Source: Pasteurellaceae bacterium Macca (GTDB taxonomy: Bacteria > Pseudomonadota > Gammaproteobacteria > Enterobacterales > Pasteurellaceae). From it: DNA of 24,000 bases. Made by a program: the position numbers and the translations under genes. Where the stretch lies: the NCBI GenBank assembly GCA_023101485.1, contig LVZB01000001.1, positions 989,399-1,013,398 on the forward strand, read 5' to 3'. Position 1 is the first letter of the stretch; every line of letters starts with the position of its first letter. Below are positions 1 to 24,000 of this stretch, piece after piece. The notes beneath the pieces were generated by a model, which was given only the letters and a program-made list of their open reading frames with translations, was not told the origin of the DNA and made no database searches.

Positions 1-1
1 C

Positions 2-259
2 ATCAAATTTGTCTTTGAGGGGTTGCCTGCGGTTATCTTCTCGCCATACTGTTTCGTTAGCATAATTGATGGTACAAAACGGCTAAATGAGATGGGATAT
101 TACCCTGAAAATGCGCCTGTTTGGATTGTCGATCACCCTCGTGCTTGTGTGGATTACCTTTACTACGCCGTACTAAAAACAGGCGCTAGCGCTATTGGGC
201 ATGTGATACTTGATGATGGTTTCCAAGTGGTGAGCATAAACAATCTATCTATGCTTTGA
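2..259 (+). CDS. hypothetical protein, C-terminal part (frame open to the left window edge)
   Basis: Frame 2 is open from base 2 (IKFVFEGLPAV...) to TGA 257-259. Track ORF 23..259 is its tail. Ordinary G+C, no motif recognised. Confidence 0.35.
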   Translation: MKFVFEGLPAVIFSPYCFVSIIDGTKRLNEMGYYPENAPVWIVDHPRACVDYLYYAVLKTGASAIGHVILDDGFQVVSINNLSML

Positions 260-395
260 TTGATGTGTTAGAACCCCATTTAACCAATGATGAAAGGGAG
301 AATTTACGATTATGGAAACACAAGAATCTAATAATATATTAAAAACCATCGTCTATATTCTAAGAATTTCATTATTTCACTTCCTTAATTAATTT

Positions 396-1658
396 TTAAA
401 TCGAAAATCTGTTATATTGCACTAAATCACAATATTTATTAGTTTCCAATGTAACCTCATAAAAATAATCTATTTTATTAACTATGCTTGCAAAATCCAA
501 ATTGCTAATTGATGAAAATTCATCAGTATTTAATCCTGTATTTAAAACATATTTATAATCATCAAAATCATAGAATTTCTCTTCATTTGTAGATGTTAAG
601 TTCATATGAATTTTAGTTGATTTAGCCAACAAACAAATATATTGAAAATCTTTATCTATATATTGAGTATTATTGTTAGGATGAGCCATAGAAAAATGTT
701 GATTTGGTGTTAACATAATCAAGTTTTCTACATAATCAGCAATATCTGGAAATTCCGATTGTGCAAAAATATGATGTACTTGTGTTGCATTTACTATTTC
801 AGTTGGCTGAGATACTTCTGATTTACCATCAAACATGGCATCATTGAACTTACGAACCGCTTTTTTAGCTTTATTAACGGTATAATTTGCCAAAGCTCTT
901 GCTTGTAATTGAGATGTGGTAAGTTCAAACTCAGACCTAGTGATGGATTTTTCTTTACCGCTAAGCTCATCTCTCCAGTTTGAACGATTATATTGCAAAT
1001 CATTCAATGTTATGACATATTTAGAAATTCTACCTTTCTCAGTTCCTAGTTTTCTCAATTTAAAAGCTAGTGGATTTATTACTTTTGTAAATATTCTTCC
1101 GCATTCAGTTTCACCATTAATTTTTGTGTGATTAATAGTAAATTGGATAAATCTATCTCTTACATCTTTATATGAATCTTTATCTTGAATTCTAAAAAAC
1201 TCTTCAAACGTAACCATCAATCCACTATCGTTTAAAACTTTACAAATATAATAATATAAAAAGTTCAAGGCATTCATTGGTCTTAATGCAATTTTATTCA
1301 AAACATCCTTATTATTTATAGAATAATAGTACCTATTTTTCTCTTTTCTTACATTTAGTATTTTACTATATCCTAATAATTTAATAGGTTGTCCAAAATA
1401 TTTATCATATTCATTCCCAGCTTTTAATTCAGGGTCAGGTTTTGAAAAAATAGCAATAACATTTTCTCTAGCATAATCACTATGCCAAATATCTGATACA
1501 GTGAATTCATCTACATGCATCGTTTCTACATATTCATTAATACAGTCTGCAATAATAGATACTACATCATAAGTACATTTTTGATCTATCCATCTTGCAT
1601 CACCTGATTTTCTAATATCAAAATCATATTGATTTAAAAATTTTTCATATATTTCCAT
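396..1658 (-). CDS. putative restriction endonuclease with C-terminal HNH (His-Me finger) motif
   Basis: 420-aa ORF. The C-terminal segment ATQVHHIFAQSEFPDIADYVENLIMLTPNQHFSMAH fits HH...N...(N)H spacing of HNH nucleases. ATG 1658 lies 1 nt after the methyltransferase stop (TAA, 1662-1660), with AAGGAG about 8 nt upstream, suggesting translational coupling. The N-terminal ~290 aa carry no motif I recognise. Confidence 0.6.
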   Translation of the reverse strand: MEIYEKFLNQYDFDIRKSGDARWIDQKCTYDVVSIIADCINEYVETMHVDEFTVSDIWHSDYARENVIAIFSKPDPELKAGNEYDKYFGQPIKLLGYSKILNVRKEKNRYYYSINNKDVLNKIALRPMNALNFLYYYICKVLNDSGLMVTFEEFFRIQDKDSYKDVRDRFIQFTINHTKINGETECGRIFTKVINPLAFKLRKLGTEKGRISKYVITLNDLQYNRSNWRDELSGKEKSITRSEFELTTSQLQARALANYTVNKAKKAVRKFNDAMFDGKSEVSQPTEIVNATQVHHIFAQSEFPDIADYVENLIMLTPNQHFSMAHPNNNTQYIDKDFQYICLLAKSTKIHMNLTSTNEEKFYDFDDYKYVLNTGLNTDEFSSISNLDFASIVNKIDYFYEVTLETNKYCDLVQYNRFSI

Positions 1659-1659
1659 T

Positions 1660-4176
1660 TTAAATCTCCTTATTTACTCCAAACCAATAACAGCTTATTT
1701 TGTCAACATTTAATGAGCGAGTTTGATAATTTCTTGCTATCTTATAGAAATTCCTAAATTCATCACTAGAAATATAATCCATTTGTGTTTTAGACAGAAT
1801 TAGATTTTCATTTTTAGGGATCAAAATTGCAATGGAACCATTAACTATGTAGCCATTTTCTTTTTTTATAAGCCGTGGTTTATAAGTCATATTTGGCGTT
1901 AAATATACATTGCTATTATTAAAATATTTTCCTACTGCCAATTTTGATAACTGCTCATTTTCAACAAATGAATCGTATCCATTTATTGATGTTATTTCCC
2001 CATTATCTAAAATATTTCTTGATTTTAACACCCTGATACTATATTTATCAGTCTTATTCAGTGATGAATTACCATTCGTAATTTGTCTGTCTCTAAAAAC
2101 ATCAAATACACCAAAATTCATGTTCTTAAATACTTCATCAAAAAAGTCATTCCTATATATTATCCAATAAGGTAAATTTGAATCAAAAATATATTGACTT
2201 TTTTGAACGAGCGAAATATCTAGAGTAGTAGAAATAACTTTTGTATATGATGATTCTCTTTTAGTATTTATCATTAAATTAACAGTTTCTACTAATACTC
2301 CTTTGAAACCATTTTCTCCAAAATCTATAATACTATCTATCCTATAGTTTTTTAACCATTCTCTAGTTGTAGAAAATTCTGGTGTATTAAGAATATTTTT
2401 TGGCATAATCATAGAAATATAATCAGAAAATCTTACTGATTTCTCTAAAATGAATTCTGCTAAATTTGTTGATTCTTTATTTATATTATCTTTTAGTAAT
2501 GAATTTCTATATGAGCCATTAATTTTAGAAAATGGTGGATTTCCTATAATTAAATCAACTCTATTGCATTCGCATTCATAATTCATAAAATCAGAACACA
2601 CAAATTTTAAAGAAAAGTTCGATGGAATATTATTTTTATCATACAAAATTTTAAGTAATTCTACTGTATCAGAATCTACATCAATTACTGTAAGATTTAC
2701 ATGTCTTTTATTTTCATACTTTTTAAAAATAAATGGTAAAAAATTTCCCGAACCAACTGATGGTTCTATTATTTCAAGTTCATCTTTTTCAAATTCTGGC
2801 AAATTTTCAAATATTTCTTGTATTATAAATTTATTTGTGAAATATGCTGAGTGCTGTTGTCTTTTTGAATTAGCATATTCTATAATCGTTGAAAATGAAG
2901 ATAAACTGTATCTATCTTTATTTTTTAATAAAAACTCTTTTAAATTATCAGTGTTATCAAGATTATGTTTTTCAATTATTTCTTTAATGTCTTTTTTAGT
3001 TAATTTAGGAAATGAAATATTTTTTTTAATTTTATAAGCAATTTGTCTAAATATAGCAGTAGGCACAGCTTCTCCTATACTTTGCCTAATATTCATTTCT
3101 TCCTTTTTTGATATTTTTTGTTTTTCTATAATTGGCAATTGATTCAAATAGTCTAAATCATAATTAATCCATTTAAACGATTCTGGAATAGTCATCATAC
3201 GCATTAATTCTCTGATAGAAAAAACTCTATTATCAACTGGATGAACAGTATTTTGACTAGCCATTTGATCGTTTCTTGTATGAATACATGGCGCTACTTT
3301 ATCATAAATTTGTCTAGTATATTTATCTGCATTTTTCGATTTATTGATGACTATTTTTCCATCAATAATTCTATGTGGCTTTAATTCATCCTCCTTATTA
3401 TCAAAAGCACTTTGTCCCTGTTCTAAATTTTCTATCCATGACAACATATATTTTGGGTAAACTCTAAAGCTATGAAAAAAGTCGTTGGAATCATACTCTC
3501 CCCAATTTAAACTTTTCATATCTCCTATAATCTCATAAAGAGTTTTTTCTGAAACATAACTTGGCACAAGTTCAACTGGAGATATTTCATTAGAAAACAT
3601 CTTATCAACACCTATTACAAGTGTACGAGTTCTAGAAGAATTTGAACCATAATTTTTAAAATTAAGAACTTCGTTATGAATTAAATATCTATCTCCCAGC
3701 TCATTAGTTATCATATCTCCAATAGCCACAACATTCCCTTGTTTATCTATACAACCAGTTTTCCAAAATGCTGACACATTCTCAAACACAAAAAATCTTG
3801 GATTTATATTTTTAATCAAATCCACACTTTCTTTTATTAAGCTATTTCTTTCAATTTCTTTGTCTTTTTTCTTGTGATTAGCAACACTCATACCTTGGCA
3901 AGGTGGAGTAGCTATAACAACATCAACTCTATCATTTCCAAGTTTATTCCATTTTTCTATTTCCTGATATATAAGATTTTTCGTTGAGTATTCCTTTATA
4001 TCCGCTGCAATATACCCGCTTTCAAATTTACACTTATTATTTAATTTCTGTATGTTTAATCTTTTTTCTAATAATTCATTCGTTGCTATACATTCAAATC
4101 CCTCCTGTTTAAACCCATAGCAACCTACTCCTGCAGAAGAAAACAACGAAATATATGTAGGTTTATTCTGTATCAT
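1660..4176 (-). CDS. bifunctional DNA methyltransferase: N-terminal C5-cytosine MTase fused to C-terminal N6-adenine MTase
   Basis: 838-aa ORF. The N half has the ordered C5-MTase motifs: I FSSAGVGCYGF, IV PPCQGMS, VI FVFENV, VIII SSRTRTLVIG, IX FSIRELMRMMTIPESF, X GEAVP. The C half has the amino-MTase motifs I IIEPSVGSGNF and IV IIGNPPF. Its start overlaps the stop of the upstream HTH gene by 4 nt (ATGA). Confidence 0.85.
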   Translation of the reverse strand: MIQNKPTYISLFSSAGVGCYGFKQEGFECIATNELLEKRLNIQKLNNKCKFESGYIAADIKEYSTKNLIYQEIEKWNKLGNDRVDVVIATPPCQGMSVANHKKKDKEIERNSLIKESVDLIKNINPRFFVFENVSAFWKTGCIDKQGNVVAIGDMITNELGDRYLIHNEVLNFKNYGSNSSRTRTLVIGVDKMFSNEISPVELVPSYVSEKTLYEIIGDMKSLNWGEYDSNDFFHSFRVYPKYMLSWIENLEQGQSAFDNKEDELKPHRIIDGKIVINKSKNADKYTRQIYDKVAPCIHTRNDQMASQNTVHPVDNRVFSIRELMRMMTIPESFKWINYDLDYLNQLPIIEKQKISKKEEMNIRQSIGEAVPTAIFRQIAYKIKKNISFPKLTKKDIKEIIEKHNLDNTDNLKEFLLKNKDRYSLSSFSTIIEYANSKRQQHSAYFTNKFIIQEIFENLPEFEKDELEIIEPSVGSGNFLPFIFKKYENKRHVNLTVIDVDSDTVELLKILYDKNNIPSNFSLKFVCSDFMNYECECNRVDLIIGNPPFSKINGSYRNSLLKDNINKESTNLAEFILEKSVRFSDYISMIMPKNILNTPEFSTTREWLKNYRIDSIIDFGENGFKGVLVETVNLMINTKRESSYTKVISTTLDISLVQKSQYIFDSNLPYWIIYRNDFFDEVFKNMNFGVFDVFRDRQITNGNSSLNKTDKYSIRVLKSRNILDNGEITSINGYDSFVENEQLSKLAVGKYFNNSNVYLTPNMTYKPRLIKKENGYIVNGSIAILIPKNENLILSKTQMDYISSDEFRNFYKIARNYQTRSLNVDKISCYWFGVNKEI

Positions 4177-4376
4177 TCTTTTTCCTCAGTTTCAAAATTT
4201 TCATCCGCAATATGTTCACCAATATCACTGACATCACAATTTAATTCTTCGCAAATTTTATCTATCATTCTCAAACTAATATATTTATCTCTTCCCATAT
4301 TTACTAGCATCGCTGAATTTATTCCAGTAATATTCTTCAAATTCCTCTTAGACATATTTCTATCAATAAGCACCAC
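4173..4376 (-). CDS. small XRE/Cro-type HTH protein (candidate controller C-protein of the R-M cassette)
   Basis: 67-aa ORF. NMSKRNLKNITGINSAMLVNMGRDKYISLRMIDKICEELNCDVSDI matches the short YozG/HTH_26-like layout. GTG start has no Shine-Dalgarno. Stop overlaps the MTase ATG. Confidence 0.6.
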   Translation of the reverse strand: MVLIDRNMSKRNLKNITGINSAMLVNMGRDKYISLRMIDKICEELNCDVSDIGEHIADENFETEEKE

Positions 4377-4381
4377 AATTT

Positions 4382-4412
4382 ATTATAACTATATTATTTT
4401 ACTTTAATTCAA
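4382..4412 (-). promoter_or_regulatory. candidate sigma70 promoter giving a leaderless transcript for the 67-aa HTH gene
   Basis: On the minus strand, TATAAT (4387-4382) ends 5 nt before the GTG at 4376. TTGAAT (4412-4407) lies 19 nt upstream, which is over-long spacing, and overlaps the stop of the preceding gene. Confidence 0.3.
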
Positions 4413-4803
4413 CAGAAATCGTTTCTGCGGTTTGATAAATGAGTTTTTTACCTAATGGTGCTGTATTTCTTCCTTTTTCAAGTAGTTTAATTTCTTCATT
4501 AACTAAATCTTTTTCAGATATTTGTTCAATAAACATTCCACCCCTCCCTGTTACTAACCAATTCAAATTGATATTCATTTTTTTGCAGATTTTATTCAGG
4601 GCTTCTACATTTGGATCTCGTTCTTCTCTTAAATAGTTTTGTACTGAACGATAAGGAATTTCTGTTATTTCAGAAAAAGCTTTAATCGTAAGTGATTGAG
4701 TATCTAGCAAGAGTTTAAGTCTATTAGCTATGCTCATTTGAGTATTTTTACTTAATTTTTTATGCTCTTTATGGTACATAAAAGCAATCTGATTATACCA
4801 CAT
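4399..4803 (-). CDS. CI-repressor-like HTH regulator
   Basis: 134-aa ORF. SIANRLKLLLDTQSLTIKAFSEITEIPYRSVQNYLREERDPNVEALNKICKKMNINLNWLVTGRGG resembles the phage CI repressor N-terminal HTH, including the W-L-x-T-G signature. The true start is probably internal: ATG at 4779 or 4737. The first 8 codons overlap a TGgTATAAT promoter element. Confidence 0.6.
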   Translation of the reverse strand: MWYNQIAFMYHKEHKKLSKNTQMSIANRLKLLLDTQSLTIKAFSEITEIPYRSVQNYLREERDPNVEALNKICKKMNINLNWLVTGRGGMFIEQISEKDLVNEEIKLLEKGRNTAPLGKKLIYQTAETISVELK

Positions 4804-4821
4804 TGGGTCTGTATTTTAACT
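4792..4821 (-). promoter_or_regulatory. candidate extended -10 promoter for the HTH-HTH-MTase-nuclease operon
   Basis: On the minus strand, TGgTATAAT spans 4800-4792. A -35-like TTAAAA/GTTAAA at 4814-4820 (16-17 nt spacer) lies inside the putative IS1595-family terminus. Confidence 0.35.
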
Positions 4822-5862
4822 TAAAACATCCGTAAAATCAAAGAACAAATGGCACAACACTTCCTCCTATCAAGCAAAGCTCGTACGCTTTCTCCGCTCA
4901 AAATAGCTCGTCTATCTGATGCGGAAGCGTTTGCGATATTGTGCCAATTACGTCGGGGAAGTGAAAAAGAGCAAATCTGCCCGAAATGTGGCGTACAACA
5001 TACTGTTTACAAAATCACCACACGTAACCGGTGGAGATGCCGATATTGTAAACATACATTCAGTATTACTTCTGGAACTATATTTTCCAATCACAAACTG
5101 CCTCTTCAGACTTACCTATTTGCTATCGCCTTGTTTGTTAATGCCGTAAAAGGCATTTCCGCTTGCCAATTATCACGTGATTTAAACGTACAATATAAGA
5201 CTACCTTTACGCTCGCTCATAAAATCCGTGAGAGCCTAATCGTGCAGCGTGAGCTGTTTCCGCTTTAGGGTGAAATCCATATTGATGGAACGTATGTACA
5301 TTCCGCCCCACGTCCTAAAAATAAGAAATTGGATAGAGTGGATAGACGTTTGAAAGAAAATGCCAATCCAAATAAGCGGGCGATTTTGGTGATGCGTGAA
5401 CGTTATACCGAACAAGAAACCTTAGCGAACCAACAATTAGTCGGTGCAAAAAAGACCATCACCTTTCCTATTTTATCCGAAAATACCGCCACCGTGAACA
5501 AACTCGCAACCGCCTATATTGAGCCAAACAGTCGCATTCACACAGACGAAAATTCAGCCTATGATGAACTGATGATACATTACGACTTGCAACGGGTAAA
5601 CAATCAAAAAAGTATCGCAACGATGACGGCATTACCAACAATCTCGCCGAAAGCTATTTCGCTCGTTTCAAACGAATGTATTACGGTCAAGTGCATAAAA
5701 TGATTAACCTTTACCTTGATAATTATACGAACGAAATATCCTACCGAGAAGATACTCGTAAATTGGATAATCTAACGATTTTCAATGACGTGGCTCACAA
5801 ATGCCTTTCCACTTCCAATGATAATGACTGGGTAGGCTATTGGTAGGGCAATCACAGACAAA
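4804..5862 (+). mobile_element. decayed IS1595-family (ISXO2-like) insertion sequence
   Basis: GGGTCTGT at 4804 sits 45 nt before the transposase ATG. It matches 7 of the first 8 bases of the IS1016-like terminus GGGGCTGT in this same window. A degenerate inverted copy (..ACAGAC at 5854-5859) follows directly after the transposase stop. The transposase frame is broken twice. Confidence 0.6.
4849..5846 (+). pseudogene. IS1595-family transposase, inactivated (in-frame TAG plus frameshift)
   Basis: N-terminal zinc ribbon CPKCG...CRYCKHTF and an ISXO2-like body. An in-frame TAG at 5266-5268 splits ...ELFPL*GEIHIDGTYVH. A frameshift near the A6 run at ~5606-5611 moves the conserved tail GITNNLAESYFARFKRMYYGQVHKM...EISYREDTRKLDN into frame 3, ending at TAG 5844-5846. 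Confidence 0.8.
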
Positions 5863-5880
5863 CAGAGCGGTAATAATGTA

Positions 5881-6298
5881 ATGGCAAAAAAGGTTTACCT
5901 TAGTCAAATTCAAGAGAAAATTGACCGCTTGCAACGTGAGCTGAAGTAAGTATTGGCACATCTTGCATTGCTAGATAGTAAAATAGCCAAATTACATGCG
6001 GCGATTGAGGTGATGGAAGCTGAACCCCTATCGAACCGAACTTTACACCTACCACACCCACAAACAACGATTTAACGGCAAATTAAGACAAATGCTCTTG
6101 ACAGAACTTAAAGCTTGCCCTAGCCATTATTTTACCGTAAATGAACTTACCGAAATTCTATTAGTAAAAGACAAAACACCCATTACCCGCCCACAACACA
6201 CCGTATCTGTACGTGGAGCGTTAAAACATTGGCTAACAAAAGGTGTAGTGGAAAGACTTGAAAAAGGAGTAACGGATGTAAAATGGCAACTTAAATAA
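5881..6298 (+). pseudogene. disrupted hypothetical gene (coiled-coil N-terminus, basic C-terminus)
   Basis: MAKKVYLSQIQEKIDRLQRELK is followed by an in-frame TAA at 5947-5949. The frame continues (VLAHLALLDSKIAKLHAAIEVMEAEP...) to TAA 6073-6075. The reading then continues in the +1 frame (QRFNGKLRQMLLTELKACPSHYF...WQLK, track ORF 6092..6298). Confidence 0.45.
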
Positions 6299-6340
6299 TG
6301 GGCTTTAACCGCCAATGAAATCCACCCAATCCTTTCCTCG

Positions 6341-6663
6341 CTAACCGTAGCAACATATTTTTACAACTCGATATGCTTTATCACCCATATCCAAAAATTG
6401 AGGCTGCTCCTGCAATTTCAGTACAACTTCAGCAATTTCCCCACACGATCCCCAACCTCCATATTCTCGTAATTCTTTCGCCACTAACGGCATCGTAAAT
6501 AATGTCGGGGTTTTAGGCTCTTTCGATATAAACACGGCAAGGTCAGCTCATCAATCTCCTACGTTAAGGCTTCCATTTGTTCTACTAATTTGGCTTGTTT
6601 TTCCTTCAATAGTAGCAGTTTTTCCACTAATTCCTGTTTCGATAGCTTTAACTTTTGTGTCAT
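6341..6663 (-). pseudogene. two adjacent reading-frame fragments of unknown function (probable gene remnant)
   Basis: A 34-aa coiled-coil ORF MTQKLKLSKQELVEKLLLLKEKQAKLVEQMEALT (6663-6559) is followed in another frame by the 64-aa track ORF 6341..6535, which has a GTG start and no SD. Confidence 0.25.
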
Positions 6664-6669
6664 AATAAA

Positions 6670-6702
6670 AATCCCCATTGAGTTAAAGTTTCAATGAGGA
6701 TT
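6670..6702 (-). terminator. rho-independent terminator closing the oxyR-fabR-thioredoxin-like operon (also marks the core/accessory boundary)
   Basis: Arms aatccccattga (6670-6681) and tcaatgaggatt (6691-6702) form a 12-bp stem with one G-U position and a 9-nt loop. T-rich tracts follow on both strands. Confidence 0.55.
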
Positions 6703-6814
6703 TTAAGATTTTTAATCGGTTAAATCTTTGTGCAAGTGCTACATAATACTGGACTTTTTGCAAAATCTTGCCCAAATTCGACCGCTTGTGATTTCTTAAA
6801 ATGACTAGTTTGAG

Positions 6815-7330
6815 CTACCACGCCCAATTCGCTAATACTAAACGGGTTTTTAAGCCCCAATAGCTCGTTAAGCCAGTGGTGTGGTTGATAATTTTACCTT
6901 TTTTGATGATCAGGATAGTCGGGGTGGCTTGAATATCCCATTGGCGAGAAAATTCCCCCGTGGGGTCGTTGATCGCAGGGAAGTGGTAGCCCTGTTCTTG
7001 GAGGTAATTCGCTACTTCTGCGTCACTCCCCGATTTTAATGCCACACTCAATACCGGCACGCCTTGTTGGGTCAATTCTTGAATTGCTGGCGAGGTAAAA
7101 CGGCAGAAGCTACACCAGCTCCCCCAAAAGTAAAGCAACATTGGCTGTTCGTGGCTCATTTGGGCGATGATGTGGGGTTGGTTTTGAGTATCCGAGAGGA
7201 CTTTTTGGGAAAATTCCGCCGGTGCGGTGGGCTTGCGGTACCAATCCACTGCAATGCTGACAATAATAAATAAACCGCCAAACAGGCAGATATTTTTGAC
7301 AAAGCGAAGAATAAGTGAAGATTTTTTCAT
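6815..7330 (-). CDS. membrane-anchored thioredoxin-fold thiol:disulfide oxidoreductase (TlpA/DsbE-like)
   Basis: 171-aa ORF with an N-terminal hydrophobic anchor and the CxxC motif in YFWGSWCSFCRFTSP. The start lies 2 nt after the fabR stop. Confidence 0.8.
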   Translation of the reverse strand: MKKSSLILRFVKNICLFGGLFIIVSIAVDWYRKPTAPAEFSQKVLSDTQNQPHIIAQMSHEQPMLLYFWGSWCSFCRFTSPAIQELTQQGVPVLSVALKSGSDAEVANYLQEQGYHFPAINDPTGEFSRQWDIQATPTILIIKKGKIINHTTGLTSYWGLKTRLVLANWAW

Positions 7331-7332
7331 GG

Positions 7333-7968
7333 TTAATCATCCTTAAAAAGTTGTGCGGTATTGGCAGCATAAATGCTTGCCCCTCGAGCTAACATTCGCA
7401 GTTGCATCACCACGCGTTCTTTAAGTTTTGCCCGCTCTTGGGCGTTCATATCTAAGGCGTGGGATCCGGCGGTAAATACAATAGTAACCAAGCCTTCAGA
7501 TTCAATACAAGCCAGCTCACGGCTCACTTGGGGATTACGCAGTTGGATATATTCCGCCAGCTCCGCCACAAAATGTTGAATTTCACGGGAAGCCGCGGTA
7601 CGGAAGGCTTGGGAAGTGCCTGAGCTTTCTCGCAATAAGAGGCGGAACATATTTGGGCGTTCTTCAATAAATTCGAAGAAAGTTTCCACCGAGATAACCA
7701 CCACGCTTCCGCCCTTTTCAATACGTTTGCGTGCTTGGCGCATCAGTTGCCGTAGGATTAAGCCCGATTCATCCACCATCGCTAAACCTAGCTCGTCCAT
7801 ATCTTTAAAATGGCGATAAAAAGAGGTTGGGGCGATACCGGCTTCCCGTGCCACTTCTCGAAGGCTTAAGGTGGAGAAACTTTTCTCGGCACTGAGTTGG
7901 TTAAACGCCGCATCGACTAAAGCGCGCCGTGTTTTCTCTTTCTGTAACGCTCGAATGCCAACACTCAT
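7333..7968 (-). CDS. fabR: TetR-family repressor of unsaturated fatty-acid synthesis FabR
   Basis: Near-collinear with E. coli FabR as I remember it: [72 protein letters not shown]. Confidence 0.92.
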
Positions 7969-8855
7969 TTTTCCTCTTCCATAATATGTTTAATCTCTGT
8001 GGCTAAACGTTCATAACGTAAGCGTAATGGTGAACCTGGTCGATAAATTAACCCAACTGATCGATAAAGCTCAGGATCATTAAAATGGAGATAATGGAGC
8101 TGTTGTGGCGCTGGTGCGCGGCTGGCAAGCTCAGGAATAAAAGCGATTCCCGCATCCGCAGATACCATATTTCGCAAAGTTTCAAGGCTACTGGCTTTAA
8201 AATGCGGGTTTTCTTTTGCCCCCACAGAAAGGCAATAATCAAGCGCGTGAGTACGAAGACAGTTACCATCATCTAGCATTAACATTTCTTGATCGTGTAA
8301 TTCTGCTAAAGGGATACTCTGTTTATTTGCCCAAGGATGCTGTTTAGAAACCGCCAGTAACATTTTTTCATGAAACATTGGTACTTCAATAAATGGTTCA
8401 CTCGCCTTATTTAATGCCAAAATACCACAATCTAATTGGCCCGATTGCAGTTGTTCGAGCAATGTCGTTGTTTGCAGTTCGTAAATGTATAAATCCAATT
8501 CAGGAAATAACGCACGCAATTTCGGCAAAATAATCGGTGAAAGATAAGAACCCAAAGTAGGAATAATACCAATGTGCATTGGACCAGACATTTCTTTACC
8601 TTGATTACTCGCCATCTCTTTTAGCACTTTCACTTCACGCAGAACGGCTTTGGCCTGTTCAACTAAATTTAACCCAGCTTGAGTGAACAACACTTTACGG
8701 CTAGTACGTTCTAGCAATACGGTACCAAGTTCATCTTCAAGTTTACGGATCTGCCCACTTAAAGTCGGCTGGCTCACATTACAAAAATCCGCTGCTTTAC
8801 GGAAATGTTTAAAATCAGCAAGGGCAATAAGGTATTCAAGATCGCGAATATTCAT
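7965..8855 (-). CDS. oxyR: LysR-family hydrogen-peroxide sensor OxyR
   Basis: [44 protein letters not shown]... is collinear with E. coli OxyR. Both redox cysteines are retained ([14 protein letters not shown]). Overlaps fabR by ATGA. Confidence 0.93.
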
Positions 8856-8995
8856 TGGTTTTCTCTTCTTTTCCTATCAAATCAATAGTTAAATTATGGC
8901 ATATTTAACCCATAATGCCCAAAATTTTTCTGCTCCCTTTCTAAATGGCAAAAAGCCCCCAACAAGCGGTCAAATTTAAACAAGATTTTGCACCG

Positions 8996-9025
8996 ATAAA
9001 AAAAGGGCGAAATCCGATTCCGCCC
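8996..9025 (-). terminator. rho-independent terminator of rph
   Basis: GGGCG (9005-9009) and CGCCC (9021-9025) form the stem. On the transcribed strand a run of seven T follows (A-run 8998-9004 on plus). Confidence 0.6.
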
Positions 9026-9044
9026 TGTTTATTTGCCTGATAGT

Positions 9045-9761
9045 TTAACTGGCTAACGCTTCACGCTGTGCCTGCACCAGTTGCATAATGCCCTCTTTGG
9101 CTAACGTGAGAAGGGTTAATAACTCTTCGTGGCTGAAAGGTTCGCCTTCGGCTGTGCCTTGCACTTCCACCAAGCGACCATCTTCGACCATGACCACATT
9201 CATATCCGTTTCGGCGTTTGAGTCTTCCACATATTCCAAATCACAACGGGCTTCACCTTCCACAATACCCACCGAAATCGCCGCCACCAAGCCTTTCATT
9301 GGATTCGTTTTTAACGTTCCTTCGGCGACTAATTTATTCATCGCATCGGATAACGCCACACAAGCCCCTGTAATCGCCGCCGTGCGAGTGCCACCATCGG
9401 CTTGAATCACATCACAATCCACCGTGATTGTCCGCTCACCAAGGGCTTTTAAATCCACCACCGCACGCAAAGAGCGAGCGATAAGGCGTTGAATTTCCAT
9501 TGTTCGCCCACTCTGTTTGCCTTTTGCGGCTTCACGCTGTGTGCGTGTGTGAGTCGCACGAGGCAACATACCATATTCTGCGGTAATCCACCCCTGTTGC
9601 TGACCTTTCAAAAAACGCGGAACGCTCTCTTCGACTGTGGCATTACACAATACTTTGGTTTCACCAAATTCAACAAGGACAGAACCTTCGGCATAACGGG
9701 TGTAATTGCGGGTGATTTTAATCGGGCGAGTTTGATTGGTGGGGCGGTTATTTGGGCGCAT
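9045..9761 (-). CDS. rph: ribonuclease PH
   Basis: 238 aa. [39 protein letters not shown]...[16 protein letters not shown] is typical RNase PH. Confidence 0.95.
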
Positions 9762-9844
9762 AATTCTTCCTTTTTTGATAAAATTTTCCCTATTTTAGCA
9801 GAATAACCCGTACAATATGCCGAAATTTCAGAGGATATTCGATA

Positions 9845-10708
9845 ATGATTTATAGCATGACCGCCTTTTCCCACCTTGAAATCAAACAAGATTGGGGAAA
9901 CGCCGTGTGGGAAATCCGCTCGGTCAATCAACGTTTTTTAGAAACCTACTTCCGCCTGCCAGAACCTTTTCGTAATTTAGAGATGACCCTTCGGGAACGC
10001 CTACGGTCAGCCTTAACGCGAGGTAAGGTTGAATGTAGCCTCCGCATTGAATTAAACAGCCAACAAAACAGCAGTTTAACGGTCAATCAAGCCTATGCAG
10101 AGCAAGTGATCAACTCATTAAAATGGCTTAAAGCCACCGCTAATGAAGGAGAAATTAACCTTGTGGATGTTCTGCGTTTTCCCGGCGTGATTGACGCACC
10201 AACCCAAGATCTCGACCAAATTAGCCAAGATTTACTCGCAGGATTTGAACAGATTTTGGCAGATTTTATCGCTATGCGTGGGCGTGAAGGGGCGAATCTC
10301 CACGCCTTAATTCAACAACGCCTTGACAGCATTGCCGAAGAAGCCAGCAAAGTGCAAAGCCAAATGCCAAGTGTTTTACAGTGGCAAAAAGAGCGTTTAG
10401 CGCAACGTTTTGAGGAACTGAATGTCGCCCTTGACGCACAACGCTTAGAACAAGAGATGGTGCTATTGGCACAGAAAGTCGATGTTGCCGAAGAGCTTGA
10501 TCGCCTACAACTTCACGTCAAAGAAACCACGGCGATTCTGAAAAAAGGCGGTGCAGTTGGGCGTAAATTAGACTTTATGATGCAAGAACTAAACCGTGAA
10601 GCTAATACTCTTGCCTCAAAGTCGATCAACGCAGAAATCACAAACTCCGCCGTGGAGCTAAAAGTGCTGATTGAGCAGATGCGTGAGCAGATTCAAAATT
10701 TAGAGTAA
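9845..10708 (+). CDS. yicC: YicC-family stress-induced protein (endoribonuclease)
   Basis: 287 aa, divergent from rph as in E. coli. Carries the characteristic C-terminus LDFMMQELNREANTLASKS...IEQMREQIQNLE. Confidence 0.9.
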   Translation: MIYSMTAFSHLEIKQDWGNAVWEIRSVNQRFLETYFRLPEPFRNLEMTLRERLRSALTRGKVECSLRIELNSQQNSSLTVNQAYAEQVINSLKWLKATANEGEINLVDVLRFPGVIDAPTQDLDQISQDLLAGFEQILADFIAMRGREGANLHALIQQRLDSIAEEASKVQSQMPSVLQWQKERLAQRFEELNVALDAQRLEQEMVLLAQKVDVAEELDRLQLHVKETTAILKKGGAVGRKLDFMMQELNREANTLASKSINAEITNSAVELKVLIEQMREQIQNLE

Positions 10709-10729
10709 CGCAAATTTCTGTCTAAATTT

Positions 10730-10761
10730 GACCGCTTGTTTGCCACAAGCGGTCTTTTTTT
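10730..10761. terminator. terminator hairpin built from an inverted pair of USS
   Basis: gaccgcttgt (10730-10739) and acaagcggtc (10745-10754) form a perfect 10-bp stem with a 5-nt loop, followed by T7 (10755-10761). It lies between the convergent yicC and matP stops. Confidence 0.8.
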
Positions 10762-11170
10762 AGCCATTCTTTGCTTTGGGGGGCATTTTCTCAAATTCAT
10801 CGATGAGCAGGTGAATCGCCTCGGAGAGGGTCAGCTCCATGCTTTCGGCGACGTTGGCAAGCCGTTGCCAACTTGGGTAGTCTAAATCAATGGATTTTTT
10901 CCGCGTGGATTGTTTTTCTGCATTGAAAAAACGCTTTCTTCTGGCACGAATAGTCTGACGCATTCGGCGTTTTTGATCCGCTGTCATTTCTGCCTTAATC
11001 CAGCCCTCAATGCCTTCGGGGGAGTTTTGTAAGGTGGTTAATAACTGCATTTTCTGCTCAATGAGGCTCGCTTCTGTATGCTTAGTGACATTTTCGCCCT
11101 CACGGTATTTTTTCAGCAAGTATGCCCACTTCCAACTTGCCTCTTGTATCTCTAACTTTTGGTAGCGCAT
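10760..11170 (-). CDS. matP: macrodomain Ter protein MatP
   Basis: 136 aa. MRYQKLEIQEASWKWAYLLKKYREGE...RMRQTIRARRKRFFNAEKQSTRKKSIDLDYPSWQRLA is collinear with E. coli MatP. Confidence 0.9.
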   Translation of the reverse strand: MRYQKLEIQEASWKWAYLLKKYREGENVTKHTEASLIEQKMQLLTTLQNSPEGIEGWIKAEMTADQKRRMRQTIRARRKRFFNAEKQSTRKKSIDLDYPSWQRLANVAESMELTLSEAIHLLIDEFEKMPPKAKNG

Positions 11171-11254
11171 TCGACTTTTCCGACGGGAATAATTTGTGAA
11201 GTATAGCCGAATTGGCGGTATAATGGCGGCAAATTTTCATCACGAGGCAAGGTT

Positions 11255-12916
11255 GTGCATCATTCCTTTCATTCTAATTTTGCTATTCAATGGCAATCCC
11301 TCACGGTCAATTATCCGTTTAATGAGAAACAAAACGCCCCAGTGCGTTTTTTTGATTTTCAGCAGAAAACACAACAAGCGTTAAATCAATTTATTGAGAG
11401 TGATTTTGGCAGTGCATTGGTGATTAAAACGGAAACCTTTCGTGAATTTTGCGCCGAAATTGAAACCTATTTGCACCAAAAGCAGGTGAAATATGTTTTT
11501 AAGAATGAGTTTGATCGCCAAAGTTTATTCGGCTATGCCCTCTATTTGAGTAAAGAGAATCGGATTCAAGAAGTCAATGGTGCGATTCAACAAGCCGAAA
11601 AGGGCGTGTTGATCTTAAATATTAACGCCTTGCTACTTGATATTACGCAATGGGATAAATTAAAACAGGCGCTTTTATTTGGGCAGTATCAAAAAATTGC
11701 GTTAAATGACATGCCTGCGGAATCTCCCGTTGTTCATTCGCCCTTTAAATTATTATTACTCGGTAGTCGGGAGGATATTGCCACCCTTGCAAAATATGAC
11801 GATTCTCTCTATCAATTTTGCCAATATACCGAAATTGATGCCTATTTAACCGTATCGGATCAGCAGTTTGAAAAGTGGGGGAACTATATTCAAAGCACCG
11901 CCGAAAAACAGCATAACCGCCAATTTTCACGCCGAGGGCTAAATCAATTTTTACAATATTATGTGCGAGAAAGCGAAAGCCACCATCTTCTCTCCATTTC
12001 GCCGACCTTGTTAGCCAAGCATTTAAGCGGATTACGGGCGTTTTACCCTGAACAGGCGACCTTTGATGATATTCAGGGCTATTTTGATTATTTACAAATG
12101 CAATCTGCCACCTTAAATCAATATGTGCTGAATGATATGTTAAATCATCAACAATATATTGAAACCCAAGAGAAAGCCGAGGGGCAAATTAACGGTTTAT
12201 CGGTGGTGGAATTTGACGGTATCCCCCAACCCTTTGGCGAGCCGATTCGGATTAGTTGTAATGTGCAATATGGCGAAGGCGAAATTCACGATATTGAACG
12301 CAAGGTAGAATTAGGGGGGAATATTCACGCCAAAGGGATTTTAATTGCACAATCTTGCCTCGCCCATTTATTAGAATTGCCAACCCAGCTCCCTTTTTCC
12401 GCTTCCCTTGCCTTTGAGCAATCCTATGGCGAAGTTGATGGGGATAGCTCCTCCTTGGCAATTTTCTGCGTGCTGATCAGTGCCTTAGCCAAACTGCCTG
12501 TGCCACAATCCTACGGCATTACTGGGGCTATCGATCAATTTGGCAATGTGTTGAGTGTTGGTGGGGTAAATCAGAAAATTGAGGGCTTTTTCGACCTTTG
12601 TGAAGCCCGCACCTTAACCGGCGAGCAAGGCGTGATTATCCCTTCGGCTTGCCTTTCTCATTTAAGTTTAAAGCCTGCGGTGATCGACGCTGTGAAGGCA
12701 AAACAGTTCCACATTTGGGCCGTTTCCGATGTGTTTGAAGCCTGTGAGATCCTCTTTGAACACCCTTTCTATGCCGAAGAAGAGAAAGAAGATGATAAAG
12801 CAAAAAGTGAAAAAACCGCCCTTTTTGAGCTGATTCATCAACATATTGAGCATCAAGAAGAACAAACAAGCGGTTCAATTTGGCAAAGAATTTGCAAATG
12901 GGGAAAAGGGCACTGA
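11255..12916 (+). CDS. lonH: Lon-like S16 protease homologue (YcbZ/LonH)
   Basis: 553 aa with a GTG start. The C-terminal block GQINGLSVVEF...GEPIRISC...ERKVELGGNIHAKG...FEQSYGEVDGDSSS...GVNQKIEGFF matches E. coli YcbZ. Position between matP and fabA is as in E. coli. Confidence 0.85.
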   Translation: MHHSFHSNFAIQWQSLTVNYPFNEKQNAPVRFFDFQQKTQQALNQFIESDFGSALVIKTETFREFCAEIETYLHQKQVKYVFKNEFDRQSLFGYALYLSKENRIQEVNGAIQQAEKGVLILNINALLLDITQWDKLKQALLFGQYQKIALNDMPAESPVVHSPFKLLLLGSREDIATLAKYDDSLYQFCQYTEIDAYLTVSDQQFEKWGNYIQSTAEKQHNRQFSRRGLNQFLQYYVRESESHHLLSISPTLLAKHLSGLRAFYPEQATFDDIQGYFDYLQMQSATLNQYVLNDMLNHQQYIETQEKAEGQINGLSVVEFDGIPQPFGEPIRISCNVQYGEGEIHDIERKVELGGNIHAKGILIAQSCLAHLLELPTQLPFSASLAFEQSYGEVDGDSSSLAIFCVLISALAKLPVPQSYGITGAIDQFGNVLSVGGVNQKIEGFFDLCEARTLTGEQGVIIPSACLSHLSLKPAVIDAVKAKQFHIWAVSDVFEACEILFEHPFYAEEEKEDDKAKSEKTALFELIHQHIEHQEEQTSGSIWQRICKWGKGH

Positions 12917-12927
12917 TCCGATAAGTC

Positions 12928-12945
12928 GGCTTACACCTGTACGCT
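12928..12945. promoter_or_regulatory. candidate FabR operator in the fabA promoter
   Basis: Imperfect palindrome GGCTTACAC|CTGTACGCT (core GCTTACA-N2-TGTACGC). It overlaps the -35 position of a TACTAT -10 box at 12961-12966, about 85 nt upstream of the fabA ATG. Confidence 0.45.
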
Positions 12946-13027
12946 AAGTTTAAAGTCTGTTACTATGCCTTCACTGTTAAAGCACAGGCAATAACAGGCT
13001 TTTACATTGCATATAGGAATAAAAAAT

Positions 13028-13558
13028 ATGAACGGTTGTACTCCGAATATTAAATCAAGCTACGATTACCAAGACCTCCTCGCCTCTGGGCGTGGTGAAT
13101 TATTCGGCAAAGAAGGTCCGCAACTCCCTGCCCCATCAATGCTAATGATGGATAGAATTACTAAAATGTCCGCCACCGAAGGGCTTTTTGAAAAAGGCTA
13201 TATTGAAGCCGAATTAGATATTCACGCCGATTTACCTTTCTTTGGCTGCCATTTTATTGGCGACCCCGTGATGCCGGGCTGTTTAGGGCTAGATGCAATG
13301 TGGCAATTAGTGGGTTTCTTCCTCGGTTGGGTCGGCGGTAAAGGCAAAGGTAGAGCCCTAGGTGTTGGCGAAGTGAAATTCACTGGGCAAATCTTACCCA
13401 CGGCGAAAAAAGTGGTTTATCGCATCAATATGAAACGGGTCATCAATCGCAAATTAGTCATGGGTATGGCGGATGGAGAAGTTGAAGTGGATGGTCGTGT
13501 CATTTACACCGCCACGGATTTAAAAGTCGGCTTATTCCAAGATACCACTACATTCTAA
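13028..13558 (+). CDS. fabA: 3-hydroxydecanoyl-ACP dehydratase/isomerase FabA
   Basis: [29 protein letters not shown]...[31 protein letters not shown]... is nearly identical in layout to E. coli FabA. I prefer ATG 13028 (AGGAA 9 nt upstream) over the track TTG start at 13007. Confidence 0.95.
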
Positions 13559-13580
13559 TTTTTCGATCACTGTCGAAAAA
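13559..13580. promoter_or_regulatory. 22-bp CRP-geometry palindrome (CRP-S-like), alternatively a weak fabA terminator hairpin
   Basis: TTT-TTCGA-TCACTG-TCGAA-AAA. This has the 5-N6-5 spacing of CRP sites, with C at position 6 as in Sxy-dependent CRP-S sites, but T instead of G at position 5 in both halves. It lies ~80 nt upstream of the prepilin-type gene. Confidence 0.3.
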
Positions 13581-13636
13581 TCCCCCCAAATTGCTTTACT
13601 GCATTTTCCACATCTTTACTATTTCCCCAATTTTTT

Positions 13637-13861
13637 GTGATTCAAAGTTGGGGAAATATGTTCAAAGCCATCAGTTTTATTGAAACACTTTTTGTGTTGG
13701 TGCTGATTTCCCTCTCATTAATGCTTTTTATTCCGCAACACTTTCAATTAAATGATTATATTGCGTTAAATAATGAAATCGACCAAGTGAAATCTTTCAT
13801 TTATAACATTCAACAAAAAGCACGATATAGCAATAAAAATGGGGCTGTCCTAGATAACTAG
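13637..13861 (+). pseudogene. prepilin-type (pseudopilin/competence-pilin-like) gene truncated by IS insertion
   Basis: MFKA|ISFIETLFVLVLISLSLMLF gives a short leader, Glu at +5 and a hydrophobic helix, the prepilin methylation-domain pattern. The likely start is ATG 13658. The last 6 codons plus stop (GAVLDN*) are read from the IS inverted repeat, and no continuation is found downstream of the IS. Confidence 0.55.
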
Positions 13862-14559
13862 ACCAAACTCTCTTTAACTAATTGTTTTAGAAAGGAAATT
13901 TGAGACTTTAAGTTACTGTGATTAAAACGCCATTCACATTCTTTCAAATACAGCCCAAAATGAGCTTTGGGAATACCATTAAATTTGCGTAAATGGCGTT
14001 TTGCTTGGTTCCAGAAATTCTCAATTCCGTTAATGTGATTTTGTTTTTCTGCAAAGTGCGTACTATGGTTGATACGAAAATGATTAAATTCACTCACATC
14101 AAGTACATCATAACTTCGATAGAAATCCGTGTAAACAATGCTATCAGGCTTAACTTGTTCTCGAATTATCGGTAACAACGTGGCGGATTGCGTGTTCGGT
14201 ACGGCAACAGTATAAACTTTGCCATTGCGTTTCAACAGCCCGAATACCGCAGTTTTACCCGCTGCACCACGTCCACGCTTGCCTTTGCGTGTACCACCAA
14301 AATAGCTTTCATCGGCTTCTATTTCCCCATCAAACATCTCCAAATGTGGGCTGTTTTGATAGATAAGAAATCGCAAGCGATGAAAATAGTAAGCGGCAGT
14401 TGTCTTGTTTACATTCACTAGTTCAGCAGCAGTTCTCGCTGTAACTCCTGCAACAAATAGTTCAATGAGTTTATTTTGTTTGTGCTGACTTAAACGACTT
14501 TTTCTCATTTGACTATCTTAACCCAAATCGAGTTTTTAGTCGTTATCTAGGACAGCCCC
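13841..14559 (-). mobile_element. intact IS1016-like element (IS1595 family), 719 bp
   Basis: Perfect 18-bp terminal inverted repeats: GGGGCTGTCCTAGATAAC (13841-13858) and GTTATCTAGGACAGCCCC (14542-14559). They flank a single uninterrupted transposase ORF. Confidence 0.9.
13858..14508 (-). CDS. IS1016-type (IS1595 family) transposase
   Basis: 216 aa. MRKSRLSQHKQNKLIELFVAGVTARTAAELVNVNKTTAAYYFHRLR...EADESYFGG...VYTDFYRSYD...INHSTHFA...INGIENFWNQAKRHLRKFNGI is the typical IS1016 transposase layout. Confidence 0.9.
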   Translation of the reverse strand: MRKSRLSQHKQNKLIELFVAGVTARTAAELVNVNKTTAAYYFHRLRFLIYQNSPHLEMFDGEIEADESYFGGTRKGKRGRGAAGKTAVFGLLKRNGKVYTVAVPNTQSATLLPIIREQVKPDSIVYTDFYRSYDVLDVSEFNHFRINHSTHFAEKQNHINGIENFWNQAKRHLRKFNGIPKAHFGLYLKECEWRFNHSNLKSQISFLKQLVKESLV

Positions 14560-14689
14560 TTTATTTTAATAATTTACCTCTACTGATGGTTCTTATCTTT
14601 GCGATGAAATAGTCTATCCAATTAAATGATTAATTATTTTTAGGAAGATTTTGAGGCTATTTAGAAGAGTGGTTTAAGATTTATTTTAG

Positions 14690-14753
14690 AGAAAATAAAA
14701 AATCTGCACCTAAATAGATTCACCGTGAGATCAATCTTAAGGGTGCAGATTTT
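14690..14753 (-). terminator. msrQ terminator (long hairpin plus T-tract)
   Basis: A 12-bp stem aaaatctgcacc (14699-14710) / ggtgcagatttt (14742-14753) with a 31-nt loop. A T-rich run follows on the minus strand, 16 nt after the msrQ stop. Confidence 0.55.
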
Positions 14754-14768
14754 ATGTTGAGTGAAATA

Positions 14769-15347
14769 TTATCCTTTTCTCATTTTGATTCGCCAAGCAA
14801 CAATAGCTGCTACGAGAACTCCAACTACAATTGGAGCGAGAGTAATTCCCTTAACGGACCAATAATAGTGCACTGCGGCGAGAACAATTGCTGGATAGGC
14901 TAATTGGTGCACAGTAAACCATTTTTTTCCAATGGCCTGTTTCACTTGTGGTAAGGAAGTGATTGCCATGAGAGTTAAAATCCCGAAAGCGATTCCTCCA
15001 AAGATGAGATAAGGTCGATTGACGATTTCGCTGATAAAGAGAGAGAAATCTAACCCTAGCTCTAGGGCGAAGTAGCTAGAAACATGTAACAGAGCCCAAG
15101 CAAATGCCCAAAGTCCAAGAGGACGGCGGAGAATTTGATATTGGTTCTTTTTTAGTAACTGCAAAATGATCCCCAGCACAAACATAAAGCAGAAGATTAA
15201 GATTGCAGTGTAGCCAAGAAAATGCTCAATTTCTTTAATCGGGTCAGAGCCGAGGGCTGTTTCATCACCACTCGCCAGTACGGTAGCGAGCCAGATTAAC
15301 GGAGCAAAACAGCCGAGATGAATGATAATTCGCAATGGTACTAACAT
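14769..15347 (-). CDS. msrQ: methionine-sulfoxide reductase heme-binding membrane subunit MsrQ (YedZ)
   Basis: 192-aa polytopic membrane protein with conserved His residues. Its ATG shares a base with the msrP stop. Confidence 0.88.
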   Translation of the reverse strand: MLVPLRIIIHLGCFAPLIWLATVLASGDETALGSDPIKEIEHFLGYTAILIFCFMFVLGIILQLLKKNQYQILRRPLGLWAFAWALLHVSSYFALELGLDFSLFISEIVNRPYLIFGGIAFGILTLMAITSLPQVKQAIGKKWFTVHQLAYPAIVLAAVHYYWSVKGITLAPIVVGVLVAAIVAWRIKMRKG

Positions 15348-16309
15348 TAGAAATTCGCCTTTAAGTCTAAGCCTTTGTAGAGATGTGCAACTTCTTTTTC
15401 ATAGCCGTTAAACATCAGTGTTGGTTGGCGTTTTACGGAGAGTAAACCACCACTGCCAATAACACGTTCAGAGGCTTGGGACCAGCGAGGGTGATCGACA
15501 TGTGGGTTCACATTGGCGTAGAAACCGTACTCGTCAGGGGCTAATTTTTCCCATGTAGTACGAGGGCGAGTTGCTGAGAAAGTGATTTTGACAATCGATT
15601 TAATGCTCTTAAAGCCGTATTTCCATGGTACAACAAGGCGAATTGGCGCGCCGTTTTGTGGTGGTAGGCTTTTGCCATAGAGCCCAACGCTCATAAGAGT
15701 CAATGGGTTGAGGGCTTCATCAAGGCGAAGGGCTTCTACGTAAGGGTAATCAATACCGCCACCAAAGAAGAGATTTTTTTGCCCCGGCATTTGTTCTGGA
15801 TCGTGTAGGGTGTGAAAGACCACATATTTTGCTTTACTGGTTGGTTTGGCTTTTTCGATTAAGCGCGCTAATTCAAAGCCGATCCACGGCACGACCATTG
15901 CCCAAGCCTCAACGCAACGGAAGCGATAAATGCGCTCTTCTAATGGGAAGGTGCTAAACAGTTCCGCATGGCTTAGTGTGAATGGATTTTCCACTTCGCC
16001 ACCAATTTCGAGTTTCCATGGATCCGTCTTAAAATTTTTGGCATACTGCGCAGGTGAGCCCTTTTCTACCCCAAATTCGTAGAAATTATTGTAGCCGATG
16101 ACTTTTTTTTCAGGTGTGAGCACTAAGTTCTTATTGTTATCTGCCTTAAATTTCAGCGCCTGCAATTTTTGTGTTTCAGCAAAGCTGATATTGGGTAGTA
16201 GTGAGCCGGTTACACCTAAACCAGCACCCACACCAAGTGCTTTAATAATTTTCCGTCGTTGTTGGAAAATTGATTCAGGGGTGATGTCGTCAGTGGTAAA
16301 TTTCTGCAT
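15347..16309 (-). CDS. msrP: periplasmic molybdopterin methionine-sulfoxide reductase MsrP (YedY)
   Basis: 320 aa with a twin-arginine signal [23 protein letters not shown]...[21 protein letters not shown]...[25 protein letters not shown]...[18 protein letters not shown] is collinear with E. coli YedY. Confidence 0.93.
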
Positions 16310-16445
16310 TGGTTTTCTCCTTTATCATTTACATTATGTTTGTCATACAAGCGGTCAATTTTTAATAAAAATTAGCGGAGCTTGTGAACATATCCATTAG
16401 ACGCACTATAACTAAATTTATTACATAAATTTTTAAAGAGGAAAT

Positions 16446-17003
16446 ATGTTTTCACTTAATTCACAGGGGATCAGTGAAATTCGCCAACAAATGTTGAAAT
16501 TTGCGCAATTACAGCTCCATGATCCTGACCTTGCTGAAGATGTGGTACAAGAAGCGTTGGCAAGCGCTTATAAAAATGCGAACTCATTTCGAGGAAAATC
16601 TGCTTTAAAGACATGGATTTTTGCGATTCTTAAACACAAGATTATTGATTTAATACAGAGTAGAAAGCGGACTATTACCCTTTCTGAAATGGGAGATGAG
16701 ATTGATCCGGAATGTTTTTTCGACCAAACGGGTCATTGGGCAGTCAATGAAATTAAAGAATGGCAAGATGTGGAACAAATAACGTATCAAAAAGAATTTT
16801 GGGCGATTTTTGATCTTTGCTTGAATAAATTATCTGGTCAACAAGCACGAGTATTTATGATGAAAGAGTATTTAGAATTACCAAGAGAGCAAATTTGTAA
16901 TGAATGTGGTATCTCAGCGACTAACCTAAATGTGATGTTATATCGTGCAAGGCTACAGCTCCATGCTTGCCTTGCGCGTAACTGGTTTGAGGGGGAGGTT
17001 TAA
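16446..17003 (+). CDS. ECF-type (sigma-70 family) RNA polymerase sigma factor
   Basis: 185 aa. Region 2 is DLAEDVVQEALASAYKNANSFRGKSALKTWIFAILKHKIID. Region 4 is the HTH REQICNECGISATNLNVMLYRARLQL. Confidence 0.85.
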   Translation: MFSLNSQGISEIRQQMLKFAQLQLHDPDLAEDVVQEALASAYKNANSFRGKSALKTWIFAILKHKIIDLIQSRKRTITLSEMGDEIDPECFFDQTGHWAVNEIKEWQDVEQITYQKEFWAIFDLCLNKLSGQQARVFMMKEYLELPREQICNECGISATNLNVMLYRARLQLHACLARNWFEGEV

Positions 17004-17179
17004 TGAAGTGCCAATGTGCCAGTAAATTAATTTCGCAACAACTCGATAGTAAGCTTAAGCCACAAGAGAAAATGGCTTTAAGTTTGCATTTGTTAATTTG
17101 TCCTCGTTGCCGTCATTTCCAACGAAATAATCAAAAATTACAAGGAATATTGAAACAGTATTGTTCAAAAGACTCATGA
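17003..17179 (+). CDS. 58-aa zinc-binding (ZAS-type) anti-sigma factor, not in the ORF track
   Basis: ATG overlaps the sigma stop (TAATG). The product is MKCQCASKLISQQLDSKLKPQEKMALSLHLLICPRCRHFQRNNQKLQGILKQYCSKDS. It carries Cys3-x25-His29-x3-Cys33-x2-Cys36 and no transmembrane segment. Confidence 0.7.
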   Translation: MKCQCASKLISQQLDSKLKPQEKMALSLHLLICPRCRHFQRNNQKLQGILKQYCSKDS

Positions 17180-17190
17180 AGAGTCTTTTG
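17166..17190. terminator. perfect hairpin between the convergent anti-sigma gene and ftsX
   Basis: caaaagactc (17166-17175) and gagtcttttg (17181-17190) form a 10-bp stem with a 5-nt loop. Flanking U-tracts are poor. Confidence 0.5.
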
Positions 17191-17210
17191 AATATGATGA
17201 AGTCATAGCA

Positions 17211-18134
17211 TTAATATTGTTTGCTCAGTTTTTGGATATAACGATTAGTCGCTAATTTCGCAGACAGCCAGCCAAGGAATATGCTGATAATTACAATTAA
17301 AAAGGATTCGCTGAGCGTAAAACCAAGTAGTTCAAATTTCACCGTGAACATATCCGACACATAACGCACGATACTGGTGAAATAGCTAATCGTCATTAAG
17401 CTAAATAGCAACGCGAAGAGGCTACCCAGTAAGCCGTAAATCATCCCCGTGTAAAGGAATGGGCGAGCGATGAAATAGTCCGTTGCACCAAGAAGTTGCA
17501 TTACATCAATGGACGCTCGGCTATTAGACACATCGGAACGTACGCTATTGCCGATCACCAAAAAGACCGCAATTAACATTAACACCGTACAAGTTACCGC
17601 AATACGGGCGATAAGCTCCGTCAATGCGGTTAATTTCTCTAACCAACCGTTATCTAAGCGGACTTCCTGCACCCCTTTAATACTTTGCAAACTATCCCGT
17701 AGGGCTAACATCTGCTCAGGCTGAGAGAACGCCTTTTTCGGTTTGAGCGTGACAACCGCCGGAAGGGGGTTATCGTCTAAAATATCCAAAGCGTGACCAA
17801 AGCCCGACCACGAACGAAATTCTTCCAAACTCTGTTGGCGAGAAATATAGTTCAAGCGGTCGATTTTATCCGTTTCAAAAGCACGGATACGTTCGACTAA
17901 GGCATTCGTATCTTTATCACTTAAATTCTTATGCAGATAGACGGTTAATTCCGGTTCAGGGTAGAACTCCGTGGCGGCGTGGTGCGTATTTTTCCACAGA
18001 AGATAACTGACCGTTGGAATGGTCAGCGACACCGCAATCACCAACACCGTTAAAAAAGTGCCGAATTTACGTTTCAGCAGATCTTGCCAAACGGCGGTAA
18101 GAATAAAGCGAGTTTGCGTATTGATGAGTTGCAT
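17211..18134 (-). CDS. ftsX: cell-division ABC transporter permease FtsX
   Basis: 307 aa with four TM segments and a periplasmic loop, directly downstream of ftsE. Confidence 0.92.
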   Translation of the reverse strand: MQLINTQTRFILTAVWQDLLKRKFGTFLTVLVIAVSLTIPTVSYLLWKNTHHAATEFYPEPELTVYLHKNLSDKDTNALVERIRAFETDKIDRLNYISRQQSLEEFRSWSGFGHALDILDDNPLPAVVTLKPKKAFSQPEQMLALRDSLQSIKGVQEVRLDNGWLEKLTALTELIARIAVTCTVLMLIAVFLVIGNSVRSDVSNSRASIDVMQLLGATDYFIARPFLYTGMIYGLLGSLFALLFSLMTISYFTSIVRYVSDMFTVKFELLGFTLSESFLIVIISIFLGWLSAKLATNRYIQKLSKQY

Positions 18135-18143
18135 AATGCGTCC

Positions 18144-18797
18144 TTATTTCAAATGCCCTTCTTCCAAGACCAAGCACGGTTTTGGACGTTGAGTAATGAT
18201 GTGGGTATCGTGGGTAGCGATTAACACCGTCGTCCCCGTTTTGTTAACTTCCTCAAACAAGCGGAAGATCTCAAAGGAGAGTTTGTCATCGAGGTTACCG
18301 GTTGGCTCATCGGCAAGGAGCACATCCGGGCGATGCACAATGGCGCGGGCAATGCCGACACGTTGCTGTTCCCCACCGGAAAGATGGCGAGGGAGGAAGT
18401 TGAGCTTATTTTCTAACCCGACACGCGCTAATGCCATTTTGGCTTCACGGATGGCGATAGATTGTGCTACGCCCATAATGATCAACGGTAGAGAAACGTT
18501 ATCTAAAATCGAACGATCAGAGAGCAAGCTATAATGTTGATGCACCATACCAATTTGACGGCGTAGGAAGGGCAATTCATGCTCGCTAAGGCGTGTAATA
18601 TCGTGTCCGTTGAAGATCACCTGCCCACCGTTGGCGCGTTCAATCCCCATAATCAGTTTTAACAGTGTGGTTTTCCCTGCACCGGAATGTCCTGTGATGT
18701 ACGCCATTTCACCTTTGGGTAAGTGAAAGTTGATTCTTTGCAACGCAGGGCGACCACCGCCTTTGTAGGCTTTGCTGACATTGTTAAAGGTGATCAT
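18144..18797 (-). CDS. ftsE: cell-division ABC transporter ATPase FtsE
   Basis: Walker A GHSGAGKTT, signature LSGGEQQR, Walker B LLADEPTG. Overlaps ftsY by 4 nt. Confidence 0.95.
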   Translation of the reverse strand: MITFNNVSKAYKGGGRPALQRINFHLPKGEMAYITGHSGAGKTTLLKLIMGIERANGGQVIFNGHDITRLSEHELPFLRRQIGMVHQHYSLLSDRSILDNVSLPLIIMGVAQSIAIREAKMALARVGLENKLNFLPRHLSGGEQQRVGIARAIVHRPDVLLADEPTGNLDDKLSFEIFRLFEEVNKTGTTVLIATHDTHIITQRPKPCLVLEEGHLK

Positions 18798-20434
18798 ACT
18801 TTTTCATTCTCCTGTGCGAAAAGGGCATCAATAAATTCTTCTGCATTGAATGGGCGGAGATCTTCAATTTTCTCTCCCACCCCAATGTAGCGAATAGGGA
18901 TATTAAACTGATCCGCAATCGCAAAAATGACCCCACCTTTGGCAGTGCCGTCTAATTTGGTGAGGGTAATACCCGTTAGCCCTACGGCTTCATTAAAGAG
19001 TTTTGCTTGGCTGATGGCGTTTTGCCCTGTGCCAGCATCAAGGGTGAGCATAATCTCGTGGGGGGCAGTTTCATCATATTTTTTCATCACACGGACGATT
19101 TTTTTCAACTCGTCCATCAAGTTATTTTTATTTTGCAAACGACCAGCGGTATCGGCAATCAACACATCCACGCCCTTAGCTGCGGCGGATTGCATGGCAT
19201 CGAAAATAACCGAAGCCGAATCTGCCCCCGTGGCTTGTGCCACCACAGGGATCTGATTACGTTCTCCCCACACTTGCAACTGCTCAACAGCGGCGGCTCG
19301 GAAGGTATCGCCGGCGGCTAACATCACCGATTTCCCTTCCCCTTGGAATTTGCGTGCGAGTTTGCCGATGGTGGTGGTTTTACCCACGCCATTTACCCCG
19401 ACCATTAAGATCACATAAGGTTTTTTCTCTTCAATTATCAATGGCTTAGCAACAGGTTTAAGCACCTCGCCTAATTCGACTTTGAGTTGTTGATAGAGTA
19501 ATTCCGCATCTTGGAGCTGTTTTTTCGAGGCGTGTTGCGTTAAGTTATTGATAATTTTAGTGGTTGTTGGCATACCGAGGTCGGCTACTAACAACTGTTC
19601 TTCTAATTCCTCAAAGAGTTCATCATCAATTTTTTTACCACGGAAAAAGCCTAAAAAGCCAGAACCGATGCTCTGTTTTGTTTTGATTAACCCTTTGATT
19701 AAACGGCTAAAGAAGCCCCCTTCACTGGGTTTCTCGGGGTAGCTTTCTCCCCCTGCTGTTTCGGTAATGGCTTCTTCTGTCGCCTCTTCTTGGGCTTCAA
19801 CACTTTCCACTTGCGTTTGGCTCGGTGCAAATTCTTCTTCAAATTCGACCGCTTGTGCTGGGGCAGTTTCAGTAGTGAGTGCTTCCTGCGTGTCGGTGAG
19901 TTCAGTGACCGTTTCAACGCTTTCCGCTTGCGTTTGGTTCGGTGCAAATTCTTCTTCAAATTCGACCGCTTGTTCTGGGGCAGTTTCAATGGCTAGCACG
20001 TCCTGCGTGTCGGCTAGTTCAGTGGTCGTTTCAACACTTTCTGCCTGCGTTTCGCTCGGTGCAGATTCTGCTTCAAATTCGACCGCTTGTACTGGGGCAG
20101 TTTCAGTAGTGAGTGCTTCTTGTGTTTCGGCTAGTTCTGTGACCGTTTCGACACTTTCTGCCTGCGTTTGGCTTGGTGCAAATTCTGTTTCAAATTCGAC
20201 CGCTTGTTCTGGGGCAGTTTCAGTAGTGAGTGCTTCCTGCGTTTCGGTGAGTTCAGTGACCGTTTCGACACTTTCCGCTTGCGTTTGGCTCGGTGCAAAT
20301 TCTGCTTCAAATTCGACCGCTTGTTCTGGGGCTTCTTCGGGCGTTTCTGTCGGGGTGTCGAGGGTTTCTTCCGCTTCTTTTTTTCCAAAGCCTAACCACG
20401 ACCAAAATCCTTTCTTTTTCTTTTCTTCTGCCAT
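18794..20434 (-). CDS. ftsY: signal-recognition-particle receptor FtsY with repeat-expanded acidic A domain
   Basis: The NG domain has GVNGVGKTTT, DTAGR and TKLDGTAKGG. The N-terminal ~215 aa are acidic and contain 39-aa tandem repeats. Confidence 0.95.
   Translation of the reverse strand: MAEEKKKKGFWSWLGFGKKEAEETLDTPTETPEEAPEQAVEFEAEFAPSQTQAESVETVTELTETQEALTTETAPEQAVEFETEFAPSQTQAESVETVTELAETQEALTTETAPVQAVEFEAESAPSETQAESVETTTELADTQDVLAIETAPEQAVEFEEEFAPNQTQAESVETVTELTDTQEALTTETAPAQAVEFEEEFAPSQTQVESVEAQEEATEEAITETAGGESYPEKPSEGGFFSRLIKGLIKTKQSIGSGFLGFFRGKKIDDELFEELEEQLLVADLGMPTTTKIINNLTQHASKKQLQDAELLYQQLKVELGEVLKPVAKPLIIEEKKPYVILMVGVNGVGKTTTIGKLARKFQGEGKSVMLAAGDTFRAAAVEQLQVWGERNQIPVVAQATGADSASVIFDAMQSAAAKGVDVLIADTAGRLQNKNNLMDELKKIVRVMKKYDETAPHEIMLTLDAGTGQNAISQAKLFNEAVGLTGITLTKLDGTAKGGVIFAIADQFNIPIRYIGVGEKIEDLRPFNAEEFIDALFAQENEKV
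19796..20332 (-). repeat. about 4.6 tandem in-frame copies of a 117-bp (39-aa) unit inside ftsY
   Basis: The unit is APEQAVEFEAEFAPSQTQAESVETVTELTETQEALTTET. The USS core accgcttgt recurs at 19848, 19965, 20082, 20199 and 20316, exactly 117 nt apart. Confidence 0.9.
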
Positions 20435-20532
20435 TTTCTTATCTCTTAAAAATTAAAAATCCATTTTGGCTCAAAATGGAATAAACTTGGCGTTAGTTTA
20501 TCACTTTTTCCCAACGAATTTGGCGACAACGT

Positions 20533-21147
20533 ATGAAAAAAACTCAAATTTCTCCCTCAAAACATTCCCCCAAAGGCAATTCTGCGCGCGCGACAGGGGA
20601 AGTGCGAATTATTGCGGGGTTATGGCGTGGGCGAAAATTGCCCGTCTTGAATGCGGAGGGGCTACGCCCCACGACAGATCGTGTGAAGGAAACGCTCTTT
20701 AATTGGTTGATGGGGGATATTGCGGGGAGTCGTTGTTTGGATTGCTTTGCAGGCAGTGGCTCACTTGGCTTGGAAGCCCTTTCCCGTCAAGGACAAGCGG
20801 TCGTTTTTTTAGAGAAATTTGCACCGGTAGCGACACAGTTAAAGAAAAATTTAGCCAGCTTAAAGACCACGGCGGGAACGGTCGTGCAGGGGGATTCTTT
20901 GCAGTTCCTCGCCCAAAAAAATAGCGATGCCCCTTTTGATATTGTATTTATTGACCCTCCCTTTCATCACGGCGTTGTGCCACAGGTGTTGGCGTTATTG
21001 GCGGAAAATCAGTGGCTAAGTGAGCAGGCGCTAATTTATGTCGAAACGGAGAAAAATCATCCACCCCTGACCTTGCCAACGCACTGGCAGATCCTCAAAG
21101 AAAAAACGGCAGGGCAGGTTGTCAGCCGTCTCATCCAAGTGGGTTAA
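20533..21147 (+). CDS. rsmD: 16S rRNA (guanine966-N2)-methyltransferase RsmD
   Basis: 204 aa. GEVRIIAGLWRGRKLPVLNAEGLRPTTDRVKETLFNWL...CLDCFAGSGSLGLEALSR...FIDPPF. Divergent from ftsY as in E. coli. Confidence 0.9.
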   Translation: MKKTQISPSKHSPKGNSARATGEVRIIAGLWRGRKLPVLNAEGLRPTTDRVKETLFNWLMGDIAGSRCLDCFAGSGSLGLEALSRQGQAVVFLEKFAPVATQLKKNLASLKTTAGTVVQGDSLQFLAQKNSDAPFDIVFIDPPFHHGVVPQVLALLAENQWLSEQALIYVETEKNHPPLTLPTHWQILKEKTAGQVVSRLIQVG

Positions 21148-21149
21148 GT

Positions 21150-22469
21150 TTATTCCATGGCGGACAGCAAGCCGAGAAAAATCTCCCCAATAAAGAGTAA
21201 AGGTGTGCGAGTGCGAAGCCATGGGGGAATGCCGTGCTGTTGGTAGATCTTTTTCATCTCTTCCCGTTGTGCTTGCCCATAACGTGCCGTTTTTCCAGAA
21301 TGGGTGAGTTTAATCGTCACCGTTTGAGATTCAAGCGCTTTTGGCAGTAACAAGCGGTCTGTTTTATGGGGAAATTTGCCACAGATTTCCCCTTTTTGAC
21401 GCAAAATCGTGCCAATGCCATCGGGTAAGGTAAGGGCTTCCTCACCAGCTGAAAGCGTGGCGGTGAAGCTGGCGGTATCTGCAGAATCCGCAAAGGGTGG
21501 GGTAAAGTAGAGCCGTGATTGATAACGGCGTAACACGCCATTGCCGAAGGGAAATTGGGGATGTTTGTCGAGGTTTGCTTCCACCATTTGATGCAGAATC
21601 TGATCGAGGCGTTCTTGACTTGGCATTTGTTGATTCAGTTTGGCGAGCCATAAACGAATGAGTTGGCGTTGTTTGGGGCGTGAAAAATTGGCAAAGCCTT
21701 GAATATCAAAGCAATTTCTATGGCAACGGCGGTGCAGTTCTTCACTTAAAAGCTCCTCCAACAGGGCTTGTTGTTCCGCACAATGTTGTGCCGTGCGTGC
21801 GACCATTTGAGTAAAATGCCAACGGTTGTTTAAAAGGGGGAGGACTTGATTGCGCAGGAAATTGCGGTCGTAGTGGTTGTCGTTGTTGCTTTCATCCCTC
21901 ACCCAAGCGAGTTGCTGGGCTTTCGCATAGGCGAGAATCGCCGTCTTTGAAGTGTTGAGGAAGGGGCGTAGAATGGTGAAATTTTGCCAAAAACTCACCC
22001 CTTGCATCGCAGAAAGCCCTTTCACCCCGCTGCCTCGTTTTAAGGCGAGGAGGAGCGTTTCCGCTTGATCGTCTTGATGATGTGCAGTGACGAACATCTC
22101 TTGGGCAAAAATGTGCTTTCCAATAGCTTGATAGCGTGCTTGTCGTGCTTCGGCTTCGAGATTTTTCCCCGAAACCTTGACCCTTTCACTGAGAAACGGC
22201 ACGGCAAGTTGGGCGCAATAATCTTGGCAAAATTGTCGCCATTGATCAGCATTTGGGCTGATGCCGTGGTGAATATGGATTGCCCGCAGTTTTAGCCCGA
22301 GCAGGGGGCGTAGTTGGCTAAACAGATGAAGCAATACCACTGAATCCACCCCACCACTTAGCCCAATCAGAAATTCACGTTGGTGTGGTGCAAGGCGTGT
22401 AAGTTGTGTTTGTAATTGAGTGAGCATAGTTAGTATGGTTGGAATTGGGGATAAAAAGGCATTTTGCAT
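21150..22469 (-). CDS. tilS: tRNA(Ile)-lysidine synthase TilS
   Basis: 439 aa with PP-loop LIGLSGGVDSVVLLH and ...HHQDDQAETLLLALKRGSG. The real start may be the internal ATG 14 codons downstream of the annotated start (MLTQLQ..., ~22427). Confidence 0.88.
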   Translation of the reverse strand: MQNAFLSPIPTILTMLTQLQTQLTRLAPHQREFLIGLSGGVDSVVLLHLFSQLRPLLGLKLRAIHIHHGISPNADQWRQFCQDYCAQLAVPFLSERVKVSGKNLEAEARQARYQAIGKHIFAQEMFVTAHHQDDQAETLLLALKRGSGVKGLSAMQGVSFWQNFTILRPFLNTSKTAILAYAKAQQLAWVRDESNNDNHYDRNFLRNQVLPLLNNRWHFTQMVARTAQHCAEQQALLEELLSEELHRRCHRNCFDIQGFANFSRPKQRQLIRLWLAKLNQQMPSQERLDQILHQMVEANLDKHPQFPFGNGVLRRYQSRLYFTPPFADSADTASFTATLSAGEEALTLPDGIGTILRQKGEICGKFPHKTDRLLLPKALESQTVTIKLTHSGKTARYGQAQREEMKKIYQQHGIPPWLRTRTPLLFIGEIFLGLLSAME

Positions 22470-22644
22470 TATGCCATATTCCTTTGATTCGGCGATAGCT
22501 TAAAACTGGGGCGCTGTGTGCCACGATCTTCCTATTTTGCGGAGAAATTTTTTTGAAAAGATCGTGCCACAGTGGTGTAAAAAATGCTAAAATTCTGCGC
22601 TTTGAAAATGGAACGTTCTCTTTTTAATAAATTATTAGGTTAAT

Positions 22645-23052
22645 ATGGCTAAAAACATTCAACAACAAAGCCCTGAAAAAGTAGAGGGTGTAAAAAGTAA
22701 AGGCGTAAACGGCGCACTTTGGGCGGTTTCTATCGTCTTATTAGCAGTGGCAGCAGTAGGAAATACTTATTTTGCTACCCATTTTGCTTTTGTTGTGCGT
22801 ATTTTATTGATCGTAGTGCTTCTTATTGCCGCTGTGGGGTTAGCAGCGATTACTAATCAAGGGCGTAAAGCCATTGGTTTTATGAAAGATTCTCGCCAAG
22901 AGTTGCGTAAGGTGATTTGGCCAAATCGTCCAGAAGCGACGCAAACAACGTTAATTGTCGCAGCAATTTGTGTGGTTGTGGCGTTGGCACTTTGGGGTAT
23001 TGATAGCGTTATCGTATCAATCATTGATTTCCTAACCAATTTGAGATTCTAA
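22645..23052 (+). CDS. secE: preprotein translocase subunit SecE
   Basis: 135 aa with three hydrophobic helices and the conserved tail [27 protein letters not shown]. Sits immediately upstream of nusG. Confidence 0.92.
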
Positions 23053-23053
23053 A

Positions 23054-23620
23054 ATGAGCGAAATTGAAGTTAAAGAAGCATCTCGTATGCGTTGGTATGT
23101 ATTACAAGCCTTTTCAGGTTTTGAAGCTCGTGTGGCAATGACTTTGCGGGAATATATTAAATTGCACAATATGCAAGATCAGTTCGGCGAAGTGTTAGTG
23201 CCAACGGAAGAAGTGGTCGAAAATGTTGGTGGAAAACGCCGTAAAACAGAACGTAAATTCTTCCCAGGTTACGTGCTTGTGCAAATGGAAATGAATGACG
23301 ATACTTGGCACTTAGTCAAAAGCGTGCCTCGTGTTATGGGCTTTATTGGTGGTACAGCAGATAAACCTGCGCCAATTACCCAACGTGAAGCGGAACGCAT
23401 TCTTAACCGTGTGCAAGAAACCGCCGACAAACCACGCCACCGTAAAGAGTTCCAACCGGGCGAAGAAGTTCGTGTTACCGAAGGGCCATTTGCAGATTTC
23501 AATGGCACAGTGGAAGAAGTGGATTACGAAAAAGGCCGCTTGAAAGTGTCAGTTTCTATCTTTGGTCGTGCAACCCCTGTTGAGCTTGAATTTAATCAAG
23601 TGGAAAAACAGAACGGCTAA
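23054..23620 (+). CDS. nusG: transcription termination/antitermination factor NusG
   Basis: 188 aa. [12 protein letters not shown]...[11 protein letters not shown]... plus the KOW motif [37 protein letters not shown]. Confidence 0.95.
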
Positions 23621-23647
23621 TCCATTTTACAATCCCTTTTTTAAATA

Positions 23648-23701
23648 ATCTGCTCCAAAAGAGTTGGGCTTATACCAACTCATTAAAGAGCAGATTTTTT
23701 T
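23648..23701 (+). terminator. nusG terminator (nested hairpins plus T7)
   Basis: Outer stem atctgctc (23648-23655) / gagcagat (23688-23695), inner stem gagttgg (23661-23667) / ccaactc (23675-23681), followed by ttttttt. Confidence 0.7.
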
Positions 23702-23784
23702 ATGACTAAAATTTTTAATTTATCGATTTCATAAATTACGCTCTCACTACTTAGTTTTACAATTATCATTTAAGGATGTTAAGA

Positions 23785-24000
23785 ATGGCAAAAACTCAAT
23801 CTATTGAACCTAATATCGCGGATCTTGTAAATGGCTGGTTAAAATCATACCAATTAGATTACAAACTTGAGCAAGAACATCTTAATGATGATATTGATAA
23901 TGCACTAAGTGATTATTTTTCTAAAACAGGGGGAGAGGGTGCAAATCGCCCTGATGCAAAATTGTTGTTACGTCACGAAAGTAGTCAGCAAGATTATCCT
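23785..24000 (+). CDS. 5' part of an AT-rich ORF running off the window (unknown; possible nuclease-like N-terminus)
   Basis: ATG 23785 has AAGGA 9 nt upstream. 72 codons are open to the window edge: MAKTQSIEPNIADLVNGWLKSYQLDYKLEQEHLNDDIDNALSDYFSKTGGEGANRPDAKLLLRHESSQQDYP. Not in the track because it has no stop in the window. Confidence 0.45.
   Translation, partial: MAKTQSIEPNIADLVNGWLKSYQLDYKLEQEHLNDDIDNALSDYFSKTGGEGANRPDAKLLLRHESSQQDYP

What the first reader, a model, noticed from the sequence alone, without database searches (positions are those of the whole stretch)
1660..4176. One polypeptide carrying a complete C5-cytosine MTase and an N6-adenine MTase
All diagnostic m5C motifs occur in canonical order in residues ~1-380: FxGxG, PCQ, ENV, the RxR block, the motif IX block, and GEAVP in place of GNAVP. 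A separate amino-MTase module with EPSVGSGNF and GNPPF occupies residues ~470-838. Mixed-chemistry fusions are uncommon. As far as I recall, the known precedents are the Type IIS enzymes M.Alw26I and M.Esp3I, where each domain methylates one strand of an asymmetric site. That would predict an asymmetric recognition sequence and a Type IIS partner nuclease here.
Basis: partly seen in the sequence, partly recalled or inferred. Interest (0 to 1): 0.65.

Follow-up and report, generated by a model that had tools for sequence, protein, structure and literature searches.

The report
HpyAV/Hin4II-type fused methylase plus nuclease
The 838-residue protein is a real two-in-one DNA methylase (cytosine-C5 half plus adenine-N6 half) next to its own cutting enzyme, but it is an ordinary new member of the well-studied HpyAV/Hin4II restriction-modification family, which targets CCTTC.

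Summary
ORF 1660-4176 (-) encodes 838 aa: a canonical C5-cytosine MTase (Pfam PF00145, E 1.8e-34, residues 8-385) followed by a gamma-class N6-adenine MTase (about residues 392-838).

The fusion is not an assembly error. The same uninterrupted frame occurs in 54 of 58 complete related loci from named genomes.

The next gene (396-1658, -) encodes a 420-aa HNH nuclease. It is 53% identical to the Helicobacter pylori HpyAV orthologue and has the same catalytic H-H-N-H spacing. It is also 74% identical to a protein that GenBank names Hin4II.

The true precedent is not M.Alw26I or M.Esp3I, whose C5 domains are circularly permuted. It is M.HpyAV (hp0054, 823 aa), which has the same C5-then-N6A order and is 58% identical end to end. 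M.HpyAV was shown in 2010-2014 to put m5C on CCTTC and m6A on GAAGG. Hin4II is the split version (M1 + M2).

The cassette (about 365-4391, 27% GC) is a horizontally acquired island in a 43% GC Pasteurellaceae chromosome, beside IS1595 debris.

Verdict: a new member of a known kind, of low interest.

The parts
1660..4176 (-). Fused bifunctional DNA methyltransferase gene (838 aa), an M.HpyAV-type protein. GenBank MCK3655138.1, 'DNA methyltransferase [Pasteurellaceae bacterium Macca]'.
   Evidence: ORF. 100% identical to P0001. 58% identity over 829 aa to the H. pylori M.HpyAV orthologue. Full-length hit of 1082 bits to an 823-position PADLOC MTase_II profile.
3022..4176 (-). N-terminal C5-cytosine MTase domain (residues 1-385). 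Motifs I-X are in canonical order, and the target-recognition region lies between motifs VIII and IX (about residues 191-315).
   Evidence: PF00145, E 1.8e-34. Motif coordinates. A 387-position MTase_II profile aligns to residues 5-385, E 1.4e-181. PDB sequence hits to M.HaeIII and others.
3020..3027 (-). A8 tract on the coding strand (T8 on the + strand), codons 384-386, exactly at the junction between the two MTase modules.
   Evidence: A +1 or -1 slip would give a 390- or 391-aa C5-only product, with no in-frame restart codon in codons 379-440. Split relatives end M1 and start M2 at this same point. The A-run length here varies from 0 to 9 among relatives, so the tract is not conserved.
1669..3000 (-). 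C-terminal gamma-class N6-adenine DNA MTase module (residues 393-836): helical N-terminal part, motif I EPSVGSGNF, motif IV GNPPF, and a C-terminal target-recognition domain.
   Evidence: A 445-position MTase_II profile aligns to residues 393-836, E 2.2e-151. PF07669 is hit by 11 of 13 family members. A family profile hits M.TaqI. The AF2 model's best Foldseek hits are CamA, M.TaqI and M.BseCI.
396..1658 (-). Type IIS HNH restriction endonuclease gene (420 aa), an HpyAV/Hin4II homologue. GenBank MCK3655137.1. It starts 1 nt after the M stop codon.
   Evidence: 74% identical to 'restriction endonuclease Hin4II [Ureaplasma diversum]'. 53% identical to the H. pylori HpyAV orthologue. H295, H296, N312 and H321 have the same spacing as the published catalytic H294, H295, N311 and H320. 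PADLOC REase_II, 587 bits.
4173..4376 (-). Small Cro/C1-type HTH gene (67 aa as called) whose stop overlaps the M start. It is a candidate regulator of the cassette, and in this window it is truncated at its 5' end.
   Evidence: PF13443, E 9e-12. A homologue abuts the M gene in 22 of the 67 related loci. Relatives carry about 10 more N-terminal codons and their own promoter; the window lacks the ATG and has a 4-nt deletion.
365..4391 (.). Extent of the conserved R-M cassette. It lies inside a low-GC island (261-4848, 27-29% GC) flanked by 42-44% GC DNA.
   Evidence: blastn against 67 related loci gives homology only within 365-4391; the best match is L001, 82% over 3.9 kb. GC by segment and the profile.
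4849..5846 (+). Degraded IS1595-family transposase gene bordering the island. It is context, not part of the R-M system.
   Evidence: PF12760 and PF12762 hit two ORF pieces. An in-frame stop and a frameshift show in the three-frame translation.

Best explanation
This is a complete Type IIS restriction-modification cassette of the HpyAV/Hin4II family, acquired horizontally by a Pasteurellaceae chromosome.

Methylase. The 838-aa protein is two methyltransferases in one chain. By homology, the N-terminal C5-cytosine domain (canonical motif order, catalytic Cys93 in PCQ) methylates a cytosine on the CCTTC strand. The C-terminal gamma-class N6-adenine domain (NPPF at 546-549) methylates an adenine on the complementary GAAGG strand. 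An asymmetric site with no adenine on one strand is thereby protected on both strands.

Nuclease. The gene immediately downstream encodes a 420-aa nuclease with a single HNH (beta-beta-alpha-metal) active site: H295/H296, N312, H321. By homology it recognises CCTTC and cuts 6 and 5 nt downstream.

Expression. M and R are co-directional and separated by 1 nt, so they are probably co-transcribed.

Shown here: architecture, homology, intact catalytic motifs, and conservation of the fusion and of the gene order.

Shown by others for the H. pylori homologue: specificity, both methylation chemistries, and the HNH catalytic residues.

Inferred for this locus: CCTTC specificity, and that the system is active.
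For: 1. M is 58% identical over 829 aligned residues to the 823-aa protein of H. pylori SA221C. The R neighbour of that protein has H294, H295, N311 and H320, exactly the published HpyAV catalytic residues (PMC2816704).
2. R is 53% identical to that HpyAV orthologue and 74% identical to a GenBank protein named Hin4II.
3. Published HpyAV and Hin4II share only 48% (R) and 56-57% (M) identity, yet both recognise CCTTC 6/5. The window proteins therefore lie within the identity range that keeps specificity in this family.
4. The target-recognition regions are as conserved as the catalytic cores. Against H. pylori the m5C TRD is 62% identical and the m6A TRD 60%, versus 45-68% for the cores.
5. SMRT data assign m5C on CCTTC (91.9% of sites) and m6A on GAAGG (96.0%) to the single gene hp0054 (PMC3936762).
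6. All 58 complete related loci show the order m5C, m6A, R. Of these, 54 are fused. Two Mollicutes loci look split only because TGA codes for Trp. Two are genuinely split.
7. PADLOC profiles of 823, 387 and 445 positions hit the whole protein, residues 5-385 and residues 393-836 respectively. These lengths equal the published lengths of M.HpyAV, M1.Hin4II and M2.Hin4II.
8. The C-terminal half folds like the N6-adenine DNA MTases CamA, M.TaqI and M.BseCI.
9. The cassette is 27% GC against 43% in the flanks, and its best DNA match is an uncultured Eubacterium genome (82%).
Against: - No biochemical or methylome data exist for this organism, so the CCTTC specificity rests on 53-58% identity to a characterised enzyme.
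- I could not obtain the actual Hin4II or strain 26695 sequences. The comparison used an H. pylori SA221C orthologue and profile lengths.
- The window shows no avoidance of CCTTC/GAAGG in core DNA: 31 sites observed against 30-39 expected. The absence of sites in the 4.6-kb island (2-3 expected) is not significant.
- The AlphaFold model of R is poor across the HNH region (pLDDT below 50) and gave no significant fold match.
- The upstream HTH gene that accompanies the cassette in many relatives is truncated at its 5' end here, so regulation may be abnormal.
Confidence: 0.85

Rival explanations
1. Same family and same mechanism, but the recognition sequence has drifted from CCTTC, for example by one base pair.
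For: Identity to the characterised H. pylori proteins is only 53-58%. [quoted passage not shown] No methylome data are available for this clade.
Against: HpyAV and Hin4II keep CCTTC at 48-57% identity. Both TRDs are as conserved as the catalytic cores. The paper's caveat was made for homologues at 29-34% identity, far more distant than this one.
Confidence: 0.1
2. The cassette is an inactive or decaying remnant: an orphan methylase with a dead nuclease, or a silenced operon.
For: The HTH gene has lost its start codon and native promoter. The island sits among degraded IS1595 transposase fragments. Chan et al. note an H. pylori G27 homologue with a frameshift in the HNH site.
Against: Both M and R are full length relative to homologues (838 against about 836 aa; 420 against about 420 aa). 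Neither has an internal stop, and all catalytic motifs are intact. A promoter-like site with an extended -10 lies upstream at 4819-4792.
Confidence: 0.08
3. It is a member of the Alw26I/Esp3I/BsmBI group of fused m6A+m5C methylases and recognises a GTCTC-type site.
For: The general idea is the same: a mixed-chemistry fusion in a Type IIS system with an HNH-type nuclease. That the Eco31I-family nucleases are HNH enzymes is from my own knowledge and was not tested here.
Against: The C5 domains of M.Alw26I, M.Esp3I and M.BsmBI are circularly permuted, with motifs IX-X before I-VIII (PMC5944983). This protein has the canonical order I-X. Its closest characterised relative over the full length is M.HpyAV. 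HpyAV-type nucleases are reported as not homologous to any restriction enzyme other than Hin4II.
Confidence: 0.01
4. The fusion is an artefact: two separate genes (M1, M2) joined by a sequencing or assembly error in the T8/A8 tract.
For: Split versions do exist, with the break at exactly this position: Hin4II M1 387 aa + M2 445 aa, Gilliamella and Snodgrassella, and an Acinetobacter towneri plasmid. Homopolymers are error-prone.
Against: - 54 of 58 complete related loci, from independent assemblies, are fused across this junction.
- The homologues at 83-85% identity are single chains of 836 aa.
- No in-frame start codon for a separate M2 exists in codons 379-440.
- In real split loci the junction reads stop codon, one base, then ATG, which is absent here.
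- Chan et al. resequenced the equivalent junction in H. pylori and confirmed a true fusion.
Confidence: 0.01

Closest known systems
HpyAV R-M system of Helicobacter pylori 26695 (M.HpyAV = hp0054, 823 aa; R.HpyAV = hp0053, 419 aa; CCTTC 6/5)
   Same: - Architecture: a single polypeptide with the C5-cytosine MTase at the N-terminus and a gamma-class N6-adenine MTase at the C-terminus.
- M precedes R on the same strand.
- R is an HNH nuclease of about 420 aa with identical spacing of the H-H-N-H catalytic residues.
- Identity to an H. pylori orthologue is 58% for M and 53% for R.
   Different: - The host is a Pasteurellaceae bacterium, not H. pylori.
- M is 15 residues longer.
- A small HTH gene (truncated here) abuts the M gene; no HTH67 homologue is detected upstream of M in the H. 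pylori locus.
- Specificity and activity are not measured here.
Hin4II R-M system of Haemophilus influenzae RFL4 (M1.Hin4II 387 aa m5C, M2.Hin4II 445 aa m6A, R.Hin4II 418 aa; CCTTC 6/5)
   Same: - Same three catalytic modules in the same order, and the host is also a Pasteurellaceae.
- The fused protein splits into pieces matching profiles of exactly 387 and 445 positions.
- A GenBank protein named Hin4II is 74% identical to the window's R.
   Different: Hin4II has two separate MTase genes; here they form one reading frame. The junction falls at the A8 tract.
M.Alw26I / M.Esp3I / M.BsmBI (fused m6A + m5C methylases of GTCTC-type Type IIS systems)
   Same: One polypeptide carries two methylation chemistries for the two strands of an asymmetric Type IIS site.
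   Different: Their C5 domains are circularly permuted, with motifs IX-X before I-VIII (PMC5944983); this one is canonical. They are a different lineage with a different recognition sequence. This is functional convergence, not family membership.
MnlI/HpyAVI (CCTC) and HphI (GGTGA) Type IIS systems
   Same: An asymmetric site is protected by one m5C and one m6A activity. For HpyAVI, M2 makes m5C on CCTC and M1 makes m6A on GAGG. MnlI and HphI are HNH enzymes. That HphI is protected by one m5C and one m6A MTase is from my own knowledge and was not checked here.
   Different: The two MTases are separate proteins, the m6A enzyme of HpyAVI is beta class, and the nucleases were not shown to be homologous to this one.

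Membership tests
HpyAV/Hin4II Type IIS R-M family | MTase homologous over its full length to M.HpyAV (C5 domain, then N6A domain) | tested here: met
   58% identity over 829 residues to the 823-aa H. pylori SA221C orthologue. Full-length 1082-bit hit to an 823-position profile.
HpyAV/Hin4II Type IIS R-M family | Nuclease homologous to R.HpyAV/R.Hin4II, with the HNH catalytic residues H-H-(15 aa)-N-(8 aa)-H | tested here: met
   53% identity to the H. pylori orthologue. 74% identity to a protein named Hin4II. H295, H296, N312, H321 against the published H294, H295, N311, H320. All four are invariant in 12 homologues.
HpyAV/Hin4II Type IIS R-M family | Gene order M then R, co-directional and adjacent | tested here: met
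   M 4176-1660 and R 1658-396 are on the same strand with a 1-nt gap. The same order occurs in all 58 complete related loci.
HpyAV/Hin4II Type IIS R-M family | Recognition of CCTTC with cleavage 6/5 | not testable with these tools
   Inferred from homology and TRD conservation. Site counts in 24 kb are uninformative.
HpyAV/Hin4II Type IIS R-M family | m5C on the CCTTC strand and m6A on the GAAGG strand, both made by the one MTase | not testable with these tools
   Shown for hp0054 by SMRT/Tet1 sequencing (PMC3936762). Here only the intact catalytic motifs of both domains are seen.
C5-cytosine DNA methyltransferases (Pfam PF00145) | Ten conserved motifs in canonical order, including the PCQ catalytic cysteine, ENV and motif X | tested here: met
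   PF00145 E 1.8e-34, covering profile positions 3-324 of 324. Motif positions. PDB sequence hits to M.HaeIII and others.
Gamma-class N6-adenine DNA methyltransferases (M.TaqI / Eco57I-like, PF07669) | AdoMet motif I precedes catalytic (D/N)PP(Y/F), the TRD is C-terminal, and the fold is M.TaqI-like | tested here: met
   - EPSVGSG at 471-477 comes before NPPF at 546-549.
- 11 of 13 family members hit PF07669, although the window protein itself falls below threshold.
- The family profile hits M.TaqI, E 2e-5.
- Foldseek gives CamA, M.TaqI and M.BseCI at E 1e-18 to 1e-14.
Alw26I/Esp3I/BsmBI fused methylases | Circularly permuted C5 domain (motifs IX-X precede I-VIII) | tested here: not met
   The permutation is described in PMC5944983. 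The window protein has the order I, IV, VI, VIII, IX, X and a collinear match to PF00145.
C-protein-controlled R-M systems | A small HTH controller gene with an operator (C-box) upstream that regulates R and/or M | tested here: inconclusive
   A 67-aa HTH_26 gene overlaps the M start, and homologues abut M in 22 of the 67 loci. No operator was identified, the family is not the classical C-protein Pfam family, and the gene is truncated at its 5' end here.

The most novel reading that the evidence does not exclude
The A8 tract lies exactly at the seam between the two methylase modules. It could act as a slipped-strand switch. A +1 or -1 slip yields a 390- or 391-aa C5-only enzyme like M1.Hin4II and abolishes the adenine methylase. 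That would toggle strand-specific methylation, or drive the evolutionary interconversion between the fused (HpyAV-type) and split (Hin4II-type) forms.
Probability: 0.03. Interest if true: 0.45.

Novelty: new member of a known kind. Interest (0 to 1): 0.15.

Why it matters
Practically, the result upgrades two generically annotated GenBank proteins ('DNA methyltransferase', 'restriction endonuclease') to a predicted HpyAV/Hin4II isoschizomer system. It predicts that this Pasteurellaceae strain carries m5C on CCTTC and m6A on GAAGG and will restrict unmodified incoming DNA. That is useful to know before attempting to transform the strain.

More broadly, the family survey shows that the C5+N6A fusion is the dominant form: 54 of 58 loci, spread across Firmicutes, Mollicutes, Proteobacteria, Actinobacteria, Bacteroidota and others. 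The split Hin4II arrangement breaks at one fixed seam.

None of this changes current understanding. The architecture, specificity and mechanism were published between 2006 and 2014.

Tried and rejected
- **Source contig.** An exact-sequence look-up of the source contig, to see DNA left of the window, found nothing on record. The left island boundary therefore could not be extended.
- **Nuclease versus PDB.** The sequence search found nothing.
- **Nuclease structure.** The AlphaFold model was low confidence (pLDDT 63, with the HNH region below 50). Foldseek gave no hit below E 0.24, only vague winged-helix resemblance in the N-terminal part. I draw no conclusion from it.
- **First structure job.** I redid it with substrings of search hits.
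- **Site avoidance.** CCTTC/GAAGG counts are not informative: 31 observed against 30-39 expected in core DNA, and 0 against 2-3 expected in the island.
- **Possible IS ends.** A 34-nt inverted repeat (34-67 / 5721-5754) first looked like IS ends bracketing the whole island. Its right arm lies inside the transposase coding sequence. The match is better explained as two diverged transposase C-terminal coding fragments in inverted orientation: 14 aa, 57% identity, weak. I rejected it as a terminal inverted repeat.
- **Plasmid and phage DNA searches.** These found only distant (66-69%) partial matches. One useful case emerged, a split M1/M2/R cassette on an Acinetobacter plasmid.
- **Conserved phase-variation tract at the junction.** Rejected, because A-run length there varies from 0 to 9 among relatives.
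- **tRNA and Rfam scans of the window.** Both came back empty.
Full report
**1. The observation**

The minus-strand ORF 1660-4176 is real and encodes 838 aa.

| Motif | Residues |
|---|---|
| FSSAGVG | 12-18 |
| PCQ | 92-94 |
| ENV | 132-134 |
| RTR | 182-184 |
| RELMR | 322-326 |
| GEAVP | 368-372 |
| EPSVGSG | 471-477 |
| NPPF | 546-549 |

Pfam's C5-cytosine methylase model covers residues 8-385 end to end at E 1.8e-34, and M.HaeIII and other solved C5 MTases are hit by sequence. The T8 tract at 3020-3027 is there too, in codons 384-386.

The C-terminal half on its own is only a weak Pfam match (MTS, E 2e-4). Three further tests settle what it is:
- In an alignment of 13 family members, 11 hit PF07669, the Eco57I-type N6-adenine methylase family.
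- A profile of that alignment hits M.TaqI.
- An AlphaFold model (mean pLDDT 80) has the N6-adenine DNA methylases CamA, M.TaqI and M.BseCI as top Foldseek matches, E 1e-18 to 1e-14.

**2. The fusion is genuine**

The protein is identical to GenBank MCK3655138.1 from 'Pasteurellaceae bacterium Macca'. More than 120 protein clusters at 61-85% identity have the same length of about 836 aa. They come from Veillonella, Streptococcus, Ureaplasma, Mycoplasmopsis, Psittacicella and Moraxella.

I scanned one genome per species with an alignment of the neighbouring nuclease and recovered 67 loci. In all 58 complete loci the order is C5 domain, N6A domain, nuclease.
- 54 loci are a single reading frame across the junction.
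- Two Mollicutes loci appear split only because TGA encodes Trp there.
- Two loci (Gilliamella, Snodgrassella) are truly split.
- An Acinetobacter towneri plasmid also carries the split form.

In split loci, M1 ends ('...KIKQVI*') and M2 begins ('MTEKEILQLI...') exactly where the window has its A8 tract ('...KIKKNISFPKLTKKDIKEII...'). A slip in the tract would give a 390- or 391-aa C5-only product, and there is no in-frame restart codon. The A-run length at this position varies from 0 to 9 among relatives. It therefore reflects AT-rich lysine codons rather than a conserved switch.

**3. What it is**

The gene one base downstream (396-1658, minus strand, 420 aa) has no Pfam hit. It has 1830 homologous clusters, and one at 74% identity is named 'restriction endonuclease Hin4II'.

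The literature gives the following.
- Chan et al. 2010 (PMC2816704) characterised HpyAV of H. pylori 26695 as a Type IIS HNH enzyme cutting CCTTC 6/5, with catalytic residues H294, H295, N311 and H320.
- They resequenced the MTase gene hp0054 and confirmed that M.HpyAV (823 aa) is a true fusion of a C5-cytosine MTase and an N6-adenine MTase.
- They noted that the isoschizomer Hin4II has the two as separate genes (M1 387 aa, M2 445 aa).
- They listed ten more fused homologues.
- Krebes et al. (PMC3936762) showed by SMRT sequencing that hp0054 accounts for m5C on CCTTC and m6A on GAAGG.

Locus L054 (H. pylori SA221C) carries an 823-aa M and a 422-aa R, and that R has H294, H295, N311 and H320. 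Comparison with it gives:
- The window's M is 58% identical over 829 residues.
- The window's R is 53% identical.
- The window's R has H295, H296, N312 and H321.

PADLOC profiles of 823, 387 and 445 positions match the whole protein, residues 5-385 and residues 393-836. These equal the published lengths of M.HpyAV, M1.Hin4II and M2.Hin4II.

**4. How it most likely works**

The site CCTTC/GAAGG has no adenine on one strand, so protecting both strands needs two chemistries. The C5 domain methylates the C-strand and the gamma-class N6A domain methylates the A-strand. The HNH nuclease binds the same site and cuts 6/5 nt away.

For this locus the specificity is an inference. It is a reasonable one for two reasons:
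- HpyAV and Hin4II share CCTTC at only 48% (R) and 56-57% (M) identity.
- The target-recognition regions of the window protein are as conserved against H. pylori (62% and 60%) as its catalytic cores are (45-68%).

**5.

The C5 domains of M.Alw26I, M.Esp3I and M.BsmBI are circularly permuted, with motifs IX-X ahead of I-VIII (PMC5944983). This protein is canonical. It works like them but is not a member of their family.

**6. Context**

Only 365-4391 of the window is homologous to related cassettes. The best match is an uncultured Eubacterium genome at 82% DNA identity. The island at 261-4848 has 27-29% GC, against 42-44% in the flanks.

A small HTH gene overlaps the M start, and homologues abut M in 22 of the 67 related loci. 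In the window it has lost its start codon, about ten codons and its native promoter.

Upstream lies an unrelated 134-aa HTH gene with a promoter-like site. Beyond that is a degraded IS1595-family transposase gene.

The rest of the window is housekeeping: fabR-like, oxyR-like, rph, yicC, matP, fabA, msrQP, ftsYEX, rsmD, tilS, secE and nusG.

**7. Verdict**

However, this is a new member of the already characterised HpyAV/Hin4II family, in which the mixed-chemistry fusion is the norm. Interest is low.

Noticed in passing
window 4290-4450 (- strand): The small HTH gene upstream of the methylase is truncated at its 5' end compared with relatives. They begin MAISYNRLWKLLIDKNMTK and have their own promoter and RBS. 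The window lacks that ATG, carries a 4-nt deletion, and abuts an unrelated gene.
   Followed up: partly
window 4399-4819 (- strand): A 134-aa XRE/RstR-like HTH gene is preceded by a promoter-like TTAAAA-16-TGgTATAAT at 4819-4792. It has low GC but is not part of the cassette conserved in relatives. It may now drive the whole HTH-M-R string.
   Followed up: partly
window 4849-5846 (+) and 26-67 (-): An IS1595-family transposase pseudogene, with an in-frame TAG at 5266 and a later frameshift, borders the island on the right. A weak 14-aa match to the same transposase C-terminus lies in inverted orientation at the left edge of the window. This hints that IS copies bracket the island.
   Followed up: partly
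window 13841-14559: A second, different and apparently intact small IS lies between fabA and msrQ. Its 216-aa transposase has a DDE_Tnp_IS1595 domain, and it has perfect 18-nt terminal inverted repeats GGGGCTGTCCTAGATAAC.
   Followed up: no
window 19796-20332: A 117-nt tandem repeat (4.6 copies, 87% matches), equivalent to a 39-aa unit, lies inside the N-terminal region of the ftsY gene (18794-20434, - strand). It explains the strong AT-skew dip there.
   Followed up: no
L043 4409-8206, L048 272-4018, L060 4379-8206: In three Lachnospiraceae metagenome-assembled genomes, the fused methylase and the nuclease share one reading frame with no stop between them (1248-1275 aa). The nuclease's own RBS and ATG are kept. 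These are possible M-R read-through triple fusions.
   Followed up: partly
L002 6461-6985, also L003-5, L013, L017-23, L058, L063; L009 3961-6984: Many related cassettes carry an extra conserved ORF of 165-186 aa between M and R, which the window lacks. It has no Pfam or PADLOC hit. In L009 it is in frame with the methylase, giving 1007 aa.
   Followed up: partly
L058 8238-9374: One related locus has a second, diverged copy of the nuclease (41% identity) directly after the first.
   Followed up: no
L026 4448-6986, L027 4449-6981, L068 1309-3814: Genuinely split M1/M2 versions (Hin4II-like) occur in the bee-gut Gilliamella and Snodgrassella and on an Acinetobacter towneri plasmid. In the two bee-gut loci, read at sequence level, the break falls at the same seam as the window's A8 tract. 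On the plasmid, the annotated gene boundaries (M1 389 aa, M2 449 aa) point to the same seam.
   Followed up: yes
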